NCBI GenBank assembly: GCA_016208975.1
Contig: JACQXA010000004.1
Span: 2,013,941-2,077,940 of the forward strand
Length of the DNA: 64,000 nt
Direction of reading: 5' to 3'
Origin: Nitrospinota bacterium
GTDB lineage: Bacteria; Nitrospinota_A; UBA7883; JACRLM01
Part shown: in pieces, positions 1 through 64,000 of the stretch
How the letters are laid out: every line of letters begins with the position of its first letter
How positions within the stretch are numbered: the first letter of the stretch is position 1
The notes under the pieces: model-generated
The model's input: only the letters and a program-made list of their open reading frames with translations
Database searches by the model: none
What the model was told of the DNA's origin: nothing
Program-made: the position numbers and the translations under genes

Positions 1-353
1 CATATCACCTGGGCGAAATGAGGCTTGAAGAGGGTGACAACAAAGGTTTCACCAACTGGCTGATCATTTCCATCCTGCTTGGCGCGTTGTTCCTGGGTTG
101 CACCGCGTATGAGTACAACCACCTGATCGGCGAAGGTTTCGTGTTCGGCACCAACGCCAAGAGCACGGCTTTCTTCTCCATTACCGGTTTCCACGCCTCT
201 CACGTGCTGGTCGGCCTGGGCGCTTTCGTCGCCGTGCTGATACCCGCGCTGGGCGGCGCCATAAGCCACACCTTCGCCAAAGGGGCCGGGATTTACTGGC
301 ACTTCGTCGATATCGTGTGGTTCTTCGTGGTGAGCCAGATTTACCTCTGGTAA
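1..353 (+). CDS. coxC: cytochrome c oxidase subunit III, C-terminal fragment (gene begins upstream of window)
   Basis: ORF 18..353 ends with ...HFVDIVWFFVVSQIYLW, typical subunit III C-terminus; multi-TM hydrophobic; immediately upstream of sco/coxB/coxA. Confidence 0.8.
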   Translation, partial: YHLGEMRLEEGDNKGFTNWLIISILLGALFLGCTAYEYNHLIGEGFVFGTNAKSTAFFSITGFHASHVLVGLGAFVAVLIPALGGAISHTFAKGAGIYWHFVDIVWFFVVSQIYLW

Positions 354-372
354 TGTCACGGGAATAGGTGAA

Positions 373-1218
373 GTGAATACGCTTGGCTCACGCGCCGTCT
401 TTATGGCGGTGGTGATTATGACAGCGGTGGCGGCTGGCGCCTCCGCCCAGAACGGGTTTCGCCCGCCTGACTCGGAATTGGATCCCGAGGTCCTCAGGGT
501 GGACGAGAGCGTGTATCTGGGGGTGAAGCCGGCCAGGGAGACCGCCCTCGTTTTAGACGATGGCCGGGAGGTGACTCTGGGGGATTTCCGGGGCAAGCCT
601 CTTATTCTGGTCCTCTCCTATTTCACCTGCGACGGTTTCTGTCCGGCCTTCAACGCGGACCTGCAAAAGGTCCTCGAGAAGGTGGAGGCTTTGAAAAACG
701 TGAAAATCGGCGACGATTTCACGGTTCTTACGGTCTCTTTCGACAAGAACGACACGAAGGATTCGTCGGCCATGTTCCACCGCTCCATGGGTATGTCCGG
801 GAAGATCGGTGATAACTGGCGGATGGCCACCTTCAAGGACCCGGCGGACCTGGCGAAAATCACGTCGGGGCTTGGGTTCAAGTTTTTCTGGTCGCCGGCG
901 GACAGGATGTTTTTCCACCCAGGCGTTTATTACTTCATGTCGCCCGAGGGGCGGGTTGTGAGGATACTTCAGCATTCCGTAGCGGAGCCCAGAGACATGG
1001 AGCTGGCGATAATCGAGAGCAAGTTCAACAAGCTTGCCCCCTCGGAGGCCGGTAACATGGTGATGAGCATGTGCTACAGCTACAATTTCAAGGAAGGCAA
1101 GTACGGTCTGAACTACCCACTCTTCATCTCTTTCGGATCTTTGGTTACGGGAGTCACGGCGTTTTTATTCGCCGCTAATTTTCAGAGGAAAAAGGCAAAA
1201 AGAGGCAAGGAGAGCTAA
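373..1218 (+). CDS. SCO1/SenC-family copper chaperone (thioredoxin fold, CxxxC), signal peptide and C-terminal TM anchor
   Basis: GTG start; motif FTCDGFCP (CxxxC) with downstream His; N-terminal signal-like segment; placed between oxidase subunit III and II genes. Confidence 0.75.
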   Translation: MNTLGSRAVFMAVVIMTAVAAGASAQNGFRPPDSELDPEVLRVDESVYLGVKPARETALVLDDGREVTLGDFRGKPLILVLSYFTCDGFCPAFNADLQKVLEKVEALKNVKIGDDFTVLTVSFDKNDTKDSSAMFHRSMGMSGKIGDNWRMATFKDPADLAKITSGLGFKFFWSPADRMFFHPGVYYFMSPEGRVVRILQHSVAEPRDMELAIIESKFNKLAPSEAGNMVMSMCYSYNFKEGKYGLNYPLFISFGSLVTGVTAFLFAANFQRKKAKRGKES

Positions 1219-1219
1219 T

Positions 1220-2068
1220 ATGAGGAAACTGGCGTTTACAACGGCTGGCCTTCTGGCCGCGCCGTACATGGCTTCGGCGGCCGAAGAGACTGAGGCCGTC
1301 AAGGAAGCCGTCATCAACGACCCCTCGGAGGGGTGGGAGATTCTGTGGCACCACGTGCTGATAGACCTGACGGCTATCGGCATACTTTTCGCCCTGATTG
1401 TGGCGTTTTTCATGCTGTCTTACCGCAGGAAGAGCGAGAACGAAGAGGGCTCAAGCCCGAAACTGACGCTGGGCGGCTCGCTGGCCTGGACGCTGGTGCC
1501 TGTTTTCGTGTTCCTGGCTGACGACTTCTACCTGGCCGCCAACGGCTGGAAACTGTGGAACGACCAGCGCCGCGTACCCGATAACGCCATGGAGGTAAAA
1601 CTTACCGCCATGATGTACAACTGGGAGTTCCAGTACGACAACGGGACCCTTTCCGACCCGGACGCCGATGGCAGGCCCGTGCTGGTTGTGCCCCAGGGCA
1701 AACCCGTGGTGGCCCGGATGCATTCGGAAGACGTGGTTCACTCTTTCTTCCTTCCCAGCTACCATATTAAGGAAGACGTGATGCCCGGCAGGATAACCTA
1801 CCTGTGGTTCTACCCGAAAAATCTTGGCGAGACAGTGCTGACCTGCACCGAGTATTGCGGCGTGGGCCACTCCAGCATGTACGGCAAGGTGAAGGTTGTT
1901 CCGGCCGCCAAGTTCGAGGAGATGATGCTGGCCAAGACCGGCGCCGCTCCCGCCGCCGCTGAAGCCGCTCCGGCTGAAGCCGCTGGCGCTGAAGGGGCCG
2001 CTCCCGCTGAGGGCGCCGCTCCGGCTGAGGGTACTTCTGCCGCTCCCGCTCCGGGCGCCGGCAAATAA
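1220..2068 (+). CDS. coxB: cytochrome c oxidase subunit II (CuA centre), aa3-type, with Ala/Pro-rich C-terminal tail
   Basis: HSFFLPSY..., CuA ligands CTEYCGVGHSSM; no CxxCH so not caa3; AAPAAAEAAPAEAAGAEGAAPAEG tail. Confidence 0.93.
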   Translation: MRKLAFTTAGLLAAPYMASAAEETEAVKEAVINDPSEGWEILWHHVLIDLTAIGILFALIVAFFMLSYRRKSENEEGSSPKLTLGGSLAWTLVPVFVFLADDFYLAANGWKLWNDQRRVPDNAMEVKLTAMMYNWEFQYDNGTLSDPDADGRPVLVVPQGKPVVARMHSEDVVHSFFLPSYHIKEDVMPGRITYLWFYPKNLGETVLTCTEYCGVGHSSMYGKVKVVPAAKFEEMMLAKTGAAPAAAEAAPAEAAGAEGAAPAEGAAPAEGTSAAPAPGAGK

Positions 2069-2097
2069 CATATCGAGGGAATTAAAGGGAGATTGAT

Positions 2098-3681
2098 ATG
2101 AAGGAATGGCTTTTTACCACCGATCATAAAAGGATCGGGGTCCTTTATCTGGTGGGGTCGATAGCCGCCTTTGCAGTGGCGGGTATCATGGCCCTTCTGA
2201 TAAGGATCGAACTGTTCACCCTTGGGCCTACGCTCACGGATGACGCTACCAACTACAACGTGTGGCTCTATTTCCACGGCGCGGCCATGATCCTCGCCTT
2301 CCTCATACCGGGGTTGACGGGTTTCCTTGCCAACTACCTTGTTCCGATAATGATCGGCGCACACGACGTGGCTTTCCCCAGGATCAACGCCTTCTCGGTG
2401 TGGCTCTTCTGGTTCGCCATCGTGCTGGCCCTTCTTACATTCGTGATACCCGATCCGCCTGACGTTATGTGGACCGGCTATCCCCCTTACTCCGTGCAGA
2501 CCTCGGGTAACACCGCGTTCTACGTGTTCACCGTGCACCTTCTGGGCTTCTCGTCCATCCTTGGCGCCGTGAACTTCCTCTGCACCGTGATCTACATGAG
2601 GGCTCCCGGCATGGGCTGGAACCAGCTCAACTTCTTCGTGTGGACCACCGTGGGCGCTTTCGTGATCCAGCTGATCTTCATCCCGGTGCTGGCCGCGGCG
2701 GTGACCCTGGTACTCTTCGACAAGTATTTCGGCACAGCGTTCTTCTCCCCGGCAAACGGCGGCGACGTTCTGCTGTACCAGAACCTGTTCTGGTTCTACT
2801 CGCATCCGGCGGTGTACGTTATTCTGCTTCCGGCTGTCGGCACTTTGATGGACATCATCTCCACCCATGCCCGTAACCCCGTCTTCAACTATAAGACTGG
2901 TGTTTACGGCGGCATTTGGGGTACCGTGGTCCTCGGCTCCGACGTGTGGGTGCACCACCTGTACACCTCGGGCATGGTGGACTGGCTCCGCATTGGCATG
3001 ATGGTGACCACCCTGATCATCTCCGTGCCGGTGGGTCTGATGGTGATAAGCCTGGTGGGAACCCTTTACAGGGGCTCCATCAAGTACACCACCCCCATGC
3101 TGTACGCCTGCTCCTGCCTGTTCCTGATCCTCATCGGCGGCCTGACCGGCATACCGCTGGCCATGACCTCCGTTACCCTGCACCTGGCTGAGACATACTT
3201 CGTTATGGCCCACTTCCATTACATAATGGGCATCATGGCGACCTTCGCCGTGTTCGCGGGCGTGTACAACTGGTTCCCGAAATTCACGGGCCGTATGTAC
3301 AACGAGAGCCTTGGCAAGCTGGGCTTCCTGTTTAACTTCATCGGCGTGAACGTGACCTTCTGGCCGCTCTTCGGTATCGGTATCGAGGGTATGCCCAGGA
3401 GGTATTTCGACTACGCCATGATGCCCCAGTTCGAGGGTACCCATCAGATCTCCACGATTGGCGCGGTTCTCATAGCCGTCGGTATGGCCATAACCATCCT
3501 TAACTGGGTGATAGGCGCCATCGCCGGCCCGAAAGCCAGCGACAATCCCTGGGGTTCCAAGTCCATGGAGTGGACCCATACAACCACCCCCCCTGGGCCT
3601 GGCAACTTCCCCACTCCCCCGACCGTGTCGGAGGATTGGTCGCCTTATAACTACGGCGGTCACACCGCCAAGACCATATAA
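2098..3681 (+). CDS. coxA: cytochrome c oxidase subunit I
   Basis: WLFTTDHKRIGVLYL N-terminus, 12-TM heme-copper oxidase subunit I signature histidines. Confidence 0.96.
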   Translation: MKEWLFTTDHKRIGVLYLVGSIAAFAVAGIMALLIRIELFTLGPTLTDDATNYNVWLYFHGAAMILAFLIPGLTGFLANYLVPIMIGAHDVAFPRINAFSVWLFWFAIVLALLTFVIPDPPDVMWTGYPPYSVQTSGNTAFYVFTVHLLGFSSILGAVNFLCTVIYMRAPGMGWNQLNFFVWTTVGAFVIQLIFIPVLAAAVTLVLFDKYFGTAFFSPANGGDVLLYQNLFWFYSHPAVYVILLPAVGTLMDIISTHARNPVFNYKTGVYGGIWGTVVLGSDVWVHHLYTSGMVDWLRIGMMVTTLIISVPVGLMVISLVGTLYRGSIKYTTPMLYACSCLFLILIGGLTGIPLAMTSVTLHLAETYFVMAHFHYIMGIMATFAVFAGVYNWFPKFTGRMYNESLGKLGFLFNFIGVNVTFWPLFGIGIEGMPRRYFDYAMMPQFEGTHQISTIGAVLIAVGMAITILNWVIGAIAGPKASDNPWGSKSMEWTHTTTPPGPGNFPTPPTVSEDWSPYNYGGHTAKTI

Positions 3682-3698
3682 GGCGGGTCATGTTTAAC

Positions 3699-3743
3699 GC
3701 GGCGGGTCCGGGCTTTTTGCGAAGCTCCGGGCCCGCCGTTTTT
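3699..3743 (+). terminator. Rho-independent terminator after coxA
   Basis: GC-rich inverted repeat gcgggtccgggc...gctccgggcccgc followed by cgttttt. Confidence 0.55.
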
Positions 3744-3769
3744 AAATTAGCATTAGTAGTAGAGGTGCT

Positions 3770-4648
3770 GTGATGAACAAGGTATTGATCGGTCTGTCAA
3801 TTTTTTTCACTTATATATTAATGGTCATGGGGAACATTGTGACCACAACCGGCTCCGGCCTCGGATGCCCGGACTGGCCGCTGTGTTACGGGACTGTCGT
3901 TCCCCCGCTGGAGATGCAACCCTGGATCGAATGGAGCCACAGGCTTCTGGGCGGAGCTACAGGCTTCTTGATTCTGGCCTCCACAATTTTCATATGGAAA
4001 AATAGCAAGGGCGCCGAAAAATGGCTCACCGCCGGGGCGCTTGGCCTACTTGGCGTGGGCGCGGTATTTGGCGGGATAATAGTTAAACTGGAGGCTCCGT
4101 TGCTTCAGGGCGCTCTTCATGTCTTCGTTATCTCGTTCCACATCGTACTGTCCACGATTATCTTTTCCCTCATGATCCTGGCTTTCAGGAAAGTAGGGGG
4201 CCAGGCCGCTAAACCGGGTGTTTTCTATCCGTTGATGTTCGGCCTCCTGTCGGCCCAGGTGCTGTTGGGCATTGTTGTCCGCTACAGCCAGGCCTCCATG
4301 GCCTGCCCGGATTTCCCGCTTTGCAACGGCCAGATAATACCCGAGTTCACGGAGCCCGGCATCGCCTTGCACTTTGTCCACAGGATCATCGCATACACCA
4401 TATTCGCGGTTAGCGCGGGTTACGCCGCAATGGCCCTCAAGAACGGCGTGGACACCAGGAACGCCGTTATAACTTTCGCCCTGGTTTTTGCGCAGGCTTC
4501 TTTTGGCATCGGCTTGGTGCAGACCGGCATGTTCCTCCCCCTCATAGTCCTTCACGGGGCGGTGGGTTTCGGGTTGCTGGGCTGGATAGTTTATCTAACT
4601 GCGCCTTACCTTGTGGGTGGCGGCCAGCTTGAAGAGGCGCGGGCCTAA
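3770..4648 (+). CDS. ctaA: heme A synthase (COX15/CtaA)
   Basis: GSGLGCPDWPLCYG and second CPDFPLCNG motif, 8 TM. Confidence 0.9.
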   Translation: MMNKVLIGLSIFFTYILMVMGNIVTTTGSGLGCPDWPLCYGTVVPPLEMQPWIEWSHRLLGGATGFLILASTIFIWKNSKGAEKWLTAGALGLLGVGAVFGGIIVKLEAPLLQGALHVFVISFHIVLSTIIFSLMILAFRKVGGQAAKPGVFYPLMFGLLSAQVLLGIVVRYSQASMACPDFPLCNGQIIPEFTEPGIALHFVHRIIAYTIFAVSAGYAAMALKNGVDTRNAVITFALVFAQASFGIGLVQTGMFLPLIVLHGAVGFGLLGWIVYLTAPYLVGGGQLEEARA

Positions 4649-5551
4649 ATGTATCAAACCACGGCGGCTTCCGTTGAGCGTCAGGTAACCATACGGTCCG
4701 CCGTATTGGATTACCTGGTTCTCATAAAACCGGGAATAGTCGCCCTGGTTTTGGTTTCCACTCTCGGCGGGATGTATATCGCCCAAAAGGGCCTTCCCGC
4801 CACTCCTCTCGTTTTCTGGTCACTGGTTGGCATTGCGCTTTCCACGGCCGGGGCCGCGACGCTGAATAATTTTATAGACCGGGACATAGACACCATCATG
4901 CGGCGCACATCCGGCAGGCCGTTGCCGTCCGGGTCCATAACGCCGAAGATGGCCCTTGTTATCGGGCTTGTCACCAGCGCGCTGTCGGTGGTCGTGTTCG
5001 CAAAATATGTGAACATGATGGCCATGTTCCTTTCAACCGCGGCCATTTTCATCTACGCCATACCTTATACGCTGTTATCCAAACGGGTAACGCCGCTGGC
5101 CACCTTTATCGGTGGAGTGGGCGGCGCGTTGCCTCCGGTAATCGGTTACGCGGCTGTAAAGCCCGGGCTGGACGTGGTTGCGTTCACGCTGTTCCTGATT
5201 ATTTTCGCGTGGCAACACCCCCATTTCTGGGCGCTGGCGCTGAAATACCGGGATGAATACGCGTCGGCCGGGGTGCGGAACCTGCCTGTGGCCCGGGGCG
5301 TTTTAGAGACCAAAAAGCAGATACTGGTTTGGGCCTCGTTGCTGGCCATGGTGTCCACGCTTCCTTTCATCATCGGGGTGGCGGGAAAGGCTTACCTGGC
5401 GTGCGCCATGGTTTCCGGCGTGGTTTTTGTGGCGATGTCCCTATGGTTCCTAAGGTCCAGCCGCCCCGTGGCGATGTGCCTGTTCCACTACTCCATAGTG
5501 CATCTGCCCCTGTTGTTCACCGTAATGGTTGTTGATATTATAAAATCCTAG
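4649..5551 (+). CDS. ctaB: protoheme IX farnesyltransferase (heme O synthase)
   Basis: UbiA-family polyprenyltransferase motifs, start codon adjacent to ctaA stop. Confidence 0.92.
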   Translation: MYQTTAASVERQVTIRSAVLDYLVLIKPGIVALVLVSTLGGMYIAQKGLPATPLVFWSLVGIALSTAGAATLNNFIDRDIDTIMRRTSGRPLPSGSITPKMALVIGLVTSALSVVVFAKYVNMMAMFLSTAAIFIYAIPYTLLSKRVTPLATFIGGVGGALPPVIGYAAVKPGLDVVAFTLFLIIFAWQHPHFWALALKYRDEYASAGVRNLPVARGVLETKKQILVWASLLAMVSTLPFIIGVAGKAYLACAMVSGVVFVAMSLWFLRSSRPVAMCLFHYSIVHLPLLFTVMVVDIIKS

Positions 5552-5567
5552 CCTATTGAAAGAAGTC

Positions 5568-5690
5568 ATGACAGATAAGGCAAAAAAGTTCTTCGTGTCC
5601 CAGCGGACGCTGGTGATATTCATAATCATCGTTATGGTAAGCATCGCTGGCACTTTTGTGTGGCGGGTAGCCTCCCACGGTTATCGCTAG
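5568..5690 (+). CDS. 40-aa single-TM small protein downstream of ctaB (possible small oxidase subunit/assembly factor)
   Basis: ATG 8 nt after GAAAGAAG SD; MTDKAKKFFVSQRTLVIFIIIVMVSIAGTFVWRVASHGYR; below ORF-track size cut-off. Confidence 0.4.
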   Translation: MTDKAKKFFVSQRTLVIFIIIVMVSIAGTFVWRVASHGYR

Positions 5691-5746
5691 GCTCTTCCTG
5701 AAATATCCATTTGCGATAAAATAGCCGCCGGATTTTTATTTCGGCA

Positions 5747-5889
5747 GTGTCTCAGTTTGAAAGTACAGGGGAGATTCTTCACTTACGCTCAGAATGACAA
5801 TATAAAAGCCGTTGATAACATTGTCATCCTGAGCGAAGCGCAAGCGAAGTGAAGGATCTGTCTATTGTTTGGGATTCAAACTGAGACTT
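5747..5889. mobile_element. MITE-like palindromic element, copy A (TIR gtgtctcagtttgaa / ttcaaactgagac; internal imperfect palindrome)
   Basis: ~95% identical to reverse complement of 26644..26786; 13-bp terminal inverted repeats; internal inverted repeat tcttcacttacgctcagaatgacaat / attgtcatcctgagcg..aagtgaagga. Confidence 0.8.
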
Positions 5890-6612
5890 ACCGGGGAGCC
5901 TTCCGGAAACCTCGTCATGCCCAACCACGTGGTTGAGATGGGTTAAAAACCCCTGCTTCGGTTTCAGCTCTTGCAACATTTCCAACGCCTGCTCCACGGT
6001 GAAATGGGTGGGATGGCTTTTTAAGCCCAAGGCTCCAAGGATAATTGTGTCCATCCCGTAAAGCCGCTCCATGGACTCCTCCGGAATGGCGGAGCAGTCC
6101 GTAAGATATGCTGTTTTGTTGAAGATATAGCCGAATATTGGCAACTCCCCGTGCATTATCCTCACCGGCTCCACCGGCATATCCTTCACAACCACCGGGG
6201 CGTCAATGGAGTGGAGCGACAGCTTGGGTTTGCCACCGCCGGTTTCAGGAAGGCCGTCGAAGATATAGTGGAACATGGTTTGTATGTTGCGCAAAGTGCC
6301 GGAGGAGCCATAACACGGTATGCGGCCCTGGCCGATGAAATTGAAACTTCTAAGGTCATCTATGCCGTGGATATGGTCGGCGTGATGATGGGTGTAGAAG
6401 ACCGCGTCCAGGCTTTTAATACCGGCGTTAAGGGCTTGAGTTCGAAAGTCCGTGGAGGTGTCCACCAGCAAGCTGGCGGAGCCGCTTTCCACCCATATGG
6501 ATGAGCGGAGCCGTTTGTCCTTTATATTTGTGGACTGGCACACCGGGCAATCGCACCCTATAAGGGGTACGCCGGTTGATGTGCCCGTGCCAAGAAACGT
6601 AAGCTTGCCCAT
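5824..6612 (-). CDS. MBL-fold metallo-hydrolase (PhnP / RNase-Z-like); C-terminal ~20 codons read into the MITE
   Basis: GTGTSTGVPLIGCDCPVCQS, HHHADHIHG motif; ORF 3' end (5824-5889) lies inside MITE copy A. Confidence 0.85.
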   Translation of the reverse strand: MGKLTFLGTGTSTGVPLIGCDCPVCQSTNIKDKRLRSSIWVESGSASLLVDTSTDFRTQALNAGIKSLDAVFYTHHHADHIHGIDDLRSFNFIGQGRIPCYGSSGTLRNIQTMFHYIFDGLPETGGGKPKLSLHSIDAPVVVKDMPVEPVRIMHGELPIFGYIFNKTAYLTDCSAIPEESMERLYGMDTIILGALGLKSHPTHFTVEQALEMLQELKPKQGFLTHLNHVVGHDEVSGRLPGKSQFESQTIDRSFTSLALRSG

Positions 6613-6688
6613 TTGGTGAGAAAAGATACCGTCATCAAGAAGAGTACCCGTTTATTTTAGCAAAAAAACACCGGCAGGGGAGGGCGCA

Positions 6689-6763
6689 ATGGAAAAGAAG
6701 CGTAAAGCCTTGTTTGGCGTGAGCAACGTGTATTATCCTTTAACTGCGAAACGTAAAAAATAA
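6689..6763 (+). CDS. 24-aa Lys/Arg-rich small ORF with strong SD upstream of dsrC-like gene (speculative)
   Basis: GGGGAGGG 5 nt upstream of ATG; MEKKRKALFGVSNVYYPLTAKRKK. Confidence 0.2.
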   Translation: MEKKRKALFGVSNVYYPLTAKRKK

Positions 6764-6811
6764 AAAGCCAAACTACGCCCGGCCAGCCGGGCAAAACTTA
6801 TGGAGGGCGCC

Positions 6812-7159
6812 ATGGGCGGATTCCAGTTTCACGGGAAGTTTTACAGGACAGACAGCCTTGGGTACATGACGGATTTCCACGAATGGTCGGAAGATGTAGC
6901 CAGCCACATAGCCTCCATGGAGGGGGTCAAGCTGACAGAAAAGCATTGGGAAATCGTGAATTTCGCCAGGGATTATTACAAGCAGTACAAGATCGCCCCC
7001 CAGATACGCATATTAAAGAAGGCGCTCAACGAGAAGCTGGGGGTGGAGAAGAGCGACAACAAGTATCTTTACGACCTGTTCCCCAAAGGCCCCGCCGCCC
7101 AGGCTTGCAAGATAGGCGGATTGCCCGTCCCGCCCGGGTGTGTGGACATCAACAACTAA
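6812..7159 (+). CDS. DsrC/TusE-family sulfur-relay protein with both conserved cysteines and 4-aa C-terminal extension
   Basis: Aligns to TusE/DsrC: HWEIVNFARDYY..IRILKKA..YLYDLFPKGPAAQACKIGGLPVPPGCV then DINN-stop; GGAGGG SD before second ATG (6812). Confidence 0.85.
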   Translation: MGGFQFHGKFYRTDSLGYMTDFHEWSEDVASHIASMEGVKLTEKHWEIVNFARDYYKQYKIAPQIRILKKALNEKLGVEKSDNKYLYDLFPKGPAAQACKIGGLPVPPGCVDINN

Positions 7160-7161
7160 CC

Positions 7162-7863
7162 TTACCTCGGCGGCGCGTCTATAAGGGTGAAAAAGGTTTT
7201 GGATTGGGCGGTTATAGTTACCAGATGTTCAGCCTTTATCCGCGCCTGGTCGCCAGCGGTGAAGGTTTGGCCGTTTATGGTCAATTCCCCCTCAGTGATA
7301 TAAACGAACAGATGCCTGTCATTTTCCGGCCGTAATTCCACGCTCTCTCCCGCTGTAAGCCTGCCCAGGCTTATGGATGCATCAATGTTTAACGGTAATG
7401 TCCCTCCCGCGCCTCCTTCGGTAGCGAGGGGGGTGAAACAGTCATGGCCCTCCGAGCAAGGGATGTTTGCGTAACCATACCAGGGTTCCAGCCCCTTTTG
7501 CCCAGGGGTAATCCATATCTGGTAAAGATGGGTTGGAACGGAGCCCTCGTTGAATTCGGAGTGGACAATACCCGTGCCTGCGGTCATTTTTTGGACTTCG
7601 CCCGGCTTTATCACACGGCTATGACCAAGGCTGTCCTTGTGGGTAAGCTCACCCTCCAGAAGGATGGTGACAATCTCCATATCCTGATGAGGGTGCATGG
7701 GGAATCCGCCGCCGGGATTTACCACATCGTCGTTAAAAACCCGAAGCCTGCCGAACCCCATGTTGGAAGGGTCGTAATAATGGTCGAAGGAGAATATCCA
7801 GTAAGTGGAAAGCCAGCCACCATCAAAATGGTATCTCTGGGCCGCCGGGATTTTTATAATCAT
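7162..7863 (-). CDS. pirin-family cupin protein
   Basis: HPHQDMEIVTILLEGEL.H.DS.G pirin signature. Confidence 0.9.
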   Translation of the reverse strand: MIIKIPAAQRYHFDGGWLSTYWIFSFDHYYDPSNMGFGRLRVFNDDVVNPGGGFPMHPHQDMEIVTILLEGELTHKDSLGHSRVIKPGEVQKMTAGTGIVHSEFNEGSVPTHLYQIWITPGQKGLEPWYGYANIPCSEGHDCFTPLATEGGAGGTLPLNIDASISLGRLTAGESVELRPENDRHLFVYITEGELTINGQTFTAGDQARIKAEHLVTITAQSKTFFTLIDAPPR

Positions 7864-7899
7864 GGCTTAAACTCCTTGCTCGGCGGCTGGGTAGGGTGG

Positions 7900-8343
7900 T
7901 TATCCGCCGCTCTTGGCGTGAAGGATGTCCGAAATTTTATTCTTATCGCACAATACATCCGCCAGGGTGTATTTGTCCAAAGTGTCTAGGAAACCTTTCA
8001 TGGCCTGCCCGAAAACGCCGGTGAGCTTGCATGAGCGGGTGATGGGGCAGGTGTTCCTCTCCGAACTGAAACATTCAGCCACTTCCAGCCGGTCCTCCAT
8101 GTGGCGAACGATGGCGCCCACGGGGATGTCTTTCGGATCCATCCCCAGGGCCAGCCCGCCGCCCTTACCCCTCACGGTCTTGATATAACCCAACTGGGAG
8201 AGCCTGTGCACCACCTTCATCAGGTGGTTTTTGGAAATCCCGAAACTGTCGGCGATTTCTTTTATGGTCACAAGGTTGGCCCCGTTAAGGCCGAGGTATA
8301 TCAGCACCCTGAAAGAATAATCGGTATGGCGGGTCAACTGCAT
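7900..8343 (-). CDS. Rrf2-family transcriptional regulator (IscR/NsrR-like, 3 Cys)
   Basis: N-terminal wHTH (YSFRVLIYLG..), C-terminal Cys cluster CFSSERNTCPITRSC. Confidence 0.88.
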   Translation of the reverse strand: MQLTRHTDYSFRVLIYLGLNGANLVTIKEIADSFGISKNHLMKVVHRLSQLGYIKTVRGKGGGLALGMDPKDIPVGAIVRHMEDRLEVAECFSSERNTCPITRSCKLTGVFGQAMKGFLDTLDKYTLADVLCDKNKISDILHAKSGG

Positions 8344-8695
8344 GTTACTTCATCCATGGTTGGTAAAACATAACCGCGCCATTATTATTAACGGCGCAAA
8401 AGATATATCTTTAACCACTAATATAAACCTATCTTTTTTTCGAATCAAAACAAAACATCGGCTTCCCCCTTTATTTGCCGAGTTATAGTTTGTGGAACAG
8501 GTAAAAAATCCAGGCTGGATACCGGCGCTAAATGAGCGGAAACTCCAGCCGTTTGTTTTGAGTTGAATTGTTTCTAAAGTAGGATTAATTTATCGAAAGT
8601 GGGGGCTTGGCGTACATGATGGGACGAGGAGTGGCGTATTCCATGTATATCCATGGGCGATTTATCCTGTGCCTGTGTGTTTTCGGATACCCCGC

Positions 8696-11365
8696 ATGAA
8701 AACACTGGGCCGCTACCAAATCCTTGAAAAAATCGGAAGCGGAGGAATGGGTCTTGTATATAAAGGCCTGGATCCCAAAATAAACCGCCCGGTGGCGCTG
8801 AAGATCATCCGCTCCTCCACGATGGGGCAGGAAGCCCAATCATCCCTGCATCTGGCCGAGCGGCTTTTAGTTGAGGCGCAAGCCGCCGGCCGCCTTTCGC
8901 ATCCATCCATCCTGACAATATATGACGTAGGCGAGCAAAAGCTGAAGGATGGCTCACTGTGCATTTACATCGCAATGGAATTTCTGGAAGGAAAACGGCT
9001 GGACTGGCACATAAAGAACAATACTTACACATATATCTATAAGAAGCTGAACATAATCCGGGAAATCGCGGAAGGGATGGAATATGCGCACCGCCGCAAC
9101 GTCATCCACCGGGACCTTAAGTCGTCCAACATAATCATTGTTGATGGGGATCACCCCAAGATCATGGATTTCGGCCTGGCAAAGATTCCGGACTCGTCTA
9201 TAACTCTCACGCTTTCCGGCACGATCATGGGCACTCCAAGTTACATGTCCACCGAACAGATATACGGCAAGCCGGTGGACCACAAGACGGATATTTATTC
9301 CTTGACGGTCATTCTTTTCGAAATTATCAGCGGCAAGAAGCCATTTACCGGGAACAATATCACCTCTATAATCTTCAACGCCATCAGCCAGCCCCCGCCC
9401 ATGCTGAATAACCTGAATCCTGAACTGGGGGGGGCTTTGAACTCGTTCATTCAGAAAGGGCTTGCCAAGAAGCCGGAAGACCGGTTTGAGAATTTCACCG
9501 AATATCTTGAATCGCTCAACAAGATAATATTTTCATCGCAAATGGCCGAAACAATGCCCGTGGCTCCGGCGATGGAAAGCGCGCAGGCTGGAAGCCTCCC
9601 TGTAACAACGCCCCGGCTTGAAGAAACGCCGCTGAAAGCTTTCGTCAATGAAATGCACTCCGGATTAAAACATCTCCCCGACCTTGAAGAAAGCACGAAA
9701 GACCTGGCGGAAGCCGCCCCGCCGGTGAAAGGGCCGCTGGAAATAGACTCCGACCAGATCAGGCGCAAGAACGGCGACCTGGTCAAATTGAGGGTCAAAT
9801 TCACAAAACTGCTTTCCAAATATACCGATATTTCGTACAGCATTGACGAAAAAGGGCTGGCCGATTGCCTGGACAAGTCGCTCACGCAAATGGGTTTTTC
9901 GCTCCACACCGGCATTTCAAGCCCCCTTGAAAGTTTTGTCAAGCAGATCAACCATGACATTAATCGCGGCCGTCTCTTTATCCTTCTTTATAAACATAAA
10001 GAATCCGGATATGACATGGTCAAGCTTTTCAGGGAGCTTCTGAAGCTCAACCCCGAAATAGACATGGGCGGCGTCATCCCTCTTTTCCGCGGAATCGTTA
10101 AAGAGGATCAACAACAGGCCATGCTCCGGTTTCTCGGGGACGCCGGGGTAAGATTCACGATTTTTTTCACAAAACAGGAATCGGTCGAACACAACGTGGC
10201 CGAGATCTTAAGCGGACTTGTCCAGTACAGCAATGTGATTTCCGGCCTCGGCGCGTCAAAGGAAAAAAGGGTGACCGAATCGAAAAAATACGGGATGGAG
10301 GATATAGAAATATACAAAGGCCTGCTGGAGCTGGGCGACATGCACATGAGATCCAACCAGCATGAGGAGGCCGCCAAGGTGCTCTCCGAAGCGGTCCAAT
10401 TAAATCCGGATATCAATTCCCTCGTTAACCGGGGAGACGCAAAATTCAAGCGCGGCATGTATGTTGACGCCCTGAACGACTATCGGGAAGCCAACAAGCT
10501 CAACCAGGAGGCCCCGGCGCCTTACGCGAAGATCGGTGGATGTTGCATGACTTTGGGGAGGAACGAGACAGAGAAAGGGGACGCCGCAAGGGCCCAGAGC
10601 TGGTACGAGGCAGGCATCAAACGTCTGCTGGAGTCGGAAAAACTCATAGAACAGCAGGAAATCCGGTATGCGGATTCACCTGAGAAGCTACCGGGCAATC
10701 CCTACTTTCCCCTCCTTTCAGCAGTGCGCATGGTGGATTACGAGATGACCGGCATGGACGATATAAAGCGGGATTTCTCAAAGCTGGCCGGGCGTCTTGC
10801 CGAAAAGACAAAGAATATACAGGTGGAAGACAAGGAAACCGATATCGAAACGCTTATGGGCAGGGCTCTGGCGCTGGCGGCCAGCGGGAACAAGGCCGAG
10901 GCGGAAAGGATATTCATAGGCGCCTTGAAGCGGAATCCGGAGCATGTGTCGCCGGATTTCAACAATTACGCGGTTCAGTTAAGAAAGGCTGGTGAGTACT
11001 CGAGGGCTTATGGCATCTACCAGGAGCTTCTGAAATATCAGATCCCGGAAAAAACCGTTGTCATCGAGAACATGAAAACGGCAGGGATGAAGCACGCTCT
11101 TCAGCTTCGGAACCTGGGGCGCTTTGAAGAAGCAAAAGCAGTGTATAAAACCATGCTTTCGCTGGACGCGGGGGAGAAGGAGTGGATGTTTTGCGAGTTG
11201 GCCTCCATCGGCCTTGAATCAGGGGATCAGCCCGGGGCATGCAAGTGGTATAACGAAGCCATTTCACATAATCCGGATATGCTGAAGTCGGAAAAGTTCA
11301 AAAAATACCCGGAGTTGGAAAACATGTGCGGGTTGATGGTGAAAAAGCCCGCTCAAGATAACTAA
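8696..11365 (+). CDS. Hanks-type Ser/Thr protein kinase with long C-terminal TPR-like region
   Basis: GSGGMGLVYKG, HRDLKSSNIII, DFGLAK, then ~600 aa helical/TPR-like; probable start MKTLGRYQILEKIG at 8696. Confidence 0.88.
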   Translation: MKTLGRYQILEKIGSGGMGLVYKGLDPKINRPVALKIIRSSTMGQEAQSSLHLAERLLVEAQAAGRLSHPSILTIYDVGEQKLKDGSLCIYIAMEFLEGKRLDWHIKNNTYTYIYKKLNIIREIAEGMEYAHRRNVIHRDLKSSNIIIVDGDHPKIMDFGLAKIPDSSITLTLSGTIMGTPSYMSTEQIYGKPVDHKTDIYSLTVILFEIISGKKPFTGNNITSIIFNAISQPPPMLNNLNPELGGALNSFIQKGLAKKPEDRFENFTEYLESLNKIIFSSQMAETMPVAPAMESAQAGSLPVTTPRLEETPLKAFVNEMHSGLKHLPDLEESTKDLAEAAPPVKGPLEIDSDQIRRKNGDLVKLRVKFTKLLSKYTDISYSIDEKGLADCLDKSLTQMGFSLHTGISSPLESFVKQINHDINRGRLFILLYKHKESGYDMVKLFRELLKLNPEIDMGGVIPLFRGIVKEDQQQAMLRFLGDAGVRFTIFFTKQESVEHNVAEILSGLVQYSNVISGLGASKEKRVTESKKYGMEDIEIYKGLLELGDMHMRSNQHEEAAKVLSEAVQLNPDINSLVNRGDAKFKRGMYVDALNDYREANKLNQEAPAPYAKIGGCCMTLGRNETEKGDAARAQSWYEAGIKRLLESEKLIEQQEIRYADSPEKLPGNPYFPLLSAVRMVDYEMTGMDDIKRDFSKLAGRLAEKTKNIQVEDKETDIETLMGRALALAASGNKAEAERIFIGALKRNPEHVSPDFNNYAVQLRKAGEYSRAYGIYQELLKYQIPEKTVVIENMKTAGMKHALQLRNLGRFEEAKAVYKTMLSLDAGEKEWMFCELASIGLESGDQPGACKWYNEAISHNPDMLKSEKFKKYPELENMCGLMVKKPAQDN

Positions 11366-11473
11366 AGAATAAGAGCCCTGAGGCGATATGCCTGTTCCGC
11401 GCTTAGCCCCCCCGAAATGCAAGGCTTACCAAGCCTCAACGATATAAAAGTTTATATGCGCGCAAATGCTTGG

Positions 11474-11502
11474 TTGCGCGACGTGAACGGTTATTATACT
11501 AT
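11474..11502 (+). promoter_or_regulatory. sigma-70-type promoter for tRNA-Arg (-35 TTGCGC, 17 bp, -10 TACTAT)
   Basis: spacing and position ~10 nt upstream of mature tRNA 5' end. Confidence 0.45.
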
Positions 11503-11512
11503 TTATGTTTAC

Positions 11513-11590
11513 GCGCCCGTAGCTCAGCCCGGATAGAGCGCCAGATTGCGGTTCTGTAGGTCGCAGGTTCGAATCCTGCCGGGCGCACCA
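11513..11590 (+). tRNA. tRNA-Arg, anticodon read as GCG (atypical; isotype by backbone similarity to E. coli tRNA-Arg(CCG))
   Basis: 7-bp acceptor GCGCCCG/CGGGCGC, D-arm GCTC..GAGC, T-arm GCAGG TTCGAAT CCTGC, encoded CCA; anticodon loop TTGCGGT. Confidence 0.85.
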
Positions 11591-11717
11591 ACCAAACCGC
11601 CTTCAATTCCAAATTTCAAGCAGTTGCAAGTCCGATTTCCGCAATAGGCCCAAAACCCAATGACATCTGGCCAGGGGGGGGTATGCCATTTGCCAGCTTT
11701 GTGGTATTTCTAATTAG

Positions 11718-12320
11718 ATGAAAAGGAAGGTAATCCTGGCTTCGTCCTCCCCCAGGCGGGCCGCGCTTCTAAACGACGCCGGGGTGGAGTTTGACATCGT
11801 CAAGCCGGACATCGACGAGACGCCGGATCCGGCGCTCACCCCGGAGGAGAACGCCCGGTTCATAGCCTTGCGCAAGGCCGAGGCCGTGGCCCAAACAGTG
11901 AGGGAGGGCGTTGTGCTGGCGGCGGACACAATGGTGGTGATAGACCATGAGATCATCGGCAAACCCGTGGACGCCACCGACGCCCGCAAGATGCTCCAGC
12001 GTATCGCCGGACGGGAGCATAAAGTGGTCACCGGGGTGTCAATCATCTGCGAGGGGAGCCGCCGCCGCTGGGCGCATGTTGAGGTGAGCTTCGTCCGGTT
12101 CAAACCGGTGGCCGACGGGGATATAGAAGCGTATGTGAACACCGGCGAGCCTCTGGACAAGGCTGGAGCTTACGCCATACAGGGCGGGGCCGCAGGGTGG
12201 ATAGACGGATACAGCGGGAGCCTTACAAATATCATCGGCCTTCCCATGGAGCAGGTGGCCTGCGCGCTGGAGTCCATGGGGGTAAAGGTCAGCCGGGGGA
12301 GGTGGGGCGCATGCCGTTAA
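11718..12320 (+). CDS. maf: Maf-family nucleoside triphosphate pyrophosphatase
   Basis: KVILASSSPRRAALLNDAGVEFDIV... Maf signature. Confidence 0.92.
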   Translation: MKRKVILASSSPRRAALLNDAGVEFDIVKPDIDETPDPALTPEENARFIALRKAEAVAQTVREGVVLAADTMVVIDHEIIGKPVDATDARKMLQRIAGREHKVVTGVSIICEGSRRRWAHVEVSFVRFKPVADGDIEAYVNTGEPLDKAGAYAIQGGAAGWIDGYSGSLTNIIGLPMEQVACALESMGVKVSRGRWGACR

Positions 12321-12916
12321 TCGGGTTGACCGGGGGGTACGCCTCTGGGAAAAGCTCCGTCACCGCCATGTTCCGCGAACTTGGCGCCGACGTGATAGAT
12401 TGCGACATCCTGGCCCGGCAGGTGGTGGAGCCTGGCGCCGAAGGGCTGGCCCAGGTTAAAGAAAAATTCGGGCCGGGAGTTATAAGTGAAGACGGAACCC
12501 TGAACCGCGCCGCGCTTGGAGCCATAGTGTTCAACGACAGGGGAAAACTTAATGCGCTGGAGGCGGTTCTCCACCCCCACATCCGCCAAAGGCTTTTCGC
12601 GCAGTCTCAAAAACTTTTGGCCGCCGACCCCAGGAGGATCGTAATAGTGGACGCGGCCCTCCTTTTCGAGACGGAGTTGAGCCGCCATATGGATAAATGC
12701 ATCGCGGTCACCTGTCTTAAAGCGCAACAGGTGGAACGGGGCGCGAAAAGGGACAAAATCAGCCCGCAGGACGCTGAAAAAAGAGTGGCCCTCCAGATGC
12801 CCATTTCGCAAAAAACGGCCCTGGCGGATTACGTGGTGGACAATTCCGGCTCCGCCGCCGCCACCCGGGCTCAGGTCGAGCAAATCTGGAACAGCCTCAA
12901 AGAAGTGGGGAAATAA
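12311..12916 (+). CDS. coaE: dephospho-CoA kinase
   Basis: IGLTGGYASGKSSV P-loop; ATG at 12311 overlapping maf end by 10 nt. Confidence 0.9.
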   Translation: MPLIGLTGGYASGKSSVTAMFRELGADVIDCDILARQVVEPGAEGLAQVKEKFGPGVISEDGTLNRAALGAIVFNDRGKLNALEAVLHPHIRQRLFAQSQKLLAADPRRIVIVDAALLFETELSRHMDKCIAVTCLKAQQVERGAKRDKISPQDAEKRVALQMPISQKTALADYVVDNSGSAAATRAQVEQIWNSLKEVGK

Positions 12917-13140
12917 TTCCACATATTATGTGGGGTAAATTCCACATTTATTAGTTTTCCCTCCAGTTTTAGACTCAACGTACCCGTAGCTCTGCCCCCA
13001 ACATTCTTAGGATTCAAGATGTTCCAGCATGGTTATGACATGGGCACGGGAATTGATTATGTTTTTCCAGATATAGGGGTAGCCGTCTTCAAATGGTGGC
13101 GGCGTGGTAAGAAATTTTCCCGGTTTGAAAGGGCTTGGAC

Positions 13141-14877
13141 ATGACGGATGAACTGACAAACCTTACCAAGGCCGAGCTTATGGCGTTGGCGGCGAAGAAG
13201 AAACTACAGGTTTCGTCATCCATGAAGAAGGAAGAAATCATAAAAATGTTAAAACCGGCCAAGGCCGTTAAATCGGCTGTGTCCGCCAAGGCTTCAAAGC
13301 AGAAAGGCTTCTTGAGCGCCGCTGGGAAGGCCAAGAAGCAAGCCGCCAAACCGGCGGCCAAGTCCGTAAAAGCCAAGGCTGTAAAACCGGCCGTCGCCCC
13401 GGTCAGGAAAGAAGCTCCAAAAGCCGGAATCAAGGCGGCTTCCGGCAAGACAAAGGCCAAGGCTCCGGAAAAGGCGATGGCTAAAGCGGGGCAGGCCAAA
13501 GCGAAGCCTGTTGTAAGGGCCGCAAAACCGGTAAAAGCCAAACCCGCGCTGGTGGCGGTGAAGTCACTAGTCAGGAAAACACCGGTTAAAAAAGCGCCAT
13601 TTGCTCCGGCTGTCCAGGCTTCCATGCCGCCGGTGGAAAAGCGGATGGAGTATAAAACGGCGGTTAACGACTCCAACACAGGGCCCACGAGATCCACTGT
13701 TTCAGCGGCGGTGATGTCCGGGGTTTCCGCGGGGCCCAAGCTCTCCCAGCCCAAACCTGCAATACAGCAGGGGGCGGGAAGGGTTCAGGAGCCCGTGGCA
13801 AAGGTGGAAACGCCAAAGCCCGCGAAAGCTCCAGCGGTTAAAGCGCCTGCGGCGAAACCGGCGGCGGCAAAACCCGCTCTGGCGAAGGCGCAGTCCAGGG
13901 AGTCCGGCAGGCAAGCGCCTCTTTCCAGGAATGTGGCCGCCCAGACCAATGGCCGGGGGTGGGACATAAAAATAGACGAAAAAAAATTTTTCATAGCCGA
14001 CGAGGCCTACGACTACCCCAAGGCAGAAACGTCCAATTTGCCGTCCGAGTATGGCGATACCAGGATAATAGCCCTGGCGCGGGACCCTTATAAGCTATAC
14101 CTGTACTGGGAACTGCAGGGTGGCGCGGTGGAGCGGGCCCGGGCGGCCTTGGGCAAGGATTGGGCGCAGGTGCGCTGGTCGTTGAGGATTTTCGATGTCA
14201 GCGGGCTTGCCGAGGGTTTTCACCGGTATTTTGACGTGGATGTGAACCCCAATTCGGGGAGCATGTATCTGGAAGTGGACCGGGCGGACTGCGAATATGT
14301 GGTCACCATGGGCCTGAAAGATGAAACCGGGCGGTTCGAGCAGGTGGCAAGCTCCAACAGGTCCCGCACACCCCGGGCCGAGGCATCCTCCTCCACCGAC
14401 GCCGAATGGACTGTGCCGGACGACCTGTTCGCCCGGATCTACGGCCTTTCCGGCGGCTACATGGCGGGGTCTGGAAGCCTGGAGTCATCAATGTTCTCTC
14501 TGCCCGGCGTCTCGTCGCTGGCGGTTTCCAGCTGGCAATCGGTATCCAGTTTCGAGGTGTCCAGTTTTGGCGCTTCGGAGCAAATGGCCGCCCGCGCAAA
14601 GAAACGGGGCTTCTTTTTCTGGCTGGATTGCGAGCTGATAGTTTACGGCGGCACCGAGCCGGACGCGAAAGTTACCATGATGGGCAAGAAAATCAACCTC
14701 CGGCCCGATGGCACTTTTACAGCCAGGTTCTTCCTGCCTGATGGCATATTCGACATACCTGTAACCGCCGAATCATCCGATGGGGTGGAGAAACGGGAGA
14801 TTTCCCCCACAGTTACCCGCGCCACCCGCCGCAAGGAGGAGTTTTTGATACCGGAAGAGGAGTGGCTTAAAAAGTAG
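13141..14877 (+). CDS. Rho_N-like N-terminus + ~270-aa Lys/Ala/Pro-rich histone-H1-like region + C-terminal DUF4912-like domain
   Basis: LTKAELMALAAKKKLQVSSSMKKEEIIKML (Rho N-terminal-like), AKAKPV/KPAAKP repeats, globular C-terminus; sits directly upstream of GH57 branching enzyme. Confidence 0.75.
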   Translation: MTDELTNLTKAELMALAAKKKLQVSSSMKKEEIIKMLKPAKAVKSAVSAKASKQKGFLSAAGKAKKQAAKPAAKSVKAKAVKPAVAPVRKEAPKAGIKAASGKTKAKAPEKAMAKAGQAKAKPVVRAAKPVKAKPALVAVKSLVRKTPVKKAPFAPAVQASMPPVEKRMEYKTAVNDSNTGPTRSTVSAAVMSGVSAGPKLSQPKPAIQQGAGRVQEPVAKVETPKPAKAPAVKAPAAKPAAAKPALAKAQSRESGRQAPLSRNVAAQTNGRGWDIKIDEKKFFIADEAYDYPKAETSNLPSEYGDTRIIALARDPYKLYLYWELQGGAVERARAALGKDWAQVRWSLRIFDVSGLAEGFHRYFDVDVNPNSGSMYLEVDRADCEYVVTMGLKDETGRFEQVASSNRSRTPRAEASSSTDAEWTVPDDLFARIYGLSGGYMAGSGSLESSMFSLPGVSSLAVSSWQSVSSFEVSSFGASEQMAARAKKRGFFFWLDCELIVYGGTEPDAKVTMMGKKINLRPDGTFTARFFLPDGIFDIPVTAESSDGVEKREISPTVTRATRRKEEFLIPEEEWLKK

Positions 14878-14921
14878 GTGGTGGATTACATGAGACGCAA
14901 TGCAGGAAGGCGCGGGGTGGT

Positions 14922-16511
14922 ATGATGAAAGGCTATCTGGCCCTGGTTCTGCATGCCCATCTACCCTTTGTGCGTCATCCGGAGCATGAGGAGTTCCTGG
15001 AGGAGGACTGGCTTTTTGAAGCCATAACCGAAACCTACATATCCCTCCTGACCATTTTCGAGGGGCTGAAAAAAGACGGGGTGAGGTTCCGGGTGACCAT
15101 GACCCTGTCGCCTACGCTGATATCCATGCTCCGCGACGAGCTTTTGCAGGAGCGCTACCTTAAAAGGCTCGGCAAGCTTACAGACCTGGCGGAACTGGAG
15201 ATAGGACGCACCCGATTCTCCCCAAAGCTCAACGAACTGGCCGCCATGTACCGCTGGAGGTTCGAGGAGGCCCGGGAACTTTTCGAGAAAAAATACAACT
15301 GCGACCTGGTGGGGGCTTTCAAGACATTCCAGGACGAGGGGTACATAGAAATAATCACCTGCGCCGCCACCCATGGCTACCTGCCCCTGCTGGCGGTGAA
15401 TGAGGCGGCTGTGAAGGCCCAGATAAAGGTGGCCTGCCAGCAATATGAAACCGTTTTCGGCAGGAAAGCCCGGGGCATCTGGCTTCCGGAATGCGGTTAC
15501 CAGCCGGGGTTCGAGACGTACCTTAAGGATGAGGGCATCCTTTTCTTTTTCACTGACGCCCACGGGGTGCTTCACGCCGAGCCCCGCCCACGCTATGGTG
15601 TGTTCGCCCCCATTTACACAAAAGACGGCGTGGCGGTGTTCGGGCGGGACGTGGAATCCTCCCGGCAGGTGTGGAGCGCGCGGGACGGGTATCCCGGCGA
15701 CCCGGTTTACCGGGACTTTTACCGGGACATCGGGTTCGACATGGACATCGAATATTTGAAAGATTACCTAGCGCCGGACAACCTGCGGAAAATGACCGGC
15801 ATAAAATACAACCGGATCACCAGCAGGGAATCCGGCGACAAGGAGCTTTACGTTTACAAAGACGCCTTGAACCGCGCTTCGGAGCACGCCGACGATTTCG
15901 TGAGGCGCCGCATGGAGCAGATAGAGAGGCTGGAGGGGTTGATGGACAGGCCACCGCTCATCGTGGCCCCTTACGACGCGGAGCTTTTCGGCCATTGGTG
16001 GTTCGAGGGGCCGGAATTCCTGAATTTCGTACTCCGCAAATGCGCCATGGAAAGCGACAGGCTGGAGACCATAACGCCCTACGATTACATAAGGATATTC
16101 CCGGCCAACCAGATGGCGGCCCCATCCGCCTCGTCCTGGGGGCACAAGGGTTATTCCGAAGTCTGGCTGGATGAGAGCAACGACTGGATATACCGCCATC
16201 TCCACAAAGCCGCCGACCGCATGGTGGAACTGGCCCGGGTGAAAAGGGAAGGGAACAACGGGCTCATCGAGCGGGCTTTGAACCAGGCCGCGCGGGAGCT
16301 TTTACTGGCGCAATCATCGGACTGGGCGTTCATCATGAAAACCGGCACCATGTCCCAATACGCCGAGAAACGCACCAAAGAGCACCTGGCCCGGTTCAAC
16401 CGGCTGTATGACGACGTTGTCCACGACTCGGTGGATGAAGGTTATCTCAAGGAACTGGAGGGTTCCGACAACATCTTTCCGGACATCAACTGGCGCGTTT
16501 ATACGGCGTAG
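14922..16511 (+). CDS. GH57-family 1,4-alpha-glucan branching enzyme (with DUF1957-like C-terminus)
   Basis: GYLALVLHAHLPFVRHPE... GH57 catalytic N-terminus. Confidence 0.88.
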   Translation: MMKGYLALVLHAHLPFVRHPEHEEFLEEDWLFEAITETYISLLTIFEGLKKDGVRFRVTMTLSPTLISMLRDELLQERYLKRLGKLTDLAELEIGRTRFSPKLNELAAMYRWRFEEARELFEKKYNCDLVGAFKTFQDEGYIEIITCAATHGYLPLLAVNEAAVKAQIKVACQQYETVFGRKARGIWLPECGYQPGFETYLKDEGILFFFTDAHGVLHAEPRPRYGVFAPIYTKDGVAVFGRDVESSRQVWSARDGYPGDPVYRDFYRDIGFDMDIEYLKDYLAPDNLRKMTGIKYNRITSRESGDKELYVYKDALNRASEHADDFVRRRMEQIERLEGLMDRPPLIVAPYDAELFGHWWFEGPEFLNFVLRKCAMESDRLETITPYDYIRIFPANQMAAPSASSWGHKGYSEVWLDESNDWIYRHLHKAADRMVELARVKREGNNGLIERALNQAARELLLAQSSDWAFIMKTGTMSQYAEKRTKEHLARFNRLYDDVVHDSVDEGYLKELEGSDNIFPDINWRVYTA

Positions 16512-16515
16512 AATC

Positions 16516-17235
16516 CTATTTACCCCACACGCCCTCAAGATGATCAAAGACAGAGCCGATAGCGATGAATCCCCCCAAGGGAATTGAGGAAGGCGTGACA
16601 AGCTCAACCACTCGGCTGAACATTCCGCCAGATGGAATAAAGACGCTATGGCTGGTGATAGCCCTGGCGCATGGGATGGCGTTTTCAATCCATTGTCTGG
16701 CTTCTTGGGCGGTGTCCCACCTGGCTCCGGCATAACCCCCTGTCCCGCTTTTCGACAGATACAGAAGGCTGTTTGTGTTCAACAGCCCAAGCGCCAAGCC
16801 TTTCCGGGCGACTCTGGCCATCTCCTTCACCGCTCCGGCTGGATTGGCGACAAAACAAAGGCTTGTCACCGCTACGCAATAGTCAAAAGATTTATCGCTG
16901 AATGGAAGGGCCTCGGCGGAGCCTTGGGCGAATGCGCCGCCCACTGACGATTGGGCGAACGCGATGTGGGGCCAACTCTTGTCCAGCCCGGTCACGCGCA
17001 GGCCGGCGCTTTGGAATCTTCGCGTGAAATGGCCCGTACCACATCCTGCGTCAAGCATGGAATCGCCCGGCCTGGGGGACAATAATCGCCAGAGCGAGTG
17101 GAATTCGATGTCACTAATCCACCGTCCCCTGGGTGTGGCATACCATGCGTCGTAATCAGCAGGAGTGGCGTTCATGTGTAACGTCGTGAAATGGTTGGCG
17201 GAGAGTGGATTAAACCCACAACCTCCATCTTGCAA
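16516..17235 (-). CDS. class I SAM-dependent methyltransferase
   Basis: LDAGCGTGHFTRRF..LRVTGLD motif I/II. Confidence 0.85.
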   Translation of the reverse strand: MQDGGCGFNPLSANHFTTLHMNATPADYDAWYATPRGRWISDIEFHSLWRLLSPRPGDSMLDAGCGTGHFTRRFQSAGLRVTGLDKSWPHIAFAQSSVGGAFAQGSAEALPFSDKSFDYCVAVTSLCFVANPAGAVKEMARVARKGLALGLLNTNSLLYLSKSGTGGYAGARWDTAQEARQWIENAIPCARAITSHSVFIPSGGMFSRVVELVTPSSIPLGGFIAIGSVFDHLEGVWGK

Positions 17236-17416
17236 TGATGGGATCCGTCTTCCGGATGAACTAACCGCCTGTTGTGAGAAATTTTAACATAACATGGATA
17301 ATTATCATTCCCATCATGGTCATACATTCAGGCAGACCCCGGCCGTTCTTAAAAAACCGGATGTGTGCTAAAATCTGCTTATTGAATCCCATCAACCAAG
17401 CTGGAGGCCGGCCGTC

Positions 17417-17812
17417 ATGGCGGACGAGGAAAAAAACAACGAAAAAGACATGGAGGTCCTCACCCGTGCCATCGTGGAAGCCATCACAAAGTCCCGTGAC
17501 GTGCGGGACGCCATAAAGCGCCTGTCGGAAGGGGAGGAGGTCTGCTCCAAATCCTTCATGGTCCTCATGCTCAAGGTTAGGTCGCTGGCGGAGTCTATGG
17601 GGTTTGACGTGGCCGATGAATGCCGCCATGAGCCGTTGAAACCCAGAGCCACCGGAAAGCCAGCCGCGCCTCCACAGGAAGATGTGGTGAAACTCTCCGG
17701 AAGAGTGGAAGACGGCAAGGCGTTATCGGACAGCGAATCGTTGTTCCGGGACTATCTGGCGGAAAAGTTCGATCAGGACGCCTGGCTGAAGAAGCTGGGC
17801 CTTAAACTCTGA
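17417..17812 (+). CDS. hypothetical acidic protein (131 aa)
   Basis: ORF with TAAAAT -10-like box upstream; no recognisable domain. Confidence 0.5.
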   Translation: MADEEKNNEKDMEVLTRAIVEAITKSRDVRDAIKRLSEGEEVCSKSFMVLMLKVRSLAESMGFDVADECRHEPLKPRATGKPAAPPQEDVVKLSGRVEDGKALSDSESLFRDYLAEKFDQDAWLKKLGLKL

Positions 17813-17843
17813 GAGTATAAACAAATAAAGCGGAGGCCGCGCC

Positions 17844-18563
17844 GTGAGACCGTGGTTGGCCGCCCTGGCTTTTTATGCGGCCATTTCGCTACCGGCTCCC
17901 GCGTGCACACAAACAATGAACAGTTCCAGCCTGGCCGGATCCAAACGGGTAATGCTGGAAACCCACCTCCGGGGCCGTGGCATCACCAATCCCGATGTCC
18001 TGTCCGCCATGGAGGATGTTCCGCGGGAACGGTTTGTGGACAAAGCCTTCTACTACAACGCGTACGACGATAATCCCCTGCCCATTGGCCTTGGGCAAAC
18101 CATAAGCCAGCCGTATATAGTTGCGCTGATGACCCAGGTTTTGCGCCCCAAACCCACAGACAAGGTTTTGGAGGTGGGCACCGGCTCCGGATACCAGGCG
18201 GCGGTAATCTCCCGCATTGTGGAGCGGGTGTACACCATCGAGATAGTAAAACTCCTGGCCGACGAGGCCGCAAAGCGGTTTCGCGAGTTAGGGTACGACA
18301 ATATAGAATCCCGGGCTGGCGACGGATATGGCGGCTGGGTAGAGCATGCCCCTTTCGACAAGATAATAGTGACCGCCGCCGCTCCCATCGTGCCCAAACC
18401 GCTGGAGGAACAGTTAGCCGAGGGGGGCCTGCTGGTGATGCCCGTGGGCGGCTCGTATGTTCAAGACCTCCTGCTGGGCGAGAAAAGGGGGGGTGTGGTA
18501 AGCTACAAAAACATCGCCGCCGTCCGGTTTGTGCCGCTGACCGGCAAGGCTGAAGAACGTTGA
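17844..18563 (+). CDS. pcm: protein-L-isoaspartate O-methyltransferase with N-terminal signal-like extension
   Basis: GQTISQPYIVALMTQVL, VLEVGTGSGYQAAV. Confidence 0.9.
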   Translation: MRPWLAALAFYAAISLPAPACTQTMNSSSLAGSKRVMLETHLRGRGITNPDVLSAMEDVPRERFVDKAFYYNAYDDNPLPIGLGQTISQPYIVALMTQVLRPKPTDKVLEVGTGSGYQAAVISRIVERVYTIEIVKLLADEAAKRFRELGYDNIESRAGDGYGGWVEHAPFDKIIVTAAAPIVPKPLEEQLAEGGLLVMPVGGSYVQDLLLGEKRGGVVSYKNIAAVRFVPLTGKAEER

Positions 18564-18603
18564 GTTTGACTGGTTCCTGTAACGTTTTTGGAGTTGGGCC
18601 GGT

Positions 18604-21024
18604 TTGAAGAAATATATTTGCGTCCACGGGCATTTTTACCAGCCGCCCAGGGAAAACCCATGGCTTGAGATCATCGAAGTCCAGGATTCGGCCAACCCAT
18701 ACCACGACTGGAACGAGCGGATAAACCGGGAATGTTACGCGCCCAACACCGTGTCGCGGGTGATGGGGGCCGATGGGCGCGTGGCGGCGCTGGAAAACAA
18801 TTTCGAGATGATGAGTTTCAACATAGGCCCCACCCTGTTTTCCTGGCTGGAGAAGAACGACCCGGACACCTATCTGCGCGTTATCGACGCGGACAAGTAC
18901 AGCCGCTGGGAGAACGACGGCCACGGCTCGGCCATCGCCCAGGCTTATAACCACATCATAATGCCCCTGGCTTCCGACCGGGACAAGGAAACGCAGATAA
19001 AATGGGGCCTGGCCGATTTCATCTACCGGTTCGGCAGAAAACCGGAGGGCATGTGGCTTCCCGAGACGGCGGTGGACAAAAAAACCCTCCAGATGCTGGC
19101 CGATCACGGAATCTCGTTCACCATACTGGCCCAGTCTCAAGCCAAGGCGGTGAAAGAGAAGGGGACTACGGAGTGGCAATCCCTAAGTAGCGGCATAGAC
19201 CCAAGCCGTTCCTATCTTTGCGAGCTGGACGGGGGGCGCTCCATCAACCTGTTCTTCTACGACGGTCCCATAAGCCAGGCGGTGGCTTTCGAAGGGCTGT
19301 TAGCCAGCGGCGACAGGTTCATCGAGAGGCTCAAAACAGGTTTTTCCGACGCGCGCCAGTGGCCCCAGCTTCTCCATATCGCCACCGATGGCGAGACATA
19401 CGGGCACCATCACAGGTTTGGCGAGATGGCGCTGACCTACGCGCTCAACAAGTTCAAGGAATCGGAGGATGTGATCCTGACCAACTATGGCCAGTTCCTC
19501 TCCATCCACCCGCCCACGTTGCTGGTGGACATACACGATAATTCCTCCTGGTCGTGCGCCCACGGCGTGGAGCGGTGGAGGAGCGATTGCGGATGCAAGA
19601 TCGGTAGCGGTCCGGGCTGGAACCAGAAATGGCGAGGCCCGTTGCGGCGGTCGCTGGAAATACTGAAGGTGGAGCTGGACAGCGTTTTCGAGAACGAGGG
19701 GGAGAAGGTTTTCAAAGACCCGTGGGAGGCGCGCAACGCTTACATAGAGGTGATCCTGGACAGGACGAGGCTTGCCCCGTTCCTGGAGGAGCATGCGCGC
19801 CGCCCGTTGCAGGGGGAGGACAGGATAAAGGCCGCCAAGCTCATGGAGTTCCAGCGGAACGCGATGCTCATGTTCACCTCTTGCGGGTGGTTTTTTGACG
19901 ATGTCTCCGGCATCGAGACCCAGCAGATTTTAAAATACGCCGCCCGGGCCATACAGCTATGCGAGGATGTTTCAACAGCCCGTCCGGAAAAGGAATTTTT
20001 AAAAGCCCTCAAAGAGGCCAAAAGCAACATCCCGCAAAACGGCGACGCCGAGAAGATCTATTGCAAACACGCCTTGCCCGAAAAGGCTTCCCTGGCGCGG
20101 GTGATGGCCAACTCCGCCATCGTGGCCGCGCTGAACCAGGGCGGGGCGGACGGCCTGGGCGAGTCTTACGCGGTGGTGGAGAACGACAGGGTGAGTGAAG
20201 ATTATGGCGATAACACTTTGTCGCTATGCCGGGCGGAGGTCTCCTCTTCTGTGACGCTGGAGAGCGCCTCCTTCCTGGTGGCCACGTTGCGCCTTGGCGG
20301 GTCCGACGTTACCTGCTTTGTAAAGCCGGACGGCGACGAGCTTTCCTTCGGCCCGGCCGTAAACGAAATATATTCCGCATGGCGCAGAAAACCCCTCACT
20401 GAGGTGATACGAAAGCTAGACTCAAACTTCGAGGGCGGGGAGACCTTCATGCTCAAAGACCTTTTTATCGAGCAGAGGAGAAAGACCGTGGCCGGCCTTA
20501 TGTCCCATCACGTCAGCCGGTTCACGGACACGTATAAACAACTGTTCTTCGAGAACCGCAGGATGATGGACTATTTCACCGACGCGGGCGTTCCCATCCC
20601 CTCCGAACTGCGGATGGCCGCCCAGTACATCCTGGAAAAAGAGCTTCTTTCGGTGACTCGGGACCTTGAGAACGCCGACAATCTCGACAAGCTGGCGGAC
20701 CTTATGTGGGACATCCAGCGGTGGGGGCTGGATGTGAATCTGAACGAGGCGCGCAAGGCGGCCGAGGCCGATTTGTGGAAGAAGATGAATGGCGTGGTGA
20801 AGGCGCATGACCTTTCCCCGGTCCCCTCGATGATTAAGACGTTGCTGAGCCTCAACGCCGCGGGCCTTCAAATAGACCTGTGGAGGATGCAAAACCTTTT
20901 CGCCGAGGTGTATTTTGAGTCGGGCCGGGCCAAGGACGACCCGTTCTATGGAAGCAGACAGCTGAAGAAGCTTGGGATATTGCTCAGCTTCTCCTACGCC
21001 GAACCCAAGACGCGGGAGGCGTAA
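18604..21024 (+). CDS. GH57-family alpha-glucan hydrolase/glucanotransferase (alpha-amylase-type, DUF3536-like C-terminus)
   Basis: TTG start; KYICVHGHFYQPPRENPW canonical GH57 N-terminus. Confidence 0.88.
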   Translation: MKKYICVHGHFYQPPRENPWLEIIEVQDSANPYHDWNERINRECYAPNTVSRVMGADGRVAALENNFEMMSFNIGPTLFSWLEKNDPDTYLRVIDADKYSRWENDGHGSAIAQAYNHIIMPLASDRDKETQIKWGLADFIYRFGRKPEGMWLPETAVDKKTLQMLADHGISFTILAQSQAKAVKEKGTTEWQSLSSGIDPSRSYLCELDGGRSINLFFYDGPISQAVAFEGLLASGDRFIERLKTGFSDARQWPQLLHIATDGETYGHHHRFGEMALTYALNKFKESEDVILTNYGQFLSIHPPTLLVDIHDNSSWSCAHGVERWRSDCGCKIGSGPGWNQKWRGPLRRSLEILKVELDSVFENEGEKVFKDPWEARNAYIEVILDRTRLAPFLEEHARRPLQGEDRIKAAKLMEFQRNAMLMFTSCGWFFDDVSGIETQQILKYAARAIQLCEDVSTARPEKEFLKALKEAKSNIPQNGDAEKIYCKHALPEKASLARVMANSAIVAALNQGGADGLGESYAVVENDRVSEDYGDNTLSLCRAEVSSSVTLESASFLVATLRLGGSDVTCFVKPDGDELSFGPAVNEIYSAWRRKPLTEVIRKLDSNFEGGETFMLKDLFIEQRRKTVAGLMSHHVSRFTDTYKQLFFENRRMMDYFTDAGVPIPSELRMAAQYILEKELLSVTRDLENADNLDKLADLMWDIQRWGLDVNLNEARKAAEADLWKKMNGVVKAHDLSPVPSMIKTLLSLNAAGLQIDLWRMQNLFAEVYFESGRAKDDPFYGSRQLKKLGILLSFSYAEPKTREA

Positions 21025-21042
21025 ACGCGGCGCCCGGCGCCA

Positions 21043-21639
21043 TTAGAAAAGCCAGCCGAACAGGAACGCGTACTGGATGTGGTCGGCGTCCCCCTTGGAG
21101 TCGAACAGGTTCACCTCGGTGCCTTCAAGTATTCGCACGCTCCCGCCCACCTGGAAATTCTCGAAGAATATGTAATTGAGCCCCACGGCCCCGAAATAGC
21201 CCGCCCGGTTGGAATCGGTATCCGACCCGGTGGGGGTGGATGTGGATCCCCCCTCAATTTTGGCCGTGGTCCATGAAACCCCCGCGGCGAGGTACGGCTC
21301 GATATTATCCAGCCTGAAATTGGTTTTGGCCCCCACGCCCAGCTCAACAGTGGTTCCGGTTACGGCGTAAGTCCCCCCGCCGGAAGAGGCTATCGCGTCG
21401 GCGCTTTTGCGTGAAGAATGGGCGGTCACCAAGAAATGCGCGGGCCAATATTCTTTGCCGAACGCCGCTTCCATCCCAACAACGGTTTGGGACTCCACGG
21501 GCTCCCAATATTTTTGGGTGATATTTCTTTGCCCCGCGATGATGTTGAAACTTCCCGTCCAGCCGCCGTCGTTATCCGCCGCCAGGGATGGGGTGGCAAG
21601 GAACATGGCCACAGCCGTTAGAAGCGCCGCAAGTCTCAT
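21043..21639 (-). CDS. outer-membrane beta-barrel protein (OmpW/OmpA-like small porin)
   Basis: signal peptide ..ATPSLAADN, alternating amphipathic strands, C-terminal ..LFGWLF. Confidence 0.75.
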   Translation of the reverse strand: MRLAALLTAVAMFLATPSLAADNDGGWTGSFNIIAGQRNITQKYWEPVESQTVVGMEAAFGKEYWPAHFLVTAHSSRKSADAIASSGGGTYAVTGTTVELGVGAKTNFRLDNIEPYLAAGVSWTTAKIEGGSTSTPTGSDTDSNRAGYFGAVGLNYIFFENFQVGGSVRILEGTEVNLFDSKGDADHIQYAFLFGWLF

Positions 21640-21732
21640 GGAGTTCCCCGAAAAAGGTTTAAAAAGGGTTAGCCAAATATACCAGATTGCCGTTCATGCG
21701 GGGGCTAATTTTAGAAATCCTTTTCCCCATCT

Positions 21733-24700
21733 TTACGGTCTGGCTATCAAAAGCCTTCTGGCGCGGGGGATAAGCTCCGAAGGATCCATCTGTTTGGTTA
21801 TGAAATCGTCGGCCCCCATTTTGAAAGCCTTCTCCCGGGTCTCCAGACGCGAGTCGCTGGTGATGACCATCACAGGTATTTCTTTCATGGCCGTCTTTAT
21901 ATGCGCCACCAGCGAAAAACCGTCCTTGCCTGGCATCGAAATGTCCGTGATAACCAGATGGGGCTTCCTTTGGCGTAACATCTCAATCGCAGTGTCCACA
22001 TCCCCGGCTTCCATGATGTCCACATCCATCGCCCGCAGTTGCTCCTTGATCATAAAGCGGATAACCGGCTCGTCATCCACGGCCAGCACCAGCGGCCGCG
22101 TTGGCGGCAGGCTGGCGAAGAATGTGGAGCCTTTCCCCAACTCCGACTCCACGCCGAGGGAACCGCCGTGGGCCCTCATAATATCGCTGGAAAGCGGCAG
22201 GCCCAGGCCCGAGCCCAGCTCTCCAGCGGTGCCCGGCTGGGAGGTTTTCTCCTCGTGGATGAATATCCTCTGGATGTTCTCGGGGCTTATCCCGGTTCCG
22301 GTGTCTTGCACGGCCAGGGTGGACACGCTTTCTTCCGGCGCGAAGATGGTTATCCTGTCCCCCTTGCGGGAGAACTTTATGGCGTTGGACACCATGTTGT
22401 GGATCACCTCCGAGAACAGGTCCGGGTCGGCGTATATCCTGTAATCGGGCTGAACCTGGTTTACTACCGCTATGCCCTTGTTCTGCGCCAGATACGACAG
22501 ACCGCCAGCCACCCTTGCGACGATGGCGAACCCGTCCAGGAATCTTGGTTTCGGGGTGATTGTGCCTGTTTTCAAACGGCTGATGCTTAAAAGCTCCCCG
22601 ATCATCCTGGTGAGGTTGCCGCCGCTTTCGATTATCTTGCCTATGATCTCCCGGTGCTCCGGATGGAGAGGCCGCTCCCTGTCCTCGTCTATAAGCTTTA
22701 ACAGGCCCAGGATGGAGGCGAACGGCGACCGCAAATCATGCGCCACCAGTGAAATGAACTTGTCCTTAAGCTTAGTGGCGTCCTCGGCGTTTTCCTTGGC
22801 GGCAAGAAGCTCCTGCTCGGCCTGTTTGCGCCCGGAGATGTTGGTGGCGAAAGCCGCCTCGCCAATAACTTTTCCCTCCGCGTCCCCGAGCGTGGCCGCG
22901 TTGATGATAACGGGTATGCCCATGCCGTTTTTGGCCCGCAGGGTTACATCGAAAACCCTGTGCGTGGTGGTGTGGATAATGTCCGCATGGCTCCGGATGA
23001 TTGCGGCGTTCCGCTCGTCGGCGAATTCATAGGGCTTTTTGCCGATCATTTCATCAATCGTGTAGCCCAGCATTTCCAGGAGGGACAGGTTCACCTCCAC
23101 CATTTCAAATTGCGGGTTCACCATCCAGAACCCTTCGGATGTGGTGTTGATGATGTTGCGGTATTTCCTCTCGCTCTCCCTCAGCGCGTCCTCGGCCACC
23201 TTGTGTTCGGTAAGGTCCTGAAGGATCCAGATAACCCCTTTTTCCACGTTGGCCGGATCCAGCGCCCTGCCGATTAGATGGCACCAGAACAGTTCGCCGC
23301 TCTTGCGCCGCATCCTGCCCTCGGCGGAATAGGTTTCCCCCGCCTTCATCACGTCATAGGCTTCCATTCCAAGCCTTTCATGGGTTTCCTGGTCCGTGTA
23401 AATATTGCGGGTGGACTGGCCTATAATTTCATCTCTAGAGTATCCGAACATCTCCTCGAACTTGTTGTTCACCCTCGCCCAATGCCTTTTTATGGTCCAC
23501 GCTATCCCGGCGCCCGCGTTTTCCAGGATGATCGAAAGCTCGGACAGCGTGTCTGAAAGCCTTTCCTGGGTCTCTTTCAAACTGGTGATGTCCTCGAAGG
23601 TCACGAACGCCCCGGATAGCGCGGCGGAGTCTTCTTCAAAAATGGGCATGGCATGCAGTTTTATCCACTTTATCCTCCCCTCAACGGGGTTCTCTACGCC
23701 AATCAACGCATCGCGGGATTCCTTCCCGCTCAGAACCGCCCTAAGCGCAGGGTGACGGCTGGGTTCCACACGTCTCCAATGTTCATCCACGGCGGGGGTG
23801 AACGGGGCGGGAGCCTTTAGGGTGTACATCGTTTTTTCCTCGATACCCAGTATGTCCCTGGCCGCCGGGTTGGCCGAAACCACGCCGCCTCCCGAGTCCA
23901 TGTAGATCACCCCTTGCGCCATGGTCTCCAGTAGTACCCTGCGGCGCTCCTCCAGCCTCCGGATCTCCTCCTCCACGGCCTTTCTTTCGGTTATGTCGTC
24001 GGCGGTGAATATCATCCCGTCGAACGCGCCATCTTTCACCATGGGCACAAGCCACCCGGACTGCCAGGTGGCCCTCCCGGCGGGGGTGGCTATCGCCAGC
24101 GAATCGAAGAAAATGGGGGCCAGGCCGGTTTTGGTCTTTTCGTAATACTCCCGGAACGGCTTGGCCGTCTCGCTTTGAAGGGCGGAAAATACGTTTTCCC
24201 CCACTATGCTGGCCAGCGACACGCCCGCTATAACGGTCATTCCCCTGTTGGCGTAGGTGACGGTGTCGCTGGCGTCGGTAACCAGCACCCCGCTTATCAC
24301 CGATTCGAGGATGTTGGAGTAGAAGTTCTTTAAGCCCTCAATCCTTTCCTCGGCCTTAACCCTGTCGGAAATGTCCCTTATCATGGCGAAGATGACATCC
24401 CGCCCCTTCCACGAGAACGGCCCCGCGGAAATTTCCACCGGGAAAACCTCGCCATCCTTTTTCCTGTGCCATCGAAGTGGTAGCTTTATGTCACCATCGG
24501 TGGCCGCCTGCTCCATATATTCCCGGGCTTTTCCCGGGTCGGAACTGATAGTGTCCAGCGGCATCTTTAACAGCTCTTCCATGGAGTAACCATAAAGCTT
24601 CAGGAACGACTCGTTGGCGTCCAGGAAAGATTGTTTCTCCCGGTCGAACACGCATATGGCGTCTATGGAGTTTGTGAATATCCGGCGGTATTTCTGTTCG

Positions 24701-26505
24701 CTCTCCAGAAGCTCCTTCTCTATTCTCTTGCGTTTGGAAATATCCTCCACCAGGGTTATCACCCACTTGATGGCGCCGGTATCGTCCCTTACGGCGGTGG
24801 AGGCCACGTTCACCCACTCTATGCCTCCGCTTTTGTGGATGCACCGCTCCTCAATGGTAAAAAACTCGCGCCGGCCCTGTACCATTTCCCGGAACAAGGA
24901 CAGGTTCAACTCCAGATCATGGGGATGGGTAAAATCGGCCCAGCGCAGGGAAGCCAACTCATCTTCGCTGTAACCCACTATATGGCAGAAAGCCGGATTG
25001 GCATGTACGATCCGGCCCTTTTCGTCCCCCAAAACCACGCCGAAGGGGGATCGTTCGAAAACCGCCCTGTACTTGGCCTCGCTAAGCTTGAGCGCCGCCG
25101 CCGTTTTGTCTATCTCCTTTCGGGCCTGTACCAGCGAAGATATGTCCCTGCCCACCCCCACCGCGCCGGTAATCTCCCCCTTGGAGTCCAGGATAGGCGT
25201 AACGGAAGTGTGGAAATAAATGGGCGCGCCGCCAGGCCCGCTGGTGGACCATTCATACGAAGCGCTTTCGCCGGCCAACGCGCGCTGGAAAGCCCAACCA
25301 TGGATGTCGCTATTGTCCTCCCCATAAATTTCCTGCGCGGTCTTTCCAATGAAATCCTCCGGAGCTACGCCCGCCGCCGCCAGGCCCTTGCCGTATAAAC
25401 CTGTGTGGCGCTGTTCCTTGTCCAGCGTGAACACCATCTCGTCCATGGAATCCACCAGGGTCTTGAACCGCTCTTCGCTCTTACGCCACTCCTTGGACAT
25501 CTCGGCGGCCATGGCCACTGCCCTCATGTGGGTGCTTGTTATTACCAGGGCCACAATGAAAAGAAGTAAACTCACAGTTACGCCGAACGCCAGGACGTAA
25601 AACGGCCTGTCCCAATCCACATCCCCTTTGTACGAGGGAGTTGTGAAGAACCTGAAAGTCCATGGAGTGTCCCCGATCTCCATGATTTCCAGCTTTTCGA
25701 AAAGCGGAAGTTCCGCCGTCCAGAACGAGGGCCCTGAAATGGGCGTATAGCCGCCCAAGAAATGTTCCGTGTCAGTGTTTTTCCCCTCGTATACCTCAAC
25801 ACCCATTCCAGGCTCTACCGTTTGGGGCACGGGCGCTATCAACTGGTTGAGGTCAATCAACGCGATGACCAGCATTTTATGTTTTGCCTGTGCGCCCGGG
25901 TTGCTTGGGCCAGCGTCCAGCATCATGTAGATAAAGATGCGTGGCGGCCCCGAAACCCCTTCCAGGGTGTATGCCCTGGTGGCGGAGGATGTGACGATAA
26001 AACCAGTCTTTAAAACTTTATCCACAAGGGGCCCGTGAAAGGGGCTTGCGGCCAGGTCCGCCCCCTTGCTGATTGGCGCATGAGGATCCAGCAGTCTTGT
26101 GAAGGTTACGGGAACATGTATTTGCCCATTTGGCTCCGTTTCCACTTTGGCCACGGCCAGGGCGCGGAACGCTTTGTACTTGTCGAATATGGCAAAATAA
26201 TTTAAGTACTCATCCCATTTTGCCGTTCCAAGGTCGTTTCCTGACGCCATCCAGTAACCAAGCATTCCGCGCATTACATACTCGTGGTCCACTATCTCCC
26301 CGAAAATGGCCTGTTTGAATAAGTCGGAGTGAAGATCAAAATGGTATTGCGCTGAACTTTGAACCTGCTGGATGGATTGCCTCCAGCTGAAGATTACGAT
26401 AGCCAGGGATACCGCCAACACAATGAAAGCCGGATACAGGCTGGATTTGGAAGAGGCGGGACGTGAACTTTTGCCGTTTCTGGGAGAATTCGCCTGCCCG
26501 TTCAT
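21733..26505 (-). CDS. 1590-aa hybrid sensor histidine kinase: N-terminal periplasmic sensor between two TMs, ~7 PAS/PAC domains, HisKA, HATPase_c, C-terminal receiver
   Basis: LVAHDLRSPFASILG H-box, G-boxes, DDEPVIRFMIKEQL receiver with conserved Asp; repeated PAS cores. Confidence 0.9.
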   Translation of the reverse strand: MNGQANSPRNGKSSRPASSKSSLYPAFIVLAVSLAIVIFSWRQSIQQVQSSAQYHFDLHSDLFKQAIFGEIVDHEYVMRGMLGYWMASGNDLGTAKWDEYLNYFAIFDKYKAFRALAVAKVETEPNGQIHVPVTFTRLLDPHAPISKGADLAASPFHGPLVDKVLKTGFIVTSSATRAYTLEGVSGPPRIFIYMMLDAGPSNPGAQAKHKMLVIALIDLNQLIAPVPQTVEPGMGVEVYEGKNTDTEHFLGGYTPISGPSFWTAELPLFEKLEIMEIGDTPWTFRFFTTPSYKGDVDWDRPFYVLAFGVTVSLLLFIVALVITSTHMRAVAMAAEMSKEWRKSEERFKTLVDSMDEMVFTLDKEQRHTGLYGKGLAAAGVAPEDFIGKTAQEIYGEDNSDIHGWAFQRALAGESASYEWSTSGPGGAPIYFHTSVTPILDSKGEITGAVGVGRDISSLVQARKEIDKTAAALKLSEAKYRAVFERSPFGVVLGDEKGRIVHANPAFCHIVGYSEDELASLRWADFTHPHDLELNLSLFREMVQGRREFFTIEERCIHKSGGIEWVNVASTAVRDDTGAIKWVITLVEDISKRKRIEKELLESEQKYRRIFTNSIDAICVFDREKQSFLDANESFLKLYGYSMEELLKMPLDTISSDPGKAREYMEQAATDGDIKLPLRWHRKKDGEVFPVEISAGPFSWKGRDVIFAMIRDISDRVKAEERIEGLKNFYSNILESVISGVLVTDASDTVTYANRGMTVIAGVSLASIVGENVFSALQSETAKPFREYYEKTKTGLAPIFFDSLAIATPAGRATWQSGWLVPMVKDGAFDGMIFTADDITERKAVEEEIRRLEERRRVLLETMAQGVIYMDSGGGVVSANPAARDILGIEEKTMYTLKAPAPFTPAVDEHWRRVEPSRHPALRAVLSGKESRDALIGVENPVEGRIKWIKLHAMPIFEEDSAALSGAFVTFEDITSLKETQERLSDTLSELSIILENAGAGIAWTIKRHWARVNNKFEEMFGYSRDEIIGQSTRNIYTDQETHERLGMEAYDVMKAGETYSAEGRMRRKSGELFWCHLIGRALDPANVEKGVIWILQDLTEHKVAEDALRESERKYRNIINTTSEGFWMVNPQFEMVEVNLSLLEMLGYTIDEMIGKKPYEFADERNAAIIRSHADIIHTTTHRVFDVTLRAKNGMGIPVIINAATLGDAEGKVIGEAAFATNISGRKQAEQELLAAKENAEDATKLKDKFISLVAHDLRSPFASILGLLKLIDEDRERPLHPEHREIIGKIIESGGNLTRMIGELLSISRLKTGTITPKPRFLDGFAIVARVAGGLSYLAQNKGIAVVNQVQPDYRIYADPDLFSEVIHNMVSNAIKFSRKGDRITIFAPEESVSTLAVQDTGTGISPENIQRIFIHEEKTSQPGTAGELGSGLGLPLSSDIMRAHGGSLGVESELGKGSTFFASLPPTRPLVLAVDDEPVIRFMIKEQLRAMDVDIMEAGDVDTAIEMLRQRKPHLVITDISMPGKDGFSLVAHIKTAMKEIPVMVITSDSRLETREKAFKMGADDFITKQMDPSELIPRARRLLIARP

Positions 26506-26643
26506 AGTTTATGGTTCTCTCGATTGACCTGACTCAAAGAGCGTTCAACCTGAATCGCGGGCGCATATACCACCGCAACTGTAACCCCTGGGGAAATTAT
26601 ATCTTTTTCGCGGGGCGTTTGGAACAAATGGGATTATTTGGTG

Positions 26644-26786
26644 GTGTCCCAGTTTGAATCTCAAATAATAGACAGATCCTTCACTTCGCTTGCGCTTCGC
26701 TCAGGATGACAATGTTATCAGCGGCTTTTATATTGTCATTCTGAGCGTAAGTGAAGAATCTCCCCTGTACTTTCAAACCGGGACAC
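26644..26786. mobile_element. MITE-like palindromic element, copy B (inverted relative to copy A)
   Basis: reverse complement matches 5747..5889 at ~95%; TIR gtgtcccagtttgaa/ttcaaaccgggacac; lies between prfB 3' end and histidine-kinase start. Confidence 0.8.
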
Positions 26787-26859
26787 CACCTATTATTTGA
26801 GGTTAGGACAGGAGGTTGCTCTAAGGCCATGGCTGTGGAATTGCCATGGGCCTGCGGGT

Positions 26860-27997
26860 TTAAATATCCTCCAACTCCTCCACCGCATCTTCCCCGGCCT
26901 TGGCGGGGCCTTTTAGAAGATACCCCTCGATGAATTCATCCAGCGCCCCGTCCAGCACGGCGTTGACGTTGCCGGTTTCTATCCTCGTCCGCAGGTCTTT
27001 TACCATCTGGTATGGTTGCAGTACATAAGAGCGGATCTGGGATCCCCACTGGATGCCTTTCTTCTCGCCGGTGATGCCGTCCAGCCTCTGCCTGCGTTTT
27101 TCCTCTTCGATGGCGAACAGCTTGCCTTTTAGCACTTTCAGCGCGTAGGCCTTGTTCTTGTGCTGGCTCCGCTCGTTCTGGCAGGCCACCACGATGCCGC
27201 TGGGGATGTGGGTAATGCGCACAGCCGAGTCGGTGGTGTTTACGCTCTGCCCCCCGGCGCCGGAGGAACGGTAAACGTCCACCCTTATTTCTTCTTCCTT
27301 TATCACCACCTCGATGTCGTCTTCTATATCCGGCGTTACGGACACGGAGGTGAAAGAGGTATGTCTGCGTTTGTTGGCGTCGAAAGGGGAGATGCGCACA
27401 AGCCTGTGCACCCCCGCCTCGGCTTTCATGTATCCATAGGCGTAGTCCCCCTGCACGATGAACGTGGCGGATTTAACGCCAGCCTCGTCTCCGGGGAGCA
27501 GGTCCACAATCTGTGTTTTGTATCCCCGCCTCTCGGCCCAGCGCAGGTACATGCGCATTAGCATCTCCGCCCAGTCCTGAGACTCGGTGCCTCCGGCGCC
27601 CGGATGGATTTCCACGATGGCGTTGTCCATGTCGTGCTCGCCGGAAAGCATTGCGGCGATCTCCACCTTTTCGGTTTCCTTGGCCAGCAGGCTCGCGTCT
27701 TTACAGGTTTCGGCGAAAAGCTCCGGCTCGGCCTGGGGATCCACGATCTGGGCGAACTCGTCCAGGTCAGCAAGCCGTTTGGACAAAGCGTTAAACCCGT
27801 CGAGGGTCCTGATGATCGCGGCGCGCTTTTTAAGGAAAGGCTGGGCGGCTTCGGGCTTGTCCCAAAAACCGGGTGAGGCTATTTTCTTGTCGAGCGAGGC
27901 CAGTTCGGCGGTTTTGGATTCTATGTCAAAGATGACCTCGGAGCCTGGTGAGTTTGGCCCGGGTCTGTTCCAATAATGCGGAAAAATCCTCGTTCAT
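26860..27997 (-). CDS. prfB: peptide chain release factor 2 with programmed +1 frameshift (frame-0: 27997..27929, 23 codons ending CTT TGA C; +1 frame: 27927..26860)
   Basis: MNEDFSALLEQTRAKLTRLRGHL-stop then DIESKTAELASLDKK.. joins ORF 26860..27786 (SGAGGQSVNTTDSAVRITH GGQ motif); GAGG SD-like element 4 nt before CTT. Confidence 0.93.
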
Positions 27998-28815
27998 TAC
28001 TTCCTCTTCGATTTAGCTTTTTTAACGGCTGGCTTGGCGGCTGGTTTCCGGGCCACGGTTTTTTTCGCCGGTTTGGCTTTTTTGGCCACGGGTTTAGCTT
28101 TTGGCGCCGTCTTGGCCTTCGCCTTTTTTGCGGCTGGCTTGGCGGCTTTTTTCACTGGCTTGACAGCCTTAACCGGTTTAGAGGCGGCGGGCTTTTTAGG
28201 CTCCGGAGTAACCTTGCCGCCGGTTTTGGCCAGCGTGGCCTTTTTTATGGTTTCGTTGGCTTCCACCAAATCCAGCACGTGTTGCCTGGCGGATTTTTTG
28301 ATGGATTCCTCAAGGACGTGGATCACCATTTTGCCTACTGGCGTGGCCACTCCAGGCACATCAGGTATGGGAGCGCCCTTGGATATATAACCTTTAAGCC
28401 GCTTGGCCACCTCATCCATGGTGTACAGCTCGGAGTCTTTATATTTGTAAAGGAGCTTTACATAATCCCGCTCCTTTAACTCCACATCCAACGATCCGTG
28501 GATGATGTTCTCCATTTTGGTTTCCGCGGGACGTTTGGGAAGCTTGTTTAAGATTTTTATAACTTCGTTGAAGTATTTGGTTTTGCTTGCGTCCAGATTA
28601 GCCCTGGGCGGGAAAATGTCTTGGGGTATCTTGGAGCTTATCTCAAAAGCGTAGTCATTTCCATTGATGTCACAGGGGCTAACTTCGTAAGTTATACCCT
28701 TGATTAAGAAACGGTTGTCCTTTTTAGGGGTGAATTTCCCCCGGAACTCGGCGCGAACCTGCTCCAGACTTTTATTGATATGCTCAAGAAAAAGCTGGTT
28801 TTTTACCTCACCCAT
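27997..28815 (-). CDS. uncharacterised globular domain (~190 aa) with C-terminal Lys/Ala/Pro-rich histone-H1-like tail; stop overlaps prfB start (TAATG)
   Basis: ...KKPAASKPVKAVKPVKKAAKPAAKKAKAKTAPKAKPVAKKAKPAKK tail; TTGACC-17-TATTCT promoter-like upstream. Confidence 0.8.
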   Translation of the reverse strand: MGEVKNQLFLEHINKSLEQVRAEFRGKFTPKKDNRFLIKGITYEVSPCDINGNDYAFEISSKIPQDIFPPRANLDASKTKYFNEVIKILNKLPKRPAETKMENIIHGSLDVELKERDYVKLLYKYKDSELYTMDEVAKRLKGYISKGAPIPDVPGVATPVGKMVIHVLEESIKKSARQHVLDLVEANETIKKATLAKTGGKVTPEPKKPAASKPVKAVKPVKKAAKPAAKKAKAKTAPKAKPVAKKAKPAKKTVARKPAAKPAVKKAKSKRK

Positions 28816-29021
28816 TTAATTCCGCGTAGAGTATGTTTGTGACTGTTAATAGTTGATTTTCAACAGCTATCACCTTGAAGAATAGCAGATGGCCCTACCA
28901 AGGTCAATCCTAAAACCCAGCGAAAATTCCAAATTCCGGTATAATTTAACGGTTTTTGGAAAACTTGTCGAAGGCCATAGTTAATGGCAATCATTACAAT
29001 TGATTGGCTGAAAGTTAGGGG

Positions 29022-29061
29022 CAAAAAAAAGGCGGTCTCGACGAGGAGTAGTCGAGACCGC
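29022..29061 (-). terminator. Rho-independent terminator (ggcggtctcgac-loop-gtcgagaccgcc + 8 U on minus strand)
   Basis: perfect 12-bp stem, 8-nt loop, followed (minus strand) by TTTTTTTT. Confidence 0.85.
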
Positions 29062-29166
29062 CAGGCCTTAAGTTAGCCGAAGAAGCCACTTCCAGAGTTT
29101 ATATCCCTCTGGCTACAGAGGCCCGCAAGAGGATGAGGCGTCCGTCTTACGGAGTGCCGGCTTGCC
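29022..29166 (-). ncRNA. candidate sigma-54-dependent small RNA (~145 nt)
   Basis: bounded by -24/-12 element (TGGCACG-N4-aTGC) and a 12-bp GC hairpin + U8 terminator; internal hairpins (ccagaggg..ctctgg, ccgtaagacgg); only an 18-codon ORF without SD. Confidence 0.45.
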
Positions 29167-29173
29167 ATACAAA

Positions 29174-29194
29174 ATTAGCATAAGCCGTGCCAAT
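29174..29194 (-). promoter_or_regulatory. sigma-54 (RpoN) -24/-12 promoter: ttGGCACGgcttaTGCtaat
   Basis: GG and GC separated by exactly 10 nt; 1 mismatch to TGGCACG-N4-TTGC consensus. Confidence 0.55.
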
Positions 29195-29356
29195 GTTGAT
29201 TCTTGCTATGATTGCCAATAAAAACAATGAGATAAGAAAAAATGCTATTCTCCTTTTCTTGGACAAATGTCTAGATAGAGTGCGGTGAATTTATTCAATC
29301 AACTTTGGTCTTTTGTAACCAACTGAATAATAATGGGTTTGTATATGCCACGAAAA

Positions 29357-29395
29357 CGTGGCGCCACTGCCCGGTGCGGTGAAATCGTGGCGCCA
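29357..29395. promoter_or_regulatory. two palindromic sites (cGTGGCGCCAc ... cGTGGCGCCA) 29 bp apart, ~180-215 bp upstream of the sigma-54 promoter: candidate enhancer (UAS) for a bEBP
   Basis: direct repeat of a self-complementary 8-10-mer at 29357-29366 and 29386-29395. Confidence 0.4.
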
Positions 29396-29490
29396 ATTGG
29401 ACTGAAAATCTTAAACATCAACTTTCCGGGCTTAATGTTTTGCCCTAACCCTTGGAATTTGATAAAATTCAACCCTGTTTTTCCCGCGCC

Positions 29491-29565
29491 GCCGGTGTAG
29501 CTCAGTGGTAGAGCAGCTGATTCGTAATCAGCAGGCCGTGAGTTCAATCCTCACCACCGGCTCCA
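29491..29565 (+). tRNA. tRNA-Thr (anticodon CGU)
   Basis: GCCGGTG acceptor, GCTCAGTGGTAGAGC D-arm, anticodon loop TTCGTAA, GTGAGTTCAATCCTCAC T-arm; TAAAAT -10 ~20 nt upstream. Confidence 0.92.
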
Positions 29566-29686
29566 GTTTTTCAATTGGTTAATAGTTTATATCAATTGGA
29601 TCTATGTCTGCTCTCTACGCAATCTTGTCCCAGTTATTATTTAGATTCACCCGCCAACGGATTATTCTCACATAGGCTAGGCCATA

Positions 29687-29998
29687 TTGCCAAAGCAACC
29701 AAAACATCCTGTGCAAGTAGCTGGAGCTACCCAGCGGAAAAAAGCCTGGTTGTGCTACATCCTGCGATGTTCGGATGGCACGCTTTACACTGGCGTCACC
29801 AACGATATTGATAAACGCCTTGTGGCCCATAACTCGGGAACGGCGGCCAAATACACCCGGTCACGCGGGCCTGTGGAGCTACTACTTGTGGAGGCCTGCC
29901 ACGATAAGTCCGCCGCGTTGAAACGTGAAAGGGAGATTAAAGCGTTTTCGCGGGCGGAGAAGCTGGCGCTGATAGAGGCAAATCAGGGGGCTGTATAA
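29687..29998 (+). CDS. GIY-YIG nuclease-family small protein (UPF0213/YhbQ-like)
   Basis: WLCYILRCSDGTLYTGVTNDIDKRLVAHNSG GIY-YIG core; true start may be downstream of 29687. Confidence 0.8.
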   Translation: MPKQPKHPVQVAGATQRKKAWLCYILRCSDGTLYTGVTNDIDKRLVAHNSGTAAKYTRSRGPVELLLVEACHDKSAALKREREIKAFSRAEKLALIEANQGAV

Positions 29999-30044
29999 CA
30001 CCTGTATTACATACTGGAGCCGCAAAATATGCATTCAGGTGAAT

Positions 30045-30539
30045 TCACTCCATCCCTTGTTTTGCCTGAAGTATTCGCACATAGGCCACAATATCCCACG
30101 CCTGGGCGTCTTCCAGCTCGTTGCGGTATTGAGGCATGGTAAGGTCGCTGGCCAGGATTTTCACGAAAATATCCCCATCGGTCAGGGTCATGGACCTGTC
30201 ATTGGTAAGATCAGCCGGTTTGGTATCCATTTTCTTGGCGATCCTGGTATCCGCCTCTCCCGCAGGGCCGTGGCAAGGAACGCAGTATATGGCGAAAAGG
30301 CGCTTTCCCCGCCCGGCGGCGGTTTGATCCAGAGGAAACGGCGGATGCAACCTGGCCGGGTCCGCGGCGGAGTAATCAACTTTGCGTCTGGAGCCTAAAA
30401 CCGGCACGGCGCCGTCCGGCGGAATGATATTGGGGGATTTCTGGATTTTCACATAAATCTGCTCATGCAGGTTTTTATCCACATTTTCACAGCCCGCAAA
30501 CAGGGCCAGCGCCAGCATGACGAAGGCGGATTTCCTCAA
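30045..30539 (-). CDS. actE: alternative complex III subunit ActE (monoheme cytochrome c lipoprotein)
   Basis: lipobox LFAGC, single CVPCH heme motif, last gene of act operon. Confidence 0.8.
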   Translation of the reverse strand: MRKSAFVMLALALFAGCENVDKNLHEQIYVKIQKSPNIIPPDGAVPVLGSRRKVDYSAADPARLHPPFPLDQTAAGRGKRLFAIYCVPCHGPAGEADTRIAKKMDTKPADLTNDRSMTLTDGDIFVKILASDLTMPQYRNELEDAQAWDIVAYVRILQAKQGME

Positions 30540-31054
30540 AAGTCATCCCTCCCTCTTTTTGTTTTCACCGCGCCCAGGTCTTCCATGATTTTCTCCACCT
30601 TGTCCGCCACAGCCTCGCTTTCGCAATTTACCAGTATCCCTATCATGCTAAGGCTTATCGTCTCGTCGTAGGCCAGCTTGTTCCAGTCCGGCAGGCCCGC
30701 ATACCACAGCATGCCAAAAAATGTTCCCAGCACAGCGCCAAGCAACGAAAACTCATAACATGCGATAGCCACCGGGGGTATCGCCACAATACTTTTTCCG
30801 CTGACGTTGAGGTTCATGGCCGCCTGGGTTCCTCCGGCCACGGTTATGGCGAGCATGAAACCCAGCACACCGCCAGCCAAAGCGAAAAGCCACATGGGCA
30901 TGCGGGTCTTGTCGTGGTACAGGGCTCCATCAGGGTAAGGCGCCACGGAGAGGAGCCTTATGTCGTCATGGGGCGTCGAAATGGCTTCCAGAGGCTTCAT
31001 TATTCTGGCGGTGTCTTCCACGTTATCGAACAATCCAAGCACCGTGAAGCTCAT
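30536..31054 (-). CDS. actD: alternative complex III subunit ActD (DUF3341 membrane protein)
   Basis: start MSFTVLGLFDN at 31054 (ATGA overlap with actC stop); ORF-track N-terminal extension rejected. Confidence 0.78.
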   Translation of the reverse strand: MSFTVLGLFDNVEDTARIMKPLEAISTPHDDIRLLSVAPYPDGALYHDKTRMPMWLFALAGGVLGFMLAITVAGGTQAAMNLNVSGKSIVAIPPVAIACYEFSLLGAVLGTFFGMLWYAGLPDWNKLAYDETISLSMIGILVNCESEAVADKVEKIMEDLGAVKTKRGRDDF

Positions 31055-32520
31055 GACTGCTCCTCCGCGTCGGCGTGGACGCGCACGTAGGTGTTGCCTA
31101 TCCTCAGGTCGCCGCTGATAAATTTTCCTTCCCTGATGTCCGCCACGGTGACAACGGGCAGAAGCTTGGAGAACACCGCGTACAACAGGAAGAAAAAGGC
31201 GAAAGACCCCGCCACTATGGATTTTTCCACTATGCTGGGCAGATAGTCCGTCCACATGTACGGGTTGTCCCGGTGGGTGAGGACAGGTACCAATATCAGG
31301 TAGCGTTCGATGTACATCCCCACGTTGATTAGCATTGTGATGATAAACAGCCAAAGTGGGCTGTTGCGCACCCTGTTGAAGGAAAGGGCGGCTATGGCGA
31401 CGGCAGTGCCCCCCAGCATGATTACCATAAGATGCGGGAACCGTTCCCACTGGTATTCCCATATGCGCCATTCGGCAGGCTTGTGGCCGTACCAGGTGGT
31501 TATAAACTCCACGAAATAGAAATAGCTCCAGATGATGGCCATGGCCAGCTCCAACTTGGCCAGGTTGCGAATATGCACAAGCCGGATTATTTCATCCAGC
31601 TTGAAAATCCACCGGAACAGTATCATCAGGGCTATCACCCCGGCCACGCCGGAATAAATTGCCCCCACCACGAAATAGGGGCCGAAGATGGTTGTGTGCC
31701 ACCCGGGGGTTATGCTCATGGCGAAATCCCAGGAGACGATTGTATGCACCGACGGGGCTATGAGCAGTATGAACACCGCCAGCAGGGTGGAGGCCCTCTC
31801 GTGGGCCATCCATTGCCGGTGGGAGCCTCTCCAGCCCAGCGCCAGCACGGTGAGATACTTCTTTCTCCAGTCGAATTGCGGGCACATGTCGCGCGCCAGG
31901 GCTATGTCCGGCAGAAGCCCCACATACAGGAATGTTACGGAGGAAACCAGATACACCGATATGGCCATCATGTCCCACACCAGCGGGCTTTTGAAATTGG
32001 GCCAAAGCTCACGCTGGCTGAATAACGGGAACATGTAATAAGCCCGCCACACCCTGCCCATGTGTATCAGCGGGAACAGCGCGGCCACCATAAGGGCGAA
32101 CACCGTCATGGCCTCCGCCCCGCGCAGGATAGGCCTTCGCCAGTGGGCCCGGGTTAGCCGTAGCAGGCTGGATACTATAGTGCCCGAATGGCTCAGCCCC
32201 ACCCAGAACACGAACGAGGCGATATAAATGCCCCAGAATATGGGGTGCCGCAGGCCCGTCACCCCCATGCCCTTTACAATCTGGTAACCCCAAAGCGCAA
32301 TAGCCCAGGCCACCACCATACCGGCGGCGATGGTGAATATGAAATAGGCCCTGGTGGTGAAGAACATGGGGCTCAGGGAATATTGGTTGAGCCACCCCTC
32401 TGGCATGTTCAGGTCTATGTCGGCCCCGGCTTGTATGTTTTTCCGGGCCGCCAGTTCCCTCAGCTCCTCAAAGCTGGGGAGCTTGCCGCAGTTGTCTTTT
32501 TCATCCATGGGGATGGGCAT
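31051..32520 (-). CDS. actC: alternative complex III subunit ActC (NrfD/PsrC-like quinol-interacting membrane subunit)
   Basis: ~10 TM NrfD-family protein between ActB2 and ActD. Confidence 0.85.
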   Translation of the reverse strand: MPIPMDEKDNCGKLPSFEELRELAARKNIQAGADIDLNMPEGWLNQYSLSPMFFTTRAYFIFTIAAGMVVAWAIALWGYQIVKGMGVTGLRHPIFWGIYIASFVFWVGLSHSGTIVSSLLRLTRAHWRRPILRGAEAMTVFALMVAALFPLIHMGRVWRAYYMFPLFSQRELWPNFKSPLVWDMMAISVYLVSSVTFLYVGLLPDIALARDMCPQFDWRKKYLTVLALGWRGSHRQWMAHERASTLLAVFILLIAPSVHTIVSWDFAMSITPGWHTTIFGPYFVVGAIYSGVAGVIALMILFRWIFKLDEIIRLVHIRNLAKLELAMAIIWSYFYFVEFITTWYGHKPAEWRIWEYQWERFPHLMVIMLGGTAVAIAALSFNRVRNSPLWLFIITMLINVGMYIERYLILVPVLTHRDNPYMWTDYLPSIVEKSIVAGSFAFFFLLYAVFSKLLPVVTVADIREGKFISGDLRIGNTYVRVHADAEEQS

Positions 32521-32521
32521 G

Positions 32522-33247
32522 TTACGCGCCTCCCTTCAAGTAGATCACAGACGGTTCCGTGCCCAGGTCTTCAAACAGGCGGAACCGGCGCTTGCTGGCG
32601 GCAAGGGCCGCCACGCGGCTTTTAGGGTCGTTCAAATCCCCGAACACGATGGCGTTGGTGGGGCAGGTTTGGGCGCAGGCGGGCGTTACCTCGCCATCCA
32701 TCACGCTACGTCCCTCATCCTTGGCGTGGTCTTTGCCACGTCGTATTCTCTGCATGCAGAAGGTGCATTTTTCCATAATACCCCGCTGGCGCACGGTGAC
32801 ATCCGGGTTCAACTGCTGTTCCAGCGGTTGTTCAAGCTTGTAATCGAACCAGTTGAACTTCCTCACGCCGTATGGGCAGTTGTTGCCGCAGAACCTGACG
32901 CCTATACACCGGTTGTAAACCTGCGCGTTGAGCCCTTCCGGGTTATGATACGTGGCGAACACGGGGCATACAGATTCGCACGGGGCGTTGGCGCAATGCT
33001 GGCAGGGCATGGGGAGGAACACCACCCGCAGGTTGGGCCATTCCCCCTCGAAATACCGTTCCACCCTCAGCCATGCCATGGTCCGTTTTTGCCGGGCCAC
33101 ATCCTCCCCCACCACGGGCACGTTATTTTCCGCCTGGCAGGCCATTACGCAGGCGCCGCACCCGTTGCACCGGTCCAGGTCTATCACCATCCCCCATTTG
33201 TGGGAGTTGTCGTGGCTATAGTTGAAAGACTCTACCCTCATAATCAC
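32522..33247 (-). CDS. actB2: alternative complex III subunit ActB2 (4Fe-4S ferredoxin-type iron-sulfur subunit)
   Basis: CNGCGACVMAC, CQHCANAPC, CIGVRFC, CTFC cluster motifs. Confidence 0.85.
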   Translation of the reverse strand: MIMRVESFNYSHDNSHKWGMVIDLDRCNGCGACVMACQAENNVPVVGEDVARQKRTMAWLRVERYFEGEWPNLRVVFLPMPCQHCANAPCESVCPVFATYHNPEGLNAQVYNRCIGVRFCGNNCPYGVRKFNWFDYKLEQPLEQQLNPDVTVRQRGIMEKCTFCMQRIRRGKDHAKDEGRSVMDGEVTPACAQTCPTNAIVFGDLNDPKSRVAALAASKRRFRLFEDLGTEPSVIYLKGGA

Positions 33248-35378
33248 CTCTCGGGTTGCCCGCCATCACAAACTCGGTTTTCCTTCCGGTTTTCGTTATC
33301 TTCGCCATGACGCCCCGCCAATTTGTGTCTTCAATGAGTTTCATCGCATTGGCTCCCCTGCCGCTGGCGTGTTTGCCGAATGATTCATGACCGTATCCGA
33401 ATGGAATGGCCAGCGTGTCCGGCCCCACGCCGGGGTAAAGATAGGCCGGAACCTCCAGCGCGCCGTGGGGAGTTTCTATCTTTAGAATGTCTCCGTTGGA
33501 AACGCCAAGCTCCACGGCGGTTTTGGGGTTTATCTCCACCCAATGGCCCCAGCTTATTGTGCTCATGGGTTCCGGCATTTCCTGGAGCCATTGCATGTTC
33601 GCGGCCCCCCCGGCTCCAATGGGCATGGTTTGATATGGATGCAAATGGAAAGTATGGCCGGGTTTTGCTGAAAAAACCGGAGCCTCTATCGCAATGGGGC
33701 CGCTGTTCCGTGGCGTATGGGCCTGGGCTTGCGCATGGCTATTCACCTCCGGCCACCAGCCGCCCCTTTGAAGCAGATATTCCCAGGCTTCTTTCGCAGT
33801 AAGGGTTGATGGCGCTCCAGACCATTCATGGCGTAGCTTCTCCACGATCTTCATGACCATAGCCTCCTGGCTTTCCACCTCCACCGGCAGACCGGCCATT
33901 GCGGCGGCCCTGAGCAATGTGTCGCCGGGTTGGGCCGTTGAATAAAGCGGCCTCACCACCGGTTGCCGGGCGTTGAACACCGGAATTCCGCTTGGGGATA
34001 TGGTTACCTGGGCCGACCATGATTCAAGGAAATGGTTGGAGGGCAGTACGATGTCCGCATGGCGGGTGGTGTCGTTCAGAAAACATCCGAAAACGGCCAC
34101 GAACCCTGTTTTTTCCAGCGCTCCGGAACAATTCATGCCTCCAGGCAGGTTATGGGCCGGGTTGGTGTTTAATATCATTCCCAGCGACATCTCACCCCGG
34201 GCGGCTTTGGCGATGATTTCTTTCGTCGCGGAATAATCCGTGGCATTAGAGGGAACAGCCGCGAATTCCCTCATCTTACGGTAGATGGGCGGCTCTTCCC
34301 GCCACAGGCGCCGCGCGCCGGATAGATGACTCAAAATGCTGTTTAAGAAATCCACGGCTTCAAGCCCCTGCGTTCCGTTGGAGTGGGCCGTTACGTCGTC
34401 CCCCGCGATGGCGATGGCCGGGGCGTGATTGAAAAGCTGTGACGCTATTTCCAAAATCGTTTCGGTGGGGACGCCGCTTTTTTCCGAAGCGGATTCCACC
34501 GTTAATCCATCGAGCCGTTTCATCCATGAAAGCATGGTTGAATCTGTGGCGGCGTTTTCGTTTTGCGCCAGATGTATAAGCCTTGCGGCGATACCCAGGG
34601 CAAGCGTTCCTAACGAACCGTGTTTCGCGCTCACGAACCGGTCCGCCGAGGCGGCGGTCATGGATAACCGCGGCCCGGCGTATATCATCATCCCTCTTCT
34701 GGTGGGGTCGCCCCGGCGAAGCTGGCCATAAGCGTGGCCGAAATGCACTTGCGAGAAACCGTTTTCAAAAATATCCGCCCCAAGCAGAAGCGCGCAGGCG
34801 GCTTTGGATAGATCGAAATAAACAGGCGGGCCGTCCGCTGAAATTAGCTTGCCGCCAAGCACGGGAACCGCAAAATCATGCGAACCCAACTGTTGCAGAA
34901 CCCGCGTGGCTATCATAGCCACCACGTCCGAATGGTCATCGGCCATCACGAAGGAGCCTTTTCCCCTTGCCTTTTCCATGTTTTCCGCCAGCAACCCCAG
35001 CGCCTCATCCCATGAGATAGGCGTGAAGATGTTGGAGCCTTTGGCGCCATCGCGTTTCAACGGGGTCTTTATTCGCTCAGGGTGGTACAGTTGCCAGACC
35101 GCCGCCTGGCCCATGGCGCAAACGCCGCCGTGGTTCACCGGGTGGGATGGATTGCCCTCGATTTTTTTCGCGCGGCCCGACACTGTGCGGACCATGATTC
35201 CGCAACCGGAGCCGCACATCCCGCACACGGTGTAATAGTATTCCCCCTCGACGGGGTTTATCCCTTCATCCGGCGGTGTTACGTAGGGGATGATGGATTG
35301 CGCCATCTGCCCGCACCCGCCGGTTATTCCCGCGGTGGCGATGGCCCCACCGATTTTCAGGAACGAACGTCTGTCCAT
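33216..35378 (-). CDS. actB1: alternative complex III subunit ActB1 (molybdopterin-oxidoreductase-like domain, Tat signal)
   Basis: MDRRSFLKIGG twin-arginine motif; CGMCGSGCG N-terminal FeS motif; MopB-like length. Confidence 0.82.
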   Translation of the reverse strand: MDRRSFLKIGGAIATAGITGGCGQMAQSIIPYVTPPDEGINPVEGEYYYTVCGMCGSGCGIMVRTVSGRAKKIEGNPSHPVNHGGVCAMGQAAVWQLYHPERIKTPLKRDGAKGSNIFTPISWDEALGLLAENMEKARGKGSFVMADDHSDVVAMIATRVLQQLGSHDFAVPVLGGKLISADGPPVYFDLSKAACALLLGADIFENGFSQVHFGHAYGQLRRGDPTRRGMMIYAGPRLSMTAASADRFVSAKHGSLGTLALGIAARLIHLAQNENAATDSTMLSWMKRLDGLTVESASEKSGVPTETILEIASQLFNHAPAIAIAGDDVTAHSNGTQGLEAVDFLNSILSHLSGARRLWREEPPIYRKMREFAAVPSNATDYSATKEIIAKAARGEMSLGMILNTNPAHNLPGGMNCSGALEKTGFVAVFGCFLNDTTRHADIVLPSNHFLESWSAQVTISPSGIPVFNARQPVVRPLYSTAQPGDTLLRAAAMAGLPVEVESQEAMVMKIVEKLRHEWSGAPSTLTAKEAWEYLLQRGGWWPEVNSHAQAQAHTPRNSGPIAIEAPVFSAKPGHTFHLHPYQTMPIGAGGAANMQWLQEMPEPMSTISWGHWVEINPKTAVELGVSNGDILKIETPHGALEVPAYLYPGVGPDTLAIPFGYGHESFGKHASGRGANAMKLIEDTNWRGVMAKITKTGRKTEFVMAGNPRGDYEGRVFQL

Positions 35379-35390
35379 AAATTCCTCATG

Positions 35391-35957
35391 TCAGGTGTGG
35401 CATGTCCAGCAATCGGTGGGGGCGTTTTTCCCCTGATGGCAATCCAGGCAGAACCCCATCTGGTGGGTTACGGCCTTGTAAGTGACCTCCATGGTCTCAA
35501 CGGGGCCGTGGCACACGGCGCACTTTATATCTTTTGCGATATGCCGCTTGTGGTTGAACCATACGTGGTCTGGGAGTTTATATATCCTTATCCATTGGCC
35601 CGAGTCTTTGCTCTCGGCGAGGGTTTTGAGTTTTCGGACGGGCTCTTTTTTGATGGTCAGGTTTACATGGCAATTCATGCACTTGGTGAGTGGCGGAACC
35701 CCCGCGAATTCCGCCTTGGCGGCGTAGATGTGGCAATACTGGCAATCTATCTCCAGATCGCCGGCGTGAAGCTTGTGGGAAAACCGGATGGGTTGTTCGG
35801 GAGGGGAAAAAGAAGGGGGATAAACCGGCGCGTGGTATATAAAGCCCATAACCGCCGCCACGGCGAGCGCCCCGGCGAGGCCAGCTCCGGCAAGCCCACG
35901 GGCTATGGCGGACCTGGGCCTAAAACGGTAAAGAAACGCCCGGCGCCCCATGCTCAA
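35391..35957 (-). CDS. actA: alternative complex III subunit ActA (pentaheme cytochrome c)
   Basis: five CxxCH motifs (CQYCH, CMNCH, CAVCH, CLDCH, CWTCH), N-terminal membrane anchor. Confidence 0.88.
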   Translation of the reverse strand: MSMGRRAFLYRFRPRSAIARGLAGAGLAGALAVAAVMGFIYHAPVYPPSFSPPEQPIRFSHKLHAGDLEIDCQYCHIYAAKAEFAGVPPLTKCMNCHVNLTIKKEPVRKLKTLAESKDSGQWIRIYKLPDHVWFNHKRHIAKDIKCAVCHGPVETMEVTYKAVTHQMGFCLDCHQGKNAPTDCWTCHT

Positions 35958-36123
35958 TCTCCCTCAAACAGCGTTACACCGCGAGAGCAAGCGCACATTT
36001 ACGAAAATAGTATTAAATGTATATCAATGCAAGCTTCTTCTTGCGCCGCTACAATGGATGGGCTTTGCGGCTTGCAAAGGAGCGTGGCCTACTCTATGAT
36101 TTTTTTAGTTACCAGGGGGATGT

Positions 36124-36624
36124 ATGAAAACCATCAAGCTATTCGCGTTTCTGGCCCTGGCCTTCATATCCATGCTTTTCCCGGCCATCTCCGGCGCCGC
36201 GTCCAAAGTGGTGGCTGTCACCGTTAAAAAAACATCCATCCGGGCGGATAAACAGTTTTTTGCGCCCACCGTGGCGGAAGCGGTTTACAAGGACCGGCTG
36301 GAAGTTCTGGAGGAAAGCGGCGGATGGATAAAGGTCGCTTTCTCCGGCAAGAACGGTTGGATACATAAATCCGCCGTGGGGATGGAGGTTAAGGACAAAG
36401 GCCCCTCTCTTTTCGGCGGGGATGACGCCTCCAAGGTTTCCCAGGAAGAGGTGGCCCTGGCCGGTAAGGGATTCAACTCCCAGGTGGAGAGCGAGTATAA
36501 GAAAAAGAACCCATCGCTGGATTTCGCCGCCGTGGACAGGATGGAGAAGATAACGGTGGAGGATTCCAAAGTTGCCGCCTTCGTGAAGGATGGCAAACTC
36601 GCTTCCAGGGAGACGGGCAAATGA
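36124..36624 (+). CDS. secreted bacterial SH3-domain protein
   Basis: signal peptide; SGGWIKVAFSGKNGWIHKSAV SH3b-like. Confidence 0.7.
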   Translation: MKTIKLFAFLALAFISMLFPAISGAASKVVAVTVKKTSIRADKQFFAPTVAEAVYKDRLEVLEESGGWIKVAFSGKNGWIHKSAVGMEVKDKGPSLFGGDDASKVSQEEVALAGKGFNSQVESEYKKKNPSLDFAAVDRMEKITVEDSKVAAFVKDGKLASRETGK

Positions 36625-37523
36625 AAAAATTTAATTTGCGCCCGCTAGCAGGCATTTTCGCTGTTGGATTGGCCCTGTTATTGGCAGGCCCGGCGGATTC
36701 CCAGGACTGGGGAAGCATCATTATGAAAGGGCTGGAGAAGAAAGACGCCATAATCAAGACCGCCACGGCCCTTCGCAAAGGTTTCTCCGAGCTTACGGAG
36801 GAGGAGGAATATTACATTGGCCGGTCGGTGGCGGCGAAAATCCTTAGCCAGTACAAACCGGTGGATGACAAGAGACGGACGGGTTACATAAACACCCTTG
36901 GGCAAACGCTGGCGCGGTTCTCCACCCAGCCGGAAACTTTCGGCGGCTACCATTTCATGCTGATAAATAGCGGCGAGATAAACGCTTTTGCGGCGCCGGG
37001 CGGGTTCATTTTCATCACCACGGGGCTTTATTCGCGGGTGAAGTCCGAGGAACAGCTGGCGGCGGTGCTGGCGCATGAAATTAGTCATGTGACGCTCAAA
37101 CACGGGTTGTCGGCCATTAAATCCTCTCGCCTCACCGAGGCGTTCACCATAATCGGGACCGAGGCGGTGAAAGAATATTCCTCGGCGGAGGTGGCCCAGC
37201 TTACCGCCGCGTTCGAGGGGACCATAGATGACATCGTGAACAAGATGGTGGTGAACGGATATTCCCGCTCGCAGGAGTTTGAGGCCGATGAGGAGGCGTT
37301 GAAAACAACATGGAAGGCTGGCTACAACCCGGCGGGGCTGGCGCAGTTTCTTGCTACGCTGGCCGAAGAGGCCAAGGGAGCCGGGGAAACGGGATTTTAC
37401 AAGACGCATCCGCCCGCCGCGGACAGGCTGGCCAGTTGCGAGAAGCTTATAAAGAAAAACAAATACGAAGCGGTAGACGAGCCTGCGCGGGAGCAAAGGT
37501 TCAAGGCGTTTGCGGCTAAATGA
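36621..37523 (+). CDS. secreted M48-family zinc metallopeptidase
   Basis: HEISHVTLKHG (HExxH), signal peptide; ATGA overlap with upstream gene. Confidence 0.85.
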   Translation: MKKFNLRPLAGIFAVGLALLLAGPADSQDWGSIIMKGLEKKDAIIKTATALRKGFSELTEEEEYYIGRSVAAKILSQYKPVDDKRRTGYINTLGQTLARFSTQPETFGGYHFMLINSGEINAFAAPGGFIFITTGLYSRVKSEEQLAAVLAHEISHVTLKHGLSAIKSSRLTEAFTIIGTEAVKEYSSAEVAQLTAAFEGTIDDIVNKMVVNGYSRSQEFEADEEALKTTWKAGYNPAGLAQFLATLAEEAKGAGETGFYKTHPPAADRLASCEKLIKKNKYEAVDEPAREQRFKAFAAK

Positions 37524-38332
37524 ACATTGGCTTGACTGGTAATTTAGGGAGGCGCGCCTTGTCCGCCAAGAAACTGGTCGTCGCGTTAATAATCTGTTTT
37601 GGATTATCCGGATATGCCGCCGGGGGCGATAGCGGTGTCTATCAGGTTGGGGTGGTGAACGCCCTGTCTGTGGGGGTGCTTGAGGGGGACGTTACTATCG
37701 GCGAGTTGAAGAGAGAAGGGGACACAGGCATCGGCACGTTCAACGGGCTGGATGGCGAAATGGCCGTGGCGGACGGCGTTGTTTATCAGATTAAAAGCGA
37801 CGGGGTGGCCATACCCGCTGGTGACACATTGAAAACACCATTCGCCACTGTGACAATGTTTGCGCCGGACCGGGAGGTGAAGCTTGCCAGTGTGGAGAGT
37901 TTCACGAACATGGCCGCCCAGCTGGACAAGGCGTTGCCCACGTTAAACGCCATCTACGCCGTGCGGATAGACGGCAAGTTCGAATACCTGAAAGCCCGGA
38001 GCGTTCCCGGCCAGAAACGGCCATACCCCACGTTGAACGATGTGGTGAAACAGCAGACCGTATTCACGTATGAAAGCGTGGAGGGGACGCTGGTGGGGTT
38101 CAGGTTCCCCTCGTATATGAAGAGCGTGAACGTGCCCGGCTGGCATCTACATTATTTAACAAAAGACCGGAAGCGGGGCGGACATGCGCTGGATTTGCGG
38201 GCGGTGAGCCTGACGGCCAAACTTTCGACGGCCAGCCGCCACACGGTAAAGTTGTTCTACAACGCCGATTTTAACCAGGCGGATTTGGCCGGAGCCGGGG
38301 AATACTCAAAAAGTTTCGCGCCGGAGAAGTAG
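37520..38332 (+). CDS. alpha-acetolactate decarboxylase-family protein with signal peptide
   Basis: VYQVGVVNALSVGVLEGDVTIGEL..GIGTFNGLDGEMAVADGVVYQ ALDC signature; ATGA overlap with M48 gene. Confidence 0.8.
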   Translation: MNIGLTGNLGRRALSAKKLVVALIICFGLSGYAAGGDSGVYQVGVVNALSVGVLEGDVTIGELKREGDTGIGTFNGLDGEMAVADGVVYQIKSDGVAIPAGDTLKTPFATVTMFAPDREVKLASVESFTNMAAQLDKALPTLNAIYAVRIDGKFEYLKARSVPGQKRPYPTLNDVVKQQTVFTYESVEGTLVGFRFPSYMKSVNVPGWHLHYLTKDRKRGGHALDLRAVSLTAKLSTASRHTVKLFYNADFNQADLAGAGEYSKSFAPEK

Positions 38333-38374
38333 GGCGCATCTCCAGAAAGCTCCCCCTCAACCCGACGCTTGGGG

Positions 38375-38593
38375 TTACTTCCCTTTGGCCCCTTCGCGGG
38401 AGGCTTCGTCGTTTAGCCGTTTTAGAAACTCGGCGGTATCCAACCCGTGCATCGTGGCGGCCCATTCCACGGTTTCAAGCTTGGCTCCGCCGCAGGATTT
38501 ACAGCCCATCCCATAAGAATCAAACACTTTGATGGCGGAAGGGTGTTCCCGCATGAGCTGATGCAGTACCGATTCTTTACTTATTTTTTCCAT
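38375..38593 (-). CDS. DUF1858-type small redox-disulfide protein
   Basis: ~70 aa, GCKSCGG pair, typical DUF1858 length/sequence. Confidence 0.7.
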   Translation of the reverse strand: MEKISKESVLHQLMREHPSAIKVFDSYGMGCKSCGGAKLETVEWAATMHGLDTAEFLKRLNDEASREGAKGK

Positions 38594-38678
38594 GACACTT
38601 TCAAAAAACAGTTGCCAAAGTCACAATACATGCTAACATTACTATTTTTGATTTTGAACCGTTTTTTGCGAGCGTTAC

Positions 38679-38873
38679 ATGGCTAAAGAATGTGAGATCT
38701 GCGGGAAAAAGCCGATGTTCGGCAACAACGTGAGCCACGCCCATAACGTCACCCGGCGGCGGTGGAACCCGAACCTTAAATCGGTACGGTCCGTCACGGC
38801 CAATGGCGGTGTGAAAAGGGTCACCGTTTGTGTGGACTGCATCACCTCCGGCAAGGTTAAAAAACCCGCGTAA
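38679..38873 (+). CDS. rpmB: 50S ribosomal protein L28 (short form)
   Basis: MAKECEICGKKPMFGNNVSHAHNVTRRRWNPNL...VCVDCITSGKV. Confidence 0.92.
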   Translation: MAKECEICGKKPMFGNNVSHAHNVTRRRWNPNLKSVRSVTANGGVKRVTVCVDCITSGKVKKPA

Positions 38874-38927
38874 GTTTTTCCGGCCCGGCAAATCAAGCGC
38901 GGGCCGGGCCTCACTGGGCTTAAAAAA

Positions 38928-39383
38928 ATGTCCGGTTATCTAATCCGCCAGGCCTCTTTTGACGACATCCCTGCCATCGTCCGCCTGCTGTGCGAGCTTT
39001 ATTCCATCGAATCCATGTTCACTCCCCGGCCGGACACGCATTCAGCCGGGTTAAAAATGGCCCTCGACAACCCGCATTTGTCCCGCCTGTTAGTGGTGGA
39101 GCATACAAGTGACGTGGTGGCTTTCGCCAATCTGCAACTTATGGTAAGCACCTATCATGGCGCCATGACCATACATATAGACGATTTCATCATCACCCGG
39201 GCCCACCGGCAAAACGGGGTGGGCCGGATCCTCATGAACGGCGTTTTCGACACGGCCAAAAAGCTGGGCGCGCCCAGGGTTAGCGTGAACATAGACAAGG
39301 CCAACAGCCCCGCCTTCGCCTTCTACGGCAAGATGGGCTTTGTTTCCATGGAACTGGAGCGGTACCAGCGGCTGGATTTTTAG
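38928..39383 (+). CDS. GNAT-family N-acetyltransferase
   Basis: RQNGVGRILMNGVFDTAKKLGAPRVSVNI acetyl-CoA binding motif A. Confidence 0.85.
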   Translation: MSGYLIRQASFDDIPAIVRLLCELYSIESMFTPRPDTHSAGLKMALDNPHLSRLLVVEHTSDVVAFANLQLMVSTYHGAMTIHIDDFIITRAHRQNGVGRILMNGVFDTAKKLGAPRVSVNIDKANSPAFAFYGKMGFVSMELERYQRLDF

Positions 39384-39399
39384 ATCACAGCCGCTAGCT

Positions 39400-39873
39400 A
39401 TTTGGCTACCGCTTATTGTCATGCTGGGCGGAGCGAAACATCTACCCTGGCGATCCGTTCCTTCCACAAGGCGCGGCCCTCCTTCACATCGGCTAGTTCT
39501 TGCTCGCTCGCATGTAGAGACTTTTTTTTCGAGTGAAACCCAGCGCCTTCCGCAGAGTGTTGTGAACGGCCACAAGCGAAACTTTCAGGCCGCTCCGGTC
39601 GCGCAATTCGGCCAGTGTAGCGTCGGGATTGGCCAGAACATCCGCCTCCAGCTTGCTAAGCGCGTCCCCGGAAAACGCCGGTTTGCGCCCGCAATCAGAC
39701 GGCTTGGGCTCCAGCGAACCGGTGGCGTGGTAATGTTCTACAAGATGTTGCACTGTGGCCTTGGGCAATTTATAACGCGCCGCTATTTGCCCCAAGGACT
39801 CACCCTCCTTACGCGACTCGATCACCCTCCGGCGCAAATCTATGGATATTGGTTTCATCCATAAATTATACAC
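39400..39873 (-). mobile_element. IS630-family transposase remnant (N-terminal HTH portion only; DDE domain absent, 3' part frameshifted)
   Basis: ORF 39493..39873 LGQIAARYKLPKATVQHLVEHY...FTRKKSLYMRASKN (cf. IS630 ..KKTLHASEQ); further decayed transposase-like codons in another frame to 39400. Confidence 0.75.
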
Positions 39874-39900
39874 AGTATCTATGAAATATTAAAATGCTCT

Positions 39901-40256
39901 AGGCGTGACGCTGGGAAGCATATATAGTGTGACCTCGGGGAAGCGGTGGGGAAGGCGTCGCGCGAAGGGGCGGGTTTTAAATCCGCCCGCGCTACAAGCG
40001 GAACCAATGCGGACGCGCCCTGGTCATGGTTCGTGGCTCGACAAGCTACGCCGCCACGCCTCTATCGTATTGTCAGCGGTAGAACCGCCCCGGCTCAGGC
40101 TGAGCCTTCGCCACCCCGCCTTGCTAAGGCGGGGAAAAAGAAACCGAGGTCAGGCGACCTCGGGGAAGCATAAAGGAGCCCGAGGTCAGGCGACTTCGGC
40201 GAAGCGTATTTGGCGTGACGCTGGGGAAGCATGTAAAGGGTGTCTTCGGCGAAGCG
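39901..40256. repeat. cluster of REP-like repeats: short hairpin + GGGAAGC(A/G)T tail (>=6 units) plus GC hairpins
   Basis: units ggcgtgacgctgggaagcat, gtgacctcggggaagcgg, cgaggtcaggcgacctcggggaagcat, cgaggtcaggcgacttcggcgaagcgt, ggcgtgacgctggggaagcat, gtgtcttcggcgaagcgg. Confidence 0.7.
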
Positions 40257-40435
40257 GTAATCACTTGGTGGGCTTGTCATGCCGGACTTGATCCGGCATC
40301 GTGGCCTCTATTCATTTCTGCGTTAAGGTTCTGATGCCTGCTCATGCCGCCGTGTTGCAGGGATGATATTACCGGGAGCCGCTATTTGCCACCCAAGTGG
40401 GCAGGGCTTGCCCTGCCCCTACAATATGACTCCGT

Positions 40436-40867
40436 TTACGCGCAGGCCACGGTTATGGCGTGGGTGTGGCCCGTATTGTCCGCATTTGTGGTGATAACTA
40501 CTGTCGTCCCCGCTTGCAGTGTGTCGAACGATGCGGCGGGAACCGTTACCGAATGCGTATGGCCTGCGCTTCCCGCGCCAACCTGATATGTTTTTAGCGT
40601 TCCCTCAGTAACGTCGGCGGCTGGGATAGACGGCGAGGGGTGACCATGGTTCGTGCCTACCGTTGCCGTGGTTCCGTTTGTTTCGCAGGCGCTTAGCGGT
40701 TCCGGTGTGGATGTGTCGCCACCTGTATCCGGCGTTTCGTTGGAGGATGTGTCTGTGGATGATGAACCCGATGAGCCTCCACATGCATGAATCAATAATG
40801 ATAACCCGCCGGTGGTAGCGGCGAGCCCTAAAGCCGTGGTTAGAAACTTTCTTCTTGTGGGAACCAT
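40436..40867 (-). CDS. Tat-signal lipoprotein with Ser/Thr-rich linker and duplicated GHTH(S/A)(V/I)TV motif (possible metal-binding)
   Basis: PTRRKFLTTALGLAATTGG twin-arginine signal, IHAC lipobox-like, NHGHPSP / GHTHSVTV / GHTHAITV. Confidence 0.7.
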   Translation of the reverse strand: MVPTRRKFLTTALGLAATTGGLSLLIHACGGSSGSSSTDTSSNETPDTGGDTSTPEPLSACETNGTTATVGTNHGHPSPSIPAADVTEGTLKTYQVGAGSAGHTHSVTVPAASFDTLQAGTTVVITTNADNTGHTHAITVACA

Positions 40868-41011
40868 ATCCGCCTCCGCTGGTTAAGAGACCAAACAATG
40901 TCCCGCATAAGGCGTAAAAAATATGCGCCTTTCCCCTATTGGTAAAATGTATGCCTCAATAGTGGAAATAGTCAAATTATGATACTTAGGAGGAACCGTG
41001 GTCGGGCGACC

Positions 41012-41176
41012 ACGGGGAAGCATCGTCGTAACGCCGATATTGCGAAACGCCCTGGCTCATGCTTTGCCTTGGCCACCCCGCCTTCTCAAGGCTGGGAAAG
41101 GAACCGTGGCTGGCTACTTCGAGAAACATTTAAGGGGCGTGACCTCAGGGAAGCGTTAAAGGTTCTCCCTTATCCT
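41012..41176. repeat. second cluster of the same REP-like family (3 units) on the other side of the lipoprotein gene
   Basis: ccgtggtcgggcgaccacggggaagcat, ccaccccgccttctcaaggctggg (cf. ccaccccgccttgctaaggcgggg at 40110), ggcgtgacctcagggaagcgt. Confidence 0.7.
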
Positions 41177-42982
41177 TCTCGCCACGGTTTCGGAAACTTT
41201 CAGCGTTTCCATCAAGTCCTCAAGGGCGGCTTCCCGCGCGCGTTTGACGGATCCGAATTTCGTCAATAACAGTTTTTTGCGCCGGGGGCCTATGCCTGGC
41301 ACGTTGTCCAATGAAGACTCCCGCGCCGCCGCGTCCCGCGTTTGCCTGTGATAGGCCACGGCGAACCGGTGCGCCTCGTCCCGCGCCTGTTGCAGTAAAA
41401 ACCTGCCCGGCGAGGTGGGGGGGAACGGCGCAGGCTCCGCCCGGCCCGGCAATATAAACTCGTCGCTTTCAGGGTTCTCCCTGTCTGCGCCCTTGGCGAT
41501 GCCCACCACCGGCGGCGGCGTGATGTTCATGGACCGGAACGCCTCCATCACCGCGTTTACCTGCCCCTTGCCGCCATCTATTATCAACAGGTCGGCGAAA
41601 GGCTCGCCGGTTTCGGCCAATTTGGAAAACCTCCGCATTATCACCTCGGCCATGGAGGCGTAATCGTTCGGGCCGGTAACGGATTTAATCTTGTATTTGC
41701 GGTAATCATCCTTGGAAGGCGCGCCGTCTTTAAAAACTATCATGGAGCCCACCGCCGAAAGGCCGCTTGTGTTGGATATATCGTAAGCCTCCATGGTCAT
41801 TGGCGCGGAAGGAAGGCCAAGGGTGGCCCTGATTTCCTCCAGCGCTTCGCCACGGCTTTTGGATGTGTTCATTATGGCGCCAAGGTTCATCTTGGCGTTG
41901 CGCTCGGCCATGTTAAGAATCTGGCGTTTCCTGCCTTTCACCGGGGTGTATATGCGGGTTTTGCCGCCCCGTACCGCTGTCAGGCGTTCCTCCAGCGCTT
42001 CAACGCCATCAGGCGGCTCCGGCGTCAGGATTTCCGGCGGTATCTCCATGCCTTCCGCATAGAACTGGCGGATGAAGGCGCCCAGCGCCTCCGCCCGGTC
42101 GGCCCTATCCACCTTGTCGAAAATGAAATGCCGTTCCCCGTTCAGTTTCCCGCGCCGCACCTGGAATATCTTTATCATGGCCTTGCCAGCCTCTTCGTAA
42201 ATCCCCAGCGCGTCCAGGTTGCCCAGATCCGGCGAGGTGATCTTTTGCTTCTCGGCCAGGGTTTTAATGGCGGCGATCTGGTCGCGATACCTGGCGGCGG
42301 TCTCGAAATATTCCTTTTCCGCCGCGGCTAGCATCCCTTTTTCCAGCGCGTCCAACAGCCCGGCGTTGTTCCCCTTCAGGAACATGGCCACCTCGTTGAC
42401 AAGCTCCATATACTCCTCGCGGTCCACCAATCCCGCGCAAGGGGCCAGGCATCGTTTCATCTGGTAATTCAGGCATGGGCGGCGCAAGGGTTTGCCGTCC
42501 AGAATGTCGGTACTCTGGCGCAGTGGGAAAATCCTGTGGATGAGCCGCAGGGTGGAACGCACCGCCTTGCCGGAAACGTATGGGCCGAAATACATACCCT
42601 TGTCGTTATCCACCCTTCGCACCATGAAGATGCGGGGGAAAGCCTCGTCCAAGGTTATCTTTATATATGGATAGTTCTTGTCGTCCTTGAGCATCACGTT
42701 GTAACGGGGCTGATGCTTTTTGACGAAATTGTCTTCCAGCACCAGCGCCTCCACCTCCGTGGCGGTCACCATGAAACCGATGCTCCGCACCCGTTCCACC
42801 ATGTGGGCGATTCTTGGGGTGTGGGTTGCGGATTCCTGGAAATACGAGCGCACACGGTTGCGCAAGGATTTGGCCTTGCCTATGTAAAGGATTTTGCCAT
42901 CGGCGTCTTTCATCATGTAAACGCCTGGCTCCTGGGGCATGTTCTCCAGGATTTCTTTTAGATGCCCAAACCGGTCACTCAT
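41156..42982 (-). CDS. uvrC: excinuclease ABC subunit C
   Basis: MSDRFGHLKEILENMPQEPGVYMMKDADGKILYIGKAKSLRNRVRSYF GIY-YIG, C-terminal RNaseH-like/HhH. Confidence 0.93.
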   Translation of the reverse strand: MSDRFGHLKEILENMPQEPGVYMMKDADGKILYIGKAKSLRNRVRSYFQESATHTPRIAHMVERVRSIGFMVTATEVEALVLEDNFVKKHQPRYNVMLKDDKNYPYIKITLDEAFPRIFMVRRVDNDKGMYFGPYVSGKAVRSTLRLIHRIFPLRQSTDILDGKPLRRPCLNYQMKRCLAPCAGLVDREEYMELVNEVAMFLKGNNAGLLDALEKGMLAAAEKEYFETAARYRDQIAAIKTLAEKQKITSPDLGNLDALGIYEEAGKAMIKIFQVRRGKLNGERHFIFDKVDRADRAEALGAFIRQFYAEGMEIPPEILTPEPPDGVEALEERLTAVRGGKTRIYTPVKGRKRQILNMAERNAKMNLGAIMNTSKSRGEALEEIRATLGLPSAPMTMEAYDISNTSGLSAVGSMIVFKDGAPSKDDYRKYKIKSVTGPNDYASMAEVIMRRFSKLAETGEPFADLLIIDGGKGQVNAVMEAFRSMNITPPPVVGIAKGADRENPESDEFILPGRAEPAPFPPTSPGRFLLQQARDEAHRFAVAYHRQTRDAAARESSLDNVPGIGPRRKKLLLTKFGSVKRAREAALEDLMETLKVSETVARRIRENL

Positions 42983-43204
42983 ACCCTGATTATACATTCG
43001 CAACGAAACAAGCCGAAACCGCGCCGCTCAAAAAAAGGTGGTAACGTCCTACAAAAATTGGAGTTACGACTGTGAAAAAGAAACGAAAAATTCCACTTGC
43101 GTTTTAAACGCATTGAAACTACAATCCTTACCCGTTCAGTCATATTGGCACATCCATTGCTCAACAAACAGTCTAAATACCAGGGGATCATCCAGGAGGC
43201 TTAC

Positions 43205-43780
43205 ATGATGGAGGCTTTCCAGATTCCAGTGACCGCGGTGATTTCCATCATCGTCGGTTGTTCCGCGCTAGCGTTTACCTATTTCGATCCGGCGTTCCAC
43301 AGCGGCCGGACATCGCTTTACCACGTTGGCGATCATGATGTGCTTCACACCACCGAGGCTGAAAGGCTTTTCAACCGGCTTGTAAGCGATGAGAAACTGG
43401 CCTATGAACTGCTCCCCTTCGAAATGAAGCGGTGGTATGGTGACCGGGCCGGGGAGATAATGTTGCAGACTGTGGAACAGGCTTTGGTGGTAAACACGGC
43501 CAACCCCGAGATGTTCGACCGGTTACAAACTTTAAAAGGCATGGCGTTCTCGCTGATGGGCTCCCGAGAGCAAGCATTGACGGCTTATCGCGCCGCGGTG
43601 GACTTCAATCCGGGTAATGCAACCGCACGGGAGCGGCTGGACATTATTCAGGCGGAGCTGGACTCGGAGGCACAAGCCCTGGCGGCCCAGCAGGCGGCGG
43701 AATCAGGCGCTGTAACAGAGCAGGCCCAAGGCGAGGGCCCATTGAGCGCCTTGGCCGCCCCTGTGGGAAGCGCGGGCTAA
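43205..43780 (+). CDS. membrane-anchored TPR-like protein (start uncertain; ORF-track start 43097)
   Basis: one TM then helical repeat region. Confidence 0.5.
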   Translation: MMEAFQIPVTAVISIIVGCSALAFTYFDPAFHSGRTSLYHVGDHDVLHTTEAERLFNRLVSDEKLAYELLPFEMKRWYGDRAGEIMLQTVEQALVVNTANPEMFDRLQTLKGMAFSLMGSREQALTAYRAAVDFNPGNATARERLDIIQAELDSEAQALAAQQAAESGAVTEQAQGEGPLSALAAPVGSAG

Positions 43781-43914
43781 ATTTCCTTTTGGCCGGCTTC
43801 CAAACCGGCCATTTGTCCATTCAAGTCCCGGATTGTTAAACATTCCGCCTGGCGCCTCCTCCAAACCGGAATCTTGCATGCATTTGAAATCATCAATCAA
43901 TTGGAAAAACAATT

Positions 43915-45072
43915 TTGGGAAAAACAATGCCCGACGCTACGGAAATCTCCCCGGCTGAACTGTTGGGCCGGTTGAGAAACGGATTTGAACCGCTACTTCT
44001 GGACGTGCGCAATCCTGATGATTACGCAAGCTGGAGGATGGATTTTATAAGGGACCAGGTGAACATCCCGTATATAGATTTTATCGAGACGCCAGACGAG
44101 TCTGCCGGAAAAGTGCCCCAGGGCAGGGAAATCGTGGCCCTTTGCGCCAAGGGTGGCGCCAGCGCCTATGTTGCGAATATCCTCAAAGACAAAGGCATAA
44201 CCGCCGTCAACGTGGCTGGAGGCATGAAAGCCTGGGGCAATCTATACGTGAACACACCCGTTTGGGCCGGAAACGGAGCGGAGGTGATACAGTTCAACCG
44301 GGTGGGGAAAGGGTGCCTTTCCTATCTTCTGGTTTCCGGGGCGGAAGCGGTGGTGATAGATCCGGCGCGGCATGTGGAACAGTATCTGGCGGCCGCCAAA
44401 GAACGGGGCGTGAAAATAAAATACGTGTTCGACACCCATCTGCACGCCGACCACATTTCTGGCGGACATAGCCTGGCCCAGGTTGCGGGGGCGGAATACC
44501 GGGCAGGTTCGGCGGATATGGATTTGGCTACCACGCCGTGCCTGCCCGCCGGGGATGGCGAAGTTTACACCATCGGCGGAATGACTATCGAGGTGGTGTC
44601 GATGGCGTCGCCGGGGCACACGCCGGGCTCCACATGTTTTCTTTTCGCGGATAAACTGCTTTTCACTGGAGACACACTTTTTCTCTCCAGCATGGGCAGG
44701 CCAGACCTGGGGGGCCACGCCTCCGAATGGGTTTACAACCTGTGGGACACCATACGCAAATTTGAAAAGCTTGGCGATGATGTGCTAATAGCCCCCTCTC
44801 ACACCACCGGGACCATGGAGATGGATGAGCGGTGGCGCGTTATAAAGCCGCTGGGCGCGCTTCGAAAGACCAACCCGCTACTCACCATCGGGGACAAGGA
44901 GCGTTTTGCCGCCAAAATTCTTTCGTGCCTTCCAGCGGAGCCGGAGGACTACCAGAACATGCGGCACGCCAACCTGGGCCAGGTGGAGCCCGATGAAGAA
45001 ACCAAGGAACGCTGGGAATTGGGCCGGAACCGTTGCGCCGTTGAATCGGCGGCGGAGGCGCGTCACCGCTGA
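43915..45072 (+). CDS. rhodanese domain fused to MBL-fold hydrolase (persulfide-dioxygenase-like)
   Basis: rhodanese active-site loop VALCAKGGAS; MBL THLHADHISGG. Confidence 0.8.
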   Translation: MGKTMPDATEISPAELLGRLRNGFEPLLLDVRNPDDYASWRMDFIRDQVNIPYIDFIETPDESAGKVPQGREIVALCAKGGASAYVANILKDKGITAVNVAGGMKAWGNLYVNTPVWAGNGAEVIQFNRVGKGCLSYLLVSGAEAVVIDPARHVEQYLAAAKERGVKIKYVFDTHLHADHISGGHSLAQVAGAEYRAGSADMDLATTPCLPAGDGEVYTIGGMTIEVVSMASPGHTPGSTCFLFADKLLFTGDTLFLSSMGRPDLGGHASEWVYNLWDTIRKFEKLGDDVLIAPSHTTGTMEMDERWRVIKPLGALRKTNPLLTIGDKERFAAKILSCLPAEPEDYQNMRHANLGQVEPDEETKERWELGRNRCAVESAAEARHR

Positions 45073-45148
45073 TACCGGCGCCCAACCTGGAATGTTGAAC
45101 AGGCGCCGCTCCGGGGGTATGATGACGCTTATTCAAGAGGGGGGATAG

Positions 45149-46132
45149 ATGAAGGCGGTAAGGTTCACCGGCGAAGGGGCGCTAAGCTCCATCCGCGTCG
45201 AAAACCTTCCAGACCCGCTTCGGGCCGAGCCGGGGCGCGTGGTTGTGCGCGTCATGGCCTCTTCCCTGAACCATATGGACCTTTACTCCATGAGCCGGGG
45301 CGACGGGTTGGCCATACCCGGCTCCGACGGGGCGGGAGTGGTGGAGTATGCCGGGGCAGGAGTTACGGATTTCGTCCCAGGCGACGAGGTGATAATAAAT
45401 CCCAATATCGGCGAGCCGGATGAGGATAACTACACCATCCTGGGTTCCGGCGCAAACGGGACCCACGCCGAATTCATCTCCCTTCCATCCAGGAATCTAT
45501 TAAAAAAACCTTCATCGTTAAGTTTCGAGGAAGCCGCGGCGCTTCCCCTGTGCCTTATGACCGCATGGCGGCAGGTGGTGGTGAAAGGGGCCGCGCGGCC
45601 CGGGGAATGGGTTTTAATCCACGGCGCGGGCGGCGGCGTGTCCGTTTACGCCATGCAGATAGCGGCGCTTTGCGGGGCCAGCGTGATAGTGACCTCCGGC
45701 GACGAGGCGAAGCTTGGCAAAGCGGCCTTGCTGGGCGCCACGCACACCTTGAACCATCGCCATACCGACATCGTGGCCGAAGTGGCGGACATCACCGGCG
45801 GCCATGGAGCGGATGTGGTGATAGACAACGTGGGGGCCGAAACGTTTCCCACAAGCCTGGCGGTTGCGGCCACGGGAGGGCGCATTGTGATGTCCGGCAA
45901 CGTGTCCTCCGAGCAGGTTTCTTTCCATCCTGCGCCGTTATACTGGAAAGGGGTGACGGTGATGGGTTCGCTTATGGGCCGCACGGAGGAGCTGGAGAAA
46001 GCCCTGGCCCTGGCCGCCGAGGGGAAGATAAGACCGGTGATAGACAGCGTTTTCGACCTGTCCGATTACCGCATGGCCATGGAGCGGATGGTAGAGAACA
46101 GGCATTTCGGGAAGATCATCATTGGGCGTTAA
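45149..46132 (+). CDS. zinc-type alcohol dehydrogenase / quinone oxidoreductase (MDR superfamily)
   Basis: GHGADVVIDNVG, LIHGAGGGVS Rossmann motif. Confidence 0.85.
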   Translation: MKAVRFTGEGALSSIRVENLPDPLRAEPGRVVVRVMASSLNHMDLYSMSRGDGLAIPGSDGAGVVEYAGAGVTDFVPGDEVIINPNIGEPDEDNYTILGSGANGTHAEFISLPSRNLLKKPSSLSFEEAAALPLCLMTAWRQVVVKGAARPGEWVLIHGAGGGVSVYAMQIAALCGASVIVTSGDEAKLGKAALLGATHTLNHRHTDIVAEVADITGGHGADVVIDNVGAETFPTSLAVAATGGRIVMSGNVSSEQVSFHPAPLYWKGVTVMGSLMGRTEELEKALALAAEGKIRPVIDSVFDLSDYRMAMERMVENRHFGKIIIGR

Positions 46133-46812
46133 CCGCCCGGTTTTTTGCCCGCCATTTTGATCATCCAGCGGTATCCGGAAAGTTCCGACAACGCCAACGC
46201 GCCGAAATAAAGAAAACCGAACGCCACAACCCTTTGCGGCTCATCCACCCAAAGCCCGCTGGAGGTAAACTCCTGCGCCCGGGCCACATCGCTGGTTATT
46301 CCAAGTTCCGGCACCGGAAGCAGGGTTGTGGCGAAAACGAATAGCAGGTAGAACAGGGCGCTGGCGGCCCATGAATGGTTCGCGGCGGACTTGCGGACCT
46401 CCCCGGCCTCCGCCGTCAGCACGGTGATAACGCGGTTGGCTATCATCCCGGCGAAAATAAGGGCGGGCAACCAATCTGAAAACGAAAGGGAAATGCCCAA
46501 AATGAAAAGGCTGTAAAAAAGGCCGATCCCCAATATGTTCAGGCTTTTTTTACCCCTGCTTACATTCGCCGCCATGGCCGTGGCGAGAAACGCCCCCGAA
46601 TGCATAACGATGAATTCCAGCAACATCATCATGGTTAGGTATGACACGGTTTTCAACCCAAAGGTATATGGGCTTATCCAGGTGATGATGAACATGGCGG
46701 AGAAAGCGGCGTAACCCAGGCCAGATATGGCGCTACCTTCCGACGGGTATTTTTCGGGGCTGTAAGGATCCATTCCTTCCGATGGGCCGGTTATGTTGCG
46801 CGACCTTGTCAT
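46129..46812 (-). CDS. polytopic membrane protein (unknown)
   Basis: 6-7 hydrophobic helices, 4-nt overlap with ADH end. Confidence 0.55.
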   Translation of the reverse strand: MTRSRNITGPSEGMDPYSPEKYPSEGSAISGLGYAAFSAMFIITWISPYTFGLKTVSYLTMMMLLEFIVMHSGAFLATAMAANVSRGKKSLNILGIGLFYSLFILGISLSFSDWLPALIFAGMIANRVITVLTAEAGEVRKSAANHSWAASALFYLLFVFATTLLPVPELGITSDVARAQEFTSSGLWVDEPQRVVAFGFLYFGALALSELSGYRWMIKMAGKKPGG

Positions 46813-46821
46813 GATTCCCGC

Positions 46822-48978
46822 CTATTTGCTGGTGTGCCTGAAAGCGCCGTCCCATTCCGGGGGAGGCGGCGTTCGCATATAATGTTCCGCCCGCTCTAAA
46901 AGTGTTTTGGACGGCAGGTCGTCATATCTTTCGATAAGAGTCTTGCACATTGCGACAGCCCCGCTCCAGTCCCTGTTCGAGTATCTTTCAAAAGCCTCTT
47001 CGTACATTGCGGCCTGTTCAACCATTGCGCCGGTCTCCTCACCCCTTCTTGCCATTATCTCGTAAACCAGCGTAGGTTTCTCCTTCCCTTTCACCACGAG
47101 CAGGTCTATTTTCCTGCCGAATACCACTGGTTGCGCGGCCAGGTAAGTGACCTCCGCCGCCAGTATCCGGGTGTTATAAGCCTTGTTGAGCCCCTCCAGC
47201 CGGGAAGACTGGTTCACCGCGTCGCCTATGGCGGTGTAGTCGAACCGGTCGCGGGAGCCCATGTTGCCCACCACGCAAAGGCCGCTGTTGAGCCCCACAC
47301 GCATGTTTATCTCCGGCAAACCCTGCTTGGCCAGCTGGGCGCGGAACCGGTCCAGCCGCGCAAGACATTCCAGCGCCGAAAGGCAGGCCAGTTCCGCATG
47401 CCGTTCCTGCTCCACCGGGGCGCCCCAGAAGGCCATCACCGCGTCGCCAATGTATTTGTCCACAGTGCCGTCCCGTTGGGTGATGGTCTCGGCCATAAGG
47501 GTTGTGTAGCCGTTTAGTATCCCCACCAACGCCGAGGCTTCTAACCGTTCCGATAAAGTTGTAAAACCCACCAGGTCGGAGAAAAGCACGGTTATCTCCC
47601 GCTTCTCGCCGCCCAGTTGAAGCCGCTCGGGCTCTTTAATTATCTGGCTCACCACCGAGGGTGACACATAATGCTGGAACGCCCGCTGGATGAACCGCCT
47701 TTGCCTCCCCTCCACCTGGTACTTGTACCCGGCGGCAAGAATCAGCGAAACCGTGGCCGATGTAAAAAGCGTCAGCAGGCTCATCCACTGGCCGGATTTG
47801 AAAAAGGCGCCGGATGTGGCGAACAGGGCTCCCAAGGTCAACGACGTTATCGCCCCCGCCCAGTAAACCGAATTGATGAACACAACGCTAAAGGCTATAA
47901 ACAGCGCTCCGGCTAAAGCCGCCAACGCTGTGAGCCAAAGGGGGGCCTCCCGCAGGAACCTGGCGTTTAAAAGGTTGTCCAGCGCCGCCGCGTGGATCTC
48001 CATCCCAGGCGACACGGCGGAAAGAGGCGTGGGCTTCAAATCAAACAAGCCAGGCGCTGTGTAGCCTATAATGACGTAGGCGTCGTTAAAAACTTCCGGC
48101 GCTATGGCTGGCTCCACCCCTTGAGAAGCGGCCAGGGCCGACGATATAACCCCGGCGGCGGAATATCGCTTATAGGCATTCCGCCCGCCGTGATAGTAAA
48201 TCCACATGCGCCCATCGCCGTCCAGCGGGATGTCAAGCCCGTTTACGGCCAAGGCTCTGTTGTCGAACCTGGCGGTCTTTTCACTGGAGAATACTGGAGC
48301 CGCGAACAGGGCGGGGATGAGCCCGCCGTTGAAAACTATGGCCGGGGGAACCCGGCGGTAAACCCCGTCGTTGTCCGGTCTGAACGTCACCGATGCCAAC
48401 CCCCGGGCGGCGGCGGCCAACTGCGGGAGGGGGAGCGACGCGCCATTTTTCACCAACGCCATGGGCGCGGCGCCTTCGAAACCGATTCCCGATTTTTGCG
48501 TGGCCTTCATGACCTCCCCGCTGGCGGAGCCGCCGGTGGTGAAAGCCGCCGCCAGGAATACGTTGCCAGCCTTTTGCATGGCGCCGGCGAATTGTTCGTC
48601 GGTCTCCTCGCCGTATGGCGATATGTTGTTGAACAAAATATCGAACATCACCGCGCGGGCTCCGTTTTTGGCGCAATATTCGATTATGGGGTTATAAAGG
48701 CTTCGCGGCCAGGGGAAGGGGATGTTGTCCCGCTCGAAATGGTCCAGGCTATGCTGGTCCACCTCCACAAGTATTATGCGTTTGTCGGCCAGGGCCGGGT
48801 TTGCGTACGCCCGGAACTGGGCGTCCAGCGATTTTAGCGCGAAGGACTCCATAAAAGGCGCGCGGCCAGCGACAACGGCAAGAATGGAGGCCAGCATGGA
48901 AATGCCCAGCGCCGCCGCGGTTTTTTTCATGGTTATCAGCCCGTGATGGTCGAATCCCGTTGGCTTTTCCGTCATCAT
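46822..48978 (-). CDS. CHASE2-sensor class III adenylate/guanylate cyclase
   Basis: N-terminal periplasmic CHASE2-like domain, TM bundle, EITVLFSDLVGFTTLSE cyclase core, C-terminal helical domain. Confidence 0.85.
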   Translation of the reverse strand: MMTEKPTGFDHHGLITMKKTAAALGISMLASILAVVAGRAPFMESFALKSLDAQFRAYANPALADKRIILVEVDQHSLDHFERDNIPFPWPRSLYNPIIEYCAKNGARAVMFDILFNNISPYGEETDEQFAGAMQKAGNVFLAAAFTTGGSASGEVMKATQKSGIGFEGAAPMALVKNGASLPLPQLAAAARGLASVTFRPDNDGVYRRVPPAIVFNGGLIPALFAAPVFSSEKTARFDNRALAVNGLDIPLDGDGRMWIYYHGGRNAYKRYSAAGVISSALAASQGVEPAIAPEVFNDAYVIIGYTAPGLFDLKPTPLSAVSPGMEIHAAALDNLLNARFLREAPLWLTALAALAGALFIAFSVVFINSVYWAGAITSLTLGALFATSGAFFKSGQWMSLLTLFTSATVSLILAAGYKYQVEGRQRRFIQRAFQHYVSPSVVSQIIKEPERLQLGGEKREITVLFSDLVGFTTLSERLEASALVGILNGYTTLMAETITQRDGTVDKYIGDAVMAFWGAPVEQERHAELACLSALECLARLDRFRAQLAKQGLPEINMRVGLNSGLCVVGNMGSRDRFDYTAIGDAVNQSSRLEGLNKAYNTRILAAEVTYLAAQPVVFGRKIDLLVVKGKEKPTLVYEIMARRGEETGAMVEQAAMYEEAFERYSNRDWSGAVAMCKTLIERYDDLPSKTLLERAEHYMRTPPPPEWDGAFRHTSK

Positions 48979-49011
48979 ACCAGAACAACATTAAAGATAG
49001 GTTTTTGAAGG

Positions 49012-49335
49012 ATGGGCATGAGTTTCGCCGAAATGATGGAATCCGTAAAGGCGTTTCATCTCAAACACGATTTCGCCAACAAAGGTGGCGAGGAGATGAA
49101 ATACCGCGTGTGCCTGATGGCCGAGGAGTTGGGGGAGATTTCATCGGCGGTCACCAAGGGCAAGGCGAAAGAGGAACTGGCGGAGGAGATAGCAGACCTT
49201 CTGATCCTCGTGATGGGTTGCGCGATAGCTTTGGATTTTGACATGGAGACGGAGTTCAACAAAAAGATGGAGAAGATAATGGACCGCCCCTCAAAGCTTG
49301 TGAACGGCGTTATCCGGGTGACGGAACACCAGTGA
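49012..49335 (+). CDS. MazG-like nucleotide pyrophosphohydrolase domain protein
   Basis: EELGEISSAV..EEIADLLILVMGCA EExxE motifs. Confidence 0.8.
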   Translation: MGMSFAEMMESVKAFHLKHDFANKGGEEMKYRVCLMAEELGEISSAVTKGKAKEELAEEIADLLILVMGCAIALDFDMETEFNKKMEKIMDRPSKLVNGVIRVTEHQ

Positions 49336-49485
49336 GGCGGTTATAGGCGGCTCCGAAAGGGGATGTAATGATGAGTTTGTCGAACTATGACCCCAATGTT
49401 GGTTGTCACCCTTCGACGGGCTCAGGGTGACAAATCACCTCTTGCCATTGCCTGTTGAGCAATCTGACCCGGTATAATTCCGGGG

Positions 49486-50853
49486 TTAGCGCTCCGTTTG
49501 CCTTAATGTTTCAATCCACCCTGCAAACTCCTCATTGGCCCGTTCCAGAATTAAAGCGCGGCGTTCTTTTCTGCCCCTGGTCTTTTTCTCCAACGGCGGG
49601 AACAGCGCGAAGTTAATGTTAGTAGGCTGGAAATTGTCCGCCCGCGCAGGGTCGGTAATGTAATGGAGCAGGGCGCCCAGGGTTGTGGCATGCGGAGGCG
49701 GCGGCATGTCCATTCCCAACAACTCCCATGCGGTAAAAGCGCCCGCCAGAAAACCCATGGCCACCGCTTCCACATAACCCTCCACGCCGGTTATCTGGCC
49801 CGCCAGCCGGACCCGATGATCATTTTTCAGCGTCAACCCGGCGCTCAACGCTCTTGGGGAATTAATATAAGTGTTCCTGTGCAGCGAGCCGAACCGGAGG
49901 AAATGGGCTTCTTTCAACCCCGGTAACGTTCTGAAAATGCGCTCCTGCTCGGGGTAGGTAAGCTTGGTCTGGAACCCCACCAGGTTATATGCGTTCCCTT
50001 CCGCGTTTTCCTTCCTCAACTGGATTACGGCGTATGGCCTCTCCCCGGTGGCAGGATTGGTGATACCCACCGGTTTCATGGGCCCGAACGATAAAGCCTC
50101 GCGCCCCCGGGAGGCTATTTCCTCTATGGGCAGGCATCCCTCGAAATAATATTCCTTCTCGAAATTTTCGAATCTCACCGTTTGGGCGGACAGAAGACTG
50201 TCTATAAAGCTCTCATATTCGTTGCGATTAAGCGGGATGTTCAGATAATCCCCGGCGCCCGGTTCGGCGTACCTGTCCTGCTCGAAAACCATGCTTCTGT
50301 CCAAAGAATCGGCCTCCACGATGGGCGCTATGGCGTCGTAAAAATATAGCCCATCGCCTCCGATCAACTCCTTGAGCCGCTCCGCCAAAGCGTTTGAGGT
50401 AAGAGGGCCTGTGGATACGATCACCGCGTCGTAACCCTCGGGGATATCCGTCACTTCCTCACGGATGAGTCGTATGTTCTGGCGTGACTGGATGGCCTTT
50501 GTCACCGCCTTCCCCAACAACTCCCTGTCCACCGCCAGCGCTTTGCCGGCTGGCACACGGCATTTGCGGGCCATTTCCATGATGAGCGACCCGGCTTTCG
50601 AAAGGTTTTCCTTTAGCATGCCGGTGGGCGAAGATAGCTCTTCGGACTTGAGCGAGTTGGAGCACACAAGTTCCCCCAGCCATGCGGTGGCGTGGGCGGG
50701 GGTGGATTTTACCGGCCGCATCTCGTAAAGGTCCACGCGGCCGTTCTCGCCCAGGATACGGGACAACTGCCAGGCCGCTTCCGGCCCGGCCAGCCCGCCG
50801 CCGATAACGGCTACCTGGAAGGCTCTTCTTCCAGCTGTTTCTTGTAGCCGCAT
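49486..50853 (-). CDS. trmFO: methylenetetrahydrofolate--tRNA-(uracil-5-)-methyltransferase
   Basis: FQVAVIGGGLAGPEAAWQL FAD fold; start uncertain (ORF-track start 50970 overlaps topA). Confidence 0.85.
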   Translation of the reverse strand: MRLQETAGRRAFQVAVIGGGLAGPEAAWQLSRILGENGRVDLYEMRPVKSTPAHATAWLGELVCSNSLKSEELSSPTGMLKENLSKAGSLIMEMARKCRVPAGKALAVDRELLGKAVTKAIQSRQNIRLIREEVTDIPEGYDAVIVSTGPLTSNALAERLKELIGGDGLYFYDAIAPIVEADSLDRSMVFEQDRYAEPGAGDYLNIPLNRNEYESFIDSLLSAQTVRFENFEKEYYFEGCLPIEEIASRGREALSFGPMKPVGITNPATGERPYAVIQLRKENAEGNAYNLVGFQTKLTYPEQERIFRTLPGLKEAHFLRFGSLHRNTYINSPRALSAGLTLKNDHRVRLAGQITGVEGYVEAVAMGFLAGAFTAWELLGMDMPPPPHATTLGALLHYITDPARADNFQPTNINFALFPPLEKKTRGRKERRALILERANEEFAGWIETLRQTER

Positions 50854-53081
50854 TCCTTGTTGGGGCATTTGAGGAATACGCCCGACTTTAACGATTTTTT
50901 CACGAGGAAGGGGTGCTTGCAATCCGGGCAGGCCTCGGCCACCGGCTCGTCCCATGTGGCGAAATCGCACTTGGGATAATTATCGCAACCGTAGAAGGTC
51001 TTTCCGGTCTTGGTGCGTTTGCGGGTAAGCTCGCCGCCGCAATCCGGCTTGGGGCATTTAATGCCTATGCCTATTTGCTTTGTGGTCTTGCACTCCGGAT
51101 AGCGGGAGCATGCCATGTACCGTCCGAACCTGCCGGTCTTTATCACCATGGGGGATCCGCACTTCTCGCATTTCAAATCCGTCGGCTCGTCTGGCGGCGC
51201 CTCTTTTTTCTCCATCGGGATTCCGCTGGCGTCCAGTTTCTTGGTGGTTTTGCATTCCGGGTAGCCGGAGCAAGCCAGGAATTTTCCGAACCGTCCGAAC
51301 TTTATCACCATGGGTTTGCCGCAGTTGTCGCAGACAAATTCCGTCACTTCGGCTTCGGCCTTCACGTTGCGCATCTGTTCGCGCGCCTTGTTCAGGTCCG
51401 CTTCAAAGGGCTTGTAAAAATCGTCCAGCGCCAGGGTCCAATTTTTCTGGCCATCTTCCACCTGGTCCAGCTCGTTCTCCATCTGGGCGGTGAACTCCAC
51501 GTTTATTATGTCGGGGAAATTCTCCACCAGAAGGTCGGTAACCAGTATGCCCAACTCCGAAGGGATAAGCTTGCGGTCCTCCGCCTGGCAGTATTCCCTC
51601 TCCTGGATGACGCCCACGATGCCCGCGTAGGTGGACGGCCTGCCGATGCCCCGCTCCTCCAGCTCCCGGATAAGCGACGCTTCGGTGTATCTTGGCGGCG
51701 GTTGGGTAAAATGCTGGTTCTCCTTAAGCTCCGCAAGTTTCAGCCGCTGGCCCTCGGCCAGGTCCGCCGGGAGGCGTTTGTCCGAATCGTCAGCGCTTTC
51801 ATCCGCGTTCTCTTTGGTCTCCTCGTAAACCTTCAGGAACCCGGCGAATTTCATTATGGAGCCGGTGGCCCGCATAGTGTACTCCCCGGCGGTGATGTCC
51901 ACCGAAGTCACGTCGAACACGGCCTGGGCCATCTGCGAGGCCACGAACCGTTTCCATATCAATTCATATATGGCCAGGTCTTCCTTCGAAAGATGTTTTT
52001 TCATCTTCTCCGGCGTCCGCTCCACCGAGGTGGGGCGGATGGCCTCGTGGGCGTCCTGCGCCGATTTCCCGGTCTTGTAAACGTTGGGGCTGGCGGGCAT
52101 GTATTGGCCGCCGAATTCTTTTTCGATGAAGCCGCGCACGTCGGTGATGGCTTCGGCGGATACCCTGGTGGAGTCAGTCCTCATATAGGTTATAAGACCC
52201 ACCGGTCCCTCTTCACCCACATCCAAACCCTCGTATAGCCTTTGGGCCACCGACATGGTGCGCCGGGCGTTATAACGAAGCTTGCGCGAGGCCTCCTGCT
52301 GGAGTGTGGAGGTGATGAACGGCGCGTAAGGGTTCCGCTTCCGCTCTTTCTTCTCTATCTTCTTTATTACAAGCTCCGCGGCGCGGATGGCGGCGCCTAT
52401 TTTAGCGGCGTCCTCGCCGGAGCCAATTTCTATCTTTTCGCCCTTGAACTGGGCCAGCTTAACCTCGAACGGCGGCGGGGACGAGCCTTCCACAACTCCG
52501 TCTATGGTCCAGTACTCCTGCGGGACGAAGGCGCGGACCTCTTTTTCCCGCTCCACCAATATCCTCATGGCCACCGACTGAACCCTGCCCGCCGAAAGCC
52601 CCTTTCTAACCTTCTCCCAAAGGAGCGGCGAAAGTTTATAGCCCATGAGCCTGTCCAGAATCCTGCGGGCCATCTGGGCGTTCACCTTGTTCAGGTTTAT
52701 CTCGCCCACGTTCTTTATGGCTTCGGTGACGGCTTTCTTGGTGATCTCGTTGAACAGCACCCGGTATATTTTTTTGCCTTTGCCGGAAATTTCCTCCGCC
52801 AGATGGGCGGCTATGGCCTCCCCTTCGCGGTCCGGGTCGGGCGCCAGGTATATTATCTCGGCGCTTTTGGCGGCGCTTTTCAGGTCTTTTAAGACGCTGG
52901 CCTTGCCCTTGATGGTGACAAACTCCGGTTTGTAACCATTCACAATGTCCACGCCCAGCTTGGACTTGGGCAAATTTTTGATGTGCCCCATGGAGGCCAT
53001 CACATTAAAATCCTTGCCCAGATACCGCTTCAACGTGGCCGCCTTCGCCGGCGACTCCACCACTAAAAGACCCTTGGCCAT
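50811..53081 (-). CDS. topA: DNA topoisomerase I with C-terminal Zn-ribbon repeats
   Basis: TOPRIM N-terminus, catalytic region, CDNCGKPM/CEKCGSPM/CPKPDCGG/CPDC zinc fingers. Confidence 0.95.
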   Translation of the reverse strand: MAKGLLVVESPAKAATLKRYLGKDFNVMASMGHIKNLPKSKLGVDIVNGYKPEFVTIKGKASVLKDLKSAAKSAEIIYLAPDPDREGEAIAAHLAEEISGKGKKIYRVLFNEITKKAVTEAIKNVGEINLNKVNAQMARRILDRLMGYKLSPLLWEKVRKGLSAGRVQSVAMRILVEREKEVRAFVPQEYWTIDGVVEGSSPPPFEVKLAQFKGEKIEIGSGEDAAKIGAAIRAAELVIKKIEKKERKRNPYAPFITSTLQQEASRKLRYNARRTMSVAQRLYEGLDVGEEGPVGLITYMRTDSTRVSAEAITDVRGFIEKEFGGQYMPASPNVYKTGKSAQDAHEAIRPTSVERTPEKMKKHLSKEDLAIYELIWKRFVASQMAQAVFDVTSVDITAGEYTMRATGSIMKFAGFLKVYEETKENADESADDSDKRLPADLAEGQRLKLAELKENQHFTQPPPRYTEASLIRELEERGIGRPSTYAGIVGVIQEREYCQAEDRKLIPSELGILVTDLLVENFPDIINVEFTAQMENELDQVEDGQKNWTLALDDFYKPFEADLNKAREQMRNVKAEAEVTEFVCDNCGKPMVIKFGRFGKFLACSGYPECKTTKKLDASGIPMEKKEAPPDEPTDLKCEKCGSPMVIKTGRFGRYMACSRYPECKTTKQIGIGIKCPKPDCGGELTRKRTKTGKTFYGCDNYPKCDFATWDEPVAEACPDCKHPFLVKKSLKSGVFLKCPNKECGYKKQLEEEPSR

Positions 53082-53108
53082 TAGAGCAACACCATAAAAA
53101 ATATAGAT

Positions 53109-54218
53109 TTACGCAAGCATGAAAAGCTTGCCGGGCATCTGTTTCACCTTGCCCTTCAGTTCAAGGGTGAGAAGTATAGCAGACAGCATTGGGGTTGGCA
53201 AACCGCTGGACTGGGCGATTATGTCAATATGCCGTTCGGTATGGTCCATGGCCTCCAATGCCATTTGCTCCTCCGGCGTAAGGGGAATGGGGGTTTCCAG
53301 GGGCAGTTGGGCTTGCCGGGCCTTCAGTTTTCCCAATACATACTCGGGCAATTCCTCAAGGATATCTTCCACCGACTGGACCAGCTTAGCGTGCCCTTTC
53401 TTAATGAGGCGGTTGGGGCCTTCGCTTTTCGGAGAGTTCACCGGGCCGGGCAGGGCGAACACGTCCCGGTTGTCATCCAAAGCGGCGTAGGCAGTTATCA
53501 ACGCTCCACTTTTCTCGGCGGCCTCTATAACCAGCACCCCGAGACATAATCCGCTGACAACCCGGTTGCGCATGGGGAAATGTATCTTGTCCGGCCCGGC
53601 GATGAATGGAAACTGGCTTATCACGGCTCCGGTGTCGGGTATCTTCTTCTGAATGTCCCGGTGCTCGGCCGGGTAATATATGTTCAGCCCGCATCCCAGC
53701 ACCGCCGCCGTCCTTCCCCCGGCGTTCATTGCGCCCCGGTGCGCCAGGCCATCCACCCCCCTCGCCAGCCCCGACACCACCATTACGCCAAGTTCCGCCA
53801 GGGCTCCTGCCAGTTTTTCGGCCATCATCTTGCCGTAGCTTGTGGGCGCGCGCGTCCCCACCACGCCTATCGCAAGCTCGTCCTCCTCCCGCCAATCCCC
53901 GGCGATGGATAACACGGGCGGGGGGGAATAAATGTTCTCCAGAGGTTTTGGGTAACCATCTTCACCGAGCAGGTTGATGCTGGCGCCCAGCTTTTCGGCC
54001 ATTTGGGTTTCCCTGGCGGAGACTTTCAAAGGGTCTGTCCCGCTGATTTTTTTCGCCAGCGCCTCGGACACCCCCTCCACTTCGGCAAGCCGCGCCACTG
54101 GAGTTTGAAAAACCTCCATGGCCGAGCCGAACGCCGCCACGAGCCGGTGGAATATCACAGGCCCGATGAACGGCACTGCGTTCAACGCTATGCGGTAGTC
54201 GCGGTCATCACCTGGCAT
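53109..54218 (-). CDS. dprA: DNA-processing protein DprA (Smf)
   Basis: Rossmann-like DprA core; conserved dprA-topA synteny. Confidence 0.9.
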   Translation of the reverse strand: MPGDDRDYRIALNAVPFIGPVIFHRLVAAFGSAMEVFQTPVARLAEVEGVSEALAKKISGTDPLKVSARETQMAEKLGASINLLGEDGYPKPLENIYSPPPVLSIAGDWREEDELAIGVVGTRAPTSYGKMMAEKLAGALAELGVMVVSGLARGVDGLAHRGAMNAGGRTAAVLGCGLNIYYPAEHRDIQKKIPDTGAVISQFPFIAGPDKIHFPMRNRVVSGLCLGVLVIEAAEKSGALITAYAALDDNRDVFALPGPVNSPKSEGPNRLIKKGHAKLVQSVEDILEELPEYVLGKLKARQAQLPLETPIPLTPEEQMALEAMDHTERHIDIIAQSSGLPTPMLSAILLTLELKGKVKQMPGKLFMLA

Positions 54219-54230
54219 TTATGCTTTTCC

Positions 54231-57143
54231 TTATTGCGCCCGTTGCGAGACAAAATCCAGATAAACCGCCCTTACTTTCGCCATGGTCTCCTTTACCTCC
54301 CCCAACAACCTTTCAGGCCCCACGCCGGGAAGAGCAACCATCCGCGCCAGCCGCCGCAACGCCGCAACATCCAGCGGGATCACATTTAACGCCTGTTCCC
54401 GGTCCATCCTCAAAGCGTCTTCCAGGGAGCGGTATAGGACATACGCTTTTTCCAGCTCCACGGTGTCTTGGGCGGAAATGATTTTGCGGGCTCTAGCCCT
54501 TGCCAGGGTGGACATGGTGAACGGCTCTTCCTTCTCCGGCGGGGAGCCCAGCGACGGTTCCTCCAGCGCCAGCCATTGCAGGATGAACTCTATTTCAATC
54601 AGCCCGCCCCGGCCGAACTTTATGTCCACCGCGCCAGTCCTCACCTTTTCGTCGGCTATGCGTTCCCGGATCTCGGCAATGCGGGCCGATTCCTGCGGGG
54701 TAAGGGGTGGGTGAGTTATAAACCTGTCCATCGTTTCCATCACCATGGCCCCCACAGCCTCATCTCCGGCGATGGGGCGGGCGCCCACCAGCGCCAGCCG
54801 TTCCCACGCGTCGGCTTTGCCGCCGTAATATTCTTCCGCCGCGTTGATGGAGGGCACAAGCTCTCCTTTCTCGCCATAGGGGCGCAGACGCATGTCCAGC
54901 GCGTATCCGGAACCGTATGGAGTATATGCCCCGCAAAGCCTGATAGCATGTTGAGTCAATAACGTTACCCCGGCCCTGTCCATTTCCCGGTCGTCCACGA
55001 ACACTATAAGGTCCATGTCCGACCCGTAGTTCATCTCCCGGCGGCCCAGTTTTCCCGCCGCCAGAACAGCCCAGCCCTTTTCGCCGCAACCGGTTTCAAA
55101 GGCCGCCAGGGAGAATGAGGCCTTCAAAAACTCCTCGGCAAGTTTTGTAAGACCCTCCATCAGCTCGAACCTGTCCGATAAGCCCAATAACCTGCGCAAA
55201 CCCAGCCGCAGGCTTTCGGCGGAGCGGAACATGTTCAGTGACGACATTTTGTTTTCGGCGGTTCCGCCGCCATCCAGCGCCGAGCGGAACTCCCCCCGGT
55301 AACGGAACCTGTCGGCGGGCCTTTCCAATGGGTCGGCCACCAGCATGCGGTCTAGAACATCGGGCTGGCGGATGAGTGTGGCCGTGAGCCGCTCCGATTG
55401 GGAGAAGATGGCCGACAGGAGTTTTATTATGGGTCTGGTCTCGTCCAGAAGCTCATATAGCATGTCGCGCCCGCCCCTTGCCTCCACGAAACGCTCGAAA
55501 CCCACAAGCACATGGTCGGGCCATGGGGTAGCCTGGGCTTCCCTTATTATCTCCGGCCCGAACCTGTCGAAAGCCAGCCTGCTCCTTTCAGACGGATGGG
55601 TGAAGGGTTTGCCGTTACGCAAGGTGTTCAGCGCCCGGGCCGATTCTTCAGGTTTGTCGAAGCTCAAGGAATCCAGCCATGCGGTGATGGTCTCAACATC
55701 ATCGGTGGGGGCCGGGAAAGAGTCCGCCGCCTTTTTTTCCTCTTCCTTCTTGAAAAACAAGTCAAAGATGTTCCGCACCCGTTTTTGGCGTTTTTTGGTC
55801 TCTTCCAATAGCGTGGCCGCCGGATCCTCAGAGTCAAAACCCATCAGCTTGCCAAGTACTTTGAGCCGCTCGGGGTATTCAGGCATGGAATGGGTCTGGA
55901 GCAACTGATGATACTGGATACGGTTCTCCAGCCGCCTGTAGAATAGATATGATTCCCTCAAGTCCCGGTGATGTGGAGCGGAGAGAAGCCCCAGGGTCCG
56001 GCACGCGTCCAGGGCTTTTAGCGTATTCTGCGTCCTCAGTTCCGGATAACGCGCCGCGTAAAGCAACTGCATGGCCTGGGTCACAAACTCTATCTCCCGG
56101 ATGCCGCCATGGCCGAGCTTTATGTTCCTTTCGGCGTTTCTTACCCCTTTTTTCGACTGAAGCTGAAGATCTATCTTGCCTTTCATGGCGGCGATTTCAT
56201 CTATGGCGCGCTGGTCCAGGTATTTCCTGTACATGAACGGGTAGAGCCTGCGGAGGGTCTCATCGCCCACTTGTTTTGAGCCGCCGCAAACCCGGGCCTT
56301 TAACAAGGCCTGGCGCTCCCATTGCTGGCCCCATGACTCGTAATAAACCTCCATGGCCCCTATGGAGTTTGTAATCTCCCCCCGGGTCCCTTCCGGGCGC
56401 AGGTCCAGGTCCACCCGGAAAACGGAGCCATCCTCGGTGGATTCCCCCAACAGCCTGGTCACCTCCCGCGCCACCATTACAAAATGCTGGTGGAGGGGCG
56501 TGATGGCGGAGCCATCCTCTTTGCCGGTGGTGGAGCCGTTGTTCGACGAATGTACATATATAAGATCCACGTCCGACGATATGTTCAACTCCTCACCGCC
56601 CAGCTTCCCCATGCCCAGGCAGGCGAATCTGGCCGGAAGCTCCTCTTTCCCCTCAAAAGGGGTATAAAAAGGCTGGCCATGAAGCTTAAGAAACTTCGTT
56701 TCGGCGATTGTTATGGCGGTGTCTATGGCGATGTCGGCCACGGTGGACCATTCGGCCAGCGCCTCGGTGACTTCGCACAGGCCCGCCAGTTCCCGGGCGG
56801 CGATGCGGGCCAGTTCCCGGTGCTTGAACCTTCGCAGGGCGGGCATTGGCTCCATTGCCGTCAGTAGCATTTCGATATGCCCCTGCATGGATTCTTTGCC
56901 TCGTGACGAAAGCAGAATCTCCCCGGTGGTGAGCCAGTCCAGGTCATTGGGCCGGGCAAGGATGTAGTTGGTAAGGTAATCGCTTCCGGCGAACAACCCG
57001 GCCAGCGGAGTGAAAATTTCCGGGAAGGAGGCCAGTTGGGGCCTTGTTTCAAAAAGCCGGTTGAACCCGGAGGCCACGGTGTCCGGATCGGCTGATGATA
57101 GGACGATTTCTTCCGGTGTCATAATCAGGATTCGCCGAGCCAA
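54231..57143 (-). CDS. glnE: bifunctional glutamine synthetase adenylyltransferase/adenylyl-removing enzyme
   Basis: two nucleotidyltransferase domains, 970 aa. Confidence 0.92.
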   Translation of the reverse strand: MARRILIMTPEEIVLSSADPDTVASGFNRLFETRPQLASFPEIFTPLAGLFAGSDYLTNYILARPNDLDWLTTGEILLSSRGKESMQGHIEMLLTAMEPMPALRRFKHRELARIAARELAGLCEVTEALAEWSTVADIAIDTAITIAETKFLKLHGQPFYTPFEGKEELPARFACLGMGKLGGEELNISSDVDLIYVHSSNNGSTTGKEDGSAITPLHQHFVMVAREVTRLLGESTEDGSVFRVDLDLRPEGTRGEITNSIGAMEVYYESWGQQWERQALLKARVCGGSKQVGDETLRRLYPFMYRKYLDQRAIDEIAAMKGKIDLQLQSKKGVRNAERNIKLGHGGIREIEFVTQAMQLLYAARYPELRTQNTLKALDACRTLGLLSAPHHRDLRESYLFYRRLENRIQYHQLLQTHSMPEYPERLKVLGKLMGFDSEDPAATLLEETKKRQKRVRNIFDLFFKKEEEKKAADSFPAPTDDVETITAWLDSLSFDKPEESARALNTLRNGKPFTHPSERSRLAFDRFGPEIIREAQATPWPDHVLVGFERFVEARGGRDMLYELLDETRPIIKLLSAIFSQSERLTATLIRQPDVLDRMLVADPLERPADRFRYRGEFRSALDGGGTAENKMSSLNMFRSAESLRLGLRRLLGLSDRFELMEGLTKLAEEFLKASFSLAAFETGCGEKGWAVLAAGKLGRREMNYGSDMDLIVFVDDREMDRAGVTLLTQHAIRLCGAYTPYGSGYALDMRLRPYGEKGELVPSINAAEEYYGGKADAWERLALVGARPIAGDEAVGAMVMETMDRFITHPPLTPQESARIAEIRERIADEKVRTGAVDIKFGRGGLIEIEFILQWLALEEPSLGSPPEKEEPFTMSTLARARARKIISAQDTVELEKAYVLYRSLEDALRMDREQALNVIPLDVAALRRLARMVALPGVGPERLLGEVKETMAKVRAVYLDFVSQRAQ

Positions 57144-57189
57144 ATGAGCAGGTTAATCCAACATGGGAACTTTGCGCGAGGCGTCGGTT

Positions 57190-58608
57190 TCACTCCTCGG
57201 CCTTGATATGGTATTCCCCGATCTTTTTCATAAGCGTGTTCCGGTTCACGCCCAAAAGCTTTGCCGCGTGGGTCTGCACGCCATCGGCCTTCTTTAGCGC
57301 GTGTTCTATAAGCGTCTTCTCCACAAGGCTTATCACGGTGTCGTAAACCTGGCCTTCCGGGGCGGATTCCATAAGTTCCATGGTGAGCCGCGAAAGGCTC
57401 TCTTCCGGTTTCCTGCCATCCTTGGCGCCGGTGATCTCCGGCGGCAGGTCTTCCACGGTGATGGTGTCTCCGGGGGCCATCAGGGCGCCCCGGCGGATGA
57501 CGTTTTCAAGCTCCCTCACGTTTCCGGGCCAGTTGTAGCGCGTAAGGGCATCCATGGCCGCCGGGGCCAGCATCTTCTGTTTTTCGTTAAAGGTGCGGGC
57601 TATCTTGGACAAAAAATGCCTGGCCAGCGCCGGTATGTCCGGTAGCCGCTCAGACAGGGGAGGCAGGGCTATCCGCACAACGTTGAGACGGTGGTACAGG
57701 TCTTCACGGAACTTCCCCTCGGCCACTTCCGTGGCCAGGTTCCTGTTGGTGGAGGCTATCACCCTTACATCTATTTTTACGGGGCGCGTGGCGCCTACCG
57801 GGTAAAACTCCCGCTCCTGCAGTACCCGTAGCATCTTGGCCTGGAGAGACAGGGGCATCTCCCCCACCTCGTCCAGCAGGATGGCCCCGCCGTTTGCGGC
57901 CAGGAATTTCCCTTTTTGATCTTCCACCGCGCCGGTGAATGCCCCTTTAACATGGCCGAAAAGCTCCGACTCCAGAAGGTCGTGAGGGATGGCCGCGCAG
58001 TTTACCGTGATGAACGGCTCCCGCGCCCGGGCCGAGTTTTGATGGAGCGCCCTGGCCACCAGTTCCTTACCGGAGCCGGTGGGGCCGGTGATTAATACCG
58101 TGGCGTCGGAATTGGCCGCCCGGCCGATAAGCTTGAACACGTCCTGCATGGAAGGAGCCCGGCCGATTATTTCGTCCGGCGACGATTTTACCGGCTCCGC
58201 GGACTTTAGCTGGGCCAGCTCCCCGGCCATTTTGCGATACTCGCCCACCCTCTGGGCCAGCAGGGCAACCTCGTTCAGGTCGAAAGGTTTCGTCAAGTAA
58301 TCGAACGCCCCTTTCTGCATGGCCTCTATGGCGTTTTTCATGGTGGCCTCGGCGGTCATCACCACCACAGACGGGGCGTTGGGCCGCCGCTTGATGCTCT
58401 CCAGCAGGTCCAACCCCGAGCCGTCTGGCATCATAATGTCCACAAAGGCCAGGAAATAGGGATATTCGTTGAGAAATTCACCGGCTTCGGCCACGGTGGA
58501 GGCGGCGTCCACCACGTATCCTTTGCGGGTCAACCCACGGGAAAGCACGAAACGCAGACTGCTTTCGTCGTCCACCACCAGTATCCGGTTAAACTTTTCT
58601 TCAGCCAT
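57190..58608 (-). CDS. sigma-54-dependent response regulator (NtrC family: REC + AAA+ sigma54 activation + Fis HTH)
   Basis: start MAEEKFNRILVVDDE at 58608; GPTGSGKE Walker A, GAFTGA-type loop, ESELFGH, C-terminal HTH. Confidence 0.9.
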   Translation of the reverse strand: MAEEKFNRILVVDDESSLRFVLSRGLTRKGYVVDAASTVAEAGEFLNEYPYFLAFVDIMMPDGSGLDLLESIKRRPNAPSVVVMTAEATMKNAIEAMQKGAFDYLTKPFDLNEVALLAQRVGEYRKMAGELAQLKSAEPVKSSPDEIIGRAPSMQDVFKLIGRAANSDATVLITGPTGSGKELVARALHQNSARAREPFITVNCAAIPHDLLESELFGHVKGAFTGAVEDQKGKFLAANGGAILLDEVGEMPLSLQAKMLRVLQEREFYPVGATRPVKIDVRVIASTNRNLATEVAEGKFREDLYHRLNVVRIALPPLSERLPDIPALARHFLSKIARTFNEKQKMLAPAAMDALTRYNWPGNVRELENVIRRGALMAPGDTITVEDLPPEITGAKDGRKPEESLSRLTMELMESAPEGQVYDTVISLVEKTLIEHALKKADGVQTHAAKLLGVNRNTLMKKIGEYHIKAEE

Positions 58609-58715
58609 AATCAAAAAGGTACAGGTTTCCAACTGTAAAATCAATTCCGTTAACATAACGGATAAGGTAGGATTTATGCCTTGGACAATCGTTAGTGTAG
58701 AGGTCATAACGCCAG

Positions 58716-59756
58716 ATGGACGATTCGGTAACGTATAAAACCGCCGGGGTGGACATAGACGCGGGCATGGAAAGCCTGCGCAGGATTAAAAAAGCCGCCG
58801 CCGCCACCCACAATACTTCCGTGCTTACCGGGCTGGGCTCTTTCGGCTCCCTTTTCGATATGGGAGCCACGCTGAAAGAATTTCAAGAGCCGGTGCTGGT
58901 GCAGAGCGTGGACGGGGTTGGCACAAAGCTTATGGTGGCCCGCATGATGGGCCGGTACGACACCGTGGGCGTTGACCTGGTGAACCACTGTTGCAACGAC
59001 ATTCTCTGCCAGGGCGCGCGGGGGCTTACGTTCCTGGACTACATAGCGGTGGACGTGCTGAAGCCGGAACAGATAGAAGCGCTTGTAACCGGCATGGCCA
59101 AAGCCTGCGCCGCCAACGGCGTGGCCCTGGTGGGAGGGGAGACGGCGGAGCTTCCTGGAGTTTATGCCGCAGGGGAGTATGACCTGGTGGGGCTTATCAC
59201 AGGGGTGGTTGATAAATCAAAAATAATCACCGGCAGGGACATAAAAAAAGGTGATGTGATAATCGGGCTTAAATCATCCGGCCTGCACACCAACGGCTAC
59301 ACCCTGGCCCGGAAAGTTTTATTCGACCGCATGGGATTTGGTGTGGACAGCCATCACCCCGAACTTGGAACGACGGTGGGGGAGGCCCTACTGGCTTCAC
59401 ATAGGGATTATTCCCGTCCTCTTCTTCCGGTTTTTGAAAAGCGCCGTGTGAAGGGTGTGGCCCACATCACCGGCGGCGGACTTATAGACAACGTGCCCAG
59501 GATTCTCCCATCCAATGTGGACGCGGTATTCAAAACCTCATCATGGACGGTTCCGGCGCTGTTCCGGCTCATAGCGCAGGGAGGGGCCGTTCCCAAGGAT
59601 GACATGTACCGCTCCACGAACATGGGGGTGGGGATAATACTGGTGGTCTCGCCCGAAGAAGCTTCCGCCGTGGCTGGCGACCTGAAAGATGCGGGGGAAG
59701 AGCCGATGTTCATCGGGGAGATAGCCGAGGGAAGCGGCGCGACCCGGCTTGAGTAA
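58716..59756 (+). CDS. purM: phosphoribosylformylglycinamidine cyclo-ligase
   Basis: VTYKTAGVDIDAG N-terminus, PurM fold. Confidence 0.93.
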   Translation: MDDSVTYKTAGVDIDAGMESLRRIKKAAAATHNTSVLTGLGSFGSLFDMGATLKEFQEPVLVQSVDGVGTKLMVARMMGRYDTVGVDLVNHCCNDILCQGARGLTFLDYIAVDVLKPEQIEALVTGMAKACAANGVALVGGETAELPGVYAAGEYDLVGLITGVVDKSKIITGRDIKKGDVIIGLKSSGLHTNGYTLARKVLFDRMGFGVDSHHPELGTTVGEALLASHRDYSRPLLPVFEKRRVKGVAHITGGGLIDNVPRILPSNVDAVFKTSSWTVPALFRLIAQGGAVPKDDMYRSTNMGVGIILVVSPEEASAVAGDLKDAGEEPMFIGEIAEGSGATRLE

Positions 59757-59764
59757 GGCCGTGA

Positions 59765-60391
59765 TCAGTCCTTCTTGGGGGCTGTCTCCATCATGTCCCG
59801 GAAGAACTTGACCATCTCCGGGTTGTCCCACTCCCGGGCGCCCTGGGCCTGAGCCACTACCAATCCATCAGGATTTACCACAAAAGTGGCGGGTATGCTG
59901 GTAACGCCATATTCCCTGGCCACATTGGCCGTGTCCATCAGCACACTGAACGACACACCCAATTCCTTCGCGAACTGGCGGATTTTAACGGGTTCGGCGT
60001 CGTCCAGGCTGATGGCCAGCATCACGAATGGGTCGTTCTTCATGGTCTGGTTCAGTTTTTCCATGAGCGGCATTTCCACAACGCAGGGGCCGCACCAGGA
60101 CGCCCAGAAATTAATGAACACCCATTTTCCCCTGAAGTCCGTTAAAGAAACGGACCTGCCGTTCACATCGCTAAGGGTGAACAGGGGGGCTGGAGGGTCT
60201 ATGACTTTCTCCGCCGGTTTGGCTTCCGACTCGGCCAGTAAAGCGTTCTCCACCCCTTGGCGCACATATGGCGTTCCGGCCACAACAGCTACCACCACGA
60301 ACAGGGCTAAAATACCAAGTATGGCGGCCAGACGCGGAGAACCCGGCAATTTGGGGGCTTTGAACGAAGGCAAGACTGATAACGCTTTCAA
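59765..60391 (-). CDS. TlpA/ResA-family membrane-anchored thiol:disulfide oxidoreductase
   Basis: WASWCGPCVVEMP thioredoxin motif, N-terminal TM. Confidence 0.85.
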   Translation of the reverse strand: MKALSVLPSFKAPKLPGSPRLAAILGILALFVVVAVVAGTPYVRQGVENALLAESEAKPAEKVIDPPAPLFTLSDVNGRSVSLTDFRGKWVFINFWASWCGPCVVEMPLMEKLNQTMKNDPFVMLAISLDDAEPVKIRQFAKELGVSFSVLMDTANVAREYGVTSIPATFVVNPDGLVVAQAQGAREWDNPEMVKFFRDMMETAPKKD

Positions 60392-60550
60392 ATACTCATA
60401 TATACTTGGAATTATATACGCTTGGGCCGCCTCCCAGTCAAACCCTAATTTGATTGACTGGCCTTTGGGGACGTGTTATAAAAACCAACTTGCCAATCGG
60501 CATGAGACGTTCCAAAGCGCCGGTGTGCGCCGCTACATAGAGGATAGTTT

Positions 60551-61723
60551 ATGAAAATCCACGAGTTCCAGGCAAAAGAAATACTGAGAAATTTCGGCGT
60601 CCCCACGCCCAAGGGCAAAGTTGCCACACGGGTTGAGGAGATTGACGCGATTGTGAGCGAACTGGGCCTGCCGGTGGTGGTAAAGGCCCAGATTCACGCC
60701 GGTGGCCGTGGCAAAGCTGGTGGAGTGAAACTGGCTAAAACCCTGGAAGACGCCCGTTCCATAGCCAAAGAGCTGATAGGCAAAACCCTGGTGACCCATC
60801 AGACCGGCCCTGAAGGCCGCGAGGTTAAAACACTTCTGGTGGAAGAGGGGATGACCATAGTAAGGGAGCTTTACATGGGCATAGTGGTGGATCGTGAAAC
60901 ATCGCGCCCCTGTTTCATGGTCTCCGAAGAGGGTGGTATGGAGATAGAGGAAGTGGCCGCCAAAACCCCCGAAAAGATAATGAAAGTATGGATAGACCCG
61001 GCGGTGGGCCTTATGCCCAGCCAGGCGCGGGACATGGCTTTCTTCCTGAACCTGCCGCAAGAAGTTTTCAAACCGGGGGTGGATTTCATCCTGAAACTTT
61101 ACAAGGCGTTCGAGGCTAAAGACTGCTCCATGGCCGAGATAAACCCCCTGGTCATCACCGGGGACAACCGGGTGCTAGCCCTGGACTGCAAGATGAATTT
61201 CGACGACAACGCCCTGTTCCGGCAGAAAGACGTGGTGGCCTACCGCGACCTCAACGAAGAGGCGGAGCTGGAGATAGAGGCTTCCAAGTATTCCCTCAAC
61301 TATATTAAGCTGGACGGCAACATAGGTTGCATGGTCAACGGCGCCGGGCTTGCCATGGCCACCATGGACATCATAAAGCTGGCCGGCGGCGAGCCCGCCA
61401 ACTTCCTGGACGTGGGCGGCGGCGCCACGGAGGAACAGATAGAGAACGCCTTCCGCATAATTTTGGCCGACCCGCACGTTAAGGGCATCTTCATAAACAT
61501 TTTCGGCGGCATCCTGCGGTGCGACAGGCTGGCCAACGGCGTGGTGAGCGCCGCCAGGAAGATAAACGTGTCGGCTCCGGTGGTTATCCGGATGGAAGGC
61601 ACCAACGTGGCCGAAGGGAAAAAGATACTGGAAGAGAGCGGGTTTAACTTCATAGTGGCCGAAGGGATGCGCGATGGCGCGGCGAAAGCCGTGGCCGCCA
61701 TCGGGGCCGCTGTTAACGCGTAG
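60551..61723 (+). CDS. sucC: succinyl-CoA ligase (ADP-forming) beta subunit
   Basis: [23 protein letters not shown]-grasp. Confidence 0.95.
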
Positions 61724-61731
61724 GTGTAAAA

Positions 61732-62607
61732 ATGAGCGTGCTGGTTGACGAGAACACAAAGCTTATAGTTCAGGGTATCACGGGCAAGGAGGGCTCCTTC
61801 CACGCCCTGGGATGCAAAAATTACGGCACCAACGTGGTTGGCGGCGTTACCCCCGGCAAGGAAGGGCAGGACATGGAGGGCATCCCGGTGTTCAACACCG
61901 TCCAGCGGGCGGTGGACGCCACCGGAGCCAACGCCACCATGATTTTCGTGCCGCCCCCATTCGCGGCGGACGCCATTTTCGAGGCGGCGGAGGCCGGTAT
62001 TAGCCTTATCGTGTGCATAACCGAGGGTATCCCGGTGTATGATATGATAAAAATAAAGCGTTACATGCAGGGGCGGAAGAACCGGCTTATCGGCCCCAAC
62101 TGTCCGGGAATAATCACCCCTGGCAAAGCCAAGATAGGCATCATGCCGGGTCACATACACAGGCCCGGTCCGGTGGGGGTCGTTTCCCGGTCCGGCACGC
62201 TTACCTACGAGGTGGTGGGCCAGCTTACGGCCTTGGGCATTGGCCAGTCCACTTGCATCGGAATCGGGGGAGACCCTGTTAACGGCACCAACTTCGTGGA
62301 CGCGCTGGAGTTGTTCAACAGCGACACTCAGACTAAAGCCATCTGCATGATTGGCGAAATCGGCGGTTCGGCTGAGGAAGAGGCCGCCGGGTACGTGAAA
62401 GCCAAGGTTAAAAAACCGGTTGTGGGTTTTATAGCCGGGCAAACCGCGCCCCCGGGTCGCAGAATGGGGCATGCCGGGGCGATAATTTCCGGCGGACACG
62501 GAACAGCGGAAGAGAAAATGAAGGTGATGGCCGCTTGTGGCGTCACCGTTTGCAAGTCCCCCGCGGATCTGGGCGAAACCATCAAGGGGGTTCTTGAATC
62601 CAACTAA
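61732..62607 (+). CDS. sucD: succinyl-CoA ligase alpha subunit
   Basis: SRSGTLTYE, active-site His region GHAGAII. Confidence 0.95.
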
Positions 62608-62733
62608 GGGTCTTTATCATTGAGCGGTTGGGCCGCCACGGAAGCATCCGCCAAAAGCGGGGCGGATGTTGCCGCGGCGACCTTTCCGTTTGGAACACGG
62701 ACGCGTGAAAACGCGCTTTGAAAGGCAAGGACG

Positions 62734-64000
62734 GTGGCAGAAAAAAAGACTGATCTCATCATCAGGTTCGGCGGAGAGGGTGGCGAAGGCATCATCTCCT
62801 CCGGCGACATGGTGGCCCAGGCCGCGGTGCGCTCCGGTCTTGAGGTCCTGACATTCAAGACCTTCCCGGCGGAGATCAAGGGCGGCTACGCCATGTATCA
62901 AACCAGGTTCGCCCACGACAAGATTCTTTCCGAAGGCTCCGGGTTCGACGTTATGGTGGCCTTCAACCAGGAGGCGCTGGAGCTTAACAAGAAGTTCCTG
63001 AAGGAAGGCAACGCGCTCATTTACGACTACCCTGGCGGAGACATAACCGAGGAGCAGAACATCCCGGGCGTCCACTGCTATCCGGTCCCCATGAGCAAAA
63101 TATCAAAAGAGGACATCGGCAATTACCGCTCCAAGAACATGGTTTGCATGGGCGCGGTGGCGGAGCTTTTCTCCATATCCATGGAGCAGATCCGGGGTAC
63201 CATCCAGTCCAAGTTCGGCAAGAAGGGCGCCGACATCGTTGAGATGAACTTCAAGGCCCTGGACGCCGGGCGCGACCATGTGCGCTCCAACATCAAGAAG
63301 ACAGACTCTTACAAGATGGACTCGGGCAAGACCGCCGAGAACACCATAATAATTTCCGGTAACGACGCGGTGGGGCTGGGCGCTCTGATGGCCGGGGTCC
63401 AGTATTTCTCGGCCTATCCCATAACCCCCGCCACCGAGGTTGCCTATTTCCTGGCGCGCCACCTGCCAAAAGCCAACGGCAACCTGGTGCAGGCCGAGGA
63501 CGAAATAGCCTCTATCGCCAATGTTATCGGCGCCTCGTACGCGGGCTTGAAGGCCATGACGTCCACGTCGGGCCCCGGCCTGTCGCTGATGCAGGAGCTT
63601 ATCGGCATGGCCTCCATGATGGAGGTGCCGGTGGTGATATGCGACGTCCAGCGCGGCGGCCCTTCCACTGGCTTGCCGACCAAGCATGAGCAGTCGGACC
63701 TGTTCCTGGCGGCCCACGGCTGTCATGGCGACGCCCCCAGGGTGGTGTTAAGCCCCGAAGGGGTGGAAGATTGCGTGTACCTTACGGTGGAGGCTTTCAA
63801 TATCGCCGAAAAGTACCAGCTTCCGGTGATGGTCCTCTCCGACGGCTCACTGGGTTTCCGCACCGCTTCCATGAAGAAACCGGATCCTTCGAAACTGCGC
63901 CTGGTGACCCGCGAAAAGTACGAGGGCAACGGGGGCGATTTCAAACGGTACAAGCTTACCGAAAGCGGGGTTTCGCCAATGTCCATCCCCGGCACGCCCG
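62734..64000 (+). CDS. korA: 2-oxoacid (likely 2-oxoglutarate):ferredoxin oxidoreductase, fused gamma+alpha subunit; 3' end truncated by window
   Basis: GTG start after AAGGA SD; KTDLIIRFGGEGGEGIISSG (gamma-like) then alpha-subunit TPP-family region; no stop before 64000 so absent from ORF track. Confidence 0.85.
   Translation, partial: MAEKKTDLIIRFGGEGGEGIISSGDMVAQAAVRSGLEVLTFKTFPAEIKGGYAMYQTRFAHDKILSEGSGFDVMVAFNQEALELNKKFLKEGNALIYDYPGGDITEEQNIPGVHCYPVPMSKISKEDIGNYRSKNMVCMGAVAELFSISMEQIRGTIQSKFGKKGADIVEMNFKALDAGRDHVRSNIKKTDSYKMDSGKTAENTIIISGNDAVGLGALMAGVQYFSAYPITPATEVAYFLARHLPKANGNLVQAEDEIASIANVIGASYAGLKAMTSTSGPGLSLMQELIGMASMMEVPVVICDVQRGGPSTGLPTKHEQSDLFLAAHGCHGDAPRVVLSPEGVEDCVYLTVEAFNIAEKYQLPVMVLSDGSLGFRTASMKKPDPSKLRLVTREKYEGNGGDFKRYKLTESGVSPMSIPGTP

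Follow-up and report, generated by a model that had tools for sequence, protein, structure and literature searches.

A 380-bp stretch in an uncultured Nitrospinota genome probably contains an independent gene for a trans-acting small RNA (sRNA) of about 145 nt, which, judged from its sequence, would be activated by an enhancer-binding protein (bEBP) together with sigma-54, would repress translation through anti-Shine-Dalgarno loops, and belongs to one clade of Nitrospinota. The initial annotation had proposed an unannotated, enhancer-dependent sigma-54 sRNA gene at this place, and comparison with homologues supports this core claim. As far as sequence can tell, the gene also withstood the refuting conditions that the initial annotation had named. 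Homologues keep the promoter element (-24/-12) as well as the paired upstream sites, the hairpins and the terminator, and every element is backed by conservation and covariation across 21 loci. Within the window, by which we mean the whole 64-kb stretch of DNA analysed, the locus and its neighbourhood comprise the following features.

29022-29400, minus strand: the flagged sRNA gene region of 380 bp, with enhancer, sigma-54 promoter, RNA and terminator.
29374..29393, minus strand: upstream activator site 1, GCGCCACGATTTCACCGCAC, left half-site perfect, right half degenerate.
29345..29364, minus strand: upstream activator site 2, GCGCCACGTTTTCGTGGCAT, agreeing with the palindrome GCGCCACG-N4-CGTGGCGC at 14 of 16 positions.
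29193..29344, minus strand: AT-rich spacer (32% GC) from enhancer to promoter, conserved in length and not in sequence.
29177..29192, minus strand: sigma-54-type -24/-12 element, TGGCACGGCTTATGCT / TGGCACGgcttATGCT, one mismatch to TGGCACG-N4-TTGCW.
29023..29166, minus strand: predicted sRNA of about 144 nt, its 5' end placed 11-12 nt past the -12 GC (+/-3 nt).
29123..29152, minus strand: hairpin H1, with the apical loop CGCCUCA (29140..29134) exposing an anti-Shine-Dalgarno-like CCUC.
29092..29112, minus strand: hairpin H2, a variable middle hairpin of the predicted fold.
29065..29078, minus strand: single-stranded linker GGCUAACUUAAGGC, just upstream of the terminator.
29023..29062, minus strand: intrinsic terminator, a 12-bp stem (29062..29031) with the CUCCUC-containing loop UACUCCUC, then U8.
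28879..28907, minus strand: sigma-70-type promoter of the downstream operon, TTGACC-N17-TATTCT, given as context and lying outside the RNA gene.
29491..29565, plus strand: tRNA-Thr(CGT), neighbour of the sRNA locus.

The setting was as first described, with tRNA-Thr on one side and, downstream of the sRNA, a gene for a 272-aa protein followed by prfB. We found the sRNA unit in 21 distinct loci (window included), all from uncultured Nitrospinota, and in each it precedes the 272-aa gene and prfB on the same strand. The 20 other loci came from 12 GTDB genome bins, two further metagenome contigs, and six contigs reached via protein homologues; a contig search with the single 272-aa protein gave no matches, and an alignment of homologues was needed as query. 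Groundwater and hydrothermal sediments are the kinds of site from which the bins derive. A DNA-pattern scan of metagenomes returned 49 stretches, 45 of them chance matches and four true family members, and the promoter was at the correct distance in 4/4 of the latter versus 0/45 of the former. Counts for the terminator loop and the promoter refer to all 21 loci, and many of the other family counts refer to an aligned or examined subset of 18 members. The tRNA-Thr gene is missing or displaced in several family loci. Structure comparison of the 272-aa protein gave weak fold matches only, and a literature search retrieved no sRNA report for Nitrospina, Nitrospinae or Nitrospinota.

The near-consensus RpoN element noted initially, with GG at -24 and GC at -12 spaced 10 nt apart, was confirmed at 29192..29177. 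Its register is kept in all 21 loci as TGGC-N8-TGC. These columns alone are conserved, with a spacing that does not change, and both the intervening and the surrounding bases are free to vary. Loci L003 and L135 have TTGTA instead of TTGC at the -12 position (GT for GC). The window contains two consensus-like -24/-12 matches versus 0.62 expected by chance. A single promoter match is thus only weakly significant by itself; the weight rests on conservation. A further near-consensus promoter, at 43146, precedes a protein-coding gene and, along with the one bEBP gene in the window, suggests that this genome uses sigma-54. The rpoN gene is absent from the 64-kb window.

Further upstream, two self-complementary sites 29 bp apart had been reported on the minus strand (29357-29395). 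Both are present as placed, TTGGCGCCAC at 29396..29387 and GTGGCGCCAC at 29367..29358, although the actual units are longer, measuring 20 bp each (29393..29374 and 29364..29345). The family consensus of the 20-bp site is GCGCCACG-N4-CGTGGCGC, with two copies per locus. On the plus strand site 2 reads ATGCCACGAAAACGTGGCGC, two mismatches away from the palindrome GCGCCAC-N6-GTGGCGC. The 29-bp spacing recurs in 13 of the 18 aligned loci, which are those with both half-sites matched by the scan. Measured from the T of TGGC, the site 1 half-site GCGCYAC is located at -201 to -203 in 11 of 18 aligned loci and at -187/-189 in L012-14, and the site 2 half-site at -170 to -178 (-158/-160 in L012-14). 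A palindrome-matching site at the same offset is present in 18/18 aligned loci, and L135-137 have a similar module. The enhancer-promoter distance is nearly constant, at about 160-205 bp, while the spacer sequence drifts, and it does not depend on the neighbouring tRNA-Thr. At least two inverted-repeat sites, conserved in position and located at least 80-100 bp upstream of the promoter, is the arrangement of a bEBP enhancer. No further enhancer-like 20-bp site was found elsewhere in the 64-kb window, in which GGCGCCAC occurs eight times versus 4.6 expected. IHF-consensus sites are present in the spacer of 8 of 18 loci (nine matches versus 0.42 expected); the spacer of the window copy has none.

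This layout suggests that the RNA is made and that sigma-54 and a bEBP drive its transcription. A dimeric or oligomeric bEBP would bind the two palindromes about 170-200 bp upstream, the AT-rich spacer would loop so that the bEBP meets sigma-54 holoenzyme on TGGCACG-N4-ATGCT, and ATP hydrolysis would then open the promoter. It is very improbable that the motifs came together by chance or represent a decaying remnant without function. Although the counts of promoter and GGCGCCAC matches in the window alone, given above, leave some room for coincidence, conservation extends to all four modules together, with compensatory changes and constant spacings, between loci whose flanking protein is just 42-63% identical.

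As a possible activator, the initial annotation had pointed to a local NtrC-family protein, and the NtrC-family regulator gene at 57190..58707(-), beside glnE and encoding REC, Sigma54_activat and HTH_8 domains, is the sole bEBP gene in the window. However, it is 28 kb from the sRNA and nothing links the two: 20/21 loci have no bEBP gene syntenic with the sRNA, and a search for a linked activator found none within 3 kb in 17 loci and none within 10 kb in three. The single neighbouring bEBP, in L131, was rejected as the family activator: L133 and L134, which are closely related to L131, lack it, and its identity to the window bEBP is only 38%. We also rejected a resemblance of the upstream sites to NtrC sites, as their half-site spacing departs from the NtrC consensus.

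Downstream of the promoter, the initial annotation had described a segment of about 145 nt with several hairpins and no ORF above 18 codons. Its hairpins and non-coding character were borne out, but the ORF limit was wrong, as the longest internal ORF has 31 codons, running from an ATG at 29168 to a stop codon ending at 29073. That the locus is a small-protein gene for this product is extremely unlikely. The ORF is ATG-initiated in the window copy, but when 18 members are compared, the longest ORF varies in its position, frame and start codon as well as in its peptide. L006 lacks any ORF, and the lengths of the members differ by non-multiples of three. A conserved small ORF, which the initial annotation had said would speak against an RNA gene, was absent from these 18 members.

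The structured stretch (29168..29022) has a predicted folding energy of -62.6 kcal/mol (z = -4.7). Much of this stability in the window copy is due to the terminator, and the body without it scores z = -0.8, no better than shuffles; across the family the body without terminator has a mean z of -2.6, with 13 of 18 members below -2. Homologous RNAs of 115-160 nt are present at the same position in the 20 other loci. The H1 loop of the window copy has an unpaired probability of 0.91, and all 18 members tested have a 5' hairpin of 6-19 bp with a C/U-rich loop, on stems that are unrelated between subclades. This loop contains CCUC in 15 of 18 members, the exceptions being L003, L009 and L103, and no clear C-rich 5' loop is evident in L136. 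In other members the H2 loop has a C-rich motif as well. This is GCCUC in L002 and its relatives L131, L133 and L134, whereas L008 and L012-14 have CCCCCC or CCCCACC. A third hairpin, H3, is not universal (68.6% of cells paired). The 5' half of the RNA resisted alignment with MAFFT, and therefore column-wise covariation for H1 comes from one subclade only, that of L002, within which both H1 and H2 have compensatory pairs. RNAalifold proposed a pairing of GCCU in the H1 loop with AGGC in the linker. We rejected it, since these segments show no family-wide covariation, as L008 and L010 illustrate.

The perfect 12-bp hairpin and eight U noted initially were found at 29062..29031, followed by T8. 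Across the family the stem is 96.7-97.7% paired, and 8 of its 12 pairs have compensatory double changes. This covariation score was reached by 0/500 shuffles, and it collapses in slid registers. The terminator loop is CUCCUC in 20/21 members and UCCCUC in L134, and the U-tract has 6-9 U. This strong intrinsic terminator would end the transcript. The linker in front of it, with the family consensus YCGGAUAACUUAAGGC, holds the best-conserved columns of the RNA apart from the terminator loop; conceivably, it could serve as an Hfq site, an RNase site or a second seed.

The RNA is non-coding, has its own predicted promoter and a covarying terminator, and exposes CCUC or CUCCUC loops, the features of a trans-acting sRNA. 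The loops point to a mode of action by anti-Shine-Dalgarno pairing. Two or three hairpin loops would expose CCUC or CUCCUC, the anti-Shine-Dalgarno sequence of 16S rRNA, and could base-pair with target mRNAs at ribosome-binding sites of the GGAGG type, which would block the initiation of translation. Together, the A/U-rich linker and the U-tail may attract an RNA chaperone, for example Hfq. Sequence features of the Hfq type (UAACUUAA, a hairpin and the U-tract) are present, and hfq is absent from the 64-kb window.

A conserved RNA directly upstream of one operon could instead be its leader, in which case transcription of the 272-aa gene and prfB would start from the sigma-54 promoter, with the structured RNA and the terminator serving as a conditional attenuator or a riboswitch. 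The same strand and strict synteny in 21/21 loci leave room for this, and some read-through of the terminator is possible, yet we regard such a cis-acting role as unlikely. A sigma-70 promoter of the form TTGACC-N17-TATNCT follows the terminator and precedes the start codon in 13/13 loci of one comparison and in every further locus inspected; with a conserved promoter of its own, the downstream gene does not appear to use the RNA as its leader. The spacer from terminator to ATG varies from 145 to 320 nt and has no conserved structure. With its 12-bp stem and 6-9 U the terminator is a very strong one, and no conserved anti-terminator pairing appears in the consensus folds. We found neither the shared promoter nor the mutually exclusive folds of a riboswitch or attenuator leader. 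Moreover, the gene pair occurs without the element in the rest of Nitrospinota and in Tectomicrobia.

A search of Rfam 15, including the families Qrr, GlmY/GlmZ and RsaE, found no family and no riboswitch at gathering score on the RNA; only tRNA passed in the window and 17 relatives. The alpha-proteobacterial model ar7 (RF02342) scored 20.5 bits on the window copy versus a gathering score of 60, and a screen of the RNA from 12 relatives at E <= 10 showed no recurrent Rfam family, ar7 included. Membership in ar7 was rejected on both counts.

We looked for mRNA targets and found no signal in the neighbouring gene or the 64-kb window. Duplex energies with the initiation region of the neighbouring gene were at chance level, an 8-bp match between the window H1 loop and the first three codons of this gene was dismissed as it is lost in relatives, and sites complementary to the linker were not enriched in the window. 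The result would also fit a protein-binding or decoy RNA, whose loops and linker titrate an RNA-binding protein or sponge another RNA, and so would the most invariant stretch, the linker, which is not an anti-Shine-Dalgarno sequence. GlmY provides a precedent for a sigma-54-dependent decoy sRNA (excerpt of PMC7073468). We nevertheless consider a decoy doubtful: the exposed-loop element that stays unchanged is CUCCUC, which resembles 16S rRNA, and there are only one or two GGA motifs, outside the loops and not in all members, which makes the RNA unlike CsrB or RsmZ. Another reading, suggested by the two to three exposed anti-Shine-Dalgarno copies, keeps the pairing and drops specific targets. 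Gated by a signal, the RNA would compete generally for Shine-Dalgarno sites and, as a mimic of the ribosome, broadly damp translation initiation when the bEBP fires; we give this little credence. In a variant suggested by the fixed place before prfB, the RNA could tune the Shine-Dalgarno-dependent +1 frameshift that sets RF2 levels.

Nitrospinota is a mostly uncultured phylum that includes the main marine nitrite oxidisers. To our knowledge, sigma-54-dependent sRNAs are few and the known ones come from Proteobacteria, Campylobacterota and Myxococcota, and the RNA described here, if it is the enhancer-dependent trans-acting sRNA that we favour, would be the first family of regulatory RNAs to be defined in this phylum. 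The locus would then represent a complete conserved cis-regulatory module. Its twofold enhancer motif (GCGCCACG-N4-CGTGGCGC) offers a precise probe with which to find the matching enhancer-binding protein and the regulon of that protein, and an RNA covariance model made from the family could serve metagenome annotation.

Related systems include Qrr1-5 of Vibrio, which depend on LuxO and sigma-54 and are also stand-alone sRNA genes with a -24/-12 element, upstream bEBP sites and an intrinsic terminator. Qrr RNAs base-pair with mRNAs, as the Nitrospinota RNA presumably does. However, qrr1 adjoins luxO, whereas the Nitrospinota RNA has no linked bEBP gene, and the LuxO site is TTGCA-N3-TGCAA, a different upstream motif. 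The two are from different phyla and have no sequence or Rfam similarity, and the presumed seed in Nitrospinota is an anti-Shine-Dalgarno sequence in hairpin loops, unlike in Qrr. Transcription of qrr1 is bEBP-activated and sigma-54-dependent (excerpt of PMC10162802). GlmY and GlmZ of Enterobacteria, under GlrR/QseF, are similar in being sigma-54-dependent with tandem activator sites well upstream (described in part in PMC7073468). GlmY serves as a decoy for the protein RapZ and GlmZ as an activator of one mRNA, and neither matches the Nitrospinota RNA in sequence or structure. NrsZ of Pseudomonas aeruginosa is likewise an sRNA induced via a two-component bEBP (NtrBC) and sigma-54 (excerpt of PMC4253122). 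NrsZ, however, is a processed RNA of repeated modules tied to nitrogen limitation, and the Nitrospinota upstream sites do not fit NtrC spacing.

For the presumed effector part, RsaE/RoxS of Firmicutes have several C-rich loop motifs that target Shine-Dalgarno regions. They differ in their sigma-A promoters under ResD, SrrA or Rex, in their fold, and in giving no Rfam match here. Alpha-r14/NfeR1 (and AbcR) of alpha-rhizobia also have several hairpins that expose C/U-rich anti-Shine-Dalgarno sequences on divergent stems, and NfeR1 silences mRNAs by occlusion of the ribosome-binding site (excerpt of PMC10746234). The NfeR1 motif is CCUCCUCCC, as opposed to CCUC(C/A)UC or CUCCUC in the Nitrospinota RNA, and in the same excerpt NfeR1 is activated by LsrB and repressed by NtrC, with no sigma-54 promoter described there. 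If our reading is correct, two designs would once more have recurred independently, the sRNA gene under an enhancer and sigma-54 and the effector with several anti-Shine-Dalgarno loops, and no new principle would be involved.

The initial annotation had proposed an unannotated sigma-54-dependent small RNA gene, and all the elements that it listed are present on the minus strand, flanked by tRNA-Thr(CGT) and a gene for a 272-aa protein:

29491..29565, plus strand: tRNA-Thr(CGT), one flank of the RNA locus
29394..29387 and 29365..29358, minus strand: two GGCGCCAC cores with a spacing of 29 bp, upstream activator sites
29192..29177, minus strand: TGGCACGGCTTATGCT, -24/-12 promoter element
29062..29023, minus strand: 12-bp hairpin and T8, terminator
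28879..28907, minus strand: TTGACC-N17-TATTCT, sigma-70 promoter of the 272-aa/prfB operon, strongly conserved at the same position in family loci
28815..27997, minus strand: 272-aa gene, other flank of the RNA locus

The segment between the promoter and the terminator hairpin is GC-richer, and the 147-nt stretch starting at 29168 has a folding energy of -62.6 kcal/mol (z = -4.7). A GIY-YIG gene and the tRNA-Thr are the neighbours on the upstream side. The label "prfB operon" for the other side was correct, because prfB starts within the overlap of its first codon with the stop of the 272-aa gene (TAATG); prfB carries a programmed +1 frameshift site of the classic type (CGAGGTCATCTTTGAC, internal SD-like GAGG). 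Both features lie in 27925..27999 on the minus strand. The 272-aa protein has no Pfam domain and is 100% identical to the hypothetical protein HY751_13475 from a Nitrospinae metagenome-assembled genome; the 115 homologues found all belong to Nitrospinae, Nitrospina or related bins. By itself, the window copy of the RNA locus is a real observation that is only mildly improbable.

Using an alignment of the 272-aa homologues as a query, we collected 80 loci from GTDB species representatives and searched for RNA homologues with nhmmer (with the window's RNA as query) and simple pattern scans. An RNA homologue lies on the same strand, 145-320 nt upstream of the 272-aa gene, in 12 of the 13 loci with the protein closest to the window's (L002-L014). 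The sequence of the one exception, L005, begins only 431 nt ahead of the 272-aa homologue; L005:1-431 contains the sigma-70 promoter and the contig stops short of the RNA region, so that this locus counts neither for nor against the RNA. In the other 67 loci, from more distant Nitrospinota, Nitrospina and Tectomicrobia, no RNA homologue was found. A covariance model of the RNA 3' module confirmed this distribution, with one copy per family locus (47-92 bits) and no further match in the 64-kb window or in L015-L081. Scanning JGI metagenomes for the exact pattern gave 49 stretches, 45 of them chance matches (≤25 bits) and four real, of which L103 and L113 were new and L110 and L128 were the same as L014 and L013. 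Contigs that encode homologues of the protein added six members (L131, L133, L134, L135, L136 and L137), bringing the total to 21 distinct loci, every one from Nitrospinota.

The window promoter has one mismatch to TGGCACG-N4-TTGCW, and there are two such matches in the window versus 0.62 expected. In an alignment of 18 loci anchored at the -24 element, strong conservation was limited to TGGC and TGC with exactly 8 bases between them, and the intervening and flanking bases were variable. L135, L136 and L137 follow the same pattern; the -12 element is TTGTA in L003 and L135, and the -24 element is CGGCAC in L131. A -24/-12 element was present at the right distance in all four true metagenome matches and in none of the 45 chance matches. 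Since conservation is confined to TGGC/TGC at fixed spacing and the element separates true from chance matches, the pattern, as read from the alignment, indicates that selection acts on a sigma-54 promoter and not on neighbouring sequence. The second near-consensus promoter of the window (TGGCACATCCATTGCT, 43146..43161, plus strand) sits 44 nt before a Shine-Dalgarno sequence (CCAGGAGG) and the ATG of an ORF (43205..43780; 191 aa, without Pfam domain) that is followed by a rhodanese/metallo-beta-lactamase gene; upstream of this promoter there is no GCGCCAC-type enhancer.

An enhancer module of ~55 bp is present in every locus. It contains two 20-bp sites that both match GCGCCACG-N4-CGTGGCGC at 8-14 of 16 positions; the clearest are in L010 (GCGCCACATTTTCGTAGCGC), L008 (ACGCTACGTTTACGTAGCGC) and site 2 of the window (GCGCCACGTTTTCGTGGCAT). 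The 10-bp palindromes originally described are thus present, as the left halves of these sites and not as whole sites. A scan matched both half-sites in 13 of 18 aligned loci, with a constant spacing of 29 bp. Relative to the T of TGGC, they start at -201..-203 and -172..-174 in ten of these loci and at -187/-189 and -158/-160 in L012-L014. The predicted enhancer module belongs to the RNA gene and not to the tRNA, since its distance to the promoter is kept with or without tRNA-Thr as upstream neighbour. No second site of this type occurs in the 64-kb window. The 150-bp spacer between enhancer and promoter has a high AT content and no sequence conservation. IHF-consensus sites (WATCAR-N4-TTR) are found in the spacers of 8 of 18 loci (L003, L004, L009, L010, L011, L113, L131 and L133; 9 matches versus 0.42 expected), clustered either directly upstream of -24 or beside the enhancer; the window copy's spacer has none.

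The RNA is 115-160 nt long across the family. Its terminator stem is paired at 97.7% in an unbiased MAFFT alignment and 96.7% in a model-based alignment of 18 members, with compensatory double changes at 8 of 12 pairs; none of 500 shuffles reached its covariation score, and sliding the register drops pairing to 33-55%. The terminator loop reads CUCCUC in 20 of 21 members (UCCCUC in L134). All 18 members examined form a 5' hairpin (6-19 bp) whose apical loop is C/U-rich, and in 15 of them the loop contains CCUC, often as GCCUCCUCA; L003, L009 and L103 have CCUU, UCUC and ACUC, respectively. A clear C-rich 5' loop is not evident in L136. The 5' stems show no sequence relation between subclades, with compensatory changes within the L002 subclade. 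The middle hairpin is variable and presents a third C-rich loop in several members (GCCUC in L002 and relatives, CCCCCC or CCCCACC in L008 and L012-14). About two thirds of the members have a third small hairpin (UUCGGAU/AUCCGGA), and the linker YCGGAUAACUUAAGGC ahead of the terminator hardly varies. When the terminator is left out, folding z averages -2.6 (below -2 in 13 of 18 members; only -0.8 for the window copy). The window copy contains a 31-codon ATG ORF, where the initial annotation had allowed only 18 codons. This ORF is of no consequence; frame, position and peptide of such ORFs differ among members, and L006 has none.

At gathering thresholds, Rfam 15 detected only tRNAs in the window and 17 relatives, and the RNA family is absent from this release. 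With relaxed thresholds, the window copy matched ar7 at 20.5 bits (gathering score 60; E = 0.083), a family identity that we rejected as the match does not recur in 12 relatives. A literature search found no paper on sRNAs of Nitrospina, Nitrospinae or Nitrospinota. Could the RNA be a leader of the downstream operon? A sigma-70 promoter, TTGACC-N17-TAT(T/G/C)CT, lies between the RNA terminator and the 272-aa gene in 13 of 13 loci compared and in further loci inspected. Since it is conserved after the terminator, the 272-aa/prfB operon is predicted to have its own promoter and the RNA to be a separate unit. In 16 loci, duplexes of the RNA with the initiation region of the 272-aa gene had chance-level energies.

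The sole enhancer-binding protein (bEBP) of the window (57190..58707, minus strand; REC, Sigma54_activat and HTH_8 domains) and the promoter at 43146(+) suggest that the organism uses sigma-54. This orphan NtrC-type regulator lies directly upstream of glnE (54231..57143, minus strand) on the same strand, with no adjoining histidine kinase gene. It had been hinted to be the activator, and nothing ties it to the RNA. For 17 loci the surrounding 3 kb, and for three loci the surrounding 10 kb, contain no bEBP gene. Only in L131 does a PAS-PAS bEBP gene (L131:1-792, plus strand) end ~700 bp upstream of the enhancer. This gene may point to the activator, but L133 and L134, which are closely related to L131, do not have it at this position, and its product shares only 38% identity with the regulator of the window. 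In L131, a small Gly-zipper lipoprotein gene separates the bEBP gene from the enhancer. The NtrC half-site is GCACCA. The enhancer half-site GCGCCA resembles it, but the distance between half-sites is off by roughly half a helical turn, and we therefore do not call the enhancer an NtrC site.

Hence, the comparative data back a predicted sRNA gene, in which enhancer, -24/-12 promoter, structured non-coding body and terminator are co-conserved at the sequence level, and not its tie to the local NtrC-like gene. This is a well-defined, experiment-ready predicted locus in a poorly studied phylum; it involves no new principle. A bEBP would bind both palindromes and loop to the sigma-54 holoenzyme, switching on the ~145-nt RNA. 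The CCUC and CUCCUC loops match the 16S anti-Shine-Dalgarno sequence and, being exposed, could repress translation by pairing with ribosome-binding sites; a chaperone may bind the A/U-rich linker and the U-tail. The proposed transcriptional design is shared with Qrr (PMC10162802), GlmY/GlmZ (PMC7073468) and NrsZ (PMC4253122). The proposed effector design is that of the alpha-r14/NfeR1 family, described as having several hairpins, anti-SD motifs in loops and divergent stems (PMC10746234). Campylobacter CJnc230 is also RpoN-dependent and carries an anti-SD, but differs in being processed from an mRNA (PMC11187230).
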